Assembly (NCBI GenBank): GCA_965225945.1
Contig: CBDDBZ010000034.1
Location: 128,001 to 192,000, forward strand
DNA: 64,000 nucleotides
Direction: 5' to 3'
Source of the DNA: Alphaproteobacteria bacterium
GTDB lineage: Bacteria; Pseudomonadota; Alphaproteobacteria; GCA-2731375
Under the pieces are notes generated by a model. The model made no database searches. It was not told the DNA's origin and saw only the letters and a program-made list of their open reading frames with translations. Of the stretch, positions 1 to 64,000 are shown piece by piece; within the stretch, counting starts at the first letter, position 1; every line of letters starts with the position of its first letter. The translations under genes were made by a program, and so were the position numbers.

Positions 1-1
1 C

Positions 2-172
2 GAGGATTACGATACCGACGTGCACACCTTGCCCAAGCACCTCGACGAAAAGGTCGCCCACCTCCATCTGCGAAAGCTCGGCGTGCAATTGACTGAGTTG
101 ACCGCGGTCCAGGCCGAATACATCGGCGTTGCGCCCCAGGGTCCCTTCAAGCCGGAGCACTATCGCTACTAG
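2..172 (+). CDS. ahcY: Adenosylhomocysteinase, 3' end (partial)
   Basis: Manual translation ...[18 protein letters not shown]...QAEYIGV...[10 protein letters not shown] is the typical SAHH C-terminus; not in the ORF track. Confidence 0.93.
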
Positions 173-350
173 AGCGCTCCGGGTTCGAAGCGAACCGCCG
201 GGCCGCCCCGCTTTCCCTCCGGGCCACCCAGGAATGGTGCCCTCGCGGCTTGGAAAGGGCGCGAGGCGGTCGCGATTTATCTCGATCACCATAACCTCCG
301 AGCCCGCGCCCGGCCCGTCGTCGCTGGCGGCGAGGTCGGCGGAACGCTTG

Positions 351-358
351 TTAACCAT
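351..358 (+). promoter_or_regulatory. Possible CtrA half-site TTAACCAT upstream of divL
   Basis: Exact TTAACCAT in a GC-rich intergenic region upstream of a cell-cycle kinase gene. Confidence 0.4.
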
Positions 359-441
359 CCCATTCGTTGCTTAGATCCCCCGGGTCCCCGTCGGCCGGGC
401 GCAAGCGCGCGCTGTCGGCCGTGGGGTCGGAGAGGTTCGCC

Positions 442-2874
442 ATGACCATGCTCAGATCATCGACCGTCGCCGTCGGCTGCGTCTTGCTCGGTGCCTCGCC
501 CGCGCTTGCCGCCTACGGGCCCTACGAAGCACCCGTGTTTTTCACCATGGCGACGGTGATGCTGCTGGGGCTGGCGGCGCCGCTATTGTGGTGGCACGGA
601 CGGGTCTCGTTGCGCCGCGCCGTCGCCACCATCGAGACGCTCGGACGGCGGCTCGACGCCTGGCCCGACGGTGGCATTCGGCTTGAGGCGGACGGCGGTC
701 GCGTCTACGGCCGTCTCGGCGCGGTGCTCGGCGACGACGATCCCGAAGCGAGGCCGAAGGCGCTTCATGAATTGCTGGCCCCGCTGTCGGACGCGGATCG
801 CGAGGCGGTGCTGTCGGCCGTCGCCGCGTTGGACGGCGGCGAGGCGCCGCGCCTCACCGTCGAGACGGAGGAAGCCGATCGCTGTTACGATATCCTCGGC
901 GTGACCGGCGGCGACGAGCGGATCCTCGCCTTCCGCGACGTCACCGCGTGCCATACCCGCGGCCGCGAGGCGGAAGCCCGCGCCGCGCGGGCCGAGGCCG
1001 AGGCCCGTCGCATCGGCGAGATCGTCGAGGTGGTGGCGATACCGCTCTGGCGGCGCGACGCCGAGCAACGGATCCAGTGGTGCAACAGGGAATACGCGCG
1101 GGTCGTCGGCGTCGAGGCCGAGGAGATCTCGCGGCGGAGTGGTGTCGAGATCGAACCTTCGATCATGGCCGGCGATGCCATCCGGCTCGCCCAGGGCGCG
1201 CTCGCGCGCGGGGAGGCGGCGATCGCGGAGCGACATTTCGTCGTCGGCGAACAGCGCCGCGTGTTCGAGATCACGGAAAGCATCGATCATTCCGGCACTG
1301 GCACGATCGGCTGCGCGGTCGACGTGACGGATCGCCATGAGATTCGCGTCGACCATCGTCGTTTCGTCGAGGCCACCAGCGACGTTCTCAACAACCTCAA
1401 CTCCGCCATCTCCATATTTGGCGCGGATCGGAGATTGGCGTTCTTCAACGACGCGTACGCCCTGCTCTGGCAGCTCGACGTCGAGTGGCTGTCCGCCGCT
1501 CCGAGCCACGCCGAACTGCTGGATGCGATCCTCGAACGCAGGCTCCTGCCCGAGCAGGCCGATTTCCCCGCCTATAAGGCACGGGTCATGGCGCTCTACA
1601 CCAATCTGCTGGGCACGTCGGAGGAGTTCGACTATCTGCCGGACGGCAGGACGCTCCGCTCGCTCACGGCGCCCTATCCCCTGGGTGGCTTGCTGTTGGT
1701 CCACGAGGACGTGACCGATCGCCTGCGGCTCGAACGCTCCTACAACACCCTGATCGCGGTGCAGCGGGAGACGCTCGACAATCTGCATGAAAGCGTCGCC
1801 GTCTTCGGTAGCGACAGCCGATTGAAACTCTATAACCCCCAGTTTTCCGAAATGTGGCGCCTGACGGAGCGAAATCTCGGCGGAGAGCCCCACATCAGCG
1901 AAATCATCGAGGCGGCGATCGAAGCCTTCGGGCGCCCGAGCGAATGGATCGAGCAGTTGCCGCGTTTCGCCGATCTCATCGCCGAACAGCGGGCCGTCAG
2001 CCGGCGCATGGAGCGCCCCGACGGCAGCGTCATCGACTTCACCACGATGCCGCTGCCCGACGGCAACCTGTTGGTGACCTATCTCGACGTCACCGACGGG
2101 GTACGCATCGAACGTGCGCTCAGGGAGCGTAACGAGGCCCTGCAAACGGCGGATCGCCTGAAGACCGAGTTCATCGCCAACATGTCATACGAGCTGCGTT
2201 CGCCGCTCAACGTGATCCTCGGCTTCGTCGAGATCCTGGACCAGGAATACTTCGGCCAACTCAACGAAAAGCAGAGAGAATACTGCGCCGGAATCATCGA
2301 GTCCTCGCATCGTCTGCTGGCCCTGGTGAACGATATCCTCGATCTCGCCAGCGTCGAGGCAGGACAACTCGAGCTCGACCTCTCCACCTTCGATGTCGCC
2401 ACCCTGTTGGCGGGGGTCATCGATCTGACCCGCGAACACGCCCGCTCGCGCGGCATCGTCCTGGAGCTGGAATGCCTGCCCGAACTCGGCGAAATCACCG
2501 GTGATGCCCGCCGCCTTCGTCAGGTGATGATGAACCTGTTGAGCAATGCGTTCCAATACAGCCATCAGGGCAGTCGGGTCGTCGTCCTCGCCGGGCGCGC
2601 GGAAGACGGCGTCGCCATCACCGTCGTCGACGAGGGCATCGGCATCGAGGCCGAGCACCAGAATTGCGTTTTCGAGCGCTTCGACAGGGGCGGGCGGACG
2701 CGGAGCGGCTACGGCGCCGGATTGGGATTGGCCTTGGTGAAGAGCTTCGTCGAGCTGCACGGCGGCCTGGTCGCATTGGAGAGCGACGTCGACATCGGAA
2801 CCAAAGTGACGGTCTCGCTGCCCTCGGTGCCCCGGACCGAGACGCCGGAGGACGAGGTTCGCTTGGAGGCCTGA
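442..2874 (+). CDS. divL: DivL-like PAS-domain sensor pseudokinase
   Basis: N-terminal TM, several PAS-like repeats, HisKA box NMSYELRSPL (Tyr replaces His), HATPase boxes NLLSNA/DEGIGI/GAGLGL; follows ahcY; start uncertain (367 or 442). Confidence 0.85.
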   Translation: MTMLRSSTVAVGCVLLGASPALAAYGPYEAPVFFTMATVMLLGLAAPLLWWHGRVSLRRAVATIETLGRRLDAWPDGGIRLEADGGRVYGRLGAVLGDDDPEARPKALHELLAPLSDADREAVLSAVAALDGGEAPRLTVETEEADRCYDILGVTGGDERILAFRDVTACHTRGREAEARAARAEAEARRIGEIVEVVAIPLWRRDAEQRIQWCNREYARVVGVEAEEISRRSGVEIEPSIMAGDAIRLAQGALARGEAAIAERHFVVGEQRRVFEITESIDHSGTGTIGCAVDVTDRHEIRVDHRRFVEATSDVLNNLNSAISIFGADRRLAFFNDAYALLWQLDVEWLSAAPSHAELLDAILERRLLPEQADFPAYKARVMALYTNLLGTSEEFDYLPDGRTLRSLTAPYPLGGLLLVHEDVTDRLRLERSYNTLIAVQRETLDNLHESVAVFGSDSRLKLYNPQFSEMWRLTERNLGGEPHISEIIEAAIEAFGRPSEWIEQLPRFADLIAEQRAVSRRMERPDGSVIDFTTMPLPDGNLLVTYLDVTDGVRIERALRERNEALQTADRLKTEFIANMSYELRSPLNVILGFVEILDQEYFGQLNEKQREYCAGIIESSHRLLALVNDILDLASVEAGQLELDLSTFDVATLLAGVIDLTREHARSRGIVLELECLPELGEITGDARRLRQVMMNLLSNAFQYSHQGSRVVVLAGRAEDGVAITVVDEGIGIEAEHQNCVFERFDRGGRTRSGYGAGLGLALVKSFVELHGGLVALESDVDIGTKVTVSLPSVPRTETPEDEVRLEA

Positions 2875-3046
2875 AAGTCCGGTCGGAACCGTTGTACGCT
2901 TCGCTCGGAATAGGCCGACGGAGATAATTCGCCGATCTCGCCATGACCCGACCGTTTGGCGCACGAGCGTAACGGCGGGACAGGGGACGGCTTTCTCGCG
3001 ATCGCCCTTCCGCGCGAGCGGCCGATGGTGGTAAAAGCCCGCCACC

Positions 3047-4846
<1,800 letters not shown>

Positions 4847-4978
4847 TACCAAGCGCCATAAATGGCGATGCCCCGACCGCCATCAAGATCGCCAACCGCC
4901 GCCGCCTGTGGACCGCTTGCGTGAGAATTTTCAGGCGATGACGGCGGCGGCGAGATATTCCATGGTCGCGCCCCCCGC

Positions 4979-6038
4979 CTACGGCTTCAGCACCACGCGT
5001 CCCAGCACGTTGCCCGCCGTCAGGTCGTCCAGCGCGCTGTTGACGGCCTCCAGCGGCCGGGCCTCGATCGGGATCGGCGATACCCGGCCGGCCGGCCTTC
5101 ACCAGCTCCATCAACTCGCGCATCTCGTTCAGGTTGCCGACGTAGGAGCCGATCATGGAGAGCATCTTCAGCGGGAAGAAGGGCAGCGGGACTTGGCTTT
5201 TATCGCCGTAGAGCCCGACCTGGACCTGCCGCCCGCCCTTCCTGAGGCACTCGACGCCGAAGCGCGAGGTCTCCGGCCGGCCGACGAAATCGATCGTCGC
5301 GGCGGCCCCGCCACCGGTCATTTCCAGCACCTTTTGAATCGCGTCGGGCTCGCTGTTGTCGATGGTCTCGTGGGCGCCGACCTGGCGCGCGGCGGCCCGC
5401 TTGGTGCCGTCGACATCGGCGCAGATCACCTTGGCCGGGGTCACGGCGGAGGCGAAGTGCACGGCGCTCAAGCCGACCCCGCCGGCGCCGATCGTCATCA
5501 GATAGTCGTCCGCGCCCAAGTCGCCGATCTTGCGCAGCGCGCTGTAGGCGGTCAGGCCCGAACAGGCATAGGTGCAGGCGAGGTTCTGCTCGATCCCGGT
5601 GTAGTCGATCAGATACTTGGCGTCCGGCACGATCACATAGTCGGCATAGCCGCCGTCGACCCGGGTGCCGATGACCCTGGGGGTGGCGCAGAGCAACTCG
5701 GTCTCGGCATCCTGGCAGTGCACGCAATTGCCACAGCCGATCCAGGGATAGACGATGTAGGAGGCGCCGAGTTCCACGCCCTCGGCCTCCGGGCCCAGCT
5801 TCTCGACCGTGCCCAGCGGCTCGTGCCCCATGGTGAAGGGCGGGTGCACGCCGCGATCCTCGACCCGGATAAATTCGCCGTCGCCCAGATCGAAGCCGCC
5901 GGACCAGATGTGCAGGTCGGAGTGGCAGACGCCGCAGGCGGTGACCCGGACCAGCACCTCCTTGCCCACGGGCTCCGGCGTCGGAAACTCGCGCAGCTCC
6001 AACGGCTTGCCCCATTCAATGACTTGCATGGCGCGCAT
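4979..6038 (-). pseudogene. Zn-dependent alcohol dehydrogenase with a 4-bp frameshift near the 3' end
   Basis: CGVCHSD, GHE, CxxCxxC and GAGGVG motifs; the expected C-terminus (VSPIPIEARPLEAVNSALDDLTAGNVLGRVVLKP*) is in another frame after an extra CCGG near 5085-5096. Confidence 0.8.
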
Positions 6039-6142
6039 GGTCCCGTCCTCCCGCTCGACTCGGATAATCACGAGCCGGCATCATAGCCGCGTCGATGCTC
6101 GGGCGTCACCCCGTTACGCGCGGCCCGCGAGCGGGCTCGGGC

Positions 6143-6475
6143 TCAGCCGCCGGGAGGTGTGTAGTCGCCCGCCTTCTCCGCCGCCCGCGCGAAGATCGGG
6201 ACCGCGTCGGCGGCGCGAATCAGAGGCGTCGTCTTCAGCCCCGAGACCGCGCCGCTGCCGGCCACCGACAGCAGGATCGCCATCGCCGTCTCGGTGTCGG
6301 GCGCCTCGATGATCGCCATCACGTCGTGCTCGCCCATGGTGAAGAAATAGTCGTGCAGCTTGCCGCCGTGCGCCTCGCAGAGCTTGCCGACCGCCGCCGA
6401 GCGGTCCTGTGGATTGGCCAGCAGCGCCCGCCAGGCCTCCGCGCCGATGCGCGCCTGGGTCATGAACATCGCCAT
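6143..6475 (-). CDS. GYD-domain protein
   Basis: 110 aa, NPQDRSAAV...GGKLHDYFFTMGEHD...KTTPL pattern; RBS GGAGG upstream. Confidence 0.8.
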   Translation of the reverse strand: MAMFMTQARIGAEAWRALLANPQDRSAAVGKLCEAHGGKLHDYFFTMGEHDVMAIIEAPDTETAMAILLSVAGSGAVSGLKTTPLIRAADAVPIFARAAEKAGDYTPPGG

Positions 6476-6561
6476 TGGTTTTCCTCCCTTTGCTTGCCGC
6501 AGCGAAGCCGGAAGGATAGCGCCCCGGCGGCGGCGGCGCTAGGGCGACGCCGGAAGCCACC

Positions 6562-6963
6562 GTGAGAGCCTATTTCCGCGCCATGCGCGCGCGCAACGAC
6601 AATCCGAACCTGGCGCTCTATTCCCGGGCGAGCCGCGCCATGCTGGCCCACTGGACGGTGACGCCGGCACAGATGGACAACATCGCCAAGACCTACCGCG
6701 GCTGTGGCGCGGAGCCCGCGCGCATCGCGCCCTCGGGCGATCTCGCCGTGGTCCGCTACCCACCGGCGGCGCGGGCCTGCGCGCCCTGGTTCCTGGTCCG
6801 CGAGGGCGGCCTCTGGCGGCTCGACCTGACGATGATGCAGGGCGCGCTCCGCTTCGGCCGGACGAACGCCTGGCGGCTCGACCCCGGCGCCTCGCACCCC
6901 TATGGCTTCGCCTTCGCCGACTGGCGCTTCGACCGCCACGGCTTCCCCAGGGTGGCGAAATAG
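6562..6963 (+). CDS. Hypothetical protein, possibly a C-terminal remnant
   Basis: Coding-like composition (W/Y/F-rich, two Cys) but no clear RBS or start. Confidence 0.5.
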   Translation: MRAYFRAMRARNDNPNLALYSRASRAMLAHWTVTPAQMDNIAKTYRGCGAEPARIAPSGDLAVVRYPPAARACAPWFLVREGGLWRLDLTMMQGALRFGRTNAWRLDPGASHPYGFAFADWRFDRHGFPRVAK

Positions 6964-7141
6964 CGCGCCCGCTTGGGCCGCCGATCAGCCGAACGAGGCG
7001 GAGAAGGTTTGGCGGGCGTTTGGGGGTGAGGGTGCCAGACTAGCGCTCCCCCCTCGCTGCCGCTATCTTTCGGCGCGATCGAGGCGCGGGGAGAGGGGCG
7101 GCGTGGGCGACGGGGGCGGCAAGGTCTCTTACAGGCCGACG

Positions 7142-7612
7142 GTGCACGCGGTGGGGCTGGCCGTGGCGCTGGCCGTCGTCTGGTTGCTACTCTCGAGCCA
7201 CGACGAGGCGCTGATCCTGGGCTTCGGCCTCGCCTCGGTGGCACTCTGCGTCACGATCGCCATGCGGATGGACCTGGTCGACCACGAGGGCGCGCCGATC
7301 CATCTGACTTTGCGCTTCGTCGCCTACCTGCCGTGGCTGGCCCGCGAGGTGGTCAAGGCCAACATCGACGTCGCTGGCCGTGTGATCCAGCCCGTCCCCG
7401 ATATCAGCCCCGAGCTGTTCGACGCGCCGGCGAGCCAGCGGACGGATCTCGGCCAGGTAATCTACGCCAACTCCATCACGCTGACGCCGGGCACCGTCTC
7501 GGTCGATCTCGATCCGGGCGTGATCCGGGTCCATGCCTTGAGCCGCGAGGGCGCCGACGGGCTGCGGGAGGGGGAGATGGACCGCCGCGCCCGCGCCGTC
7601 GAGGGCAACTAG
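7142..7612 (+). CDS. mrpE: Na+/H+ antiporter subunit E
   Basis: ANSITLTPGT and VHAL motifs; GTG start at 7142 inferred. Confidence 0.92.
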   Translation: MHAVGLAVALAVVWLLLSSHDEALILGFGLASVALCVTIAMRMDLVDHEGAPIHLTLRFVAYLPWLAREVVKANIDVAGRVIQPVPDISPELFDAPASQRTDLGQVIYANSITLTPGTVSVDLDPGVIRVHALSREGADGLREGEMDRRARAVEGN

Positions 7613-7629
7613 TCGACACGGGTCAGCAC

Positions 7630-7929
7630 ATGTTCCTCCTCGCCACCATCGCCATCCTGATCGCCATGGCGCTCGCCTTGGCCCGAGCCTGCCTCGGGCC
7701 GACGATCTTCGACCGCATCCTGGCGGTGAACAGCTTCGGCACCAAGACCGTGCTGCTGGTCGCCGCGCTCGGTTTCTTGATGGGCCGGCCCGACTTCCTC
7801 GATATCGCCCTGGTCTACGCGCTGATCAACTTCATCGGCACGGTGGCGGCGCTGAAATACGTGAAATACGGCGATTTGGCGCTGCTGAGCAAGGATCCGG
7901 CGCGTTCCCGTGAGGAGGGCCGAGGATGA
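7630..7929 (+). CDS. mrpF: Na+/H+ antiporter subunit F
   Basis: GPTIFDRILAVN...DIALVYALINF. Confidence 0.92.
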   Translation: MFLLATIAILIAMALALARACLGPTIFDRILAVNSFGTKTVLLVAALGFLMGRPDFLDIALVYALINFIGTVAALKYVKYGDLALLSKDPARSREEGRG

Positions 7930-8249
7930 GCCTGCTGGTCGAGGGCTCGAGCTGGATCCTGATTGTCGCCGGCGCCCTCTTCGTCGTCATCGGCGCAGTC
8001 GGCCTGGTCCGCCTGCCCGACTTTTACACCCGGCTGCACCCCGCGGGCGTCACCGATACTCTCGGCGCCGGGCTGCTGCTGGCCGGCATGGCGCTACAGG
8101 CGGGCTGGAGCCTGGTGGCAGTGAAGCTGGGGTTGATCTTCCTCTTCCTGATGCTGACCAGCCCGACCGCGAGCCACGCCACCGCGCGGGCGGCGCTGGC
8201 GGCCGACTTGGCGCCCTGGCTCGGCCCGCGTGAGGATGAGGGAGGCTAG
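7926..8249 (+). CDS. mrpG: Na+/H+ antiporter subunit G
   Basis: GLVRLPDFYTRLH, TSPTASH; ATGA overlap with mrpF. Confidence 0.92.
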   Translation: MSLLVEGSSWILIVAGALFVVIGAVGLVRLPDFYTRLHPAGVTDTLGAGLLLAGMALQAGWSLVAVKLGLIFLFLMLTSPTASHATARAALAADLAPWLGPREDEGG

Positions 8250-8251
8250 AA

Positions 8252-8827
8252 ATCGAGACCTTCGTCAACATCGTCCTGCTGGCCTTCCTCGGCGTCACCG
8301 CGATCGCCATCCTGAGGCTCCGCGACCTCTTCGCGGTGGTGATGCTGTCGGGCATCTACAGCCTGCTGTCGGCCTCGATCTTCGTGGTGCTGGACGCGGT
8401 CGATGTCGCCTTCACCGAGGCCGCGGTCGGCGCCGGCATCACCACGGTGCTGATGCTGGGCACGCTGGCGCTGACCCGCGGCCGCGAGAAGATCCCGGTA
8501 CACACGCCCCTGCTGCCGCTGGCGGTGGTGGCAATCACCGGCGCGGTGCTGATCTACGGCACCGCCGACATGCCGGCGTTCGGCGATCCCCAAGCGCCGG
8601 CGCAGCAGCACGTTGCGCCCAGATACCTGAGCGAATCGCCGAGGGAGACCGGCATTCCCAACGTCGTGACCTCGGTGCTGGCGAGCTACCGGGGCTACGA
8701 CACGCTGGGCGAGACGGTGGTGATCTTCACCGCCGGCGTCGCGGTGCTGATGCTCTTGGGCGGCGTCCGCCGCCGTCGCCGGCCGGAGGACGAGGGTGAA
8801 GGTGAAGGCGGGGGGCAAGCGCCATGA
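8252..8827 (+). CDS. DUF4040/MnhB-related Mrp subunit (equivalent to the MrpA C-terminal part)
   Basis: AVDVAFTEAAVGAG and NVVTSVLASYRGYDTLGE; hydrophobic frame open from about 8240 with no canonical start before 8336. Confidence 0.85.
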   Translation: METFVNIVLLAFLGVTAIAILRLRDLFAVVMLSGIYSLLSASIFVVLDAVDVAFTEAAVGAGITTVLMLGTLALTRGREKIPVHTPLLPLAVVAITGAVLIYGTADMPAFGDPQAPAQQHVAPRYLSESPRETGIPNVVTSVLASYRGYDTLGETVVIFTAGVAVLMLLGGVRRRRRPEDEGEGEGGGQAP

Positions 8828-9258
8828 GGCATCACCGGGTGCTGCGCATAGTCACCAAGCTGTTGATCCCCTTCATCCTGCTGTTCGCGCTCTATGTCCA
8901 GTTCCACGGCGACTTCGGACCGGGCGGCGGCTTCCAGGCGGGGGTGATCTTCGGCGCCGCCTTCATCCTCCATGCGCTGGTCTTCGGGCTGGAGAGCACC
9001 AGGCGGGTCGCCCCCCCGGCGCTGGTGATCCGGCTGATGGCGCTCGGCGTCGTGCTTTACGCCGGCGTCGGCCTGGTCGCCTTGCCGCTCGGCGGCAACT
9101 ATCTCGACTATAACGTGCTGGCGGGCGAGCCGGCGGCCGGCCAGCATCTCGGCATCCTGCTGGTCGAGCTCGGCGTCGGCATCACCGTCGCTGCGACCAT
9201 GATCACGATCTTCTTCCTCTTCGCCGGCCGCTCGGGCGAGCGGGAGGCTGAGGAATGA
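8824..9258 (+). CDS. mrpB: Na+/H+ antiporter subunit B
   Basis: HGDFGPGGGFQAG motif. Confidence 0.92.
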   Translation: MRHHRVLRIVTKLLIPFILLFALYVQFHGDFGPGGGFQAGVIFGAAFILHALVFGLESTRRVAPPALVIRLMALGVVLYAGVGLVALPLGGNYLDYNVLAGEPAAGQHLGILLVELGVGITVAATMITIFFLFAGRSGEREAEE

Positions 9259-9608
9259 ATTTCCTCGCGCACTACAACTATTGGATCGTCATCCTGTTGA
9301 TGATGATCGGCCTCTATATCGTCGTCAGCCGCGGCAACCTGGTCAAGAAGATCGTCGGCCTCAACGTCTTCCAGACCTCGGTCTTCGTGCTCTACATCTC
9401 GATCGGCAAGGTCGAGGGCGGCACCGCGCCGATCATCGAGGCGGCCTATACCACCTACTCGAACCCGCTCCCCCATGTCCTGATCCTGACCGCCATCGTC
9501 GTCGGGGTCGCCACCTCGGCGCTCGGCCTGGCGCTCGTGGTCCGGATCCGCGAGGCCTACGGCACGATCGAGGAGGACGAGATCGACCACCGGGACGACG
9601 ACGGGTGA
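9255..9608 (+). CDS. mrpC: Na+/H+ antiporter subunit C
   Basis: NPLPHVLILTAIVVG motif. Confidence 0.92.
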   Translation: MNFLAHYNYWIVILLMMIGLYIVVSRGNLVKKIVGLNVFQTSVFVLYISIGKVEGGTAPIIEAAYTTYSNPLPHVLILTAIVVGVATSALGLALVVRIREAYGTIEEDEIDHRDDDG

Positions 9609-11086
9609 TCGTCCCCCACTTGCCGGCATTGCAGGTTGTGCTGCCGCTGATCGCGGCGCCGATTTGCGTGCTCCTCGGCAACGCCCGGCTGGCTTGGGGC
9701 CTCGCAGTGGCGGTGAGCTGGGCGGCGCTGGCGATCTCCATCGCGCTACTGGTCCAAACGCTCGAAGGCGGCGATATCTCCTATCTCCTGGGCTCCTGGC
9801 CCGCGCCCTGGGGGATCGAGTACAGAATCGACGTGCTGAACTCACTTGTGCTGCTGCTGGTCAGCGGCACGGCCGCGGTGGTGCTGCCCTTCGCCAGGCG
9901 CAGCGCGGCAATCGAGATCGCGCCGCACCTGCAGCACTACTTCTACTGCATGATGCTGCTGTGCCTGGCGGGACTCTTGGGCATCGCGATCACCGGCGAT
10001 GCCTTCAACGTCTTCGTCTTCCTGGAGATCAGCTCGCTCTCGACCTACGCGCTGGTCGCGATGGGGCGGAATCGCAAGGCGCTGACCGCCGCGTTTCAGT
10101 ATCTGGTGATGGGGACGATCGGGGCGACCTTCTTCCTGATCGGCGTCGGCCTGCTGTACATGATGACCGGCACCCTCAACATGGCGGACCTGAGCGTCCG
10201 GCTGGAGCCCTTGCACCAGACCCGCCCGGTGCTCGCGGCCTATGCCTTCATCGTCGTCGGCATGGCCTTGAAGCTGGCGCTGTTTCCCCTCCATCTCTGG
10301 CTCCCCAACGCCTATACCTACGCGCCCAGCGTGGTCAGCGCCTTCCTCGCGGCGACGGCGACGAAGGTTGCGATCTACGTCCTGCTGCGCTTCACCTTCA
10401 CCATCTTCGGCGCCGATTTCGCCTTCGGCGTCCAGCCGATGAGCCTGATGCTCTTCGTGCCCGCCCTGCTCGCCATCTTCGCCGGCTCCCTCGTCGCGAT
10501 CTTCCAGGAGAACACGAAGCGCCTGCTGGCCTATTCCTCCGTCGCGCAGATCGGCTACATCGTGCTCGCCATCGCGCTGGCGACGGCGGCGGGCCTCGAA
10601 GCCGGCCTGGTGCACCTGTTCAACCACGCGGTTATGAAGGGGGCGCTGTTTTTGGCGCTGGGCTGCGTGTTTTATCGGATCGGCTCGGTCGCGCTGGCCG
10701 ACATGGCCGGCTTGGGCAAGGAGATGCCGTTCACCATGGCGGCCTTCGTGATGGCGGGCTTGAGCCTGATCGGCGTGCCGCTGACCGCCGGCTTCATCTC
10801 CAAGTGGCTGCTGCTGCAAGCGGTCCTCGACCTCGGGTTGTGGTGGCTGGCGCTTCTGATCCTGCTCTCCAGCCTGCTGGCGATCATCTATATCTGGCGG
10901 GTGATCGAGGTCGCCTATTTCCAGCCGGCGCCCCCGCGCCGCGTCGCCGCGCGCGAGGCACCGCTCTCGCTGCTGCTGCCGACCTGGACGCTGGCGCTCG
11001 CCAACCTCTATTTCGGCATCGAGACCTCGCTGCCGATCGGCCTTGCGCGACGGGCGGCAGCCACGCTGGTCGGAGCTTCGTCGTGA
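9605..11086 (+). CDS. mrpD: Mrp antiporter subunit D (copy 1)
   Basis: NuoL/M/N-like: FVFLEISS, KLALFPLHLWLP, KRLLAYSS; GTG start overlaps mrpC stop. Confidence 0.9.
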   Translation: MIVPHLPALQVVLPLIAAPICVLLGNARLAWGLAVAVSWAALAISIALLVQTLEGGDISYLLGSWPAPWGIEYRIDVLNSLVLLLVSGTAAVVLPFARRSAAIEIAPHLQHYFYCMMLLCLAGLLGIAITGDAFNVFVFLEISSLSTYALVAMGRNRKALTAAFQYLVMGTIGATFFLIGVGLLYMMTGTLNMADLSVRLEPLHQTRPVLAAYAFIVVGMALKLALFPLHLWLPNAYTYAPSVVSAFLAATATKVAIYVLLRFTFTIFGADFAFGVQPMSLMLFVPALLAIFAGSLVAIFQENTKRLLAYSSVAQIGYIVLAIALATAAGLEAGLVHLFNHAVMKGALFLALGCVFYRIGSVALADMAGLGKEMPFTMAAFVMAGLSLIGVPLTAGFISKWLLLQAVLDLGLWWLALLILLSSLLAIIYIWRVIEVAYFQPAPPRRVAAREAPLSLLLPTWTLALANLYFGIETSLPIGLARRAAATLVGASS

Positions 11087-12546
11087 GCGGCGCGGCGCTG
11101 ATCGGGCTGGCGCTCGCGCTCCCGCTGGTGGGCGCGGTGGGCATCGCGCTCAGCAACCGGATCGAGAATCTGCGCGAGAGCGTGACGCTGGCGACGGCGG
11201 CTGCGCTGTTCGCGTGCGTGGTGGCAATCTATCACCGGGTCGCGGCCGGCGAGGAGGTGGCGCTGATCCTGCTGCCGATGCTGCCGGACGTGCCGCTCGC
11301 CTTCCGGGTCGAGCCCTTGGGGATGATTTTCGCCCTCGTCGCCTCGGGCCTCTGGATCATCACCTCGATCTATTCGATCGGCTACATGCGCGCCAACAGG
11401 GAGCATGCGCAGACCCGCTTCTATATCTGCTTCGCGATCGCGCTGGGCAGCACCATCGGCGTCGCCTTCGCCGACAACCTGCTGACGCTGTTCGTCTTCT
11501 ACGAGGCGCTGTCGCTCTCGACCTATCCGCTGGTGGCCCACCGGGAGGACGGCGAGGCCAAACGGGGCGGGCGGACCTACATCGGTCTGCTGCTGGCGAC
11601 TTCGATCGGCCTGCTGCTGTTCGCGATCCTGGTGACGCTCGTCGAGGCGGGGACGCTCGACTTCCGCCCGGGCGGGATCATGGCCGGCCGCGTGTCGGAG
11701 GGGCTGGCGGCGGTTTTGCTGGTCATCTACATGTACGGCATCGGCAAGGCCGCCCTGATGCCGCTGCATCGCTGGCTGCCGGCGGCGATGGTGGCGCCGA
11801 CCCCGGTCTCGGCCTTGCTGCACGCGGTGGCGGTGGTGAAGGCCGGCGTCTTCACCGTGGTCAAGGTCGCGGTCTATACTTTCGGCATCGACTATCTCCA
11901 AGTGTTGCCGACCAGCGACCTGATCTTGGGGCTAGCCGGCTTCACGGTGATCACCGCCTCGATCATCGCGCTCAGGCAGGACAACCTGAAGGCCCGCCTC
12001 GCCTATTCGACGGTGAGCCAGCTATCCTACGTGGTGCTGGCGACATTTATCCTGGCGCCGCTTTCGGTGATGGGCGCCGCGCTGCACATCGCGGCGCACG
12101 CCCTCGGCAAGATCACCCTGTTCTTCGCCGCCGGCTCGATCCATACCGCCGCGCACAAGACCGAGATCAGCCAGCTCGACGGCATCGGCCGACGCATGCC
12201 CTGGACCATGGGCGCCTTCGCGCTCGGTGCGCTCTCGATGATCGGGGTGCCGCCGGCGGTGGGTTTCCTCTCGAAGTGGTACATGCTGGTGGGGGCGCAC
12301 GCGGCGGGCCAATGGTTCGCAATCGCCGTCATCGTCGCCTCGACGCTGTTGAACGCGGCCTATTACCTGCCCATCGTGCACCGGGCGTTCCTGAAACCGC
12401 TCGAGCCCGAGGACGAGGCGCGGCCCCACGGCGAGGCGCCGCTCTCCATCGTCATCGCGGTGGTGGCGACGGCGGCGCTGACGATCCTGCTGTTCTTCTG
12501 GTCAGGCCCGGTCACCGGCCTGGCCCGGGCGCTCTCGGGGGCTTGA
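11083..12546 (+). CDS. Mrp antiporter subunit D-like (copy 2)
   Basis: GKAALMPLHRWLPAAMVAPTPVSALLH, LAYSTVSQ; GTG start overlaps previous stop. Confidence 0.9.
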   Translation: MSGAALIGLALALPLVGAVGIALSNRIENLRESVTLATAAALFACVVAIYHRVAAGEEVALILLPMLPDVPLAFRVEPLGMIFALVASGLWIITSIYSIGYMRANREHAQTRFYICFAIALGSTIGVAFADNLLTLFVFYEALSLSTYPLVAHREDGEAKRGGRTYIGLLLATSIGLLLFAILVTLVEAGTLDFRPGGIMAGRVSEGLAAVLLVIYMYGIGKAALMPLHRWLPAAMVAPTPVSALLHAVAVVKAGVFTVVKVAVYTFGIDYLQVLPTSDLILGLAGFTVITASIIALRQDNLKARLAYSTVSQLSYVVLATFILAPLSVMGAALHIAAHALGKITLFFAAGSIHTAAHKTEISQLDGIGRRMPWTMGAFALGALSMIGVPPAVGFLSKWYMLVGAHAAGQWFAIAVIVASTLLNAAYYLPIVHRAFLKPLEPEDEARPHGEAPLSIVIAVVATAALTILLFFWSGPVTGLARALSGA

Positions 12547-12556
12547 GGAGGGGGCG

Positions 12557-12832
12557 ATGGACGACGATAGGCATTGGCTCGAGCGGCCGCGCACCATCAC
12601 CTGGCTGTGGCGCGGCGGGATCGCGATCCTGGTCCTCACGGTGCTGGCTGATCTGCTTTACGAGCCGCATCCCTATTTCGTCGTCGACGGCTGGTTCGGC
12701 TTCCACGCGGCATTCGGCTTTCTCGCCTGTCTCGCCATGGTGTTGTTCGCCAAGCTCCTGGGCCTCTGGGTGAAGCGCCCCGACAGCTTCTACCTCGACG
12801 AGGACGGCAGCGACGACGACGGCGGCGGGTAG
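12557..12832 (+). CDS. Small two-TM membrane protein within mrp operon
   Basis: 91 aa, strong RBS, two hydrophobic helices, acidic tail. Confidence 0.8.
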   Translation: MDDDRHWLERPRTITWLWRGGIAILVLTVLADLLYEPHPYFVVDGWFGFHAAFGFLACLAMVLFAKLLGLWVKRPDSFYLDEDGSDDDGGG

Positions 12833-12836
12833 CGCC

Positions 12837-14516
12837 ATGGTCCTGCCACCCGCCCTGATCATGTTCGTGGGCGCGGCGTTGATCGCCGGGCTCCGGGGCC
12901 GCGCGCGCGACGTGGCGGTGCTGGTGGTGCCGCTGGTGACGCTGTTCTTCATCTGGCTTGTGCCGGACGGGGCGGCGGTGGCGGTGCCCTTCCTCGGCCA
13001 CGAGCTGGTGCCGCTCGAGGGGAGCGCGCTCTCGCGTCTCTTCGCCACGATCTTCGCCGTCATGGCCTTCACCGGCGGGCTCTTCGCCTTGAAGCAACCC
13101 AATCGGCTGGAGCTGCCGGCGGCGACCGTCTATGGCGGCGCGGCCATCGGCGTCTGCTTCGCGGGCGATCTCGTCACCCTCTTCGTCTTTTGGGAGGTGA
13201 TGGCCCTCGCCTCGCTCGCGGTGATCTGGTCGGCCGGCACGGCCACCGCCTACGGCGCCTCCATGCGCTATGTGCTGGTGCATTTCCTCGGCGGCATGAT
13301 CCTGCTGGTCGGCATCGTCGCCTATGTCGGCGAAACCGGGTCGCTCGCCTTCGTGGCGATGCGCCCGGAAAGCCCGGCGACCTGGCTGATCCTCGGCGGT
13401 TTCCTGCTCAACGCGGGCGCGCCGCCGGTTTCCGCCTGGCTGTCCGACGCCTATCCCGAGGCCTCCTTCTCCGGCACCGTCTTTCTCTCGGGCTTCACCA
13501 CCAAGACGGCGGTTTACGTCCTGCTGCGCGGCTTTCCCGGCGCCGAGATCCTGATTCCGATCGGCTGCTACATGATCTTCCACGGCATCATCTATGCGCT
13601 GCTGGAGAACGACATGCGGCGCATCCTGGCCTATTCGATCATCAATCAGGTGGGCTTCATGGTGGTCGGCGCCGGCATCGGCACCGAGATGGCGGTGAAT
13701 GGTGCGGCCGCGCATGCCTTCACCCACATCATTTATAAGGCGCTGCTGTTGATGTCGGCGGGCTCGGTGCTGCTGATGAACGGGGGCAGGCGCAAGTGCA
13801 CCGATCTCGGCGGCCTGTTCAAGTCCATGCCCTATACGGCGGCGATGGGGATCGTCGGCGCGCTCGCCATCTCCTCCTTCCCGCTGACCTCCGGCTTCAT
13901 CTCGAAGTCGATGATCAGCCAGGGTGCGGCGGACCTGCAGCTGACCTGGCTCTGGCTGGGGCTCGCGGCGGCCTCGGCCGGGGTCTTTTTGCATGCCGGC
14001 ATCAAGTTTCCCTGGTTCGTCTTCTTTCAGAAGGATTCCGGGCGCCGGCCGGCCGAGCCGCCGCTCAATATGGAGCTCGCCATGGGCCTCTTCGCCTTCC
14101 TCTGCATCGCGCTCGGGGTCTATCCGGACCCGCTCTACGCGCTGTTGCCCTATCCCGTAGACTACGTGCCCTACACCACCGGCCACGTGGTGGCGATGCT
14201 GCAGTTGCTGCTGTTCTCGGGGCTCGCCTTCTTCTTGCTGCTGGGGCTGATGAGGCGCAGCCTCACCGTCAGCCTCGACCTCGACTGGTTCTATCGGCGC
14301 GCCGGACCTTGGGCTTGGCACGGGATCGAGACGGTGGCCGTCGCCTGCCACGGGGCGCTCTGGCGCGGCATGGAGGACGGCCTGGCGCTGACGATCCGTG
14401 CCCTCCAACGCCACCACGGACCCCGCGGCATCCTGGCCCGGACCTGGCCCACCGGCTCGATGGCAATCTGGGCGGCGGCGCTGCTGGGCGGCGCGCTGCT
14501 GGTCTATTTCCGCTGA
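12837..14516 (+). CDS. Mrp antiporter subunit D-like (copy 3)
   Basis: FVFWEVMA, WLSDAYPEAS, RRILAYSIINQVG. Confidence 0.9.
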   Translation: MVLPPALIMFVGAALIAGLRGRARDVAVLVVPLVTLFFIWLVPDGAAVAVPFLGHELVPLEGSALSRLFATIFAVMAFTGGLFALKQPNRLELPAATVYGGAAIGVCFAGDLVTLFVFWEVMALASLAVIWSAGTATAYGASMRYVLVHFLGGMILLVGIVAYVGETGSLAFVAMRPESPATWLILGGFLLNAGAPPVSAWLSDAYPEASFSGTVFLSGFTTKTAVYVLLRGFPGAEILIPIGCYMIFHGIIYALLENDMRRILAYSIINQVGFMVVGAGIGTEMAVNGAAAHAFTHIIYKALLLMSAGSVLLMNGGRRKCTDLGGLFKSMPYTAAMGIVGALAISSFPLTSGFISKSMISQGAADLQLTWLWLGLAAASAGVFLHAGIKFPWFVFFQKDSGRRPAEPPLNMELAMGLFAFLCIALGVYPDPLYALLPYPVDYVPYTTGHVVAMLQLLLFSGLAFFLLLGLMRRSLTVSLDLDWFYRRAGPWAWHGIETVAVACHGALWRGMEDGLALTIRALQRHHGPRGILARTWPTGSMAIWAAALLGGALLVYFR

Positions 14517-14636
14517 CGCGGGCGCCGGATCGCGGCGCGTGAGCGCGGAGCGAAACCGAAGCAGAAGGCCGCCGGTTCGGGTCGAGTGCACTGTCACTAT
14601 CGTCCCTATCTGGTTAAAGCAGGATGGGCTCCGAAT

Positions 14637-14669
14637 GTTCTTGATATGTTCTCCATAGAGGTGTAGGCT
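14637..14669 (+). promoter_or_regulatory. LexA-type box overlapping a sigma70-like promoter of transposase A
   Basis: GTTC-TTGATAT-GTTC (14637-14651); -35 TTGATA (14641-14646), 17 bp, -10 TAGGCT (14664-14669). Confidence 0.72.
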
Positions 14670-14704
14670 GATCGCATCGGCTGGAGCTTTTGGAGGACTA
14701 TTCG

Positions 14705-15673
14705 ATGAGCGGGATATTGGAGTTCCTCGAACGCCATGGATCGGAGGCGGACTGCATCGAGGCGCTGGCTCGGCTGCGCTGGCCGCAAGGCTACGTCTGC
14801 GCGCGTTGCGGCGAGAGGCGGAACTACCAATTGAAGACGCGGCCGCGGGTCTTCGAATGCGCCGGTTGCGGCCATCAGGAATCGGTGACCGCGGGCACGG
14901 TCTTCCACCGCACCCGCACACCGTTGCGCAAATGGTTCCTGGCGGCGTGGTGGATGGGGCGCGACAAGCGCGGGGTCTCGGCGCTGTTTCTGTCGCGAGA
15001 GTTGAGCCTGCGCTACGACACCGCCTGGCTGATGGCCCACAAGCTGCGCCATGCCCTGACGGAGCGCCCGGAGTTCCCGCTGGAGGGCTTGGTCGAGGTC
15101 GACGAGAGCTATTACGGCGGGCGGGGCAAGCCGGAGAGCCGGGGGCGCGGGCTTTCCAACCCGAACAAGAGCCTGTTGGTGATGGCGGTCGAGAAGTGGC
15201 CGGTCGGGTCGGGCAAGGGCATCAAGGGGAGCGGCTTCGCCGCCGGCGCCGCGCGGCTCGCCATCCTGCCCGAGGCCACCGCCCGTGAGTTGGGCGACTT
15301 CGTGCGCGCCTCGGTGAAGCCGGGAAGCCGCCTCGACAGCGACGCTTTCAAGAGTTACGCCAAGCTTGGCGATACTTATCGCCACCAGCCCGTCGTTCAA
15401 GGCCAAGGCAAGAACGCCGAGCAGCTCATGCCGGTCGTCCATGTCCTGTTTTCCAACGTGAAGACGTGGCTCAACGGAACCTACCACGGGGTGAGCGCCA
15501 AGCATTTGCCGCGCTACGTCCGGGAATGGAACTACCGCTTCAACCGGCGCAAACGCATCTTCGACCTTGCCGATTTCGTGTTGCACCGCGCCATGACCCG
15601 ACCGACCATCACCTACAGGGAACTGGTCGACGGTATACAATCGCAGGGAGCGCTGCCTGCCTTAACCGGATAG
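14705..15673 (+). CDS. IS1595-family transposase
   Basis: Zn ribbon CARC/CAGC, VEVDE, DSD, VVHVLFSNVK, YRFNRR; RBS GGAGGA. Confidence 0.95.
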   Translation: MSGILEFLERHGSEADCIEALARLRWPQGYVCARCGERRNYQLKTRPRVFECAGCGHQESVTAGTVFHRTRTPLRKWFLAAWWMGRDKRGVSALFLSRELSLRYDTAWLMAHKLRHALTERPEFPLEGLVEVDESYYGGRGKPESRGRGLSNPNKSLLVMAVEKWPVGSGKGIKGSGFAAGAARLAILPEATARELGDFVRASVKPGSRLDSDAFKSYAKLGDTYRHQPVVQGQGKNAEQLMPVVHVLFSNVKTWLNGTYHGVSAKHLPRYVREWNYRFNRRKRIFDLADFVLHRAMTRPTITYRELVDGIQSQGALPALTG

Positions 15674-15924
15674 GGACGGTCACTATAATTGCACTGTAAT
15701 TGGGCTAAAATGCGCCGAATTGCCGCGCGTCATCCCGGATGGCGACGTTTTCGAGCGCGTTTATAATACGATCCGAATATTCCAAATACCATCAAGATAT
15801 TGAAATTCAACGCCGTTCCAGCTTCGCCGCGGCCCGGCCGAATGTCGTTCTGCAAAAAACGCCTCTCGGGCCTGAAAAACCATAATGCCGCATATATAGA
15901 AATAAGTATTTTCCGCTGCTACGG

Positions 15925-16791
15925 TTGTATTTTGACACTAGATTTCCTACCTGGGGGATTATTGCCGCGATCGAAATTTCTTATCGGCGAGTCCAGCCCT
16001 TGTCCGAGCCATTGCCCTGCGAGCCGAGCCCACCCGTGCCCCGGCGGCTGAACGCGACGCGCCACGGTCTCGCCGGCGCCGCGCCGGTGCTGCCCTGGGA
16101 GAACGCGGAGCAGCGCGCCCGGCTCCTGGAGCAGCTTCGTGGCGAGCACGCCCCCGCCGGAGGGACGGAAAGCCATCTGGTCGAGGAGCTGGCGGACATC
16201 CTCTGGCGCCGCCGCCGGCTGCGCCGCGCGGAGCACGCGGCGCACCACGACTGCCTGCGGCGGATCACTTCGGACGGGGCCTCCCACGTCAGCTCCGGCG
16301 AGTCGGCCTGGCTGGCGACGCCGCTGCTCCTGGTCTCGGACACCTCCCGCGTCGCGCCGGGCGCCGTGCGCGACGTCCTGCGCCTGGACCAGGCGGCGCG
16401 ACGCGACGCGCTGGGCGCGCTCGACGCCCGGCTCGAGGCGGCGCGCGCGGCCGGGCGCTACGCCGAGGGCGCGCGGGCCACCGAGGGCGGCATCGAGCGG
16501 CGTCTCGATCGGGCCTCGCGCGAGGCCTGGTATCGGGCGGCGGCGGAGACCCCGTGCGACCCTGGGGCCGAGCCGTCGCTCTTCGCGTGGCTGCACGAGA
16601 CGCTCCTGCCGGCGCTCGAAGCCCGCCGCGCCGTGCTGGTGCATGGCGATCTGATCCGCGACCACCTCTTCGCCAGCGCCCTCGACGAGGCGGCGCTGGA
16701 ACGGCTGCAGCGCCATGACGCCGCTCTCGACCGCAGGTTCGAGCGCACGCTCTCCATGCTGGTCAAGCTGAAGGCGCTGCGCGAGGCGTAG
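15925..16791 (+). CDS. Hypothetical protein of the NAxxHGL type
   Basis: RLNATRHGL...VLPWE...LVEELADILWRRRRL and C-terminal LQRHDAALDRRFERTL; start uncertain. Confidence 0.7.
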   Translation: MYFDTRFPTWGIIAAIEISYRRVQPLSEPLPCEPSPPVPRRLNATRHGLAGAAPVLPWENAEQRARLLEQLRGEHAPAGGTESHLVEELADILWRRRRLRRAEHAAHHDCLRRITSDGASHVSSGESAWLATPLLLVSDTSRVAPGAVRDVLRLDQAARRDALGALDARLEAARAAGRYAEGARATEGGIERRLDRASREAWYRAAAETPCDPGAEPSLFAWLHETLLPALEARRAVLVHGDLIRDHLFASALDEAALERLQRHDAALDRRFERTLSMLVKLKALREA

Positions 16792-16944
16792 ACTCCATCC
16801 GGGGTCAGGGAATCGGTTCCGAGCGCGCTCGAGCGGGTCGGCGCCTGCGATTCGACGTTCGAGACCTGGGACCCCAGTCTTGGATGCCCAAGAAAAGGGG
16901 TCATTCTGCTTTTGTTCCGCTCCAGCGAATAAAGTACAACCTGA

Positions 16945-17892
16945 TTACGCACTAACCTCAGCCAACTTCAGGAGCCGATATGGCATGGGCGGCGTATGCA
17001 GGGCATCGCGGCCGAGGGCTTCGATCATGTCGGCGAGCCGGTAGCGGCGGTTGTATCGGTACTGGAACGCCGCCAGGTAGCGCGGCACATGCTTGGGTCG
17101 GATCGCATGGTAGGTACCGCGCAGGGTGTTTTTGAGGTTGCCGAGGGTGGTGTTGACCCATTTGAAGGCGGGCACGGCGACGGCCCCGGGTCCGGAGCCG
17201 GTGGATATCGGATGATGCGCACAGCCCCGCGTGGTGACGGCGGTGAAGCAGTTGAGCCCGTCGCTGAAAACGCTCGCCCCAGGGCTCAGGTCGCGCTTGG
17301 CCATCTTGGCGATCTCGCTCTTGCGGAAGCCCTTGACGCGGCGCAGCTTGATGCGCACGGGCTGGCCCTCCGCCGTGGTCTGGACGGCGGCGACGAACGG
17401 CGTCTTGCCCGGCGCGCCCCGGCCGCGCTTGGCCCCGGAACGCCGGCCGCCGAGGTAGGCATCGTCCATCTCCACCCGCCCGGTGAGCGGCAATTTGGCA
17501 TCGCGCTCGAGCATGGACTGCATCAGTTTCTGCTTGATCTTCCAGGCCGTGGTCTGGGTGACGCCGAGCCGCCGGCCGAGTTCGAGGGAGGAGATCCCTT
17601 TCTTCGATTGGGTCATGTGATAGATCGCCGAGAACCACAGGGTCAGCGCCAGCTTGGTCGCGTGGAAGAGCGTGCCGGCGGTCAGCGAAACTTGATGACG
17701 GCAGGCGGCGCATTGGTAGAGTTTTCGCCCGGCGATCTCGCAATGGCGCGTGGCGCCACATCGGGGGCAGGCGAACCCCTCCGGCCAGCGCCAGCGGAAC
17801 AGGGCCTCGCGACACTGCTGCTCGGTACCGTACAACTCACGAAAACGCGGCTCGCTGAGCCCCTTCTGGAACTGAACCTTGTTGCGTGGCAT
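16945..17892 (-). CDS. IS1595-family transposase
   Basis: MPRNKVQFQKGLS, CPRC/CAAC, VEMDDAY, SDG, WVNTTLGNLK, YRYNRR; RBS AGGAG before ATG 17892. Confidence 0.95.
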   Translation of the reverse strand: MPRNKVQFQKGLSEPRFRELYGTEQQCREALFRWRWPEGFACPRCGATRHCEIAGRKLYQCAACRHQVSLTAGTLFHATKLALTLWFSAIYHMTQSKKGISSLELGRRLGVTQTTAWKIKQKLMQSMLERDAKLPLTGRVEMDDAYLGGRRSGAKRGRGAPGKTPFVAAVQTTAEGQPVRIKLRRVKGFRKSEIAKMAKRDLSPGASVFSDGLNCFTAVTTRGCAHHPISTGSGPGAVAVPAFKWVNTTLGNLKNTLRGTYHAIRPKHVPRYLAAFQYRYNRRYRLADMIEALGRDALHTPPMPYRLLKLAEVSA

Positions 17893-17914
17893 CGTGAATC
17901 TCCTGTAAAACCAC

Positions 17915-18045
17915 CAAATGTTCACGATTTGTACCACATCAATCCGGCTGAGTAAAGTGACCACCTCACATACATCCTCTCGCGGTCAGGAGCGGGGTAC
18001 CTGGGTAGTTACAAATGTTCACGATTTGTACCACATCAATCCGGC
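17915..18045. repeat. 34-bp direct repeat containing a LexA-type box at the left end of element B
   Basis: CAAATGTTCACGATTTGTACCACATCAATCCGGC at 17915-17948 and 18012-18045; each has GTTC-N7-GTAC. Confidence 0.88.
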
Positions 18046-18178
18046 GTAAAGTGCGTAATCAGGAAGTACAGTGACCCCTTTTTTGCGTGTGTGACCCCTC
18101 GTGTGTGGTGATTCTCTCGCTGCTATCGGCTGCCTATCGCATCCGCGCCCGGCCGCTGGCACTGTCTTCATGTCGTCT

Positions 18179-19732
18179 CTAATGACCGATCCAATCGGAC
18201 TCGAAACGTGCGTAACAGTCACGCTCGCCCGGCATCTTCAGCCACCCCGCCAGCAACCGAACGGTCGCGAGCAGCAGCCGGTCGCGCAGATGGGTCGAAT
18301 TATGGCCATATTCTTCGTAGGTCGAATGTGTGATCTTCTGATTATGCGGGTCGTTCTGAAACTTGCATGCGGTCACCGCCACCGAAGACAGGTACGGCTT
18401 GCGATCGGCCCCGGATTGCAGATAAGCGTGCGCCAGCGCCGTGGCACGTGGGAAGTCGAGTGAGAGAATCGTCTCGTCGAGTTCCTTTAGCAGAGTCGCG
18501 TCGTCCCTTCGGGAAACATCGTGCGCCAAGAGCTCTTGTTCGACGACCGGCTCGAACAGCTTATTAGAGCGGGCCACGTCGTTGACGAAATTGGCCATCA
18601 AGTAAAGCACACGCGGCTGGTAGGGATTGTCGCTCGTGCGGAACCAATCGTTCGCCGTGTTGCAGTAGTCGAGGGCATGCTGACCATCGGTGAAGCTTCT
18701 GGGTACGGTGGTCCGCAAGATCAGCTCGGCGGCGGCGACCTGGATGGTGTCGCCGAGGCTCTTGATCGACTTGCCGCCCTGAAGCCGCTCGGTGATGCGC
18801 TCGAACAGGGTTTCCTGATCCGCGGTCATCAGTAGCGCAACCATCTCCTCGACCTCTTCGTCGCTGAGCGCGCTCCGGTTCGCCTGCTCGAGACTCTTGC
18901 CACCGTCGTCGGGGAAGGCGTCGGCGAACATGACGCACACCGAATCGTAGAGCGAGTAGTACAGCGGCCCGATCGCCATGTCCGGCACCCCCATGTAGAA
19001 TACCCCATGGGCCTTCTCCCAACCGATGTAATCGGCCAGATCGGTAATGGCCCGGGCGCGAATCGACTTGTGCCCGGTGTTTCTCGCCTTGCGCCCGATG
19101 ATCGTTTCCTGCATGTCGATGACCCCGAGGAAGCGGATCTGATCACGCAACCGGGCGCGCGCGCTTTCGTCCGCGGCCAGACCCAGGAACAGCCCGTAGG
19201 AGCGTTTGGCGTCGCCGCTGATGGTCGCGACCATGTGCTCATGCAGGCGCTCCTCGACCGTTCCCTCGGTGACGATCGGGCTCTGCTCGGGGTTCCACAC
19301 CACCGGGCCGTAGTCCGGCGGCGGCACGTCCATGCCTTTCATCAAGGCGTAGCGCCCGGGGTAGCGGCCCAGCAGCTGATTCCAGATGTCGAGACCGGCC
19401 GGCACATACCAGATGCTCTGCAACAGGGGTAGGAGGCGATACGCTTCGGGCATGAACGGCATCAGGCTGACCGAGGCACGCAAGCCGAGCAGGGTGTGGT
19501 CATTGTTGACCAGGGTGATGTTGCCATCGCGCATATTGATGTGGCTGTGAACCTGTACGTACGGCGCCTCGGCGGCCACGACGATGCTCAGCGCATCGCC
19601 CACGGAGCGCCCCTGGTGGACCACCATCCGGTGGAAGATGTCGGCCGTGCGGGGTTGATCGCGCTCCAGGATCGCCTGGTTCAAGGCATCGAAATTCTCG
19701 TCCTGGGATATCTGCTCTCGGGTCACCAGCAT
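18179..19732 (-). CDS. Hypothetical helical protein with recurring His motifs (about 517 aa)
   Basis: Long ORF with normal composition; motifs NNDHTLL, TGHKSIR, GQHALDY, DPHNQKITH; no family recognised. Confidence 0.8.
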   Translation of the reverse strand: MLVTREQISQDENFDALNQAILERDQPRTADIFHRMVVHQGRSVGDALSIVVAAEAPYVQVHSHINMRDGNITLVNNDHTLLGLRASVSLMPFMPEAYRLLPLLQSIWYVPAGLDIWNQLLGRYPGRYALMKGMDVPPPDYGPVVWNPEQSPIVTEGTVEERLHEHMVATISGDAKRSYGLFLGLAADESARARLRDQIRFLGVIDMQETIIGRKARNTGHKSIRARAITDLADYIGWEKAHGVFYMGVPDMAIGPLYYSLYDSVCVMFADAFPDDGGKSLEQANRSALSDEEVEEMVALLMTADQETLFERITERLQGGKSIKSLGDTIQVAAAELILRTTVPRSFTDGQHALDYCNTANDWFRTSDNPYQPRVLYLMANFVNDVARSNKLFEPVVEQELLAHDVSRRDDATLLKELDETILSLDFPRATALAHAYLQSGADRKPYLSSVAVTACKFQNDPHNQKITHSTYEEYGHNSTHLRDRLLLATVRLLAGWLKMPGERDCYARFESDWIGH

Positions 19733-19772
19733 CGCTGTTCTCCACGCAACCGTTTTCTTTGGATCATCGAGT

Positions 19773-20146
19773 TCAGGTCCTCGTCGGAGCCGAGTACCCG
19801 GGCCGCCGTCCCCGTTCCCAGACATGGGCGCGGGCCACGTCTTCGTTCAAATCACCACCCCAGCCCGGGCGGTTTGGGATGATCACATCGCCGTTCACGA
19901 TCTCGAGCTTTGCCGTCAGAAGATCATCTTTCCACGGCACGTCATCGATGTCGATTTCCGAGATGCGAACATTGCCCACCGACGCGCAGAGATGCACCGA
20001 GTGAAGGGTGGACAGATGGCTGTAGTAGTTGTGCGGTGCGATGTTGATGTCGAAGCTCTCCGCCATGTCCGCGACCTTCTTTGCTTGCGTGAAGCCGTTC
20101 CACGGCAGGTCGACCATGCAGACGTCCATGGCCCGGGCTTCGCCGG
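19773..20146 (-). pseudogene. C-terminal fragment of a mandelate racemase/enolase-superfamily gene
   Basis: DVCMVD...APHNYYSH...EIDIDDVPW...PNRPGWG; 5' part missing, breakpoint at hairpin copy 2. Confidence 0.85.
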
Positions 20147-20195
20147 AGAAAAGGGGTCATTCTGCTTTTGTTCCGCTCCAGCGAATAAAGTACAA

Positions 20196-21220
20196 GGCTC
20201 AATTCGTGAATTGTATGCATTAGTGATAGAGTGCCCGGAACGTCAGGAGGTTGGGTTATGGACGGCAAGGGTTTCCAGGTGTGGCTTTCGGCGGCGCGCG
20301 GGCTGACGCGCGCGCAGCGGCGCGAGGCGCTCGCGGTGCTGTCGGGCCGGAGCGAGGGCGAGGCATCGAAGGCCGCGATCGAGCTTGGTGTGGACGAGGC
20401 CCGGCGCTGTCCGCACTGCGCGAGCGAAGGGGCGGTTTCGCGCGGTATGGCGCGGGGTCTGCGGCGCTACCAGTGCAAGGGCTGCGGCAGGACCTTCAAC
20501 GCGCTGAGCGGTACGCCGCTGTCGGGCTTGCACCACAAGGAACGCTGGCTGTCGTTCGGGGCGTCGCTGGCGAAGGGGGAGACGGTGAAGGCCTCGGCGG
20601 CGCGCTGCGACGTGGCGGTGAGCACGGCGTTCCGCTGGCGTCACCGGTTTCTGGCGGCGGCGCGGAGCGATTCGGAGGTGCTCAAGGGGATCGTGGAAGC
20701 GGACGAGACCTACGTCCTGGAGAGCCGGAAGGGCGCGCGCGGGCTGGGGCGCAAGGCACGGCGGCGGGGCGGCAAGGCGAAGAAGCGCGGCCTCTCGCGC
20801 GAGCAGGTACCGGTTCTCATGGCGGCGGACCGGAGCGGAACGACGGTCAGCGCGGTGCTGCCCAGGGTCGATGCGGCGGCGCTCACGGCTGCCCTCGACC
20901 CGGTGGTCGCGAAGGACGCCCTGCTGGTCTCCGACGGCGGCGCGAGCTACCCACCGTGCGCCGCCGCGCTCGGGGTGAGCCACGAAGCACTCAACCGCTC
21001 GATGGGGGAACGGGTTCGGGGCGATCTGCATGTGCAGACGGTGAACAGCCGCCACAGCCGGTTGAAGGACTTCCTGCGTCCCCGCCGCGGCATCGCCACC
21101 CGCTATCTGGACAACTACCTGAGCTGGTTCCACCTCGTCGGCCTCGCCCCCGGCGCCAATGACCGAGCCTGCCTCGCCGCCGCCGTAACAAGGTGACGCA
21201 TACAATTCACGAATTGAGCC
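20196..21220 (+). mobile_element. IS1595-family element C (ISPna2-like, GGC ends)
   Basis: Perfect 23-bp TIR GGCTCAATTCGTGAATTGTATGC; 8-bp TSD AAGTACAA at 20188-20195 and 21221-21228. Confidence 0.95.
20258..21196 (+). CDS. IS1595-family transposase
   Basis: CPHC/CKGC, VEADETY, VSDG, HVQTVNSRHSRLK, GIATRYLDNYL; RBS AGGAGG. Confidence 0.95.
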   Translation: MDGKGFQVWLSAARGLTRAQRREALAVLSGRSEGEASKAAIELGVDEARRCPHCASEGAVSRGMARGLRRYQCKGCGRTFNALSGTPLSGLHHKERWLSFGASLAKGETVKASAARCDVAVSTAFRWRHRFLAAARSDSEVLKGIVEADETYVLESRKGARGLGRKARRRGGKAKKRGLSREQVPVLMAADRSGTTVSAVLPRVDAAALTAALDPVVAKDALLVSDGGASYPPCAAALGVSHEALNRSMGERVRGDLHVQTVNSRHSRLKDFLRPRRGIATRYLDNYLSWFHLVGLAPGANDRACLAAAVTR

Positions 21221-21283
21221 AAGTACAATGACCCCTTTTTTCTTTTTTTGCTTTCTCGATATGAGCTAAGTCATTGAAAAAAT

Positions 21284-21359
<76 letters not shown>

Positions 21360-21581
21360 GTCGGCCACGCTCCAGACACGAGGCGGCCCGAAACGGCGAC
21401 AGCGGCCGCGAACCGAACACCCGCCCGAAGACGCGCCCGCCGCAGCCAGGCGCCCAGATAGCCGAGATCGCGAATGAGATCAAGCGCACATCCCCGCCGC
21501 CCCCGCCGGGCGCGCGAACCCCGCCGGGCTGGCGCCCCGCGCGCCGACGCGCCATCATGGCGGCGGAGATAAGGAGAGCCC

Positions 21582-22559
21582 ATGACCCCGACACCGGAAA
21601 TGCAACGCGACATGCTGCGCCGGATGCAGACCATCCGCCGCTTCGAGGAACGCGCCTCCGAGGATTACCTCGCCGGTAACATCTACGGCGTGGTGCATTG
21701 CTACATCGGCGAGGAGGCGGTCGCCGTCGGCGTCTGCGCCGCGCTGGAGCAACGCGACCAGATCATCTCCACCCACCGGGGCCACGGCCACTGCATCGCC
21801 AAGGGCGCCGACCTGAACCGCATGATGGCCGAGCTCTGGGGCCGCGAGGCCGGCTACTGCAAGGGCAAGGGCGGCTCCATGCACATCGCCGATTTCGCCA
21901 TCGGCATGCTGGGCGCCAACGGCATCGTCGCCGGCGGCATCCCGATCGTCACCGGCGCCGGGCTCGCGGCCCAGCTCGAGGGCGAGGGCCGGGTCGCCGT
22001 CAGCTTCTTCGGCGACGGCGCCGCCAACGCCGGGCCGTTCCACGAATCGATCAACATCGCGGCGGCCTGGAAGCTGCCGATGCTCTACGTCTGCGAAAAC
22101 AATCTCTGGGCCGCAGCCACAGCGGCGGCCGATACGCTGGCGCACCAGGACGTGGCGGCGCGTGCCGCCGGCTACGCCATCCCCGGCGTGGTGGTCGACG
22201 GCAACGACGCCCTGGCGGTCCACGCGGCCGCGGCCGAAGCCGTGGCCCGCGCGCGGGCCGGCGAGGGGCCGAGCTTGATCGAATGCAAGACCTATCGCTG
22301 GCGCCTCCATACCGAGCGGCCGGGCCAGGTCGACTACCGCCCGGAGGCGGAAATCGCCGTGTGGCGGGAACGCGATCCGATCAAACGCCTGGCCGAGCAC
22401 CTGCAACAACAGCAGGGCCAGCTCACCGAGGAGGAATGGCAGGCAATGGACAGAGAGATCCTGGCCGCCGTCCAGGCCGCGGTCGAGTTCGCCGAGGCGA
22501 GCCCTTTCCCGGCGCCGGAGGCGGCGCTGGAAGACGTTTTCGCGGCCACGGGGAACTGA
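21582..22559 (+). CDS. TPP-dependent dehydrogenase E1 alpha subunit (PdhA/AcoA-like)
   Basis: STHRGHGH, GKGGSMH, FFGDGA, CENN, KTYRW. Confidence 0.93.
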   Translation: MTPTPEMQRDMLRRMQTIRRFEERASEDYLAGNIYGVVHCYIGEEAVAVGVCAALEQRDQIISTHRGHGHCIAKGADLNRMMAELWGREAGYCKGKGGSMHIADFAIGMLGANGIVAGGIPIVTGAGLAAQLEGEGRVAVSFFGDGAANAGPFHESINIAAAWKLPMLYVCENNLWAAATAAADTLAHQDVAARAAGYAIPGVVVDGNDALAVHAAAAEAVARARAGEGPSLIECKTYRWRLHTERPGQVDYRPEAEIAVWRERDPIKRLAEHLQQQQGQLTEEEWQAMDREILAAVQAAVEFAEASPFPAPEAALEDVFAATGN

Positions 22560-22562
22560 GCC

Positions 22563-23522
22563 ATGGCGCGGATCACCTATGCCCAGGCCGGGCTCGACGC
22601 GCTGGCCGAGGAAATGCGCCGCGACCCGAAGATCTTCCACCTCTCGACCGACGCCAATCGCGATTTGGTGGCGGAATTCGGCGCTTCACGCGTGCGCGGC
22701 ACGCCGATCGCCGAGGCCGCCTTGACCGGCATCGGCCTCGGCGCCGCCGGCTCCGGCTTCCGCCCGATCGTCGATTGGCGGATGGTCACCTTCTGCTTCG
22801 TCGCCATGGACCAGATCGTCAATCAGGCCTCGAAGATCCATTACATGTTCGGCGGCCAGACGACCTTTCCGGTGACCTTCCGCGCCTCCGTCGGCGGCGG
22901 CACCCGCCTCGCGGCGCAGCATTCCCAGAGCCCCTATTCCATGTTCATGAACCTGGCCGGGCTGAAGCTGGTGCTGCCGTCCACGCCTTACGACTTGAAA
23001 GGCCTCTTGAAATCGCTGATCCGCGACGACAATCCCGTGATCAGCTTCGAATCGACCCGGCTGATGGGCCTGGAAGGCGAGGTCCCGGAGGAAGACTACA
23101 CGATTCCCATCGGCCTCGCCGAGGTGAAGCGGGAAGGCTCCGACGTCACCGTCATCGCGCTCGCCTGGCTGGTGCACGAGGCGCTTGCCGCGGCCGAAAC
23201 GCTCGAGCGCGAAGGCGTCTCCGTCGAGGTGGTCGACCCCCGCACGCTGGTGCCGATGGACGCCCCGAGCTTGCGCGCCTCGGCCCGCAAGACCGGTCGC
23301 GTGGTGATCGCCGACGAGGCCGGCCCGACCGCCGGCGCCTCGGCCGAGATCGCGGCGCTGTTGAGCGAGGATGCGGCGACCTTCGCCGCGCTGAAGGCGC
23401 CGCTCAGGCGGGTCTGCGCGTTGCAGGTGCCGATCCCCTACAGCCCCGGACTGGAGGACCACGTCTTCCCCGACCGGCATGGAATCGCCGACGCCGTCCG
23501 CGAGCTGATGGAGCTCGGCTGA
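22563..23522 (+). CDS. TPP-dependent dehydrogenase E1 beta subunit
   Basis: [31 protein letters not shown]. Confidence 0.93.
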
Positions 23523-23563
23523 TGAAGGGGGGGCTGATGAATGCGGGGCTGACGGAAGGGGGG
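23518..23563. repeat. Imperfect ~15-bp tandem repeat (about 3 units)
   Basis: GCTGATGAAGGGGGG / GCTGATGAATGCGGG / GCTGACGGAAGGGGG. Confidence 0.6.
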
Positions 23564-23571
23564 CGGTTGGC

Positions 23572-24021
23572 ATGAGCGACGACGCGGCCAAGCCCTTCTG
23601 GCGCCGGAAGTCGCTCGAGGAGATGACGGCGACGGAGTGGGAATCGCTTTGCGACGGTTGCGGCAAGTGCTGCCTCAACAAGATCGAGGACGTGGATACG
23701 GGCGAGATCCTGCCGACCCGGGTCGCCTGCCGGCTGTTGGACCTCGGGAGCTGCCGCTGCACCGATTATGGCCGCCGCACCCGGCTGGTGCCCGACTGCG
23801 TCGTGCTGACGCCCGCCAACGTCGCCACGATCCCCTGGATGCCCGCGAGCTGTGCCTACCGGCGCCTCGCCGAGGGCCGGGATCTCGCCTGGTGGCATCC
23901 CCTGGTCTCGGGCGATCCCGAGACCGTGCACCAGGCCGGCATCTCGGTCCGCGGCCGGGTGATCTCCGAGCGCCGCCTGCGCCGGCCGCTGGAGGATTAC
24001 GTGGTCGACGGGGAATTCTGA
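23572..24021 (+). CDS. YcgN-family (UPF0260) cysteine-cluster protein
   Basis: [31 protein letters not shown]. Confidence 0.93.
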
Positions 24022-24100
24022 GAGCGGGCCGGAGTGTCACGCCGCCCCCGAGCGAGGCGATCGCCGCCGTCACCTACGCCGGCCCGACCCGGCGCCGCCC

Positions 24101-24862
24101 TCAGATTCGCTTGCCCGCCGTCCAGCCGCCGTCGACCAGCAGCGTGGTGCCGGTGATGAAGCTGGCGTCGTCGGAGGCGAGGAAGAGGATCGCCTTGGCG
24201 ATCTCCGCCGGCTCGCCCCAGCGGCCCATGGCGTGGAGGTTGCGAATTCGCTCCACCGTCTCGGCGTCCTGGAAATAGCGCTCGGTCAAGGGCGTGCGGG
24301 TGACGCCGGGGCCGACCGCGTTGACCCGGATGTTGTGCTCGGCGAGCTCCATTCCCATCGCCTTGGTGATGCCAACCACCGCGTGCTTGGAGGCGGTGTA
24401 GGCCACCCGACTGGGCGCGGCCTGGACGCCCAAGGTCGAGGCCAGGTTGACGATGGCGCCGGCGCCGCCGGCCTCGACCACGGCTTTCGCGAAGGCCTGC
24501 GAGCAGAGAAAGACGCCCGAGGCGTTCACCTGCAGGACCCGATTCCATTCCTCGAAGGAAAGCTCCAGCACCGGGGCGATCTCGCGGATGCCGGCGCTGT
24601 TGACCAGGACGTCGAGACGGCCGATCGCTTGGCCGGCGGCGTCGACGAAATGGCCTGCGGCTTCCGCACTGGTGACGTCGAGGGCGAAGGCATGGCCCCG
24701 GCCGCCCTCGCCGGCGATATCCGCGATCGTGCGATCCGCCATCTCGACGTCGATGTCGCCGACGGCGAGAATTGCGCCCTCGCGCGCCGCGTGCAGCGCC
24801 ACCTCGCGGCCGATGCCGCTGCCGCCGCCGGTCACCAAGACCGCCCGATCCTCGAATCGCAT
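24101..24862 (-). CDS. Short-chain dehydrogenase/reductase
   Basis: TGGGSGIG, NSAG, YTASK. Confidence 0.93.
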   Translation of the reverse strand: MRFEDRAVLVTGGGSGIGREVALHAAREGAILAVGDIDVEMADRTIADIAGEGGRGHAFALDVTSAEAAGHFVDAAGQAIGRLDVLVNSAGIREIAPVLELSFEEWNRVLQVNASGVFLCSQAFAKAVVEAGGAGAIVNLASTLGVQAAPSRVAYTASKHAVVGITKAMGMELAEHNIRVNAVGPGVTRTPLTERYFQDAETVERIRNLHAMGRWGEPAEIAKAILFLASDDASFITGTTLLVDGGWTAGKRI

Positions 24863-24925
24863 GCCTCAATCCTCCCTCGCGTCCCAAGGCGAAGCTTGCG
24901 ACGGCGACAGCCCGCTGACAAGCCA

Positions 24926-24962
24926 GTCCCTGATAGGCTGGTCCCTGATAGGCTGGTCCCTG
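24926..24962. repeat. 15-bp tandem repeat GTCCCTGATAGGCTG (2.5 units)
   Basis: Exact copies at 24926-24940 and 24941-24955, partial copy to 24962. Confidence 0.8.
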
Positions 24963-25019
24963 TCAAAAAGTCCTTCGTTTCGAAGCGGCCGTGGCCCCGA
25001 TGCGCGACCACCTCGCACT

Positions 25020-26234
25020 CTAGATAATACCGTCCTCGGCGAGGCGCTCGCGGGCCTCGGCGTCGAGGCCGAGGGCGCCGAGGATTTCCGCGTTGTGCTG
25101 GCCGACCTCGGGGGCGGCGTAGCGGATCGCCCCGGGCGTGGCCGAGAGCCTGGCCGAGATCCCGTGCATGGCCAGGCTGTCCATCTCCTCGTCGGGAAAC
25201 TCCAGCAGAATGCCGCGCTCGATCATGAAGGGGTGGTCGAAGAGGTCCGAAATGTCGGCGACAGGCCCGACCGTGACTCCCAAAGCGGAAAAATGCGCGA
25301 GGTTTTCCTCCAGCGTTCTGGCACCGATGAACTCCGCGACCATGGCGTCCAGGATATCGCTGTTCAGAACCCGATTCTCGTTGGCGAGAAAACGCGGGTC
25401 GTCAATCGTCTCGGCCCGCCCGATGGCGCGCATCAGCCGCTCGAACATGCCCTGCGTCGAGGCGGAGAGCGCGGCGAAGCCGCCGTCCAAGGTTGGGTAA
25501 ACGTTGCGGGGCGCCGTGGTGTTGGAGCGGCTGCCGGTGCGGGGCGGCACCTCGCCGGTCAGCTGGTAGTTGGCCGCCAGCGGCCCGAGGATCGAGAACA
25601 ACGGATCGAACAGCGGCAGGTCGATCACCTGGCCGCGCCCACCGCGCACCTCGACCTCGCGGAGCGCCACCATGAAGGCGGCGGCGCCATGGAGCCCGGC
25701 GACCTGATCGGCCAGCGCCAGCGGCGGCAGCACCGGCTCGCGGTCGGCGAAGCCGGTCATCGCCGCGAAACCACTCATCGCCTCGACCAGGCTGCCGAAG
25801 CCGGGGTTTTCGGCCAAGGGACCGTCCTGGCCCCAGCCGGTGACCCGGACCACGACGAGTTTCGGATTGACCTCGAGGAGCCGTTCCGGCGCCAGGCCCA
25901 TCGCCTCCAGCCGGCCCGGGCGAAAGTTCTCGACGAGGGCGTCGGCGTTCGCCACCAGATCGAGCAGGATCTCCCGCGCCCGGTCCTCGCGCAGATTGAG
26001 GCTGACGCTCTTCTTGTTGCGGGCGTAGGCCTTCCAGTAGGTCGAGACGCCGGCGACCCGCCAGTTGCGCAAATCGTCGCCGCTGCCCGGCCGCTCGATC
26101 TTGATCACCTCGGCGCCGAAGTCGGCGAGGAAGGCGGTCAGCGCGTTGCCGGCGACGACACGGCTGAGATCGAGGATCCTGAGCCCGTCCAGCGGGCAGG
26201 CCGCGTCGGCTCGGTAGTCGGTCTTCCTGGGCAC
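25020..26234 (-). CDS. CaiB/BaiF family III CoA-transferase
   Basis: LADFGAEVIKIE, RNKKS, ENFRPG, ALADQVAG. Confidence 0.93.
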   Translation of the reverse strand: MPRKTDYRADAACPLDGLRILDLSRVVAGNALTAFLADFGAEVIKIERPGSGDDLRNWRVAGVSTYWKAYARNKKSVSLNLREDRAREILLDLVANADALVENFRPGRLEAMGLAPERLLEVNPKLVVVRVTGWGQDGPLAENPGFGSLVEAMSGFAAMTGFADREPVLPPLALADQVAGLHGAAAFMVALREVEVRGGRGQVIDLPLFDPLFSILGPLAANYQLTGEVPPRTGSRSNTTAPRNVYPTLDGGFAALSASTQGMFERLMRAIGRAETIDDPRFLANENRVLNSDILDAMVAEFIGARTLEENLAHFSALGVTVGPVADISDLFDHPFMIERGILLEFPDEEMDSLAMHGISARLSATPGAIRYAAPEVGQHNAEILGALGLDAEARERLAEDGII

Positions 26235-26258
26235 GCCGCCGCTCCGCCATCCACTCGC

Positions 26259-27041
26259 TCAGTTGCGGACCGCGCGGGCGGAGTTGCCGCCGTCGATGGT
26301 AATGACGGTGCCGGAAATGTAGGAGGCCCGCTCGGAGGCGAGGAAGACCACCAGATCGGCCACCTCTTCCGCGGTGCCGGGGCGGCCGAAGGGCAGACCC
26401 CTCATGTCCTCGCGCCAGGTCTCCGGATCGCGGCCGCCGTCGCTAGCGCGCTGCTTGGCGAGGGTCACCAGCCGCTCGGTCTCCGTGGCGCCGGGATTGA
26501 CGGCGACCACGCGAATTCGATTGTCGGCGCTCTGGCTGCCCAGCGCGCGGGTGAAGGCCATCAGGCCGGCGTTGCCGGCGCTGCCGGCGATGTAGTTGAA
26601 GTCCTGCCGCTCGCCCGCCGCGCCGATGACGTTGACGATGGCGCCGCCGCCGCCAGCCTTCATCTGGGCGTAGACGGCGCGGGTCAGGTTGACGTAGCCG
26701 AAGACCTTGAGGTCCCAAGCGGCGCGCCAGGTCGCCTCGTCGATTTTTTCGATCGAGCCGCCGGGAATGGCGCCGGCGTTGTTCACCAGGATGTCGACCG
26801 GCCCGACCGTCGCCGCCAGCGCGTCGGCCTCGCCCGGCTGGGACAGGTCCATCGGGTGGATGGTGATGGCGACCTGATGCTCGGCCATGATGCGGTGGCG
26901 CGCCGCCTCCAGGTCCGCCTCCGTGCGGGCGACAATGTGGACGGCGCAGCCTTCCGCCGCCAAACCCTCGGCCACCGCGAGACCGATCCCCTTGGAGCCG
27001 CCGGTAACGATCGCCGTCTTGCCTTGGAGCCCGAGTTCCAT
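26259..27041 (-). CDS. Short-chain dehydrogenase/reductase (atypical, no YxxxK lysine)
   Basis: TGGSKGIG, NNAG, YIAGSAGNAG; ATG at 27041 with RBS. Confidence 0.88.
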   Translation of the reverse strand: MELGLQGKTAIVTGGSKGIGLAVAEGLAAEGCAVHIVARTEADLEAARHRIMAEHQVAITIHPMDLSQPGEADALAATVGPVDILVNNAGAIPGGSIEKIDEATWRAAWDLKVFGYVNLTRAVYAQMKAGGGGAIVNVIGAAGERQDFNYIAGSAGNAGLMAFTRALGSQSADNRIRVVAVNPGATETERLVTLAKQRASDGGRDPETWREDMRGLPFGRPGTAEEVADLVVFLASERASYISGTVITIDGGNSARAVRN

Positions 27042-27161
27042 CCCCTTCTCCCTCCCCCTCGTCCGACCCCGAACCTCACAGCCCGGCCCGGGCATTGCAA
27101 GCGCGGAGTTGGCACCCTCGAGATTGCCTCTCGCCTTCGGCACCGGTTTTGTGGGATTTTG

Positions 27162-28384
27162 CATGGTACACGACGGCATTTACGTAGGACGTTGAAAAGG
27201 TTGTAGGATTCCCGATTCACTCCACGACGAGTCAAGAGGGAAATCATGCGAGACAACCCGATCAACGCCCTGCGTGAGACGCTACGATGCGGCTTCGCCT
27301 TTCGCAAGAGCCGTCTGGAGAGCCTTTGCGTCTTGGTCTTCGGCGTGTTCGTCGCCCGGACGGTGAACCTCTCTCACTTGGCCTGCCACTTTCCGGGGCG
27401 CGCGCGATCCAGCTCCAACTATCGGCGCCTGCAACGGTTTTTCGAGCAAGTCGATTTCGATTACGATCGCCTCGCCGAGTTCCTGGTCGCGATGATGGGG
27501 CTCCAGGCGGGGCCGTGGCGGCTGACCATGGACCGGACCAACTGGCGGCTGGGTCGCCGCGACGTCAACATCTTGATGATCGGCATCGTCAACCGCGCCA
27601 TCGCCATTCCCGTGTGCTGGCGGGTGCTCGACAAGGCGGGCAATTCCAATACCAAGGAGCGGATCGCGATCCTCGAACACGTCCTCCGGCTCTTCGGGGT
27701 CGACAAGATCGCCAGCCTCCTGGCCGACCGGGAATTCATCGGCGACGCCTGGCTGGCATGGTTGCAGGAAAAGGCCATCCCCTTTCACATCCGCATCCGA
27801 TCCAACATCAAGATCGCCAACACGCGTGGTCGCATGGTCAAGGCGAGGGAGCTGTTTCGCGACCTCAAACCCGGGGAAAGCCGCATCCTCTCCAACGCCA
27901 GGCGCCTCTCGGAGGCCAGAAAACCCAAGGCCAGGCCCGTCTTCGTCGCCGCGCTCCATCTCAAGACCGGCGAACTGTTGATCGTCGTGACCAACGACGC
28001 GCCCGAGGAGGCCTTGGCCATCTACGCCCAGCGCTGGCAAATCAAGACCCTCTTCGCCGCCTTGAAAACCCGTGGCTTCAACCTCGAAGACACCCACATG
28101 ACCGACCCGGAGCGCATCTCCAAGCTCACCGCCGTCCTTTCCATCACCTTCTGCTGGGCGCACAAAGTCGGCGATTGGCTCCACGAGGCCGAGCCGATCC
28201 GCCTCAAAACCCACAAAAGGATGGCAAAATCCATCTTCCGATACGGTTTCGAGTGGATAAGGCGACAGCTCGTCAATCCTATCGACAGGCGTCAAGCCAT
28301 TGAGCTGATTCGTTTCCTCGTCCCCGGAAAACCACCAGTCCAGGTGCCCAGGCCAAAGCCAGCATGAACGAGTCGTGTACTGTG
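27162..28384 (+). mobile_element. IS4-family element copy 1
   Basis: TIR CATGGTACACGAC/CACAGTACACGAC; 9-bp TSD GGGATTTTG; 1223 bp. Confidence 0.95.
27246..28367 (+). CDS. IS4-family transposase (catalytic Glu replaced by Lys)
   Basis: MDRTNW, LADREF, YAQRWQIKTLFAALK. Confidence 0.92.
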   Translation: MRDNPINALRETLRCGFAFRKSRLESLCVLVFGVFVARTVNLSHLACHFPGRARSSSNYRRLQRFFEQVDFDYDRLAEFLVAMMGLQAGPWRLTMDRTNWRLGRRDVNILMIGIVNRAIAIPVCWRVLDKAGNSNTKERIAILEHVLRLFGVDKIASLLADREFIGDAWLAWLQEKAIPFHIRIRSNIKIANTRGRMVKARELFRDLKPGESRILSNARRLSEARKPKARPVFVAALHLKTGELLIVVTNDAPEEALAIYAQRWQIKTLFAALKTRGFNLEDTHMTDPERISKLTAVLSITFCWAHKVGDWLHEAEPIRLKTHKRMAKSIFRYGFEWIRRQLVNPIDRRQAIELIRFLVPGKPPVQVPRPKPA

Positions 28385-28428
28385 GGGATTTTGGTACATC
28401 GTCGAACATCGGAGGGGAGAGAGTCGAG

Positions 28429-28887
28429 ATGCTGAAGGTCGCCAATCCGCAAGCCATGAAAGACCACATCGGCGAGGAGCTGGGTATCAGTTCCTGGATC
28501 ACCGTCGATCAGGACACCATCGATCGTTTCGCCGACGCCACCGGCGATCACCAGTGGATCCACGTTGACGTGGCCCGCGCGAAGGCCGAGATGCCGGGCG
28601 GCAAGACCATCGCGCACGGCTATCTGACGCTCTCGCTGGTGCCGCGCATGATGCACGAGATCTACGAGATCGAGCAAAAGAGCCACGGCCTCAACTACGG
28701 CTCCAACAAGATTCGGTTCACCAGCCCGGTGCCGGCCGGCAGCCGGGTGCGCGGCCGCGCGAGGCTGAAGGCGTGCGAGGACGTCAAGGGCAACGGGGTG
28801 CGCATCATCAACGAATTCACCGTCGAGATCGAAGGCCAGGAGCGCCCGGCACTGTTCGCCGAGGTGATCAGCCTGATGTACGCCTGA
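28429..28887 (+). CDS. MaoC-family dehydratase
   Basis: FADATGDHQWIHVD, TIAHGYLTLS, NYGSNKIRF. Confidence 0.92.
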   Translation: MLKVANPQAMKDHIGEELGISSWITVDQDTIDRFADATGDHQWIHVDVARAKAEMPGGKTIAHGYLTLSLVPRMMHEIYEIEQKSHGLNYGSNKIRFTSPVPAGSRVRGRARLKACEDVKGNGVRIINEFTVEIEGQERPALFAEVISLMYA

Positions 28888-28908
28888 AGGGGGGGGGGGA
28901 ACGAGCGC

Positions 28909-30015
28909 ATGAGCGATGTCTTGGAGGCGCCGGCGCCGCTGGCGCGGGGCCGAGCCGCCGCGCTCGGCATGGACGCGGGCCGGCTGGCCGAGGCGACCCG
29001 CTTCGCCGAGGCGAACGAGACGCCCTGGCCGCGCGAGCTGGACAAGCGTCTGCGCGACGGCGAGTTCGAGCCGCCGCCCTATAACGCGCCCTTGGGGCCC
29101 CTCTTCGATCGGGGCGGGCCGGCGGGCTTGGTGCTGAGGCGCGGCCAGGTGGCCAGCGAATGGGGCGAGACGCGCCGCGCCGACCTCACATTTTCCGTCG
29201 CCAAGAGCTATCTCGCCGTTCTCGCCGGGATCGCCCATGACGATGGGTTGATCGACGAATTGGACGCAGCCGTCGGCGAGAGCGTGGCCGACGGCGGGTT
29301 CGAGTCCGACCAGAACCGCGATATCACGTGGCGCCACCTGCTGCATCAAACAGCCGAGTGGGAAGGCACGCTGTTCGATCGGCCCGACTGGATCGACCGC
29401 AACCGCGGCGTCGGGCCCGGCTCCGACAACAGCCGCAAGGGCCAGCCCCGGACGCTCGGCCGGCCGGGGAGCTTTTGGGAATACAACGACGTCCGGGTCA
29501 ACCGGTTGAGCCTGGCGCTGCTGCGGATTTTCCGCCGGCCGCTGCCGGAGGTGTTGAAAGAGCGGATCATGGATCCGATCGGCGCCGGCGAGGACTGGCG
29601 CTGGCATGCTTACGACAATGCCGAGGTCGAGGTGGACGGCCGGCGCCTATGGTCGGTGCCCGGCGGCACGCACTGGGGTGGCGGGCTGCGGATCGGGGCC
29701 GAGGATCAAGCCAGGCTGGGCCTCCTGATCGCCGCCGGTGGCGTCTGGCGCGGGCGGCGGCTGCTCTCTGAGGCCTGGATCGCGGAGATGCTCGCACCCT
29801 GTCCGGTCAAGCCGATTTACGGTTTTCTCTGGTGGCTGAATACAGGCCGCGGCTATCGCCCGGCGGCGCCGGAGACCAGCGTCTTCGCTTCGGGCGCTGG
29901 CGGTAACGTGATCTGGGTCGATTCCGCGCTCGAACTGGTCGCCGTCGCCCGCTGGCTCGACCCCGAAGCGGCCAACGGCTGGACAGAGCGGGTGATCGCG
30001 GCGATCGATGGGTAA
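28909..30015 (+). CDS. Serine hydrolase, beta-lactamase/AmpC-like
   Basis: FSVAKS (SxxK), WEYND, HWGGG, YGFLWW. Confidence 0.9.
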   Translation: MSDVLEAPAPLARGRAAALGMDAGRLAEATRFAEANETPWPRELDKRLRDGEFEPPPYNAPLGPLFDRGGPAGLVLRRGQVASEWGETRRADLTFSVAKSYLAVLAGIAHDDGLIDELDAAVGESVADGGFESDQNRDITWRHLLHQTAEWEGTLFDRPDWIDRNRGVGPGSDNSRKGQPRTLGRPGSFWEYNDVRVNRLSLALLRIFRRPLPEVLKERIMDPIGAGEDWRWHAYDNAEVEVDGRRLWSVPGGTHWGGGLRIGAEDQARLGLLIAAGGVWRGRRLLSEAWIAEMLAPCPVKPIYGFLWWLNTGRGYRPAAPETSVFASGAGGNVIWVDSALELVAVARWLDPEAANGWTERVIAAIDG

Positions 30016-30033
30016 GGCGCGAGGAAACGCGAC

Positions 30034-30486
30034 ATGGATTTGACCCTCCGTCCCGAGGACCAGGCCTTCCAGGACGAGGTCAGAGCCTTCATCGCCGACA
30101 GCCTGAGCGACGACATGGTCGAGGCGAACCGGCTCACCAGCGGCATCTTCGCCGAGATCGAGATCCGCGCCATCGACGCCACCGAGCAGCGGCTGATGAG
30201 CGAGATGAGCCAGGGGCAGAACCCGGGCGCCGCCTCGTCCATGGTGAAGACCCTCGGCTCGGAGGTGAACCAGCGGGTGAGCGAGCTCGGCATCGAGGCG
30301 ATCGCCCATTACGGCTTCCCCCACCAGCCCGAGGCCCGCGTTCCCGGCGGCAACGTCGAGCCGATCGGGCCCGACCACGCGGTACCGGCCATGGCGCGCT
30401 ATCTGAACACGCGCGCGCATTCGATCTATGCCGGCTCCAACGAGATCCAGCGCAACATCATGGCCAAGCTGGTCCTGGGTCTGTGA
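30034..30486 (+). pseudogene. Acyl-CoA dehydrogenase (PimC-like) with a large in-frame internal deletion
   Basis: ACAD N-terminus (MDLTLRPEDQAFQDEVRAF) joined directly to C-terminus (SIYAGSNEIQRNIMAK); only 150 aa. Confidence 0.82.
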
Positions 30487-31901
30487 GCCTCGAGATGTCG
30501 AACCGCGCCGCCGCTATTCGCTGGATCGAGGCCTATTTCGACGACGGCCGCTTCGTCGAGGATCTGGCCCGCCGGGTGGCGATCCCCACGAGCGCGCAGG
30601 TGCCGGAGCACCGCCCCGATCTCTATCGCTATCTGGGCGAGGAGATCGCGCCGACGCTTCGTACCATGGGCTACGCGACCGAGGTGCTGGACAACCCGGT
30701 GGCCGCGGGCGGCCCCTTCCTGATTGCCGAGCGGCACGAGGGGGAGGACCTGCCGACGGTGCTGACCTACGGCCACGGCGACGTGGTCCGGGGCCTGGAG
30801 GGGGAGTGGCGCGCTGGGCTGGAGCCCTGGACGCTGATCCGCGAGGGCGACCGCCTCTACGGTCGCGGCACTGCCGACAACAAGGGCCAGCACAGCATAA
30901 ACATCGCCGCCCTCCAGGCCGTGCTGGCGACCCGAGGCCGCCTCGGCTTCAACTCCCGTATCCTGCTGGAGTGTTCGGAGGAGCTGGGCTCGCCCGGCCT
31001 CGACGCCTTTGCCGAGAGCCATCGCGATTCGCTGGCCGCCGATGTTCTGATCGGCTCCGACGGGCCGCGCCTCAAGCCGGAGGTGCCGACGTTGTTCATG
31101 GGCACGCGGGGTGCCATGAACTTCGAGCTGGTGGTGAACTTGCGCGAGGGCGCGCATCACTCGGGCAACTGGGGCGGGCTGATTTCCAACGCCGGGACGC
31201 GCCTCGCCAACGCGCTCGCCACCCTGGTCGGGCCCAAGGGCGAGATCCTGCTGGAGGATCTGAAGCCGGAAGCGATCCCGAATTCGGTCCGCGTGGCGCT
31301 GGCCGATTGCGAGGTCGACGGCGGCGAGGACGGGCCGGCGGTCGAGCCCGATTGGGGCGAGCCCGGCCTGACGCCACAGGAGCGGGTGTTCGGCTGGAAC
31401 GCCTTCGAGATCCTGGCCTTCAAGGCCGGCAACCCCGATCGCGTGGTGAACGCGATCCCGCCCCGTGCGACGGCCTGGTGCCAGATCCGCTTCACCGTCG
31501 ACCGCGATTCCGAGAGCTTCCTGCCGGCGATCCGCCGCCATCTCGATGCCGAGGGTTACGGCGACGTGGGGGTGGAGCAGGGCATGCGCTCGTTCTACAT
31601 GAAGGCGACGCGGCTGCTGCCCGACCACCCCTGGGTGCAATGGACCGTGGGCTCGCTCGAGCGCACGCTCGCTCGCCGCCCGATGATCGTGCCGAACCTG
31701 GGCGGCTCGCTGCCCAACGACGTCTTCGCCCAGACCATCGGTATGCCGACCATCTGGGTCCCGCACTCCTATGCGTCGTGTTCCCAGCACGCGCCGAACG
31801 AACACCTGCTCGCCTCCGTCGCGCGCGAGGGATTGCAGATAATGACAGGTATATTTTGGGACTTGGGCGAGGGCGGGACGCCGGGCCGCGAGACGGCGTG
31901 A
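30483..31901 (+). CDS. M20-family metallopeptidase
   Basis: YGHGDVV, GRGTADNKG, SEE, QHAPNEH. Confidence 0.93.
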   Translation: MSLEMSNRAAAIRWIEAYFDDGRFVEDLARRVAIPTSAQVPEHRPDLYRYLGEEIAPTLRTMGYATEVLDNPVAAGGPFLIAERHEGEDLPTVLTYGHGDVVRGLEGEWRAGLEPWTLIREGDRLYGRGTADNKGQHSINIAALQAVLATRGRLGFNSRILLECSEELGSPGLDAFAESHRDSLAADVLIGSDGPRLKPEVPTLFMGTRGAMNFELVVNLREGAHHSGNWGGLISNAGTRLANALATLVGPKGEILLEDLKPEAIPNSVRVALADCEVDGGEDGPAVEPDWGEPGLTPQERVFGWNAFEILAFKAGNPDRVVNAIPPRATAWCQIRFTVDRDSESFLPAIRRHLDAEGYGDVGVEQGMRSFYMKATRLLPDHPWVQWTVGSLERTLARRPMIVPNLGGSLPNDVFAQTIGMPTIWVPHSYASCSQHAPNEHLLASVAREGLQIMTGIFWDLGEGGTPGRETA

Positions 31902-31917
31902 GGGATCGGCGGAGCCT

Positions 31918-33237
31918 GTGAAGCTCGGCGGTTTCGACGCCATCCGGCGCACCCTCGGGCATCGCGACTACGGCCTCTACAGCGCCGGCAACGCGGTCTC
32001 CCTGGTCGGCAACTGGGTGCAGCGCGTGGCGGTCGGTTGGCTCGCCTGGGAGCTCACGCATTCCGGCGCCTGGCTCGGCCTCCTGGCCATGGCCGAGCTC
32101 TCGCCGGCCCTGGTGCTGGGGCCGCTCGGCGGCGCGGTGGCCGACCGGGGCGGCCGGCTGCGCCTGATCGCAATCGCCCAGGCGGTTTCGATGGCGACCT
32201 CCCTCGTGCTGGTGGGACTGATCGTCACCGATTGGGTCACGCCGGAACTGCTGATCCTGGTGGTGCTGATCTCCGGCGCGGCGCAGGGCTTCATCCAGCC
32301 GGCCCGCCTCGCCCTGGTGCCGAGCCTGGTGCCGCGCGAGGACATCCCGACCGCCGTCGCCGTCAACGCCATCATTTACAACCTCGCCCGCTTCATCGGC
32401 CCGGCGCTGGCCGGCGTGCTGATCGTCACCCTCGACGTCGCCGCCGCCTTCGTCGTCAACGCAGGCAGCTACCTCGCCTTCCTCCTGGTGCTCACTCGAA
32501 TTCGGCTGCGCCACGACATCGTCGACACGAGCCGCTCGCGGAACACCTCGCTGCTGGCGGACATCGGCGAGGGCCTGGCCTATGCCGCCCGTCATCCCGG
32601 GATCGGTCCGCTGCTGCTGCTCGCGGTGGTGATGTCGCTCGGTGTCCGGCCCTATGTCGAGCTGCTGCCGGGCTTCGCCGACGCGGTCTTCAAGGGCGGC
32701 GCGGAGACGCTGGCGGCGCTCACCTCGACGATCGGCGCCGGCGCGATTTTGAGCGGTTTCTGGCTGGCCCAGCGCGGCGATCGGGAGGGGCTCGGCCGCA
32801 TTACGCTTCTGGCCATGGGGGTTCTGATCCTGTCCGTGATCGGCTTTGCCGCGACCGATAGCTTCGCCCTGGCGCTCGTGGCGATGGGTGTCTCGGGTCT
32901 CTCCATGGTGGTCGGCGGGGTCGGCGCCCAGACGCTGATCCAGCTCTCCATCCGGCCCGAGATGCGGGCCCGGGTGATGAGCCTCTATGGCCTGATCTTT
33001 CGCGGCGGACCAGCGGCGGGTGCCTTGGCGATGGGTGCGGCCTCGGAGGTGGTGGGGCTGCGCTGGCCCTTGGCGGTGGGCGGCCTGGCGGCGCTCGCGG
33101 TCTGGGCCTTCACTTGGATACGCCGCCGGGATGCGATCTCCGATCTCGAAGGCCGGGGCCAGACCCGTGAATCGCCAACCGGTGAGCGAGAGGCTAATCT
33201 GGCGGCCGAGAAACCATCGCGCGAGGGGGGGGAATGA
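31918..33237 (+). CDS. MFS transporter
   Basis: About 12 TM segments, GAVADRGGR, NLARFIGPA. Confidence 0.92.
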   Translation: MKLGGFDAIRRTLGHRDYGLYSAGNAVSLVGNWVQRVAVGWLAWELTHSGAWLGLLAMAELSPALVLGPLGGAVADRGGRLRLIAIAQAVSMATSLVLVGLIVTDWVTPELLILVVLISGAAQGFIQPARLALVPSLVPREDIPTAVAVNAIIYNLARFIGPALAGVLIVTLDVAAAFVVNAGSYLAFLLVLTRIRLRHDIVDTSRSRNTSLLADIGEGLAYAARHPGIGPLLLLAVVMSLGVRPYVELLPGFADAVFKGGAETLAALTSTIGAGAILSGFWLAQRGDREGLGRITLLAMGVLILSVIGFAATDSFALALVAMGVSGLSMVVGGVGAQTLIQLSIRPEMRARVMSLYGLIFRGGPAAGALAMGAASEVVGLRWPLAVGGLAALAVWAFTWIRRRDAISDLEGRGQTRESPTGEREANLAAEKPSREGGE

Positions 33238-34448
33238 CCGAGGGGTGGCCACTCGAGGACGTCCAGGTCTTGGAATTCTCGCACGCCATCATGGGCCCGT
33301 CGGCCGGCATGATCTTGGGCGATCTCGGCGCCGATGTGATCAAGATCGAGCCGGTGCCCGCGGGCGATAGGACCCGCTGGCTGAAGACCGTGGGGCTAGG
33401 CTTCTTCCCCTATTTCGGCCGCAACAAGCGGAGCCTGGCGATCGACGTCCAGGCGCCCGAATGTCGCCAGGTGATCGACGCCCTGGTGGCCCGATGCGAC
33501 GTTGTGCTGGAAAATTTCGCCCCCGGCTCGATGGAGCAATGGCAACTCGGCTACGAGCGGCTGGCCGAGATCAATCCCGGCCTGATTTACTGCGCCCTCA
33601 AGGGCTTCCTCTCCGGGCCCTACGAGCACCGCCGGGCGCTGGACGAGGTCGCCCAGATGATGAGCGGGCTCGCCTACATGACTGGGCCGGAGGGCCGGCC
33701 CTTGCGCGCCGGCACCTCGGTGATCGACATCTTGGGCGGGCTCGGCGGCGTGGTCGGCATCCTGGCGGCGCTGCGCGAGCGAGACCGCAGCGGCCGGGGC
33801 CAGAAAGTGAAATCGGGCCTGTTCGAGGCCGCGAGCTTCATCATGGGCCAGCAGATGGTGCAGTCGATGCTCACCGGCGAAGTGCCGGTGACCATGGCGC
33901 GGCCGGTCCGGGCCTGGGGGGTCTACGACATCTTCACCTCGAGCGACGAAAAGATGATCTTCATCGGCGTGGTGACCGAGACCCAGTGGCGCCGCTTCTG
34001 CGAGGTCTTCGAGCGCGCCGATCTCGCGGCCGACCCCCGCCTCGCCAGCAACGCGGAGCGGGTCGAGCAGCGCGAGTGGCTGATCCCCTCGCTGGCTGAA
34101 TTCTTCCGTGGCTTCGCCGCCGCCGAGCTGTTGGCGAAGGCGGAGGAAGCGGCGCTCGCCTTCGGCCCGGTCAACCGGCCGGACCATCTGCTCGACGATC
34201 CGCACCTGAACCACGAGGGCCGCCTGGTCGAGGTGACCTTGCCCGACGGCAAGGTGGTGAAGGCGCCGCGCTTCTACGTCGAGATGGGGAACCGCTGGTT
34301 CTCCGCCCGGCGCAACCCGCCCGGGGTCAGCGAGCACGCCTGGGAAGTCCTGCGCGGCGCCGGCATCAGTGACGGCGAGATCGAGGAATTGGCCGCCAAG
34401 GGCCTGATCGTGCTACCCGAGCCGCCCGGGGAACGGGCGGCGGAATAG
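33234..34448 (+). CDS. CaiB/BaiF family III CoA-transferase
   Basis: LGDLGADVIKIEP, RNKRS, ENFAPG, SVIDILGG. Confidence 0.93.
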   Translation: MTEGWPLEDVQVLEFSHAIMGPSAGMILGDLGADVIKIEPVPAGDRTRWLKTVGLGFFPYFGRNKRSLAIDVQAPECRQVIDALVARCDVVLENFAPGSMEQWQLGYERLAEINPGLIYCALKGFLSGPYEHRRALDEVAQMMSGLAYMTGPEGRPLRAGTSVIDILGGLGGVVGILAALRERDRSGRGQKVKSGLFEAASFIMGQQMVQSMLTGEVPVTMARPVRAWGVYDIFTSSDEKMIFIGVVTETQWRRFCEVFERADLAADPRLASNAERVEQREWLIPSLAEFFRGFAAAELLAKAEEAALAFGPVNRPDHLLDDPHLNHEGRLVEVTLPDGKVVKAPRFYVEMGNRWFSARRNPPGVSEHAWEVLRGAGISDGEIEELAAKGLIVLPEPPGERAAE

Positions 34449-34698
34449 CCGGCGCGAGCGAGCGCCGTCATGGCGCGCGGGCGGCGTTTTATCGCCGCCT
34501 CCGGCACGACGGCGAGCCCGTCCCAGAACCGGTCACTTCGCGCGCTACCTAATCCGGCCACTTCACGCGTCACCTACACCTGCAACGATTGTGCGTCACG
34601 AATCGGCGGCATAGTCCCCGAGGGTCCCTAGTGATCAACATACCGTCCTGCAGTCACCGTTGTACCATCCGACGCCTCTAATATTTACGCTTGAACTC

Positions 34699-35076
34699 TT
34701 ACTCGACGATTTTCCAGTAAGCGTCTTTCATAATCACTTTGCCATCTCGAAATTTATAGAAGTCACATCCCCGGACTTCGATCCTCTGGCCGGCCGTGGT
34801 CGTGCCGGTAAGCAGCCACTTCGAGATGCCGACGTTGCCGTCAATGAAGTGACTTTCCTCACCATAGTGCACATCCGGGATGCCTTCGAAGCGCGTATTC
34901 AGCATTGCCCGTACATCATCAAAGCCCTCGGCCTTTGATCCAAAGGGATATTGCCCACGGGGCATTTGAAGGACGCAGTCATCGGCGAAGAAGCTCATCA
35001 CCTTATCGATGTCATGCGCATTGAAAGCGTTGAGCAATCCGTTCAAAACGCCGGCTACTGGAGTGTCGGCTGCCAT
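34699..35076 (-). CDS. SnoaL/NTF2-like protein in a lower-GC islet
   Basis: AFNAHDID..FADDC..GCDFYKFRDGKV..KDAYWK; RBS AGAGGAG; AT-richer codons. Confidence 0.88.
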   Translation of the reverse strand: MAADTPVAGVLNGLLNAFNAHDIDKVMSFFADDCVLQMPRGQYPFGSKAEGFDDVRAMLNTRFEGIPDVHYGEESHFIDGNVGISKWLLTGTTTAGQRIEVRGCDFYKFRDGKVIMKDAYWKIVE

Positions 35077-35213
35077 GATGATTCTCCTCTAGGTGCGAAC
35101 GTCCTTCGATCCTAGCACCTCGATCAGGTGCTCGGTAGCACGTCGGAACCTCGAACCTCGTTGCCAGTCTGCCGAACGGTTAAAATGGATCACGACTCGC
35201 CTGTTAGCGCATG

Positions 35214-35316
35214 CTAATATTACGGGTGGCGTTGGGGAAGAACAGACGTGGTCGGACCGACCGCGAACATCGACCCGTCCGTGGACTTGCCCGCGTGCCC
35301 GGCGCGGCCCCGGCCG
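35214..35316. repeat. Dispersed ~100-bp noncoding repeat, copy A
   Basis: Aligns with 44858-44963; identical 27-bp core GGGGAAGAACAGACGTGGTCGGACCGA at 35234-35260. Confidence 0.8.
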
Positions 35317-35547
35317 CTCAAATTTCTCTCATGTTCGGCGCGCTTCGACAGTTCGCGAGAGCTACTCCCGCGACTGCTACCAACCGCCCCGGCGGACTGC
35401 GCCCGCGCCGCCCCGCTCCTCCTCCCGGCCATCCAGGAAAAGTGACGGAGGCGGTGAATCATGCCTCGAGGCGAGGTCGATTGAGATTCTTCCGCTAAGG
35501 TAGGCTGCGATCCGTGGCATATGCTGTCGGGCGAAGCGGAGAGAGCC

Positions 35548-37923
35548 ATGACCGTGAATAAACTCGCGAGCGACCAAATCGGCCTGCCGGAGTTTCCGCC
35601 GGTCGCGTCCGCCGCCGGCGACGTTTTCTCGCTCTCCTCGCACAAGCGGGCGCGAGAGGCGCTGGCGTTCGGCCTTTCGGTCGCGGCGCCCGGCTTCAAT
35701 ATCTTCGTCGTGGGCGACGATCGCAGCGGGCGCATGACCGCGACTCTGGACTATTTGCAAAAGGCGGTGGCGGAACGGCCCTCGCCGCCCGACTGGCTCT
35801 ACCTCAACAACTTTCGCGAACCCCATCACCCTCGGCCCCACGCCGTGCCGGCCGGTCGGGGCCGAGTCTTCAAGGCGGCGATGGAGACGCTGCTGCCGCA
35901 GTTGCGGGAAGCCCTGAACAAGGCCTTCGGCGACGCCGGCTTCGCCAAGCAGATCGAGGCCGAAGGCGACGAGGTTCAGCGGCTGATGGGCGAGAGGATG
36001 GACGCGCTCCGCGCCACCGTGCGCGACCAGGGCTTCGATCTGTTGCAGGGCCCCCAGGGCATGTCGATCGTCGAGCTCGATGCCGAAGGCCAGCCGGCCT
36101 CGCCCGAGGGCCTGAGCGACGAGCGGCGCGAGCAACTGGAGGCCCTGACCAAGGAAGTGAACGAGAAGCTTCGCGATCTGAAGCGTGATGCCGCTCAGCG
36201 CCAGGTGCGGCTGGCCGAGAGCATTCGTGACATGACCCAGAGGGTGGCCGAAAACGCGGTCGGCGGACTGCTGGACGAGATCGCGGAACGCTTTTCCGAC
36301 CATGGCGAGATCACCACCTGGCTGGCGGATATGCGTCGCGATCTGCTGGAGAACATTGCGCTGTTTCAACCCAGGCCCGACGCCTCGCCGCCCGCGCCCG
36401 GCACGGCGCCGGAGCAGCGCTATGCCGTGAACCTGCTGGTCGATCGCGCCGACGAGCCTCATCCCAACGTCGTGCTGGAGCCAGATCCGAGCTTCGAGCG
36501 GCTCTTCGGCTATGTCGAGTATCGCCAGAGCGGCGGCATACTGGAAACCGATTTCTCGCTGATCCGCACCGGCTCGTTGCACAAGGCCAACGGCGGCATC
36601 CTGGTCCTGCGGGCCGAGAATCTGGCGGTCATGCCCGGGATCTGGCAGGCTCTGAAAGCGGCGCTGCGCGATTGCGAGATCGAGATCACCACCCAGGCCC
36701 GCCAGTCGGTGCTGCCGATCGCCGGCGCGCCGCACCCGGTGGCGATCCCCCTCGATGTGAAGGTCGTGCTGGTCGGCTCGCCGCAGTGGTACTACACCTT
36801 CTTCTCCGTCGATCCGGATTTCCAGACCTTCTTCCGGATGAAGGCCGACATCGACACCGACATGGAGGCGAGCGAGGAAAACCGCGCTCACTACGCCGGC
36901 CTGATCGAAAAAATGGCGCACGACTACGGTGAGCTGACGGTCGCGCCGGACGCGCTCGCGCGCCTCATGGCGATGGCGGCGCGCTGGTGCGGAGACCGGC
37001 GGCGCATGACGGCACAGTTCGAGCGGGTCGAGGACTGCCTTCGCGAGGCCGCGCATCTGCTGGACCCACCCTGCGAGGGGGAGGTGACGCGCGCCGCCGT
37101 CGAGGCCGCCATCGACGCCAGGCGCGAGCGCAACGCCCGCATCGAGGATCGCCTGCACGAGCAGATCGCCGAGGGGACGGTGATGATCGATGTTGCCGGC
37201 GCCGTGATCGGGCAGGTCAACGCCTTGACCGTGCGGGATACCGGCGATCATGCCTTCGGCACGCCGAGCCGCGTCACCGCCAGGGCCTCGGTCGGGCGAC
37301 GCGGCGTCATCAACATCGAGCGCGACATCGCCATGGGCGGACCGATCCAGCAGAAGGGCGCCATGGTGATAGAGGGCTTTCTCGCCGGTCACTTCGCCCG
37401 GCGTCATCCCCTCTCCTTCAACTGTTCCATCACCTTCGAGCAGAATTACGGCGGCGTCGAGGGCGACAGCGCCTCGCTGGCCGAGTTGATCGCCATTCTT
37501 TCCGACCTGTCCCGGCTACCGGTTCGCCAGGACTTGGCGATCACCGGCTCGGTCAATCAGCACGGCGAAAGTCAAGCGGTGGGTGGGGTACACCATAAGA
37601 TCGAGGGTTTCTTCCGAACCTGTTCCGATCGCGCGCCACTGAGCGGCACCCAGGGGGTGGTGGTCCCGCGCTCCAACGAGCCGAGCCTCGTGCCACGCGA
37701 CGCGATCGTCGAGGCGGTGGCGGGGAATCGCTTTCACATCTGGTCGGTCGAGACCATCGACGAGGCCCTCGAGCTGTTCCTCGGCCTCCCGGCGGGCGAA
37801 CCCGATGGCGACGGCGACTACCCGCCGGACACGATTTATGGGCTGGTCGCCGCCGAACTCGGGCGTTTCGACGCTATCCTACGCGGCGAACGGGACGGCG
37901 AGCCGGAAGATCGGGAGGCATAG
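35548..37923 (+). CDS. Lon-like (LonB/LonC-type) AAA protease
   Basis: GSLHKANGG, GQVNAL, GVEGDSAS (Ser) and GGVHHKIEGF (Lys) dyad; degenerate Walker A GDDRSGRMT. Confidence 0.9.
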   Translation: MTVNKLASDQIGLPEFPPVASAAGDVFSLSSHKRAREALAFGLSVAAPGFNIFVVGDDRSGRMTATLDYLQKAVAERPSPPDWLYLNNFREPHHPRPHAVPAGRGRVFKAAMETLLPQLREALNKAFGDAGFAKQIEAEGDEVQRLMGERMDALRATVRDQGFDLLQGPQGMSIVELDAEGQPASPEGLSDERREQLEALTKEVNEKLRDLKRDAAQRQVRLAESIRDMTQRVAENAVGGLLDEIAERFSDHGEITTWLADMRRDLLENIALFQPRPDASPPAPGTAPEQRYAVNLLVDRADEPHPNVVLEPDPSFERLFGYVEYRQSGGILETDFSLIRTGSLHKANGGILVLRAENLAVMPGIWQALKAALRDCEIEITTQARQSVLPIAGAPHPVAIPLDVKVVLVGSPQWYYTFFSVDPDFQTFFRMKADIDTDMEASEENRAHYAGLIEKMAHDYGELTVAPDALARLMAMAARWCGDRRRMTAQFERVEDCLREAAHLLDPPCEGEVTRAAVEAAIDARRERNARIEDRLHEQIAEGTVMIDVAGAVIGQVNALTVRDTGDHAFGTPSRVTARASVGRRGVINIERDIAMGGPIQQKGAMVIEGFLAGHFARRHPLSFNCSITFEQNYGGVEGDSASLAELIAILSDLSRLPVRQDLAITGSVNQHGESQAVGGVHHKIEGFFRTCSDRAPLSGTQGVVVPRSNEPSLVPRDAIVEAVAGNRFHIWSVETIDEALELFLGLPAGEPDGDGDYPPDTIYGLVAAELGRFDAILRGERDGEPEDREA

Positions 37924-38529
37924 GGGTGTCCGCAGCTTCGTCTCCGGGGCGGAATAATTCTCGACCGAGAAGTTCCGACTGATCGGTTCATGAATACCAT
38001 GTCGGTTTCATGACACGAGGACCCGACGAGCCGTTCGACCCCGAGATCGCCCTCGACAGGCCGACGGCATCAAGCAGGCCGACCGTCCGCGCGACGGGCC
38101 GGCCCTCGACGGGGCCGTGAGGAACACATCGGGAACGGATTGAACCCGGTTCCCGTCGCCATTATGTGCTATGTTGGCGAACGCGTGAACGCACCCGATC
38201 CCGCGTTCGCGTGGCGAGGGGGGCCGGGGCTCGGGCGCCGGGACCGTGCAGTCGGGTTCGAGAGGATGATCGTCGGAGATGAGCTTCAAGGTCAAATTCT
38301 GGAGCGTCCGCGGGAGTATCGCTTGCCCGTCCGCCAAATACGTCACCTATGGCGGCAACACGAGCTGCATCGAGGTCGCGCTCGGCGGCCGTCGGATCAT
38401 TCTCGATTGCGGTACCGGATTGCGGAATTTGGGTAAGTACTTCTCGCGCAAGGACACCAAGCATGCGCATATTTTCCTCACCCATACCCATTGGTGTATC
38501 GCACCCGGTTCCTTGGACACAAGTTTGTC

Positions 38530-39441
38530 TCATGCGGCGGGCCTGAGTGACATCGCGGTGTGCCACGCCTGACGAGCTTGAGCGGGGCTCAGGTAGCCGT
38601 TCTTCTCCACGATCCACTGGGCATTGTACTGTTCGACGAACCCGCGGACGGCGTTCCGCAGCTCCGCGATGTTGCGGTAGATGCGGCCATGGATGATCTG
38701 TTCCTTGAGCGTGCGATTGAACCTCTCGGCGACGCCGTTGGTCTGGGGCTGTTCGACGAAGGCGTAGGACGGCTGGATGCCCCAGAACTTGATCTGGTTG
38801 GTGAAGTGGTCCGACAGATACTGGGAGCCGTGATCCATCCGCAAGGCCAGCCCCCGCGCCGCACCGGCGGAGGTCGAGGCATACAGCCTCGCAAGCCCCA
38901 TGGAGATCGGCTGAAGGGCGGCGAAGCGGTCGCCTCGCTTGCACACATGCCAGCCGACGCACTCGGCGTTCCAATGCTCGATGGCGGTGAATATCCAGCC
39001 CCAGCCGTCGTCCACCGTGAACACCCGAACGCCGTCCGTGCCCCACATGAGGTTGGGGGCATGGGTGATGATCTCACCGACATGGGGATTTCCGCCACGG
39101 CGGCGGCAGCGATGGGGCGAGAGCAGGTTGTTCTCGCGCATCACCCGGAGCACCCGCTTGCGGGAAACACGGATGCCACGACAGACCCGAAGCCGAGCCC
39201 AGACCTTGCGGTGTCCCTCGCCCTCCCAGGGGGATGCCTCCAGGTCGGCCTCGATGGCCACCAGCAGAGCCTCGTCCGAGATCGAGGGCTTCGGTCCCCG
39301 GCGCTTTGCTGGTGGGCGCTCAGCGGTGGCCTGCTGCCGGGATTTCATGGCGTAGAACGAGGAACGGGCAAAACCCCAGGCCGCACAGACCCGCTGGAGG
39401 CCGTAGGCCAAACCCGTGCCGGGAGAGGTGGCGGCACTCAT
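38530..39441 (-). CDS. Transposase OrfB (integrase-core DDE)
   Basis: WGTDG, RMDHGSQY, NGVAERFNRTLKE. Confidence 0.93.
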   Translation of the reverse strand: MSAATSPGTGLAYGLQRVCAAWGFARSSFYAMKSRQQATAERPPAKRRGPKPSISDEALLVAIEADLEASPWEGEGHRKVWARLRVCRGIRVSRKRVLRVMRENNLLSPHRCRRRGGNPHVGEIITHAPNLMWGTDGVRVFTVDDGWGWIFTAIEHWNAECVGWHVCKRGDRFAALQPISMGLARLYASTSAGAARGLALRMDHGSQYLSDHFTNQIKFWGIQPSYAFVEQPQTNGVAERFNRTLKEQIIHGRIYRNIAELRNAVRGFVEQYNAQWIVEKNGYLSPAQARQAWHTAMSLRPAA

Positions 39442-39836
39442 CGCCGCGACCTCCGCCGCCCCAAAGGGCCGGACGTCTCCGTCTTGGCCTCCAGCAGTTC
39501 CACCTGCATGATCAACTCCCCGATCCGCTTCATGGCGATGTCCAGTTCCGCCTTTACCGGATCGCCCTTGCGTTCCTTGAGCGAGGCATCGATCCCGGCG
39601 ATCGCCTTCTCACGCCACTGCTCGAGCCGGAAAATCTCCACGCCCAACTGCCGCGACAAAAGTTCCACCGGCTCGCCACGCAAAAGCCGCAGGGCAACCT
39701 CACGCTTGCGCGTCACCGTCCACCGCTGGCCAAGTCCCAGCGGGCCTGCCGGCGAAACCTGGCCCGGGGAAAACGTGGACGAGCCAAGCTCGCCCTCGTT
39801 TACCACAGGCCCATCAACAGCAACTTTGCGGCTCAA
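39438..39836 (-). CDS. Transposase OrfA (HTH plus coiled coil)
   Basis: RWTVTRKREVALRLLRGE..LSRQLGV..KRIGEL; ATGA overlap with orfB; start uncertain. Confidence 0.85.
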   Translation of the reverse strand: MSRKVAVDGPVVNEGELGSSTFSPGQVSPAGPLGLGQRWTVTRKREVALRLLRGEPVELLSRQLGVEIFRLEQWREKAIAGIDASLKERKGDPVKAELDIAMKRIGELIMQVELLEAKTETSGPLGRRRSRR

Positions 39837-40573
39837 AATTGTCGGTCATGTTCCGGTCCTCCTTGGACACTTCGATTAAGCCAATTCTGTGTCCAAGGAA
39901 ATCGGGTCCGACTCACCCATACCCATTGGGACCACATCAACGGCTTTCCCTTTTTTACCCCCGGCTACCTGAAGGAAAACGCCTTCACCGTGATGGCGGG
40001 ACATCTCTACGACAGGGACTTCGGCGTGGAGGAGATCCTGGCCGGCCAGATGTCCCAGCCGACGTTTCCGGTGCCCCTCGATATCATGGCCGCGAAGCTG
40101 GATTACGTCGACTTCGAGGGCGGCGAAAGCTTCGACCTCGGCGCCGGAATCAAGATCAAAACCTGCAAGCTCAACCATCCCGACAATGCCACCGGCTACC
40201 GGATCGAATACCAGGGCGCCTCGATGTGTTACCTCACGGACACAGAGCACGTGCCCGACAAGCCGGACCAAAACATCCTGGGCCTGATCGAGGGCGCCAA
40301 TCTGGTGATCTACGACTCGACCTACACGGACAAGGAATTCAAGGACAAGATCGGTTGGGGGCATTCGACCTGGCAGGAAGGCGTGCGCCTCTGCAAGGCC
40401 GCCAACGTCGGCCGGCTAGCCATATTTCACCACGATCCCGACCACGAGGACCCCTTCATGGAGCAATTGGAGGCGGAGGCGCGCTTCGCCTGGTCCGGCG
40501 CCTTCGTCGCCCGCGAGAACATGCGGATCTTCCTGAGCCGCTGATTCGGCCCCGGGAATTGATACCACCCGCC

Positions 40574-41796
40574 CACAGTACACGACTCGTTCATGTTGGC
40601 TTTGGCCTGGGCACCTGGACTGGTGGTTTTCCGGGGACGAGGAAACGAATCAGCTCAATGGCTTGACGCCTGTCGATAGGATTGACGAGCTGTCGCCTTA
40701 TCCACTCGAAACCGTATCGGAAGATGGATTTTGCCATCCTTTTGTGGGTTTTGAGGCGGATCGGCTCGGCCTCGTGGAGCCAATCGCCGACTTTGTGCGC
40801 CCAGCAGAAGGTGATGGAAAGGACGGCGGTGAGCTTGGAGATGCGCTCCGGGTCGGTCATGTGGGTGTCTTCGAGGTTGAAGCCACGGGTTTTCAAGGCG
40901 GCGAAGAGGGTCTCGATTTGCCAGCGCTGGGCGTAGATGGCCAAGGCCTCCTCGGGCGCGTCGTTGGTCACGACGATCAACAGTTCGCCGGTCTTGAGAT
41001 GGAGCGCGGCGACGAAGACGGGCCTGGCCTTGGGTTTTCTGGCCTCCGAGAGGCGCCTGGCGTTGGAGAGGATGCGGCTTTCCCCGGGTTTGAGGTCGCG
41101 AAACAGCTCCCTCGCCTTGACCATGCGACCACGCGTGTTGGCGATCTTGATGTTGGATCGGATGCGGATGTGAAAGGGGATGGCCTTTTCCTGCAACCAT
41201 GCCAGCCAGGCGTCGCCGATGAATTCCCGGTCGGCCAGGAGGCTGGCGATCTTGTCGACCCCGAAGAGCCGGAGGACGTGTTCGAGGATCGCGATCCGCT
41301 CCTTGGTATTGGAATTGCCCGCCTTGTCGAGCACCCGCCAGCACACGGGAATGGCGATGGCGCGGTTGACGATGCCGATCATCAAGATGTTGACGTCGCG
41401 GCGACCCAGCCGCCAGTTGGTCCGGTCCATGGTCAGCCGCCACGGCCCCGCCTGGAGCCCCATCATCGCGACCAGGAACTCGGCGAGGCGATCGTAATCG
41501 AAATCGACTTGCTCGAAAAACCGTTGCAGGCGCCGATAGTTGGAGCTGGATCGCGCGCGCCCCGGAAAGTGGCAGGCCAAGTGAGAGAGGTTCACCGTCC
41601 GGGCGACGAACACGCCGAAGACCAAGACGCAAAGGCTCTCCAGACGGCTCTTGCGAAAGGCGAAGCCGCATCGTAGCGTCTCACGCAGGGCGTTGATCGG
41701 GTTGTCTCGCATGATTTCCCTCTTGACTCGTCGTGGAGTGAATCGGGAATCCTACAACCTTTTCAACGTCCTACGTAAATGCCGTCGTGTACCATG
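40574..41796 (-). mobile_element. IS4-family element copy 2
   Basis: Same TIRs and length as copy 1; own 9-bp TSD CCACCCGCC. Confidence 0.95.
40591..41712 (-). CDS. IS4-family transposase (intact DDE)
   Basis: YAQRWQIETLFAALK. Confidence 0.95.
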   Translation of the reverse strand: MRDNPINALRETLRCGFAFRKSRLESLCVLVFGVFVARTVNLSHLACHFPGRARSSSNYRRLQRFFEQVDFDYDRLAEFLVAMMGLQAGPWRLTMDRTNWRLGRRDVNILMIGIVNRAIAIPVCWRVLDKAGNSNTKERIAILEHVLRLFGVDKIASLLADREFIGDAWLAWLQEKAIPFHIRIRSNIKIANTRGRMVKARELFRDLKPGESRILSNARRLSEARKPKARPVFVAALHLKTGELLIVVTNDAPEEALAIYAQRWQIETLFAALKTRGFNLEDTHMTDPERISKLTAVLSITFCWAHKVGDWLHEAEPIRLKTHKRMAKSIFRYGFEWIRRQLVNPIDRRQAIELIRFLVPGKPPVQVPRPKPT

Positions 41797-41952
41797 CCAC
41801 CCGCCATAAATTGCGACTGGTGTGACGCGACGCTCGAGCCGACCGGGGAATATATCGAATCCCGATTTGGCCGTGCCCTTCATCGGCGCCGGCTTTTGTT
41901 ATGGCCGCGAACGCGCTATCCTCATGGCGATGAAAAGACGTGAAGATAGCCG

Positions 41953-42141
41953 ATGCTGAAGGAACGACAGGCGCGAGAGCACGTCCGCGCGGCCTGGGCC
42001 GATTGGGATGGCAAATCCGGCGCGCCTTCCGACAAGAGCGCCTTCTACGAGTGGCTGACCGAGAACCGACCGCATCTGCTGCACTTCAAGGCGGCGGTCG
42101 ACAAGCGAACGCTCGTCCTCACCTGGCTGACGAGCCGCTAG
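41953..42141 (+). CDS. Small hypothetical protein (62 aa)
   Basis: Trp-rich, protein-like composition and host-like codons. Confidence 0.65.
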   Translation: MLKERQAREHVRAAWADWDGKSGAPSDKSAFYEWLTENRPHLLHFKAAVDKRTLVLTWLTSR

Positions 42142-42204
42142 CCGGCTAATCTCGCATCGTTGCGGCCTCGGCCGACAGCGAGCCGACGATTCGGGAGGTG
42201 CGGC

Positions 42205-43530
42205 ATGGCGCGGCAGCGACGGAAAATTCATTTCGCCCAGTTCCTGGTGCACGGACCGACCTATCACTCCCTGGCCATGTGGCGGCATCCCAAGACCGCC
42301 GAGGCCGGCTACGATTGGACCCGGCCGGAACTCTACCAGCACATCGCCCGGGTTTGCGAGCGCGGCCTCTTCGACATGGTCTTCTTCGCCGATCTCAACT
42401 ACGTCGCCGACACCTATCGCGGCTCGCTGGAGCCCTCGCTTCGCCATGCCACCCAGGTGCCGGAGCACGATCCGATCCCGCTGCTTTCCTACATGGCCGC
42501 CGCCACCAGCCGCATCGGCGTCGCGTCGACCTTCTCCGTCAGCCACCACCATCCCTTCTACGCCGCCCGGCTCTGGGCCAGCCTCGACCATCTGACCGGC
42601 GGGCGGGCCGCCTGGAACGTGGTGACCTCGATCAACAGCAACCAGGCGGCCAATCACGGCGAGGAGAGGGCCCCGACCGACCAGCGTTACGAGCGCGCCT
42701 TCGAATTTCTGGAGGTCTGCCGCAAGCTCTGGGAGAGCTGGGACGAGGACGCCCTGGTGATGGACCGCGAGAAGGCGATATTCGTCGATGCGAGCAAGGT
42801 GCGTCGGATCGAGCACGAAGGGCGGTTCTTCAAGTCGCGCGGACCGTTGAACGTCGTGCGTTCGCCGCACGGCGGCCCCGCCATCCTGCAGGCCGGCACC
42901 TCGCCCAAGGGCCGCGACTTCGCCGCCCGGCACGCCGACGGCATTTTCTCGATCCAGCCTCGGGCGGAGGACGCGGCGGCATATTTCGCCGACATCAAGC
43001 GACGCATGGCGGATTATGGGCGGGCACCGGAGGAATGTCGCATTCTGTTCGGCGCGCAGCCGATCATCGGGACGAGCGAGGAGGAGGCACGGGAGAAGCA
43101 AGCCTTTCACAACGCGTTGGTGCCGCACGAGGGCGCCATGGCGATCCTCTCGGCGCATCTCGACTTCGATCTATCGGCTCTCCCCGAGGACGCCCTGATG
43201 GCGGAGCGGGAGGAACCGGAGCTGCAACGGCTCAGGACCCGCTATCTCAAGCCCAATGGCGCCTCGATGACGGCGCGGGAAGTCGCGATGCGCCATGGCC
43301 AGAGCGTCGGCCTGCCGCAGTTCGTCGGCACGCCCGAGAGCGTCGCCGATCAACTCGAGGCCTTCATGGAGACCGCCGGCGGCGACGGCTTCATGCTCTC
43401 GCCGATCTACTGCCCGGGCGCGATCGAGGAGTTCGTCGACCAAGTGGTGCCGGAGTTGCAACGCCGGGGTCTCTATCGGAGCGAATATCGCGGCCGCACC
43501 CAGCGCGACCACCTGCGCCAGGAGGACTGA
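42205..43530 (+). CDS. NtaA/DmoA-family FMN-dependent monooxygenase
   Basis: ERGLFDMVFFAD, LDHLTGGRAAWNVVTS, QAGTS, VVPELQRRG. Confidence 0.93.
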   Translation: MARQRRKIHFAQFLVHGPTYHSLAMWRHPKTAEAGYDWTRPELYQHIARVCERGLFDMVFFADLNYVADTYRGSLEPSLRHATQVPEHDPIPLLSYMAAATSRIGVASTFSVSHHHPFYAARLWASLDHLTGGRAAWNVVTSINSNQAANHGEERAPTDQRYERAFEFLEVCRKLWESWDEDALVMDREKAIFVDASKVRRIEHEGRFFKSRGPLNVVRSPHGGPAILQAGTSPKGRDFAARHADGIFSIQPRAEDAAAYFADIKRRMADYGRAPEECRILFGAQPIIGTSEEEAREKQAFHNALVPHEGAMAILSAHLDFDLSALPEDALMAEREEPELQRLRTRYLKPNGASMTAREVAMRHGQSVGLPQFVGTPESVADQLEAFMETAGGDGFMLSPIYCPGAIEEFVDQVVPELQRRGLYRSEYRGRTQRDHLRQED

Positions 43531-43558
43531 TCGCGATCGACACCGACCTCGACCGCGC

Positions 43559-44452
43559 TCAGTGCACGATATCGGTGCCCAGCAGCTCCGTCCGCTGCAT
43601 CACCCGGCGGTGGCGCCGCGCGTCGTAATCCGTCACCCGGTGCATGGTCGCCCGGTTGTCCCACATCACGACGTCGCCCTTCTCCCACTTGTGGCGGTAG
43701 ACGAAGTCGTCCCGGATGGCATGCTCCATCAGCTGCCCGTGGTACGCCCGACCTTCCTCCAGCGCCATGCCACCGACGTAGTAGGCGACGTTCTCGGTGA
43801 CGTAGAGGGACTTGCGGCCGTCCGGGTGGGTCCGAACCAGGGGGTGGGTCACCGGCGGCAGATCGCGTTTCTGTTTCTCCGTCGTCGGCGTCAGTCCGGG
43901 GCAGAGCACGCGGGTGAACTCGTGATTGTGCACCATGTGGCGGCCGTCGATCGTCCGCTTCATATCGTCGGGCAGGGCCTCGTAGGCGGCGAACATGTTG
44001 GCGAACCAGGTCTCGCCGCCCTCGGGCGGGACCTCGCGGCCGTGCAGGATGGAGCCCAGGCTCGGCATCGCCTTGTAGGAGCCGTCGGTATGCCAGAGCG
44101 CCGTCAGGGTCGCGAAATAGCGCCTGAGTTCGTGATCGACCTCCAGAATGTTGCCGTCCTCGTCGACGTTGGCGATACGCAGGATCTCCGGCACCTTGGT
44201 CGAAATCTTCTCGGCATCCTGATGGATCGCCAGCTCGCCGAAGTTGCGACTGAAGGCGACCTGCTCCGCCTCGCTCAAGTCCTGCTCGGGAAACACCAGG
44301 ACCAGGTTCTCGGCCCAGACGGCCTTCAGCGCCTCGACCGTCGCGGTATCGAGGGGCTGGCGAAGATCGAGGCCTCGGACTTCGGCGCCGATTGCGGGAT
44401 GGCGCTTGGCGATGGTGAAGGGCGCGGACGATTCGAGGGACGCGACGACCAT
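43559..44452 (-). CDS. TauD/TfdA-family Fe(II)/2-oxoglutarate dioxygenase
   Basis: WHTDGSY, HPLVRTHP, WDNRATMHR. Confidence 0.94.
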   Translation of the reverse strand: MVVASLESSAPFTIAKRHPAIGAEVRGLDLRQPLDTATVEALKAVWAENLVLVFPEQDLSEAEQVAFSRNFGELAIHQDAEKISTKVPEILRIANVDEDGNILEVDHELRRYFATLTALWHTDGSYKAMPSLGSILHGREVPPEGGETWFANMFAAYEALPDDMKRTIDGRHMVHNHEFTRVLCPGLTPTTEKQKRDLPPVTHPLVRTHPDGRKSLYVTENVAYYVGGMALEEGRAYHGQLMEHAIRDDFVYRHKWEKGDVVMWDNRATMHRVTDYDARRHRRVMQRTELLGTDIVH

Positions 44453-44565
44453 GAGGGATCCTCCCGTTGCGGAGCCTGCCGGGCCGATTGGAAGAGGGAT
44501 GGTCGCACGCCCGCCCCCATGCCTCAAGCGGTGTCTCGAGCGGCGCGCTGTAGCCAGCGGAGGCG

Positions 44566-44666
44566 AAAAAGCGGTCATTCTACTTTTTCGCCTCCGCTGG
44601 CGCTGGCGACACGAACCACGACGAGGCGCGCCGCGGCGACCGATAAAGTAGAATGACCCCTTTTCC
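44566..44666. repeat. Palindromic REP-like element copy 3 (empty, long spacer)
   Basis: AAAAAGCGGTCATTCTACTTT...AAAGTAGAATGACCCCTTTTCC. Confidence 0.88.
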
Positions 44667-44745
44667 CTCGGATCGTGCTACGCGACCCGGTCACGCAACG
44701 ATCCGCGGAGGGGACGCCATGACCACCGGCGACATCCTGCTGCGA

Positions 44746-44845
44746 GAAAGGGGTCATTCTACTTTTCCGCCTCCGCTAGCGCTGGCGACACGAACCACGA
44801 CGAGGCCCGCCGCAGCGATCGATAAAGTAGAATGACCCCTTTTCC
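44746..44845. repeat. Palindromic REP-like element copy 4 (empty, long spacer)
   Basis: GAAAGGGGTCATTCTACTTT...AAAGTAGAATGACCCCTTTTCC; spacer nearly identical to copy 3. Confidence 0.9.
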
Positions 44846-44857
44846 TTCTGGGGCCTT

Positions 44858-44963
44858 CTAATATCACGGGCGAAGTCGGGGGAAGAACAGACGTGGTCGG
44901 ACCGAACACGAACGGGGCCCCGTCCTTGGGCCAGGCCGTGTCCTCGGCACGGCCAGGCGGCCG
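44858..44963. repeat. Dispersed ~100-bp noncoding repeat, copy B
   Basis: 27-bp core at 44879-44905 identical to 35234-35260. Confidence 0.8.
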
Positions 44964-45022
44964 AGGCGGTCGCCGCCGGCATCCGACCTTGCTGAACGGG
45001 CGCTTCCCGGGGCGCGAATAAT

Positions 45023-45862
45023 CTAGGAATCAGGAAAGCCCGCCAGGCAGCGGACGGTGGCGGGGCTCTCGCCCGCCTCGCGCAGGTGGCGGAGGGTGCG
45101 GGAGGCATGCCGCTTGGCCAAGCGCCGCCCGTCCTCGTCGACGATCAGGCCGTGATGGTGATATTCGGGCAGGTCCAGATCCAACAGCGCCTGCAGCAGC
45201 CGGTGGACGTCCGTCGCGTCCAAGAGATCCTCGCCCCGGGTCACCAAATCGACGCCCTGCAGGTGATCGTCGACCACGACGGCCAGATGGTAGCTCGTGG
45301 GGCTGTCCTTGCGGGCGAGGACGACGTCGCCCAGCCGCTCCGGCCGCGCCTCCCGGCGGCCTCGGCCCCGATCGTGCCAGGCGAGCGGCCCGCCCGCCCT
45401 CGCCCTTGCCCGCGCCATATCGAGGCGGAGCGCGAAGCTCCGTCCCTCGGCCAAGCGCCGGGCCCGCGCCTGCCGGGAGAGCCCCAGGCAGGTTCCGGGA
45501 TAGAGTGGCCCCTCCGGCCCGTGCGGTGCCGTGGGGCTTCGGGCGATCTCCTCGCGGATCTCGCGCCGGGTGCAGAAGCAGGGGTAGATCAGCCCCGCCG
45601 CCTCCAGCCGGTCGAGTGCGGCACGGTAGTCGCCGATATGCTCCGATTGGCGGCGCACCGGGGTAACCCAATCGAGCCCGAGCCAGGCGAGATCCCCCAC
45701 AATCGCCGCCTCGAACTCAGGCCTGGCGCGGCCCTCGTCGATGTCCTCGATCCTGAGCAGGAAGCGCCCGCCCTCGGCCGCCCGCGCGGCAAAGAGCGCC
45801 GCGTGGGCATGGCCCAGATGCAGCAGGCCGTTCGGACTTGGCGCGAAGCGGGTGACGATCAT
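45023..45862 (-). CDS. gluQ: Glutamyl-Q tRNA(Asp) synthetase
   Basis: RFAPSP, HLGH, LRIEDID, YPCFCTR, RLAKR; 279 aa with no anticodon domain. Confidence 0.92.
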   Translation of the reverse strand: MIVTRFAPSPNGLLHLGHAHAALFAARAAEGGRFLLRIEDIDEGRARPEFEAAIVGDLAWLGLDWVTPVRRQSEHIGDYRAALDRLEAAGLIYPCFCTRREIREEIARSPTAPHGPEGPLYPGTCLGLSRQARARRLAEGRSFALRLDMARARARAGGPLAWHDRGRGRREARPERLGDVVLARKDSPTSYHLAVVVDDHLQGVDLVTRGEDLLDATDVHRLLQALLDLDLPEYHHHGLIVDEDGRRLAKRHASRTLRHLREAGESPATVRCLAGFPDS

Positions 45863-45917
45863 AGCATCCGTCGTGCTTTCATGGCAGCGAAATGTCGATC
45901 ACGAGGAGGCGCGAGGC

Positions 45918-46817
45918 ATGACGGAACCCTACCAGATCCTGGTGGCGGGAAGCGGGGTGATGGGCCGGGGCATCGCGCTTTCCTTCGCCCGGACGGGACA
46001 TCGAACGGCGGTGTTGAGCCGGGATCCGGCCGGCGTGGCCGAGATCGGCGAGGGCGTCGAGGTGGTGGGCGAGCCGCCGGCGGAGGCGCCGGAGTTGATC
46101 ATCGAATCGCTGCCCGAGGTGGAGGCGCTGAAGCGGGAGTTCTATTCTCGCCTCGAGGCGGCTTACGGCGGCGCGGCGATCCTCGCCTCCAACACGTCCG
46201 GCCTCTCGCTGCCGGAGCTGGCGCGCGATTTGCGCCACCCGGAAAAATTCCTCGCCATCCACTACTTCCAGCCGGCCGACTGGGCGCCGATGGTGGAGGT
46301 GGCGCGGATCGAGGCGACGGCGCCGGCAGTGCTCGCGCGGGCCGACGCGCTGGTCCGGGCCAGCGGCAAGATGACCGTGGTGCTGCAGAATCCGGTGCCG
46401 GGCCTGTTGATCAACCGCCTGCAGCACGCCCTGCTGCACGAGGCCTATCATCTGATCTCGGCGGGCATCTGCAGCGCCGCCGATGTCGACCGCGCGGCGC
46501 GTCACCTGTTGGGCCCCCGGATGTCGGTCACCGGCCTGATCGAGCAGAAGGATCTCTCCGGCCTCGATACCCACGCGCTGGCCCAGGCGGCGATCGTGCC
46601 GCATCTCCACTTGCGCGCCGAGCCCAACGAGGTGGTGCAGGCGAAGCACCGCGAGGGCCGCCTCGGCATCAAGACCGGCACCGGCTTCTACGACTGGCGG
46701 GCGATGGACGTGCCGGCCTATCAGAAGGCGAGCGCGGCGCTGCTCGCACGAGTACTGGACGCGTTGGAGGGTCGGCGCCCATCGCCGCCACCGCTCAGTT
46801 CCGATGACGACGGCTGA
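45918..46817 (+). CDS. 3-hydroxyacyl-CoA dehydrogenase family protein
   Basis: GSGVMGRG, ASNTS, HYFQP, GIKTGTGFYDW. Confidence 0.92.
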   Translation: MTEPYQILVAGSGVMGRGIALSFARTGHRTAVLSRDPAGVAEIGEGVEVVGEPPAEAPELIIESLPEVEALKREFYSRLEAAYGGAAILASNTSGLSLPELARDLRHPEKFLAIHYFQPADWAPMVEVARIEATAPAVLARADALVRASGKMTVVLQNPVPGLLINRLQHALLHEAYHLISAGICSAADVDRAARHLLGPRMSVTGLIEQKDLSGLDTHALAQAAIVPHLHLRAEPNEVVQAKHREGRLGIKTGTGFYDWRAMDVPAYQKASAALLARVLDALEGRRPSPPPLSSDDDG

Positions 46818-47472
46818 GGGGGAGGCCGGACGCCGGGCCGAGGCGCGCGCTCGCCGCCGTCTCTTGGCCGGCGTCCGCGCGCTCGGCGAGATCGACCCCG
46901 ACTTGGGCGCGATCCGCGAAGCCCATGGCGTGCCGCCGACCCGCCTGCGCCCGCCGGGCTTTTCGACGCTGTTGGGAATCATCACCCAGCAGCAGCTCTC
47001 GCTGGCCTCGGGTCGGGCGATCTGGGGCCGGCTGGAAGCGGGGCTCGGCCGGGTGACCGCAGACGTGGTCCTGGCCCGCGATATCGAGAATTTGCGGAGT
47101 TACGGGCTCAGCGGGGCGAAGGCGCGTTATGCCCGGGCCTTGGCCGAGGCGGTGGCGAGCGGCGGGCTCGATTTCGATGCCCTGGCGGCGCTGGACGACG
47201 AGGCGGCGATTCGCGCGTTAACGCGCGTGAAGGGCATCGGCCGCTGGACGGCGGAGATCTATCTCTTGGCGGTGTTGCAGCGCGCCGATGTCTTTCCGGC
47301 GGCGGACGTCGCCTTGATGGCGGCGGCGCAGCAGGTGAAGCGGCTGCCGGTCCGCCCCGACGCGCGAGAATTGGCCCGGCTGGCCGAGGCCTGGCGTCCC
47401 TGGCGCGCCATCGCGGCCCGCCTCCTCTGGCACCACTACCGCCACGCCCAGGGAAGAGAGGCGGGGATGTGA
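46804..47472 (+). CDS. DNA-3-methyladenine glycosylase II family (HhH-GPD)
   Basis: QQLS, KGIGRWTAE, FPAAD, WRPWR. Confidence 0.92.
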   Translation: MTTAEGEAGRRAEARARRRLLAGVRALGEIDPDLGAIREAHGVPPTRLRPPGFSTLLGIITQQQLSLASGRAIWGRLEAGLGRVTADVVLARDIENLRSYGLSGAKARYARALAEAVASGGLDFDALAALDDEAAIRALTRVKGIGRWTAEIYLLAVLQRADVFPAADVALMAAAQQVKRLPVRPDARELARLAEAWRPWRAIAARLLWHHYRHAQGREAGM

Positions 47473-47725
47473 TGGCGATGTTCGCCTTTCCACGGGCAAA
47501 GCACGATCCGCGATCTCGCCGGGCCCGAGACCGGTTCGGCGGGGCGCGCGGGCCGGCCGGCGGGGCGAAATTTCTGCACGAAAGGCGTTGCGATACCGAC
47601 CCGGCCCGTGAAATGGTGGAACACGGCGCAAGGCCGTGATTCGATCGGGCCGGCCGGCGGCGCCGAGGACGGTATTGTCCCCGGCGCCGCCGGTCGCCGA
47701 TCATCCTCGAACCCCGAAGGAACGA

Positions 47726-47935
47726 ATGGCACGCAAACCCAACTACAGATTCGAACGCCAAGAGCGCGAACGACGCAAGGCCGCCAAGAAGGCGGCGAAA
47801 GCCCAGGCGAAGGCCGATAAAGCGGGTGAGGCTGGGCTGGAGGCGGAGGCCGCCGGGCCGGAGGACGAGGTTGCCGCCACCGACGAGGTTGCCGCCACCG
47901 AGGCGCCGGAGCATCCGACGACCGACGGCGCGTGA
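47726..47935 (+). CDS. Small basic/acidic hypothetical protein (69 aa)
   Basis: MARKPNYRFERQERERRKAAKK; RBS AAGGAA; contains an 18-bp duplication (DEVAAT x2). Confidence 0.72.
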   Translation: MARKPNYRFERQERERRKAAKKAAKAQAKADKAGEAGLEAEAAGPEDEVAATDEVAATEAPEHPTTDGA

Positions 47936-47947
47936 GCGGACGATGCC

Positions 47948-49120
47948 CTAGCCCCGGGGCGGCACCGGCGTGGTCTCCACCAGGTGCCGGCCGATGATGT
48001 TGCGCTGGATCTGGTTGGTGCCCTCGATGATCTGCAACACCTTGGCGTCGCGGAAATAGCGTTCGACGGGATTATCGCGGCTCACTCCCTGGCTGCCCCA
48101 GAGCTGCACCGCGTCGGTCGCCACGCGCATGGCGACGTCGGTGGCGAAGCATTTGGCCATCGCCGCGTGCGGCGCCAGTTCCCGGCCACCGACGCCGCGA
48201 TCCACCATCGCCGCCGTGGCGTACACCATCTGGCGGGCCGCCGCCACGCCCATTCCCATGTCCGCCAACATCCAGCGCACGCCCTGGAAGTCGGCGATCG
48301 GGCGGCCGAAGGCCTCGCGCTCGCGGACGTAATCGACGGCGAGATCGAGCGCGCCTTGCGCCAGGCCGACGCCGCGCGCGCCCATGATCGGGCGGGCCTT
48401 GTTGAAGGCCTCCATGATGGTGCGGAAGCCGGCGCCTTCCTCGCCGAGGCGATTCTCGAGGGGCACGAAGGCGCCGTCGAAACGCAACTCGCAGCTCGGC
48501 ACGCCCCGGGCGCCGAGCTTGTCTTCCTCCCGGCCGATCTCGAAGCCGGGCGTCTCGCGGTCGAGCAGAAAGGCGGTGATGCCGCCATGGCGCGCGCTTC
48601 GGTCGGTCTTGGCGGCGACGATGAAGACGTCGGCGACGGTGGCGTTGGTGCAGAAGATCTTGGCGCCGGTGAGCCGATAGCCACCCTCGACCGCGTCGGC
48701 CCGGGTGGTGATGCCGGCGACATCGGAACCGGCGCCCGGCTCGGTCACCGAGATCGAGGCACGGAGTTCGCCCGAGACCAGCCCCGGCAGCAGCCGCGCC
48801 TTCTGGCCCGCGTCGCCGCCGTGCAGGATGGCGCCCAAGGTCGACCACTGCACCACCAGCAGATAGGCGGTGTTGTAGCAGACCCGGTTCAGCTCCTCGA
48901 TGGCGAGGCAGGCGGCGAGAATGCTGTCGGTGCCGCCGTGCTCTTCCGGGAAGGGCAGCGCGAAGAGCCCTTGTTCGCGCTGCAGGTCGAACATGTCCTG
49001 GGGATAGGCCGCGTCCCTATCGATCGCCGCCGCCCGGGGCGCCACCTTGTCGCGGGCCAGCGCCCGAATGGTATCGCGCAGCAGCACCTGCTCCGCCGTC
49101 AGCTCGAATTGGCCGTCCAC
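47948..49120 (-). CDS. Acyl-CoA dehydrogenase
   Basis: TEPGAGSD, GAKIFCTN, YFRDAKVLQIIEGTNQIQR; GTG start inferred. Confidence 0.94.
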   Translation of the reverse strand: MDGQFELTAEQVLLRDTIRALARDKVAPRAAAIDRDAAYPQDMFDLQREQGLFALPFPEEHGGTDSILAACLAIEELNRVCYNTAYLLVVQWSTLGAILHGGDAGQKARLLPGLVSGELRASISVTEPGAGSDVAGITTRADAVEGGYRLTGAKIFCTNATVADVFIVAAKTDRSARHGGITAFLLDRETPGFEIGREEDKLGARGVPSCELRFDGAFVPLENRLGEEGAGFRTIMEAFNKARPIMGARGVGLAQGALDLAVDYVREREAFGRPIADFQGVRWMLADMGMGVAAARQMVYATAAMVDRGVGGRELAPHAAMAKCFATDVAMRVATDAVQLWGSQGVSRDNPVERYFRDAKVLQIIEGTNQIQRNIIGRHLVETTPVPPRG

Positions 49121-49331
49121 GAAGTTCCTCCCCGCGCCTTGGATCGACGGCGCGGAGTGTGACCCGAGCCGACGGCGCGGGGCAAGCAGGGCCCCCGCCA
49201 TACCAGCCGCCCCAACGGGCGATTCCCAACGATGCGTTTAGCTGCTTTCCGGACGCGGGCGGGGCGGTCAAGACTTCCGTCGGTTGGTATGAATAGATGA
49301 CGTTTGGAGGCGCGGCGGGCCCGGGCGTTCA

Positions 49332-51122
49332 TTAGCCGGCCTCGCTCGTCCACCATGTCGCCACGGGGCTCGCGCCATAGAGCGGCGGGCGCGGCGGCCG
49401 GCCGAAGCGGGGCCAATGGGCGATCCGGTCGACCGGCGAATAGTAGAGCGGCAGCACGTGCTCGCCCCACAAGAGCACGCGATCCAGCGCGCGGGTCGCG
49501 TCGAGGAGTTCGGCCCGGCTCCGGGCGCCGGTGATCCGGCCGATCAGCGCGTCGACCACGGGATCGCGGACGCCCGGATAGTTGCGGCTGCCGGGCTGGT
49601 CCGCCGCCTCGGCTCCCCAATAGAAGGCCTGCTCCGTCCCCGGCGAGAGGGACTGGCCCCAGCGATAGAGGATCGCGTCGTAGTCGAAGCGCGCGATTCT
49701 CTCCTGGTATTCGGCCGAGTCCGCCGTGCGAACCGCGACCGCGACGCCGAGCCGCTCGAGACGCGCCGCATAGGCCAGGGCCAAGCGCTCGTCGGAGCGC
49801 CGCGAGAGCAGGATCTCCAGAGCCAGGGGGTGTGCGTCCCGCGCGCCGACGCGCTTTAGATCGCGAACCACCCAGCCGGCCTCGCGGAGCGCCCGGTCGG
49901 CGCGCCTGAGCGCCACCCGCCCATCTTCGCCCTCGCGCCTGCCGGGCGGCCGATAGGCGCCCTCGAAGAGCGCCGGCGAAAGCGCCGCGACATGAGGCTC
50001 GAGCAGGGCCCGTTCGCCGGCGGACGGCGGCCCGCTGGCGGCCAGCTCCGAATTGGCGAAATAGCTGTCGGTCCGGCGATGCGCGCCAGCGAAATAGGTC
50101 CGGTTGATCCAGGGAAAATCGAAAGCCTCGCCCAACGCGCGCCGCAGCGCGGCATCGTCGAGGGGCGGGCGGCGGGCGTTGAAGGCCAGCGCCCACATGC
50201 CGGCGGGGCGGCCGTGGCGCAGCTCCAGCCGCCGCATGCCGCGCGCCTCGGCGCTCCTGTAGGCGATCGCCCAGGCCCGGGGATCGCCTTCCCAACGCAG
50301 GTCGGTGCGTCCGGCGAGGAAGGCTTGCCGTCGGCCATCCTCGTCGCGGAAGTATTCGTAAGCGACGGTGTCGAAGTTGTAGCGGCCGCGCCGGGCCGGC
50401 AGGCCCTCGCTCCAATGCCCGGGGATGCGGTGGTATTCGACCCCTCGCCTCGCCTCGACCTCGCCGATTTCGTAGGGCCCGAGGCCTTGCAACGGACGCA
50501 GCGAGACCCGATCGAAGTCGCGATCCTCGAGGTCGGTCCGGCTGAGGACCGGCATCAGCCCCATGATCAAGGCCAATTCCTGATTCTCCGCCGAGCGGAA
50601 GACCAGGCGGACCGTCCTGGGTCCCGGGCGTTGCACCTCCGCCACCTCGCCGTAATAGCGCCGGTGATTGGGCCGGCCGCGCCGCGCCAGCAGGCGGAGG
50701 GAGAATTCGACATCATCGAGGGTGACCTCGCGGCCGTCGTGAAAGCGGGCACCCCGGCGAAGGCGGAATGCCACCCAGCCGCGATCCTCGGCCACGACCA
50801 CGGAATCGGCCAACAGGGTGTAAAGGGTGAAGGGCTCGTCGGCGCTGCGCGCGAGCAGGCTCATCTGCGTCAGCCCCAGGCCCGCCACTGGGCGGCCCCG
50901 GACGATATAGGGGTTCAGGCTGTCGAAGCCGCCGAGGCGCGAGAGCACCAGCCGGCCACCCCTCGGCGCCGCCGGATCGACATGGGCGAAGTGGGCGTAG
51001 TCGGGGCCGAGGCGGGGCTCGCCGTGCATGGCGATCGCGTGCTCGTGGCCGAGCGCTGGCCAAGGGGTGGCGAGGCGGCCGGCGAGGAGGCCGGCGAGCA
51101 GCCACGCCGAGGCGAGTTTCAC
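49332..51122 (-). CDS. ABC transporter substrate-binding protein (YejA-like)
   Basis: HAIAMHGEP, FDSLNPY, ARFHDG, AFDFPWINR, RALDRVL; GTG at 51122 overlaps MFS stop. Confidence 0.9.
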   Translation of the reverse strand: MKLASAWLLAGLLAGRLATPWPALGHEHAIAMHGEPRLGPDYAHFAHVDPAAPRGGRLVLSRLGGFDSLNPYIVRGRPVAGLGLTQMSLLARSADEPFTLYTLLADSVVVAEDRGWVAFRLRRGARFHDGREVTLDDVEFSLRLLARRGRPNHRRYYGEVAEVQRPGPRTVRLVFRSAENQELALIMGLMPVLSRTDLEDRDFDRVSLRPLQGLGPYEIGEVEARRGVEYHRIPGHWSEGLPARRGRYNFDTVAYEYFRDEDGRRQAFLAGRTDLRWEGDPRAWAIAYRSAEARGMRRLELRHGRPAGMWALAFNARRPPLDDAALRRALGEAFDFPWINRTYFAGAHRRTDSYFANSELAASGPPSAGERALLEPHVAALSPALFEGAYRPPGRREGEDGRVALRRADRALREAGWVVRDLKRVGARDAHPLALEILLSRRSDERLALAYAARLERLGVAVAVRTADSAEYQERIARFDYDAILYRWGQSLSPGTEQAFYWGAEAADQPGSRNYPGVRDPVVDALIGRITGARSRAELLDATRALDRVLLWGEHVLPLYYSPVDRIAHWPRFGRPPRPPLYGASPVATWWTSEAG

Positions 51123-52264
51123 GCCCGCCTCCAGACCTGTCGGGCGGCCACCGCGACGATCGGCACCACCAACGCCGCGGCGAGATAGAACGGCGCGCTC
51201 GGTCCCCATTCGACGAAGGCGAGGCCGGAGAGCGGCGGGCCCAGGATCCGCCCGAGACCGGCGCCGGAGCCGACGGCGCCGAGGCTGGCGCCCTGGGCCT
51301 CGGCCGGCGTCGCGCGGGAGATCCGGCCGGTCAGGATCGGCGAGCCGACCGAGAGCCCGATCGACACCAGCCCCGCCTGCCAGAGATAGCCGGCGACGCC
51401 CTCGACCAGATCGATTCCGGCGAGCCCGAGAACGAGCGCCAGCGCGCCCACCAACAGCACCGGCCAGTCGCCCCAGCGCCGCGTCGCCGGGCCGATCAGG
51501 CCGCCCTGGATGATCGCCGCCAGCAGGCCGATATAGGCGATCGCCCAGCCGACCTCGCGCGGACCCCAGCCGAAGCCCGCCTGCAGCACCAGGGGATAGA
51601 TCGAGAGGGTCTGGCTGAACACCAGCGTCATCAGCGCCAGCAGCCCGATCAGCCCGAGGATCCTCGGCCGGGCCAGGAGCCGCAGCACCTCGGCCACCGG
51701 GGGAAGCGCGCCTGCCGCCTCGTGCCGGCGCGGCTCGGCGAGGAAGATCAGCGCCCCGAGCCAAGCCAGCAGCGAGAGCCCGGCGGCGGCGAGGCAGGGG
51801 AGGAGAAAATCAGCCCGAGTCTCGGCCGCGCCCGCCACCAGGCCGCCGACCGCCGGGCCCAGCACGAAGGCGACGCCGAAGGCGGCACCGATCTTGGCGA
51901 GCCCGCCCGAGCGCGCCTCCACCGGTGTCACGTCGGCGATATAGGCCTGGGCCACGGCGACGTTGCCGGCCATGGCGCCGGTGAAGGCGCGGGCCAGGAA
52001 GAGGCCCAGCAGCGAGTTCGCCAGCCCGAACCAGAGATGCCCGGCGGCGACCCCCAGGACCACGAGGAGGAAGGCCCGGCGGCGCCCGATCCGGTCGCTC
52101 ACCCGGCCCCACAGCGGAGCCGCGAATAGTTGCGCCGCGCTATGGGTGGCGATCAGCAGGGTGATGCCCCGGGCGTCGGCCCCCAGCGATTGCGCCAGGA
52201 ACGGCAAAATCGGGTAGAGCATCGCCAAGCCGACGAGGTCGACCAGCAGGACGCCCAGCAGCAC
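51119..52264 (-). CDS. TetA-like MFS transporter
   Basis: WGRVSDRIGRR, AYIADVT, FVLGPAVGG; start uncertain. Confidence 0.88.
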   Translation of the reverse strand: MLLGVLLVDLVGLAMLYPILPFLAQSLGADARGITLLIATHSAAQLFAAPLWGRVSDRIGRRRAFLLVVLGVAAGHLWFGLANSLLGLFLARAFTGAMAGNVAVAQAYIADVTPVEARSGGLAKIGAAFGVAFVLGPAVGGLVAGAAETRADFLLPCLAAAGLSLLAWLGALIFLAEPRRHEAAGALPPVAEVLRLLARPRILGLIGLLALMTLVFSQTLSIYPLVLQAGFGWGPREVGWAIAYIGLLAAIIQGGLIGPATRRWGDWPVLLVGALALVLGLAGIDLVEGVAGYLWQAGLVSIGLSVGSPILTGRISRATPAEAQGASLGAVGSGAGLGRILGPPLSGLAFVEWGPSAPFYLAAALVVPIVAVAARQVWRRA

Positions 52265-52313
52265 CCAGGGCGTGTGTCCGGCGCGCCGATCGGCGCCCTC
52301 GACGCCCGGGGCT

Positions 52314-53096
52314 TCAGTCGCGATAGGAGGGATCGATCTTGTCGAGCTTGCGCATCAGCGCCTGGAACTCGAGCCGGCCCATCACCGGCCCGCCGACCGT
52401 ATTGCTGTCGTTCATCGCCTCCCGGCTGGCGATGGCGGCGTTCTCCGACAGCTCGTTCAAGGTCCCGGCGGCGGCGGCGTCGAGCTGGATCTGGCAGGCG
52501 CGCTCCAGCCGATAGAGCCGGAGGAAGGCCTCGGGGATCGTGGTCCCGGTGACCAGCAGGCCGTGGTTGCGCAGGATCAGCACGTTGTTGTCGCCGAGGT
52601 TGGCGCGGATGCGCTCGCGCTCGTCGGTGTCCAGGCTCGGACCCTCGTAGTCGTGGAAGCCGATGGCGTCGTAGAACGCGGTGGCGAACATGCTCACCGG
52701 CCTGAGCCCCTCCTCGATGGCGCAGATCGCCATGCCGGTCCGGGTGTGGGTGTGCAGCACGCATTTGTGCTTCTGGGCGTTTGCCATGTGGACGGCGGAG
52801 TGAATGACGAAGCCGGCCCGATTCACCGGATAGCCGCTATCGTCGACGATTGTGCCGTCGAGGTCGATCTTCACCAGGTTGGAGGCCGTGACCTCGTCGT
52901 AGTTGAGGCCGAAGGGATTGATCAGGAAGTGGATCTCCGGCCCCGGCACGCGCACGGTCAGGTGGCCGTAGATCAGCTCCGTCCAGCCGAAATAGTCGAC
53001 CAGTCGATAGGCCGCCGCCAGTTGCACTCGAAGCGCGCGCTCCGCCTCCGCCGGCGCAAGGGTGTCGATGTCGGCGTCGACGATGTGCACGTCCAT
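52314..53096 (-). CDS. Class II aldolase/adducin-family protein
   Basis: FLINPFG, AGFVIHSAVH, LHTHT, LRNHG. Confidence 0.93.
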   Translation of the reverse strand: MDVHIVDADIDTLAPAEAERALRVQLAAAYRLVDYFGWTELIYGHLTVRVPGPEIHFLINPFGLNYDEVTASNLVKIDLDGTIVDDSGYPVNRAGFVIHSAVHMANAQKHKCVLHTHTRTGMAICAIEEGLRPVSMFATAFYDAIGFHDYEGPSLDTDERERIRANLGDNNVLILRNHGLLVTGTTIPEAFLRLYRLERACQIQLDAAAAGTLNELSENAAIASREAMNDSNTVGGPVMGRLEFQALMRKLDKIDPSYRD

Positions 53097-53399
53097 GAAG
53101 CGTTCCTCCCTGCGCCAAGTCGTTGGCGCGCGATGATAGCAGAAACGACGCCGGGCGCGAGGGCGCCCCGCGGCGTGCTGCCGCTGCGCACCGTGGCCGG
53201 CGCGCCGGGGCCCGATCTCCGGCTCGATTCCGCGATTCCGCCCCCCGGCTACCTCGCCCGCTTCCGCCTCGGGTGAGGCTCGGGAACCTGCCTCTTTTCC
53301 GCCACGAAAGGATACCGGTTTCGCCTCGGCGCGGTCGCGCTCTCGCCTCACCCGCTTGCTGTCATGGCTCCCGACGACCGCAGACGAAGGGAGCCACCG

Positions 53400-55755
53400 A
53401 TGCCCACCACCCCCGCCCGTGCCGCGCGCGCGCCCGCACATCCCCGTCGCGCCAGCCGCCTCGCCCGCGCGGCGATACTGCTCGACCTCGCCCAAGCGGT
53501 AGGGATCATGACCATCGCCGGCATTACCGTCGCCGTGGTGGCCAGCCTATTCGCCGGCCTCGCCTTCGGGGCCGAGCGGGCGACGCCCGCCCCGCTGCGG
53601 CTGGAGCAGGTGCGGGGTGCCGGCCTGATGTTCCGGGGCGAGGCGCCGGACCGCTTCCTGGCGGCGCCGGAGGTGGCCACCGACGTCGCGATCCGCGTCA
53701 CCGGGGTGATCGCGCGGGTCCGGGTCCGCCAGCTTTTTTACAATCCGACGGACGGTTGGCTGGAAGGCATCTACCTCTTCCCGCTACCGGAGCGCGCGGC
53801 CGTCGATCGCCTGCGCATGGTGATCGGCCGGCGTCTGGTCGAGGGCCGGATCGAGGAGCGGCGCGCGGCGGAGCGGATTTACGCCGAGGCCAAGGCGGCC
53901 GGCCGCAAGGCGGCGCTGCTGAGTTCCGAGCGGCCCAACATCTTCACCACCGCCGTCGCCAACATCGGTCCCGGCGAATCGGTGCTGATCGACATCGAAT
54001 ATCAGCAACGCGTGGCGTTCCGCTCGGGCGAGTTTCGCCTGCGCTTCCCCATGGTGGTGGGGCCTCGCTACGTGGCGCCCCCAGGGGCGGTGGCTCGCGC
54101 GGTGGCGCGCGCGCTCAGCCTCGATGATGACGGCGGCGAGGAGGATTGGACGGGGGAGGCGTTTCCCGACGCCCAGGCGATCACGGCACCGGTGTTGGCG
54201 CCGGAACATGGCCCGGCCAATCCGCTGACGCTCACCGTGCGCCTCGATCCCGGCCTGCCGCTGGCCGAGTTGCGGAGCCATCATCACCCGATCACCCGGC
54301 GCGAGGGCCCCAATCACGCCGTCCGCCTGGAACTGGCAGAAGGCCCGGTGCCGGCCGACCGCGACTTCGAGCTCACCTGGCGCCTGGCGGTCCAGGAGGC
54401 CCGGGCGGCGATGTTCCTGGAGCGCGGCGCGAGCAGCAACTACCTGATGGTGATGCTGGCCCCCCCCGCGCGCCGCCGAGCTCTCGGAGCGGAGCCGCCC
54501 GCGCGAGGTCATCCACGTCGTCGACACCTCGGGCTCGATGGCGGGCGCCTCGATCCGCCAGGCCAAGGCGGCGCTGCTGCGCGCGCTCGACGAGCTGGGT
54601 CCGGGCGACCGCTTCAACATCATCCGCTTCGCGAGCGACACCTCGGCGCTCTACCCGGCGCCCCGGAACGTGACGCGCCGGCGCCTTGACGAAGCCCGCG
54701 CCTATGTCGAGGGGCTGGAGGCCGGCGGCGGCACCAATATGGCGCCGGCGCTGCGCAGGGCGCTCGATGCCGCCGGCTCCTCGGGCGATTCCGGGGGCGA
54801 CGCGCTGCGACAGGTGGTCTTCGTCACCGACGGCGCGGTCGGCGACGAAGCCGGGCTGTTTTGCCTGATCCGGAACCGGCTCGGCGCTTCACGGCTGTTC
54901 ACCGTCGCCATCGGCTCGGCGCCCAACAGCCATTTCATGGCGGAGGCGGCGCGGGCCGGGCGCGGCAGCTTCACCCACATCGGCGACGCGGCCCAGATCG
55001 AGGGCCGGATGGCCGAGCTGCTGGCCAAGCTCTCGATGCCGGTGCTGACCGACCTCGAGGCCCGCTTCGACGGGCCGGAGCCGGCCGAGGTCTGGCCGGC
55101 GCCGATCCCCGATCTCTACGTCGTAGAACCGGTCGTCTTCCTCGCCCGGATCGATCCCGCCTCGGCCTCGGTCCGCGTCCTCGGCCGGCTCGACAGCGAG
55201 ATCTGGGAGGCGACGGAAAGCCTGCACCGGGCGATTCCGGGGAGCGGCATCGCCAAGCTCTGGGCGCGGGAGAAGATCGCCGGGCTGGAGAGCCGGCGGC
55301 TCGACGGCGAGGACGCCGAGCGCCTGCGCCAGGAGATCGTCGCCCTCGCCCTGGAGCACGAACTGGTCACCCGCCACACCGCGCTCGTCGCCGTCGAGAC
55401 CACGCCGAGCCGCCCGTCGGACGCGCCGTTGGCCAGCGCCGAAGTCCCGCTGAACCTGCCGGCCGGCTGGGTTTACGACAAGGTCTTCGGTAGCGGCGCC
55501 GGCGCTCCCGCGGCGCTCCGCCAGCAGGCGATGCTCCCCAGCGTCGCTCCGGGCCGGCGACAAGCGCTGGCGCGGCTCGCCACGACGCGGCCGCCGCCCA
55601 TGGCCCCGCCACTGGTCAGCCCGGCGGCGCCCCTGCGCGCGGTGGCGCTGCCCCGGACCGCCACGGCGGTGGAATGGCACCGGGTGCTGGGCGCGCTGCT
55701 GGTGCTGTCGGCGCTGTTGCTGGCGGCGGGGTGGGGGCGATGGGCGCGCGATTGA
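53400..55755 (+). pseudogene. Marine proteobacterial sortase target (VIT+vWA, LPRTA sorting signal), frameshifted
   Basis: VIT domain (EGIYLFPLP, RPNIFTTAVANI); removing one C from the C8 run 54460-54467 restores PREVIHVVDTSGSM; C-terminus LPRTAT + TM + basic residues. Confidence 0.88.
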
Positions 55756-56406
55756 AGCGGGCGCTGGCGGCGGCGACGCTGGCCCTGCTGGCGCTCGGGG
55801 GCGCCTGGCAGCTGGCGCTCGACGCCTGGATCGGTGAAGGCGGCGCTGGCGCAGGTTCTGCTGGAGCAGGCCTGGCGGCGCACGCTGGCCGGCGAGGTCC
55901 GGGCCCGCCCCTGGCCCTGGGCCGACACGTGGCCGGTCGCGGCCCTCGAGGTCGGGGGCGAGCGGTCGATCGTTCTCGCCGACGCGGGCGGGCAGAGCCT
56001 GGCTTTCGGGCCCTCCCACGTCGCCGGCACGCCGCCGCCGGGTGCGCCCGGCTTCAGCGTCCTCGCCGGCCATCGCGACACCCACTTCCGGGTGCTCCGG
56101 GATCTGGCGGCGGGCACCGAGATCACGCTCACCACCGCCGACGGCCGGCGCCATCGCTTCCAGGTCCGCGAGAGCCAGGTCTTGCCGCGCCCGGAACTGT
56201 CGTTGCCGGAGGCCATACCCGACGGCGCCTGGCTGATACTTTCCACCTGCTGGCCGTTCGACGCGCTCAGGCCGGGCGGCGAGGAGCGCTTCGTGGTCTT
56301 GGCCGGCCCGCCAGGTTCGCGGGCCTTGAAATCGCCTTCCGCCGGTCACGGTTCGGCCACAGTCCCAGCCACAATCACGCCTTCGAGCAGGGGAGGAAAC
56401 TCATGA
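55740..56406 (+). pseudogene. Class GN (marine proteobacterial) sortase, frameshifted near 55833
   Basis: N-terminal TM ending AWI in one frame; VKAALAQ, PWPWADTWP, AGHRDTHF, LSTCWPF in the next. Confidence 0.88.
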
Positions 56407-56696
56407 TCGATCCGACGCGCCGCGACCCGCACATCCTCGCCAGCCGCGCCCGGGGCCGGGCCCTGGTGGCGAGCGACCGGCGGCTCTTCCTGCTGGTGAT
56501 GGGGTTGGCGTTGATCGCCTGGACGGCACTGACGCTGGCGATCGGACCGGGCTCGCATCGGCTCGCCCGAGCGGGCGACCCACAGGCCCGGGACCGTGCC
56601 TTCGTCGCCTGCGAGAACGCCGTCCAGCGCCGCGCCGGCGAACTGCTGCGCTGCCACGTTGTCCCGCCCAAGGCCGAACGCCGCTACCGCATCTGA
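56403..56696 (+). CDS. Small membrane protein downstream of sortase
   Basis: ATGA overlap with the sortase stop, RBS GGAGG, one TM, two Cys. Confidence 0.65.
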
Positions 56697-56797
56697 TGCC
56701 ACGCGACATAAGTCCCGGCCGCCCCGCGACACCGAGTTCCGCCGATCCTCCGCGCGCCATGGCGCGGGCGGGGTGGCCGTCCTATATTTCGAACACC

Positions 56798-59125
56798 ATG
56801 GCACACACCTCCCTCGCCGAGAATCAGCGCCGCTTCGATCACGCCCTCGCCGAGGCGGAACAGACCCGCTGGATACCGCTCCGCCCCGAGCGAGCGGAGA
56901 AGGACGAGGGCGGCCGGCCCTTCCGCCTGGTCTCGGATTTCACCCCCCAGGGCGATCAGCCGCAGGCGATCGAGGAACTTCTTGCCGGTCTCGCCCGCGA
57001 GGAGCGCGACCAGGTCCTGCTCGGGGTCACCGGCTCCGGCAAGACCTTCACCATGGCGCACGTGATCGAGCGGATCCGCCGGCCGACCCTGATCCTCGCC
57101 CCCAACAAGACGCTGGCGGCCCAGCTCTACGGCGAGATGAAGAGCTTCTTTCCGGAGAACGCGGTCGAATATTTCGTCTCCTACTACGATTACTACCAGC
57201 CTGAGGCCTACGTCCCGCGCACCGACACCTATGTCGAGAAGGAGGCCTCCATCAACGAGCAGATCGACCGCATGCGCCACTCGGCGACGCGGGCGCTGTT
57301 GGAGCGGGACGACGTGGTCATCGTCGCCTCGGTCTCGTGCATCTACGGCATCGGCTCGGTCGAGACCTACAGCCAGATGACCTTCGACGTCGCGCGCGGC
57401 CGGCGATGCGAGCGGCAGGACCTGCTGCGCCGCTTCGTCGAGCTGCAGTACCGCCGCAACGACGCCGGCTTCGCCCGGGGCGCCTTCCGGGTCCGCGGCG
57501 ACGTGGTCGAGATCTGGCCGGCGCATCTGGAGGACAGGGCCTGGCGGATCGAGCTGTTCGGCGACGAGGTTGAGAGCATCCTGGAGTTTGATCCGCTGAC
57601 CGGCCATCGCACCGACGAATTGGAGCGGGTCCGGGTCTTTCCCAACAGCCATTACGTCACCCCGAAGCCGACGCTGCGCCAGGCCGCCAAGCGGATCAAG
57701 GTGGAGTTGGGGGAACAGCTCGCGCGCTTCCGCGACGGCGGCCTCCTGTTGGAGGCGGAGCGCTTGGAACAGCGCACCATGCTGGACCTGGAGATGATGG
57801 AGGCGACCGGCTCCTGCCCTGGAATCGAGAACTATTCGCGCTACCTCACCGGCCGCAATCCGGGCGACCCGCCGCCGACGCTGTTCGAATACCTGCCGGA
57901 GAACGCGCTGCTGATGGTCGACGAGAGCCACGTCACCGTGCCGCAGATCGGCGGCATGTTCCGGGGCGATTTCCGCCGCAAGTGGACGCTCTCGGAGTTC
58001 GGCTTCCGACTGCCCTCCTGCATCGACAACCGGCCGCTCAAGTTCGCCGAGTGGGAGACCATGCGGCCCGAAACCGTCTTCGTCTCGGCCACCCCCGGCG
58101 GCTGGGAGCTGGAGCGCACCGGCGGCGTCTTCATCGAGCAGTTGATCCGCCCGACCGGCCTGATCGATCCGGTCTGCATCGTCCGCCCGGTCGAACTTCA
58201 GGTCGACGACCTGATCGCCGAATGCCACGAGACCACGCGACGCGGCCACCGGGTGCTGGTCACCACGCTCACCAAGCGGATGGCGGAGGACCTGACCGAA
58301 TACCTGCACGAGGCGGGGCTCAAGGTGCGCTACCTGCACTCCGACATCGAGACCTTGGAGCGGGTCGAGATCATGCGCGACCTCAGGCTGGGGGTGTTCG
58401 ACATCCTGGTCGGCATCAACCTCTTGCGGGAGGGGCTGGACATCCCCGAATGCGCGCTGGTCGCCATCCTGGACGCCGACAAGGAGGGCTTTCTACGCTC
58501 CGAGACCTCGCTGATCCAGACCATCGGCCGGGCCGCCCGCAACATCGAGGGGCGGGTCATCCTCTACGCCGACACCATGACCAACAGCCTGACCCGGGCG
58601 CTGGCCGAGACCGAGCGGCGGCGGGTCAAGCAGCAACGCTACAACGAGGCCAACGGGATCACGCCGGAATCGGTGCGCAAGACTATCTCCGACGTCCTGA
58701 GCAGCGTCTACGAGCAGGACCATGTCACCGTGGACACCGGCGACGGCGAGGCGACGCAGCTCGTCGGCCACAACCTGCGCGCCTATATCCGCGACCTGGA
58801 GAAGCGCATGCGGGAGGCGGCGGCGGAGCTGGAGTTCGAGGAGGCGGCGCGGCTGCGCGACGAGATCAAGCGGCTGGAGCAAATGGAGCTGGCCCAGCTC
58901 GAGGGCGACATCGACTTCGGCCGCGAACTCAGGCCGGGCGAGGCGCGCAAGGGCCGGAGAGGGCGCGGCCGCGGCCGGAGCCGGCGGCGCGAGCCGGCGA
59001 GCGACGGCCCCCGCGAGGCCACACCCCAGGTGCTGACGCCGGAAATGCTGGATGCCGCCCGCGTGCCCCGGGGCCGCTCCTCGGCCGGCAAGCCCGGCAC
59101 CCGGGCGCTCCGAGGCAAGCGCTGA
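56798..59125 (+). CDS. uvrB: Excinuclease ABC subunit B
   Basis: [36 protein letters not shown] domain; start at 56798 inferred. Confidence 0.98.
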
Positions 59126-59154
59126 CGGTTCGCAAGGTTTCCAGGGAGGACGCG

Positions 59155-59574
59155 ATGAGTGAACATCCGATCGGACTTAGGGGCCTCGATCACGTGGTCC
59201 TCAGGGTCCGCGACATCGACGCCATGATCCGCTTCTATTGCGAGGTCGTGGGCTGTACGGAGGAACGGCTGCGCCCCGATATCGGGCTCTATCACCTCCG
59301 CGCCGGCGCCGCGATGATCGATCTGGTGCCGGTCGACGGCGAGCTCGGCCGCAAGGGCGGCGCCGCCCCCGGCCGCGAAGGCCGCAACATGGACCACCTC
59401 TGCCTCCAAGTGATCCCGTTCGATGCCGAGGCGATCCGCGCCCACCTGGCCGCCCATGGCGTCGACAGCGACGCAGCGGTCACCCGCTTCGGCGCACTGG
59501 GAGACGGCCCCTCGATCTATCTCCGGGACCCGGAGGGCAACACGGTGGAGCTCAAGGGCCCGCCCGAGGCCTGA
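59155..59574 (+). CDS. VOC/glyoxalase-family protein
   Basis: LDHVVLRV, MDHLCL, YLRDPEGNTVELK. Confidence 0.92.
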   Translation: MSEHPIGLRGLDHVVLRVRDIDAMIRFYCEVVGCTEERLRPDIGLYHLRAGAAMIDLVPVDGELGRKGGAAPGREGRNMDHLCLQVIPFDAEAIRAHLAAHGVDSDAAVTRFGALGDGPSIYLRDPEGNTVELKGPPEA

Positions 59575-59822
59575 GGCTCCGAGCGAAAGCTCGCCATCGG
59601 CGACTTTTGCCGGTTTCGGAGACTTTCGAGTCGGACTCCGAGCCCGCGCATGGACGCCCCCCGCGAAAGCCTGTAACACCGGCTCGCCGACGGCCGGAAA
59701 CCCTTCGCGTCCGCCCGGCGAGTTGTTGCGAGCATGAACCATCCCAATATAGGGGTGACGTCGGCGGCGCGCGGCGGCGCGAGCGGGGCTTCGAATGCCG
59801 CAACACCCGGGATGAGCGGCCG

Positions 59823-60803
59823 ATGACGTATCTCATGGTGGCCGGCGGACTGGTCCTGTTGCTGCTCGGCGGCGACGTCCTGGTGCGGGGCGCGGTTTCC
59901 CTGGCGCGGTGCTGGAACGTCTCGCCCCTGGTGATCGGCGTCACCATCGTGGCCCTCGGCACTTCGGCCCCGGAACTGGTGGTCTGCGTCGACGCGGCGT
60001 TGAGCGGCGCGCCGGAGCTGGCGATCGGCAACGTGGTCGGCTCCAACATCGCCAACGTGCTGCTGGTGCTGGGGCTACCGGCCGCGATCTATCCCTTCGT
60101 CACCGACGGCGGACCGGTACGCCGCGATACCCTGCTCATGGTGCTGGCGAGCGTTCTCTTCATCGTCTTCGCCTGGCAGGGCGAGATCGGCACCGTTCAG
60201 GGCGTGATCATGGTCGCCGGGCTCGCTTGTTTTCTCGGCTACTCCTACCACATGGCGCGGCGCGGCGGGTCCGCCGGCGAGGCGGGCATGGCCGACGAAC
60301 TCGACGAGCTGAGCGGCCGCCCCGGGCATCTCTGGCGCGCCATCGGCTTCGTCGGCGGCGGCCTCGTCGGGCTGGTGTTGGGTGCCCGCTGGCTGGTCGA
60401 CGGCGCAATGGAAATCGCGCTCGCGGCGGGCATCTCGCAGGCGGTGATCGGCTTGACCCTGCTGGCCATCGGCACCTCGCTGCCGGAGTTGGCGACCTCC
60501 ATCGTCGCCGCGCTGCGCCACCACGCGGACGTCGCCATCGGCAACGTCGTCGGCTCGAACCTGTTCAACATCCTGGGGATCATGGGGGTGACCGCGATCG
60601 TCCACCCGGTGCCGGTGCCGGCCGCCTTTCTCGGCTTCGATCTCTGGCTGATGCTCGGCGCCGCCGTGTTCTTGCTGCTGCTCGTGTGCTCCGGGCGGTC
60701 GCTCAACAGGCTCGCCGGCGCGGTGCTGTCGCTCGCCTATGTGGGCTACATCGCGGCGCTCTTCACCGGCCTCTCCGCGGTGGCGTCCGGGACCGGCCTT
60801 TGA
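59823..60803 (+). CDS. Calcium/sodium antiporter (YrbG-like)
   Basis: Two alpha repeats GTSAPE..GNVVGSN and GTSLPE..GNVVGSN. Confidence 0.94.
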   Translation: MTYLMVAGGLVLLLLGGDVLVRGAVSLARCWNVSPLVIGVTIVALGTSAPELVVCVDAALSGAPELAIGNVVGSNIANVLLVLGLPAAIYPFVTDGGPVRRDTLLMVLASVLFIVFAWQGEIGTVQGVIMVAGLACFLGYSYHMARRGGSAGEAGMADELDELSGRPGHLWRAIGFVGGGLVGLVLGARWLVDGAMEIALAAGISQAVIGLTLLAIGTSLPELATSIVAALRHHADVAIGNVVGSNLFNILGIMGVTAIVHPVPVPAAFLGFDLWLMLGAAVFLLLLVCSGRSLNRLAGAVLSLAYVGYIAALFTGLSAVASGTGL

Positions 60804-60809
60804 TTGTCC

Positions 60810-61930
60810 CTTGCCTATCCGGTTAACGCCCATGACCGCTACATGTAGGGTGCCGCCACTCTCCCGAGTAAAGCTCGGCATAGGTTGGAGCAGAGGTGTC
60901 GCCCGCGATGCCGAGCAATGAGCGGAAGGCGTTGAACGGGTAGAACCGCCTGTTGAAGCGGAAGGTGAACTCGTTGAGGTAGGCTTGTAGGTGCTGGTGG
61001 CTAACGCCGTGGTGGATACCGATCAGCCACGTCTTCAGGTTGGCGAAAACCAGATGGATGATCGGCAGGTATTGCTCGGCAACCTCTGGATCACCACACT
61101 CGGCAACAGCGAAGTGCTCATAGCCGCGCTTACCGAGGCCAGCATAGCCGCTCCAATCGTCAGTAACGATCAGCGATCCCGGCGCGACGGTGCTCTCGAC
61201 GAACCCACAGAGCGACTCGGCGCTACGGTCGAGCACGACGGCGAGCCGAACGCGTCCGGCATAGCGTCCGTCTTTCCGGTTGTCGAGCTTGGTGCCCGGC
61301 TTTCGATGACGCACCTCGATGGCACAGGAGACGAGAACCTTGTGGTGAACACCACGGCCTTCCCCACGCGTTCGCCCGCCAACCCAGGTTTCGTCCACCT
61401 CAACATGGTTCTTGGGCTGTCCACCGATCCTGTCTTGGTTGGGCCGCACCATGCCCGAGCGGAGCTTGTGGAGAATTTGAAAGGCCGTCTCGTAGCGCGA
61501 AAGACCAAGTTGCCGCTGAAACTGCACGGCGGACATGCCGGGCGTCTGACTGGCGACCAGATAAGCGGCCCAGAACCAGACGTTCAGCGGAGTGTGGCTA
61601 CGCTCCATCACTGTTCCCACCGTCAGCCCGGTGTTCTGGCGGCACTTGCGGCAGCGCAGGACGCCAGGGCGGTTTTCAAAGTGGCACGGCTCCCCCGCCG
61701 TGCCGCAGTGCGGGCAGGCAAAGCCGTCTCCCCAGCGGGCTTTCTCCAGGTAGGCGGCGCAGGCCGCATCATCGGGGAAAAGTCGCTGGAACTCGGGTAC
61801 CCGTTCAACGCCTTCCGCTCATTGCTCGGCATCGCGGGCGACACCTCTGCTCCAACCTATGCCGAGCTTTACTCGGGAGAGTGGCGGCACCCTACATGTA
61901 GCGGTCATGGGCGTTAACCGGATAGGCAAG
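60810..61930 (-). mobile_element. IS1595-family element D (ISSod11-like) with two right ends
   Basis: 133-bp perfect inverted repeat 60810-60942 / 61798-61930; 8-bp TSD GATTGTCC. Confidence 0.92.
60823..61797 (-). pseudogene. IS1595 transposase missing its start
   Basis: Frame PEFQRLFPDDAAC..CPHC..CRKC..VEVDE..IIHLVFANLK..FRFNRR; upstream replaced by the inverted 3' end, in-frame TGA and no start codon. Confidence 0.88.
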
Positions 61931-62454
61931 GATTGTCCCTTGGGAAGAAGTTCTTCGCTTCGCTTCACGCGTACTTCCCCACATTCTCGAAACGGCGAAA
62001 GTGCGGCCCCGGGGCGGCTTGCCGCGCGGGGGCCGAACCGCGTCCCGTCGCCGACCATGTAATGTCAAGTCGGCGACGCGGCTCGACTTGGATTGCGAAA
62101 AGGATTCGCCGCCGCCCTACATAGTCACCACCTCGTTGTCGGTCCCTACACTTGCCCTAGACTGACCGATCGGCGCTTGCCAACTCGAATTCTGTACACA
62201 GGCGCCGGCTCGTGTTCACGAATTCTTAACGATTGCCGATGGTTAACCAATCTCCGCCGACGTGGGATCGATCGGATCGAAAAATCGATTAAAAAACAAA
62301 GCGTTGGCGAAATGCCCAAGGATTGGGCAAGGAGAAGAAATCGGCGGAAAACTGCGTTCCGCGCTCTCCGGCGGCGGACTTACCCAGAGAGTTTTCCACA
62401 ACCGACGTGGATAGCCGGCGGGCGCCCGTTGACGGCGGGCCGCAGGAGGCCAAA

Positions 62455-64000
62455 ATGAGCGCCATGACAAAGGCGGACAAACCCGAGACGGCCCCCGGCG
62501 GTCTGCCGGGCGACGCCGCGCCTCCGGCCGCCGCCGTCGGTGGCGCCATGGCCGCGCTCGACCAGGGACGGGCGACGATCCGCGAGGCGCTGCGCACCAT
62601 GACCGGCGCGCCCGGCGTTTACCGCATGCTCGACGACGCGGGCGACGTGCTCTACGTCGGCAAGGCCAAGAGCCTCAAACGCCGCCTCGCCAGCTATGCC
62701 AATCCGGGCGGACTCTCGACCCGCAGCCTGAAGATGATCAGCCTGACCCGCGCCCTCGAGGTGATCACCACCCACACCGAGGTCGAGGCGCTGCTGCTCG
62801 AATCGAACCTCATCAAGCGGCTCCGGCCGCGCTACAACATCCTGCTCCGGGACGACAAGTCGTTTCCCTATATCCTGATCACCGGCGATCACGACTGGGC
62901 CCGCATCACCAAGCATCGCGGCGCCCGCAAGCGGGCGGGGGAATATTTCGGTCCCTTCGCCTCGGCCGGCGCCGTCAATCGGACCCTCAACACCTTGCAG
63001 AAGGCGTTCCCGCTCCGCTCCTGCAGCGACAGCACCTTCGAGAACCGCACCCGGCCCTGCCTGCAGTATCAGATCAAACGTTGCGTCGGCCCCTGCGTCG
63101 GCCGCGTCGGCCGGGAGGAATACGACCGCCTGGTGAGCGAGACCCGGGATTTCCTCGCCGGACGCAGCCAAGAGGTGCAGCGGGCGCTCTCGGAACGCAT
63201 GGCGGCGGCGAGCGAGGCGTTGGCGTTCGAACGGGCGGCGGGCTTGCGCGATCGCCTTCGAGCCTTGGCGCACATCCAGTCGCACCAGGGGATCAACGTC
63301 GCCACCGTCGACGAGGCGGACGTGATCGCCGTCGCCGCCGAGGGCGGGCAGACCTGCATCCAGGTGTTCTTCTTCCGCTCCGGCCAGAACTGGGGCAACC
63401 GGGCCTATTTCCCGAGTCATGGTCGCGAGCAGGAACCCGAGGAGGTCCTGCAGGCCTTTCTCGGGCAGTTCTACGAGGACAAGCCGCCCCCGAGGGAAGT
63501 TCTGATCGATCGCGAGATCGAGGGAAGGGAGCTCTTGGCCGAGGCGCTCTCGGTCCGGGCGGGGCGGCGCGTCCGGGTGCACCCACCGCAGCGCGGCGCC
63601 AAGCGCGAACTGGTGTCGAGCGCCCGGGCCAACGCCCAGGAGGCGCTGGCCCGCCGGCTCTCGGAAAGCGCCTCGCAGCGCCGGGTGCTGGAGGGGCTGA
63701 GCGAACTGCTGGGATTGGAGGCGACGCCGAGCCGGATCGAGATTTACGACAACAGCCACACCCAGGGACGCGCCGCCGTCGGCGGCATGGTCGTGGCCGG
63801 ACCGGAGGGCTTCCTCAAATCGTCGTACCGCAAGTTCACGATCAAGGGCTCAGGCCTGACGCCGGGCGACGACTACGCGATGATGCGCCAGGTGCTGACG
63901 CGGCGCTTTTCGCACCTGTTGAAGGCGGAGAGTGGCGAGGACGACGACGGCGAGGCGACGGAATCGCGCCGGATCTCGGGCGAGCGGCCGGATCTGGTGC
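62455..64000 (+). CDS. uvrC: Excinuclease ABC subunit C (partial, runs off the window)
   Basis: Manual translation [56 protein letters not shown]; absent from ORF track. Confidence 0.97.

Follow-up and report, generated by a model that had tools for sequence, protein, structure and literature searches.

Two IS1595-family insertion sequences in one register of a REPIN repeat: a common sequence rule and an element-specific hot spot

REP sequences have been known as landing sites of insertion sequences (IS) for two decades. The elements described with this habit include IS1397 and ISKpn1 (IS3), IS621, ISPpu9, ISPpu10 and ISPa11 (IS110), and ISRm22 (IS4) (PMC1525189). In the portions of that survey by Tobes & Pareja (2006) considered here, five families are named and IS1595 is not among them, and the table assigns IS1016 a weak REP association only (2/17 and 1/3). 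For the IS1595-family element ISEc69/Tn7052, transposition assays are described in which positions 1, 2, 7 and 8 of the duplication were 100% AT (PMC7835479). RAYT genes are characterized, in the part of the literature used here, as typically single-copy (PMC5581495).

The window analysed here is a stretch of 64,000 nucleotides from an alphaproteobacterial contig, in which two neighbouring hairpin repeats each hold an IS1595-family element, termed B and C (Table 1).

Table 1. Features of the two occupied REPINs and their surroundings, in window coordinates.
Feature	Position	Strand	Remarks
REPIN 1, left part	16893..16939	+	REP arm (unit 16897-16911), loop, inner right arm
REPIN 1, first 8-bp target copy AAGTACAA	16932-16939		ends inner right arm
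Element B, IS1595-family insertion sequence	16940..18063	-	1124 bp, terminal inverted repeats CCTGATTACGCAC
Element B transposase, 315 aa	16948..17892	-	DDE_Tnp_IS1595 + zinc ribbon
Anomaly inside left end of element B	17915..18045	.	insert between direct repeats
REPIN 1, right REP arm	18064..18084	+	opens with second target copy AAGTACAG (18064-18071)
548-aa ORF between REPIN 1 and REPIN 2	18182..19825	-	
Enolase-superfamily gene, 5'-truncated	19776..20129	-	end ~20 bp from REPIN 2
REPIN 2, left REP arm, loop and first target copy	20149..20195	+	AAGTACAA at 20188-20195
Element C, IS1595-family insertion sequence	20196..21220	+	1025 bp, terminal inverted repeats GGCTCAATTCGTG / GGCTCAATTCGTGAATTGTATGC
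Element C transposase, 312 aa	20258..21193	+	
REPIN 2, right REP arm	21221..21241	+	opens with second target copy AAGTACAA (21221-21228)
tRNA-Phe (GAA)	21284..21359	-	3' end ~45 bp from REPIN 2
Intact long-form REPIN, same family, unoccupied	44566..44665	+	
Second intact long-form REPIN, same family, unoccupied	44747..44844	+	

A preliminary description of this DNA had reported a 49-bp identity between 16891-16939 and 20147-20195, and all 49 positions do match (49/49); over the 54-nt stretch starting at 16886 and 20142 the two REPIN loci are 96% identical. The 49-bp identity is not due to chance. Copies of the repeat form a family spread over the whole genome. Judged by eye, and for the window copies only, the REPINs appear extragenic. 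Both elements had also been said to duplicate the same 8-mer. This is correct for C, which is flanked by perfect copies of AAGTACAA, and fails at the last base for B, where AAGTACAA faces AAGTACAG with a single mismatch that had gone unmentioned. Canonical element B is 1030 bp long; the 1124-bp window copy carries a 63-bp insert (17949-18011) that consists of terminal sequences from an IS66-family element and is bracketed by 34-bp direct repeats (17915-17948, 18012-18045). Between the REPINs, the 548-aa ORF matched no family in Pfam or NCBIfam. The truncated enolase-superfamily gene keeps only positions 120-219 of the MR_MLE_C profile, and no breakpoint partner for its missing half was found among 11 MR_MLE_N matches, all of which are open frames of 280-468 aa, none adjoining a REP or IS junction.

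Contigs from three other runs (X15, X17 and X20) span 18046-20174 with 0-2 differences and thereby cover two junctions, the one between the B end and the REP and the left one of REPIN 2; the C junctions are spanned by no contig. The four runs compared are short-read contigs, which break in IS copies. Apparent joints in these runs, considered as candidate empty sites, carry the loops of other REPIN paralogues and are uninformative here.

The hairpin repeat is a REPIN, built from two REP units in inverted orientation, and these units belong to a family of about 92-95. The unit core reads GGGGTCATT[C/G]T[A/G]CTT and gave 114 regex matches genome-wide, with 92-95 good units among them. The hairpin first proposed for the window copies holds up, as intact REPIN paralogues fold at -16.3, -18.8 and -30.8 kcal/mol (z -4.0 to -6.7; 0/200 shuffles fold equally well). 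A RAYT gene flanked by such hairpins had been suggested as something to look for, and RAYT genes, which encode IS200-like tyrosine transposases, do sit between inverted REP units at C35:366192-366815 and C22:27709-28332. Their 220-aa ORFs match Pfam Y1_Tnp (E 6e-15, 55.9 bits, cut-off 23), and the protein scores 79.1 bits against NCBIfam REP_Tyr_transpos (NF047646), just below the cut-off of 80. The genome contains at least two full RAYT copies plus deletion derivatives. Flanked by the same REP units, these genes probably maintain the REPIN family. In a scan for the intact REP arm, the same core was found in 53 metagenome contigs of 32-69% G+C; as such a scan selects uninterrupted arms, no IS junction appeared in them.

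The assignment of B and C to IS1595 is confirmed by profile matches to the DDE domain DDE_Tnp_IS1595 (PF12762; B 121 bits, C 60 bits), to the IS1595 zinc ribbon (PF12760; B 59.8 bits, and C 21.4 bits, under the cut-off of 25.4) and to transpos_IS1595 (NCBIfam NF033547; B 193 bits, C 167 bits, cut-off 75). Both elements are ~1 kb long, with inverted repeats and an A/T-rich 8-bp duplication, which is perfect in 42/50 copies of C and 20/25 of B. The two transposases are as divergent as had been claimed, at 26% identity over 158 aligned residues, and their terminal repeats differ. Copies of B are 90.5-100% identical to the reference copy, and 44 of the 50 C copies reach at least 99.1%; on this sequence divergence, B is older than C.

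Elements B and C follow a common target rule, (C)A|WWNNNNWW|T(G). Positions 1, 2, 7 and 8 of the C duplication are 100% A/T (40/40 unique sites), and B, with 17 unique sites, has A/T at positions 1, 2 and 8 throughout (17/17) and at position 7 in 16/17; the flanking bases are C-A on the left side and T-G on the right. The same consensus recurs in relatives of 60-69% identity in other genomes (MAGs), where it was seen at 52 unique sites, and, by eye, at 6 sites in G002 and 5 in G023. No hairpin or repeat association was found at these B-like (6 G002, 52 MAG) and D-like (5 G023) sites. The same-genus genomes G001 and G002 contain 0 and 2 one-mismatch REP matches; since they are without the REP, the six B-like G002 sites bear on the consensus only, which they confirm. 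A metagenome scan for a REP/B junction returned 0 contigs and so added no independent events.

Within the REPIN, AAGTACAA is the top-scoring register under both PWMs. B and C both lie at AAGTACAA because they share a target rule for which this is the best-matching register in the REPIN. The preliminary description had read insertion at the same nucleotide as a sign of a shared guide; such a guide is not needed, as the register is predicted by a family-wide sequence rule. In the mechanism we propose, IS1595 transposases cut with an 8-bp stagger at this palindromic consensus, for which A|AAGTACAA|TG is the single best match that the REPIN offers in this genome of 66% G+C, and two distant IS1595 elements transposed independently into two adjacent REPIN copies.

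Genome-wide, an enrichment of IS1595 insertions in the repeat over an A/T background is found for B and not for C. Only 1 of 50 full-length C copies lies in a REP, against an expectation of 0.08-0.13 of 42 (P 0.07-0.12; P 0.14-0.73 if the REP share is 0.3-2.6%). The window insertion of C is compatible with an ordinary chance event, and the idea that C targets the repeat is not borne out. In contrast to C, element B occupies REPs with 10 of its 28 complete copies (10/35 loci with at least one junction). These insertions use one register, TT[C/G]TACTT (10/10), and occur in both REPIN arms, in short and long REPINs and in both orientations (7:3, P 0.34). The REP share expected for B is 0.2-0.4%, or 0.45-2.6% with PWMs trained on other genomes only, and is uncertain because the PWMs derive from 8-52 sites with positions assumed independent; relative to these sequence-model shares the excess has P 1e-9 to 1e-19. 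Under the strictest background, A|WWNWWNWW|T, with 763 sites of which 54 are in REPs (7% share), the pattern is matched by 13 B sites, and 7 of them are REPs (P 1e-5 to 2e-5). All counts derive from a single assembly that shows some redundancy (contamination 5.6%; duplicated flanks C20/C31, C22/C33 and C1/C15).

REP-borne B copies are dispersed on the B tree, where their 10 rows require 10 changes (8.7 on average after shuffling), and represent at least 10 independent events. Read from the junctions, the arm variants carrying B are TTCTACTT (6) and TTGTACTT (4), and the window copy reads CTGTACTT on the arm-side target copy. Counted by copies with a perfect duplication, the figures are 4/30 for TTCTACTT, 3/33 for TTGTACTT and 0/25 for TTCTGCTT, so that variant use agrees with the target rule; this last variant, TTCTGCTT, in which the A/T rule is broken, had no B insertion among the REP junctions. 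Element D, a relative of B, was also found in a REP, in the same register as B and C. For B and D, this register amounts to a genuine hot spot.

Two further hot spots are shared by B and C. A site in an IS91 transposase gene is occupied in 8 of 18 copies, 6 by B and 2 by C, and the stem of a second palindrome, GCATTCATTTTCG...CGAAAATGAATGC, was hit in 4 events by C and in 1 by B. For C, the PWM predicts 0.03-0.05 insertions at the IS91 site (2 observed) and 0.08-0.32 at the second palindrome (3 observed), so hot spots beyond the PWM arise in this young, recently expanded element too. Of the 28 complete B copies, 19 are located in other repeats or mobile DNA: REPs account for 10 and the IS91 site for 5, one copy is in the second palindrome, another lies between two C copies, and the last 2 share a duplicated flank. 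Other IS residents of REPs are one IS66-family copy and 2 of 7 copies of an IS that has, by eye, an IS3-like end and first ORF.

The anatomy and the counts are observed, as are the consensus and the independent origin of the events. As an explanation we favor, with a probability of roughly 60%, independent IS1595 insertions in which C arrived by chance and B and D most likely through an insertion preference for the REP sequence context. The B-type transposase would prefer this context beyond what a simple additive model captures, and a harmless REP site may help B copies to persist. We infer that the B excess arises at insertion and not through later selection.

The closest competitor, which we consider rather unlikely, is that B inserts by a loose A/T rule just as C does and that its other insertions were purged over a longer history. 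B copies are indeed more diverged than C copies, most complete B copies (the 19 above) sit in repeats or mobile DNA, and B-like elements in genomes without the REP are ordinary consensus-site inserters. The survival bias needed is also modest under the strict pattern background: at its 7% REP share, a ~7-fold survival advantage would suffice for the B excess. Since B is older, selective loss of harmful insertions could enrich REP sites, which counts against an insertion preference. Nonetheless, REP copies of B are not older than other B copies by terminal branch length (median 0.0060 vs 0.0051, Mann-Whitney P 0.48), and of the five B copies whose terminal branch has zero length, one sits in a REP and two occupy the IS91 site. 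Sites were called coding in 8/42 cases for C and 5/20 for B, by a crude GC3 heuristic that is indicative only; as the other sites of B and C are mostly non-coding, no evident reserve of strongly harmful C-type sites is seen. The young C, moreover, already exceeds the PWM at two repeats.

A more specific form of preference, in which transposases of the B/D clade recognise the REP unit or a REP-bound factor (e.g. RAYT) and use the widely distributed REP core as a portable safe haven, is speculative and somewhat less probable still. If it were true, the IS1595 family would gain its first REP-directed DDE transposase, one that, unlike the IS110 cases, would insert without a fixed orientation. The preliminary description had gone further, proposing that a hairpin structure or a bound protein guides both IS1595 elements in a shared safe-haven targeting system. 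The presence of three IS1595 elements (B, C and D) in the same REP register, the strong enrichment of B in REPs and the second palindrome, also struck in its stem by C and B, would all fit such a guide. We regard it as improbable, since only 1 of 50 C copies is in a REP, the sequence rule already predicts the register, the hot spot that B and C share most strongly is a site in the IS91 transposase gene and not a hairpin, the hairpin arm variant TTCTGCTT was struck 0 times, and relatives in other genomes use unique, non-palindromic sites. The indifference of B to arm, REPIN form and orientation likewise shows no sign of guidance by structure or protein. Finally, a copying artefact, with one B-bearing REPIN multiplied by RAYT, gene conversion or segmental duplication or with misassembled flanks, could draw on the identical left 49 bp of the window REPINs, the duplicated flanks in the assembly (C20/C31, C22/C33) and the left flank common to C24:91421 and C29:41048, but is very improbable given the dispersal of REP-borne B copies on the tree (10 changes for 10 rows), their differing REPIN forms, arms, orientations and outer flanks, the different IS elements held by the two window REPINs, and the junction-spanning contigs X15, X17 and X20.

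With independent insertion as the preferred reading, IS1595 is the sixth family known to land in REPs. Target sites are scarce at 66% G+C, and any repeat containing one is therefore hit again and again. Under a loose palindromic A/T rule, a G+C-rich genome offers few matching sites, which then become recurrent hot spots: in this case REP arms, a site in the transposase gene of another IS and a second palindrome. The finding opens no long-standing question. It bears on the reading of nested-repeat landscapes and of IS-mediated rearrangements, and it cautions that two coincident insertions are poor ground for inferring guided targeting.

Several described systems resemble this locus in part. As in the REPIN-RAYT systems, so far as the sources used portray them (PMC3116915, PMC2817692, PMC3333891), inverted REP doublets, present in tens of copies, form hairpins, and inverted REP units enclose a Y1 transposase gene; unlike the typical single-copy RAYTs (PMC5581495), at least two full copies and deletion derivatives are present. 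The 8-bp duplication with obligatory A/T at positions 1, 2, 7 and 8 is that of ISEc69/Tn7052 (PMC7835479), and neither the preference for C-A and T-G at the flanks nor the repeat hot spots appear in the portion of that description considered here. Compared with the REP-targeting IS as surveyed in the relevant part of PMC1525189, B has only 36% of its copies in REPs, not all (10/28, and 1/50 for C, where most or all would be expected), its orientation is not fixed, and its site follows the palindromic A/T rule of its family, with no dedicated recognition sequence. Like those elements, B recurs at one fixed position of the REP unit (10/10), and as in the genomes surveyed there, several IS families share the REPs of one genome.

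The preliminary description had reported a 49-bp segment that is identical at 16891-16939 and 20147-20195 of the window, and this anatomy holds: an insertion sequence (element B in REPIN 1, element C in REPIN 2) stands between each copy and the right hairpin arm missing from it. Both transposases are assigned to the IS1595 family by Pfam and NCBIfam; identity between the two proteins is only 26% across 158 residues. Of the named elements in plasmid records, ISAeca5 and ISKpn3 are nearest to B (~50% identity) and ISOar1 is nearest to C (62%). The target duplication (TSD) of C is a perfect AAGTACAA, and the two copies at B in the window read AAGTACAA and AAGTACAG. Element D (70% DNA identity to B, terminal repeats CCTGCTTATCC) occupies a REP unit in the same register, with the duplication AAGTATAA. 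At 17915-18045, IS66-family end sequences (terminal repeat GTAACTACCCAGG) make up a 63-bp insert within the window copy of B. The direct repeat that borders this insert consists of B sequence and is 34 bp long, unlike the 8-bp duplication made elsewhere by the same IS66 element.

Positions of the features discussed (plain numbers, window; C-prefixed numbers, contigs of the source genome)
Feature	Position	Description
Element B	16940-18063	Terminal repeats CCTGATTACGCAC; 315-aa transposase on minus strand
548-aa ORF	18182-19825	Minus strand; no Pfam/NCBIfam family
Enolase-superfamily gene	19776-20129	5'-truncated; last 118 codons, beside REPIN 2
Element C	20196-21220	Terminal repeats GGCTCAATTCGTG; 312-aa transposase on plus strand
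tRNA-Phe gene		~45 bp past REPIN 2
Intact REPIN	44566-44665	Long form
Intact REPIN	44747-44844	Long form
220-aa ORF	C35:366192-366815, C22:27709-28332	In two 715-bp members
Second RAYT	C37:31594-33728	Within second REP family
IS66 element in B	C33:300275-303743, C37:247818-251286, C38:526635-530102	B copies split by the element
Second palindromic repeat	C36:66088, C10:10884, C29:39684, C37:80534, C34:390608	Examples

The four segments around the REPINs (left flank, 548-aa gene, enolase fragment and tRNA-Phe side) lie at different loci in two same-genus genomes. The 548-aa ORF is also conserved, with DNA identities of 81% and 74%, in two genomes of the same genus, where it lies away from the counterparts of the window's flanks. 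Together with the truncated enolase gene, this arrangement makes the region (16800-21300) a mosaic, with joints that fall at REPIN and IS copies. Misassembly left no sign in contigs of three other runs (X15, X17, X20), which cover 18046-20174, two junctions included, with 0-2 differences, the C junctions lying outside that coverage. The unique 18.05-20.1-kb stretch also occurs, at low depth and with 0-2 differences, in a sponge-metagenome run (X1).

The suspicion that the repeat is a REPIN with its own REP-associated tyrosine transposase (RAYT) was well founded, since its units form inverted doublets, fold as hairpins and enclose a RAYT reading frame. A genome-wide motif search returned a repeat family in which a run of A leads into the core GGGGTCATT[C/G]T[A/G]CTT, with 114 loose matches, 95 with at most one mismatch and 92 with an A-rich flank. 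The majority of units are inverted doublets, in a short (~60 bp) or long (~100 bp) form, and hairpin folding of the intact paralogues far exceeds that of shuffled controls. The 220-aa ORF between inverted units matches Pfam Y1_Tnp and scores 79.1 bits against the NCBIfam REP-associated tyrosine transposase model (cut-off 80); derivatives of these members with internal deletions are present. The second RAYT, 77% identical, is enclosed by units of another REP family, GGGGTCAGGC[T/A], and the genome holds at least five further, more distant RAYT-like genes. The 20-nt REP arm was also found in 53 metagenome contigs (L123-L175; 32-69% G+C), mainly as tight REPINs and at times beside RAYT-like sequence, an unusually wide spread for a single REP core.

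The use of the same nucleotide by B and C follows from target choice. A consensus was derived from rebuilt empty sites, taking unique sites only (40 for C, 17 for B). TSD positions 1, 2, 7 and 8 are A/T in 40/40 sites of C; for B, positions 1, 2 and 8 are A/T in 17/17 and position 7 in 16/17. Outside the TSD stand C-A on the left and T-G on the right, with B almost exclusively showing A at -1 (16/17) and T at +8 (15/17). The same palindromic consensus recurs in relatives of 60-69% identity from alphaproteobacterial and other MAGs (52 unique sites) and, as read by eye, at 6 sites in one genome of the same genus and 5 D-like sites in one further genome (G023). It agrees with that published for ISEc69, where a transposition assay gave 100% AT at positions 1, 2, 7 and 8 (PMC7835479). 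Under position weight models (PWMs) built from unique C or unique B sites, AAGTACAA with flanks A and TG is the top-scoring REPIN register. Of the arm variants, TTCTACTT was used six times, TTGTACTT four times and TTCTGCTT, whose inner position violates the A/T preference, not once; the window's own arm-side target copy is CTGTACTT. Because this register scores best under the IS1595 target rule, the family's ordinary rule sets the nucleotide once a REPIN is struck.

How often a REPIN is struck differs between the elements. Among 50 full-length copies of C, 44 are 99.1-100% identical to the window copy, which indicates a recent burst, and the window copy alone lies in a REP. B has 25 uninterrupted full-length copies (90.5-100% identity to the reference copy) and three more that an IS66-family element interrupts. 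The 28 complete copies divide into 10 in REP units, 5 at the IS91 site AACAAGAA and 13 elsewhere. Counting loci with at least one junction (n = 35), the figures are 10, 8 and 17. All ten REP-borne copies use the register TT[C/G]TACTT (AAGTA[C/G]AA on the other strand), in both arms and in REPINs of short and long form; the outer part of the arm is met by B's left end in seven cases and by its right end in three. Within 6.27 Mb, the genome holds near-identical C copies (at least 50), ~35 B loci, 18 IS91-family copies and several IS66 elements.

To set an expectation, every genome position was PWM-scored and the share of total weight on REP registers taken. This share was 0.30-0.40% for the genome as assembled, 0.18-0.30% with B and C copies removed, and 0.45-2.6% when the PWM was trained solely on relatives from other genomes. 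For B, 10/28 in REPs has P of 1e-9 to 1e-19. Under a strict pattern (WWNWWNWW flanked by A and T; 763 sites, 54 of them, or 7%, in REPs), REPs account for 7/13 of the B sites that match (P 1e-5 to 2e-5). For C, 1/50 gives P of 0.07-0.12 with B and C removed and 0.14-0.73 at REP shares of 0.3-2.6%. The ten REP-borne copies need 10 changes (shuffled mean 8.7) in a tree built from 31 copies of B and so do not cluster; since they also vary in flanks, REPIN forms and orientations, the REP insertions of B are independent events. The proposal that both elements favour the repeat beyond their A/T rule therefore stands for B, which has a genuine hot spot in the REP, and fails for C, which has none there.

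Guidance by hairpin structure or a protein, also proposed earlier, was not borne out. The top shared hot spot is AACAAGAA between GCA and TGG, in an IS91-family element's gene for a Y2 transposase (Pfam Y2_Tnp, Zn_Tnp_IS91). This site is not a hairpin, and relatives elsewhere use unique sites, so nothing here points to hairpin recognition. The IS91 site is occupied in 8/18 copies, six by B and two by C (e.g. C24:84834); insertions lie in either orientation, and the B copies there belong to separate tree branches. A second palindromic repeat (15 matches of an 11-mer) was struck in its stem four times by C and once by B.

The excess of B most plausibly reflects a preference at the level of insertion that the additive PWM misses, a reading to which we give a probability of roughly 0.6 and which comes from one genome. 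Retention is the less likely account: because B is older than C, purging of deleterious insertions could have left it over-represented at harmless sites. Three lines of evidence speak against retention as the whole story and favour insertion-level preference. Terminal branches of REP copies are no longer than those of others (Mann-Whitney P 0.48); three of the five B copies with zero-length terminal branches lie in a REP or the IS91 site; and the young C itself has more insertions than its PWM predicts, both at the IS91 site (2 observed, 0.03-0.05 expected) and at the second palindromic repeat GCATTCATTTTCG...CGAAAATGAATGC (3 observed, 0.08-0.32 expected). Non-REP sites of B and C are mostly non-coding by a crude GC3 test.

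REPs of this genome gather several kinds of mobile DNA. The 2.4-kb IS66-family element (Pfam DDE_Tnp_IS66) nested three times in the left end of B, at positions a few bases apart and each with its own 8-bp duplication, has another copy in a REPIN loop (C27:65048-69485). An IS with an end starting TGGACCGCACCCC, IS3-like by eye from this end and its first ORF, adjoins a REP arm after AATG in 2/7 copies (C36:83240, C32:65334), and a separate repeat ending ...CCGGCGCAC adjoins REP units at GGGTCATT in four places.

As a whole, the original observation is sound, and its interpretation survives in part, in the preference of B. A literature search with partial coverage found no description of REP targeting by an IS1595-family element. 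IS1016 is now assigned to that family. Tobes & Pareja describe REP targeting in the IS3, IS110, IS4, IS256 and IS5 families, and their table gives IS1016 only 2/17 and 1/3 (PMC1525189). The behaviour of B adds, with modest interest, to the REP targeting already known for IS elements.
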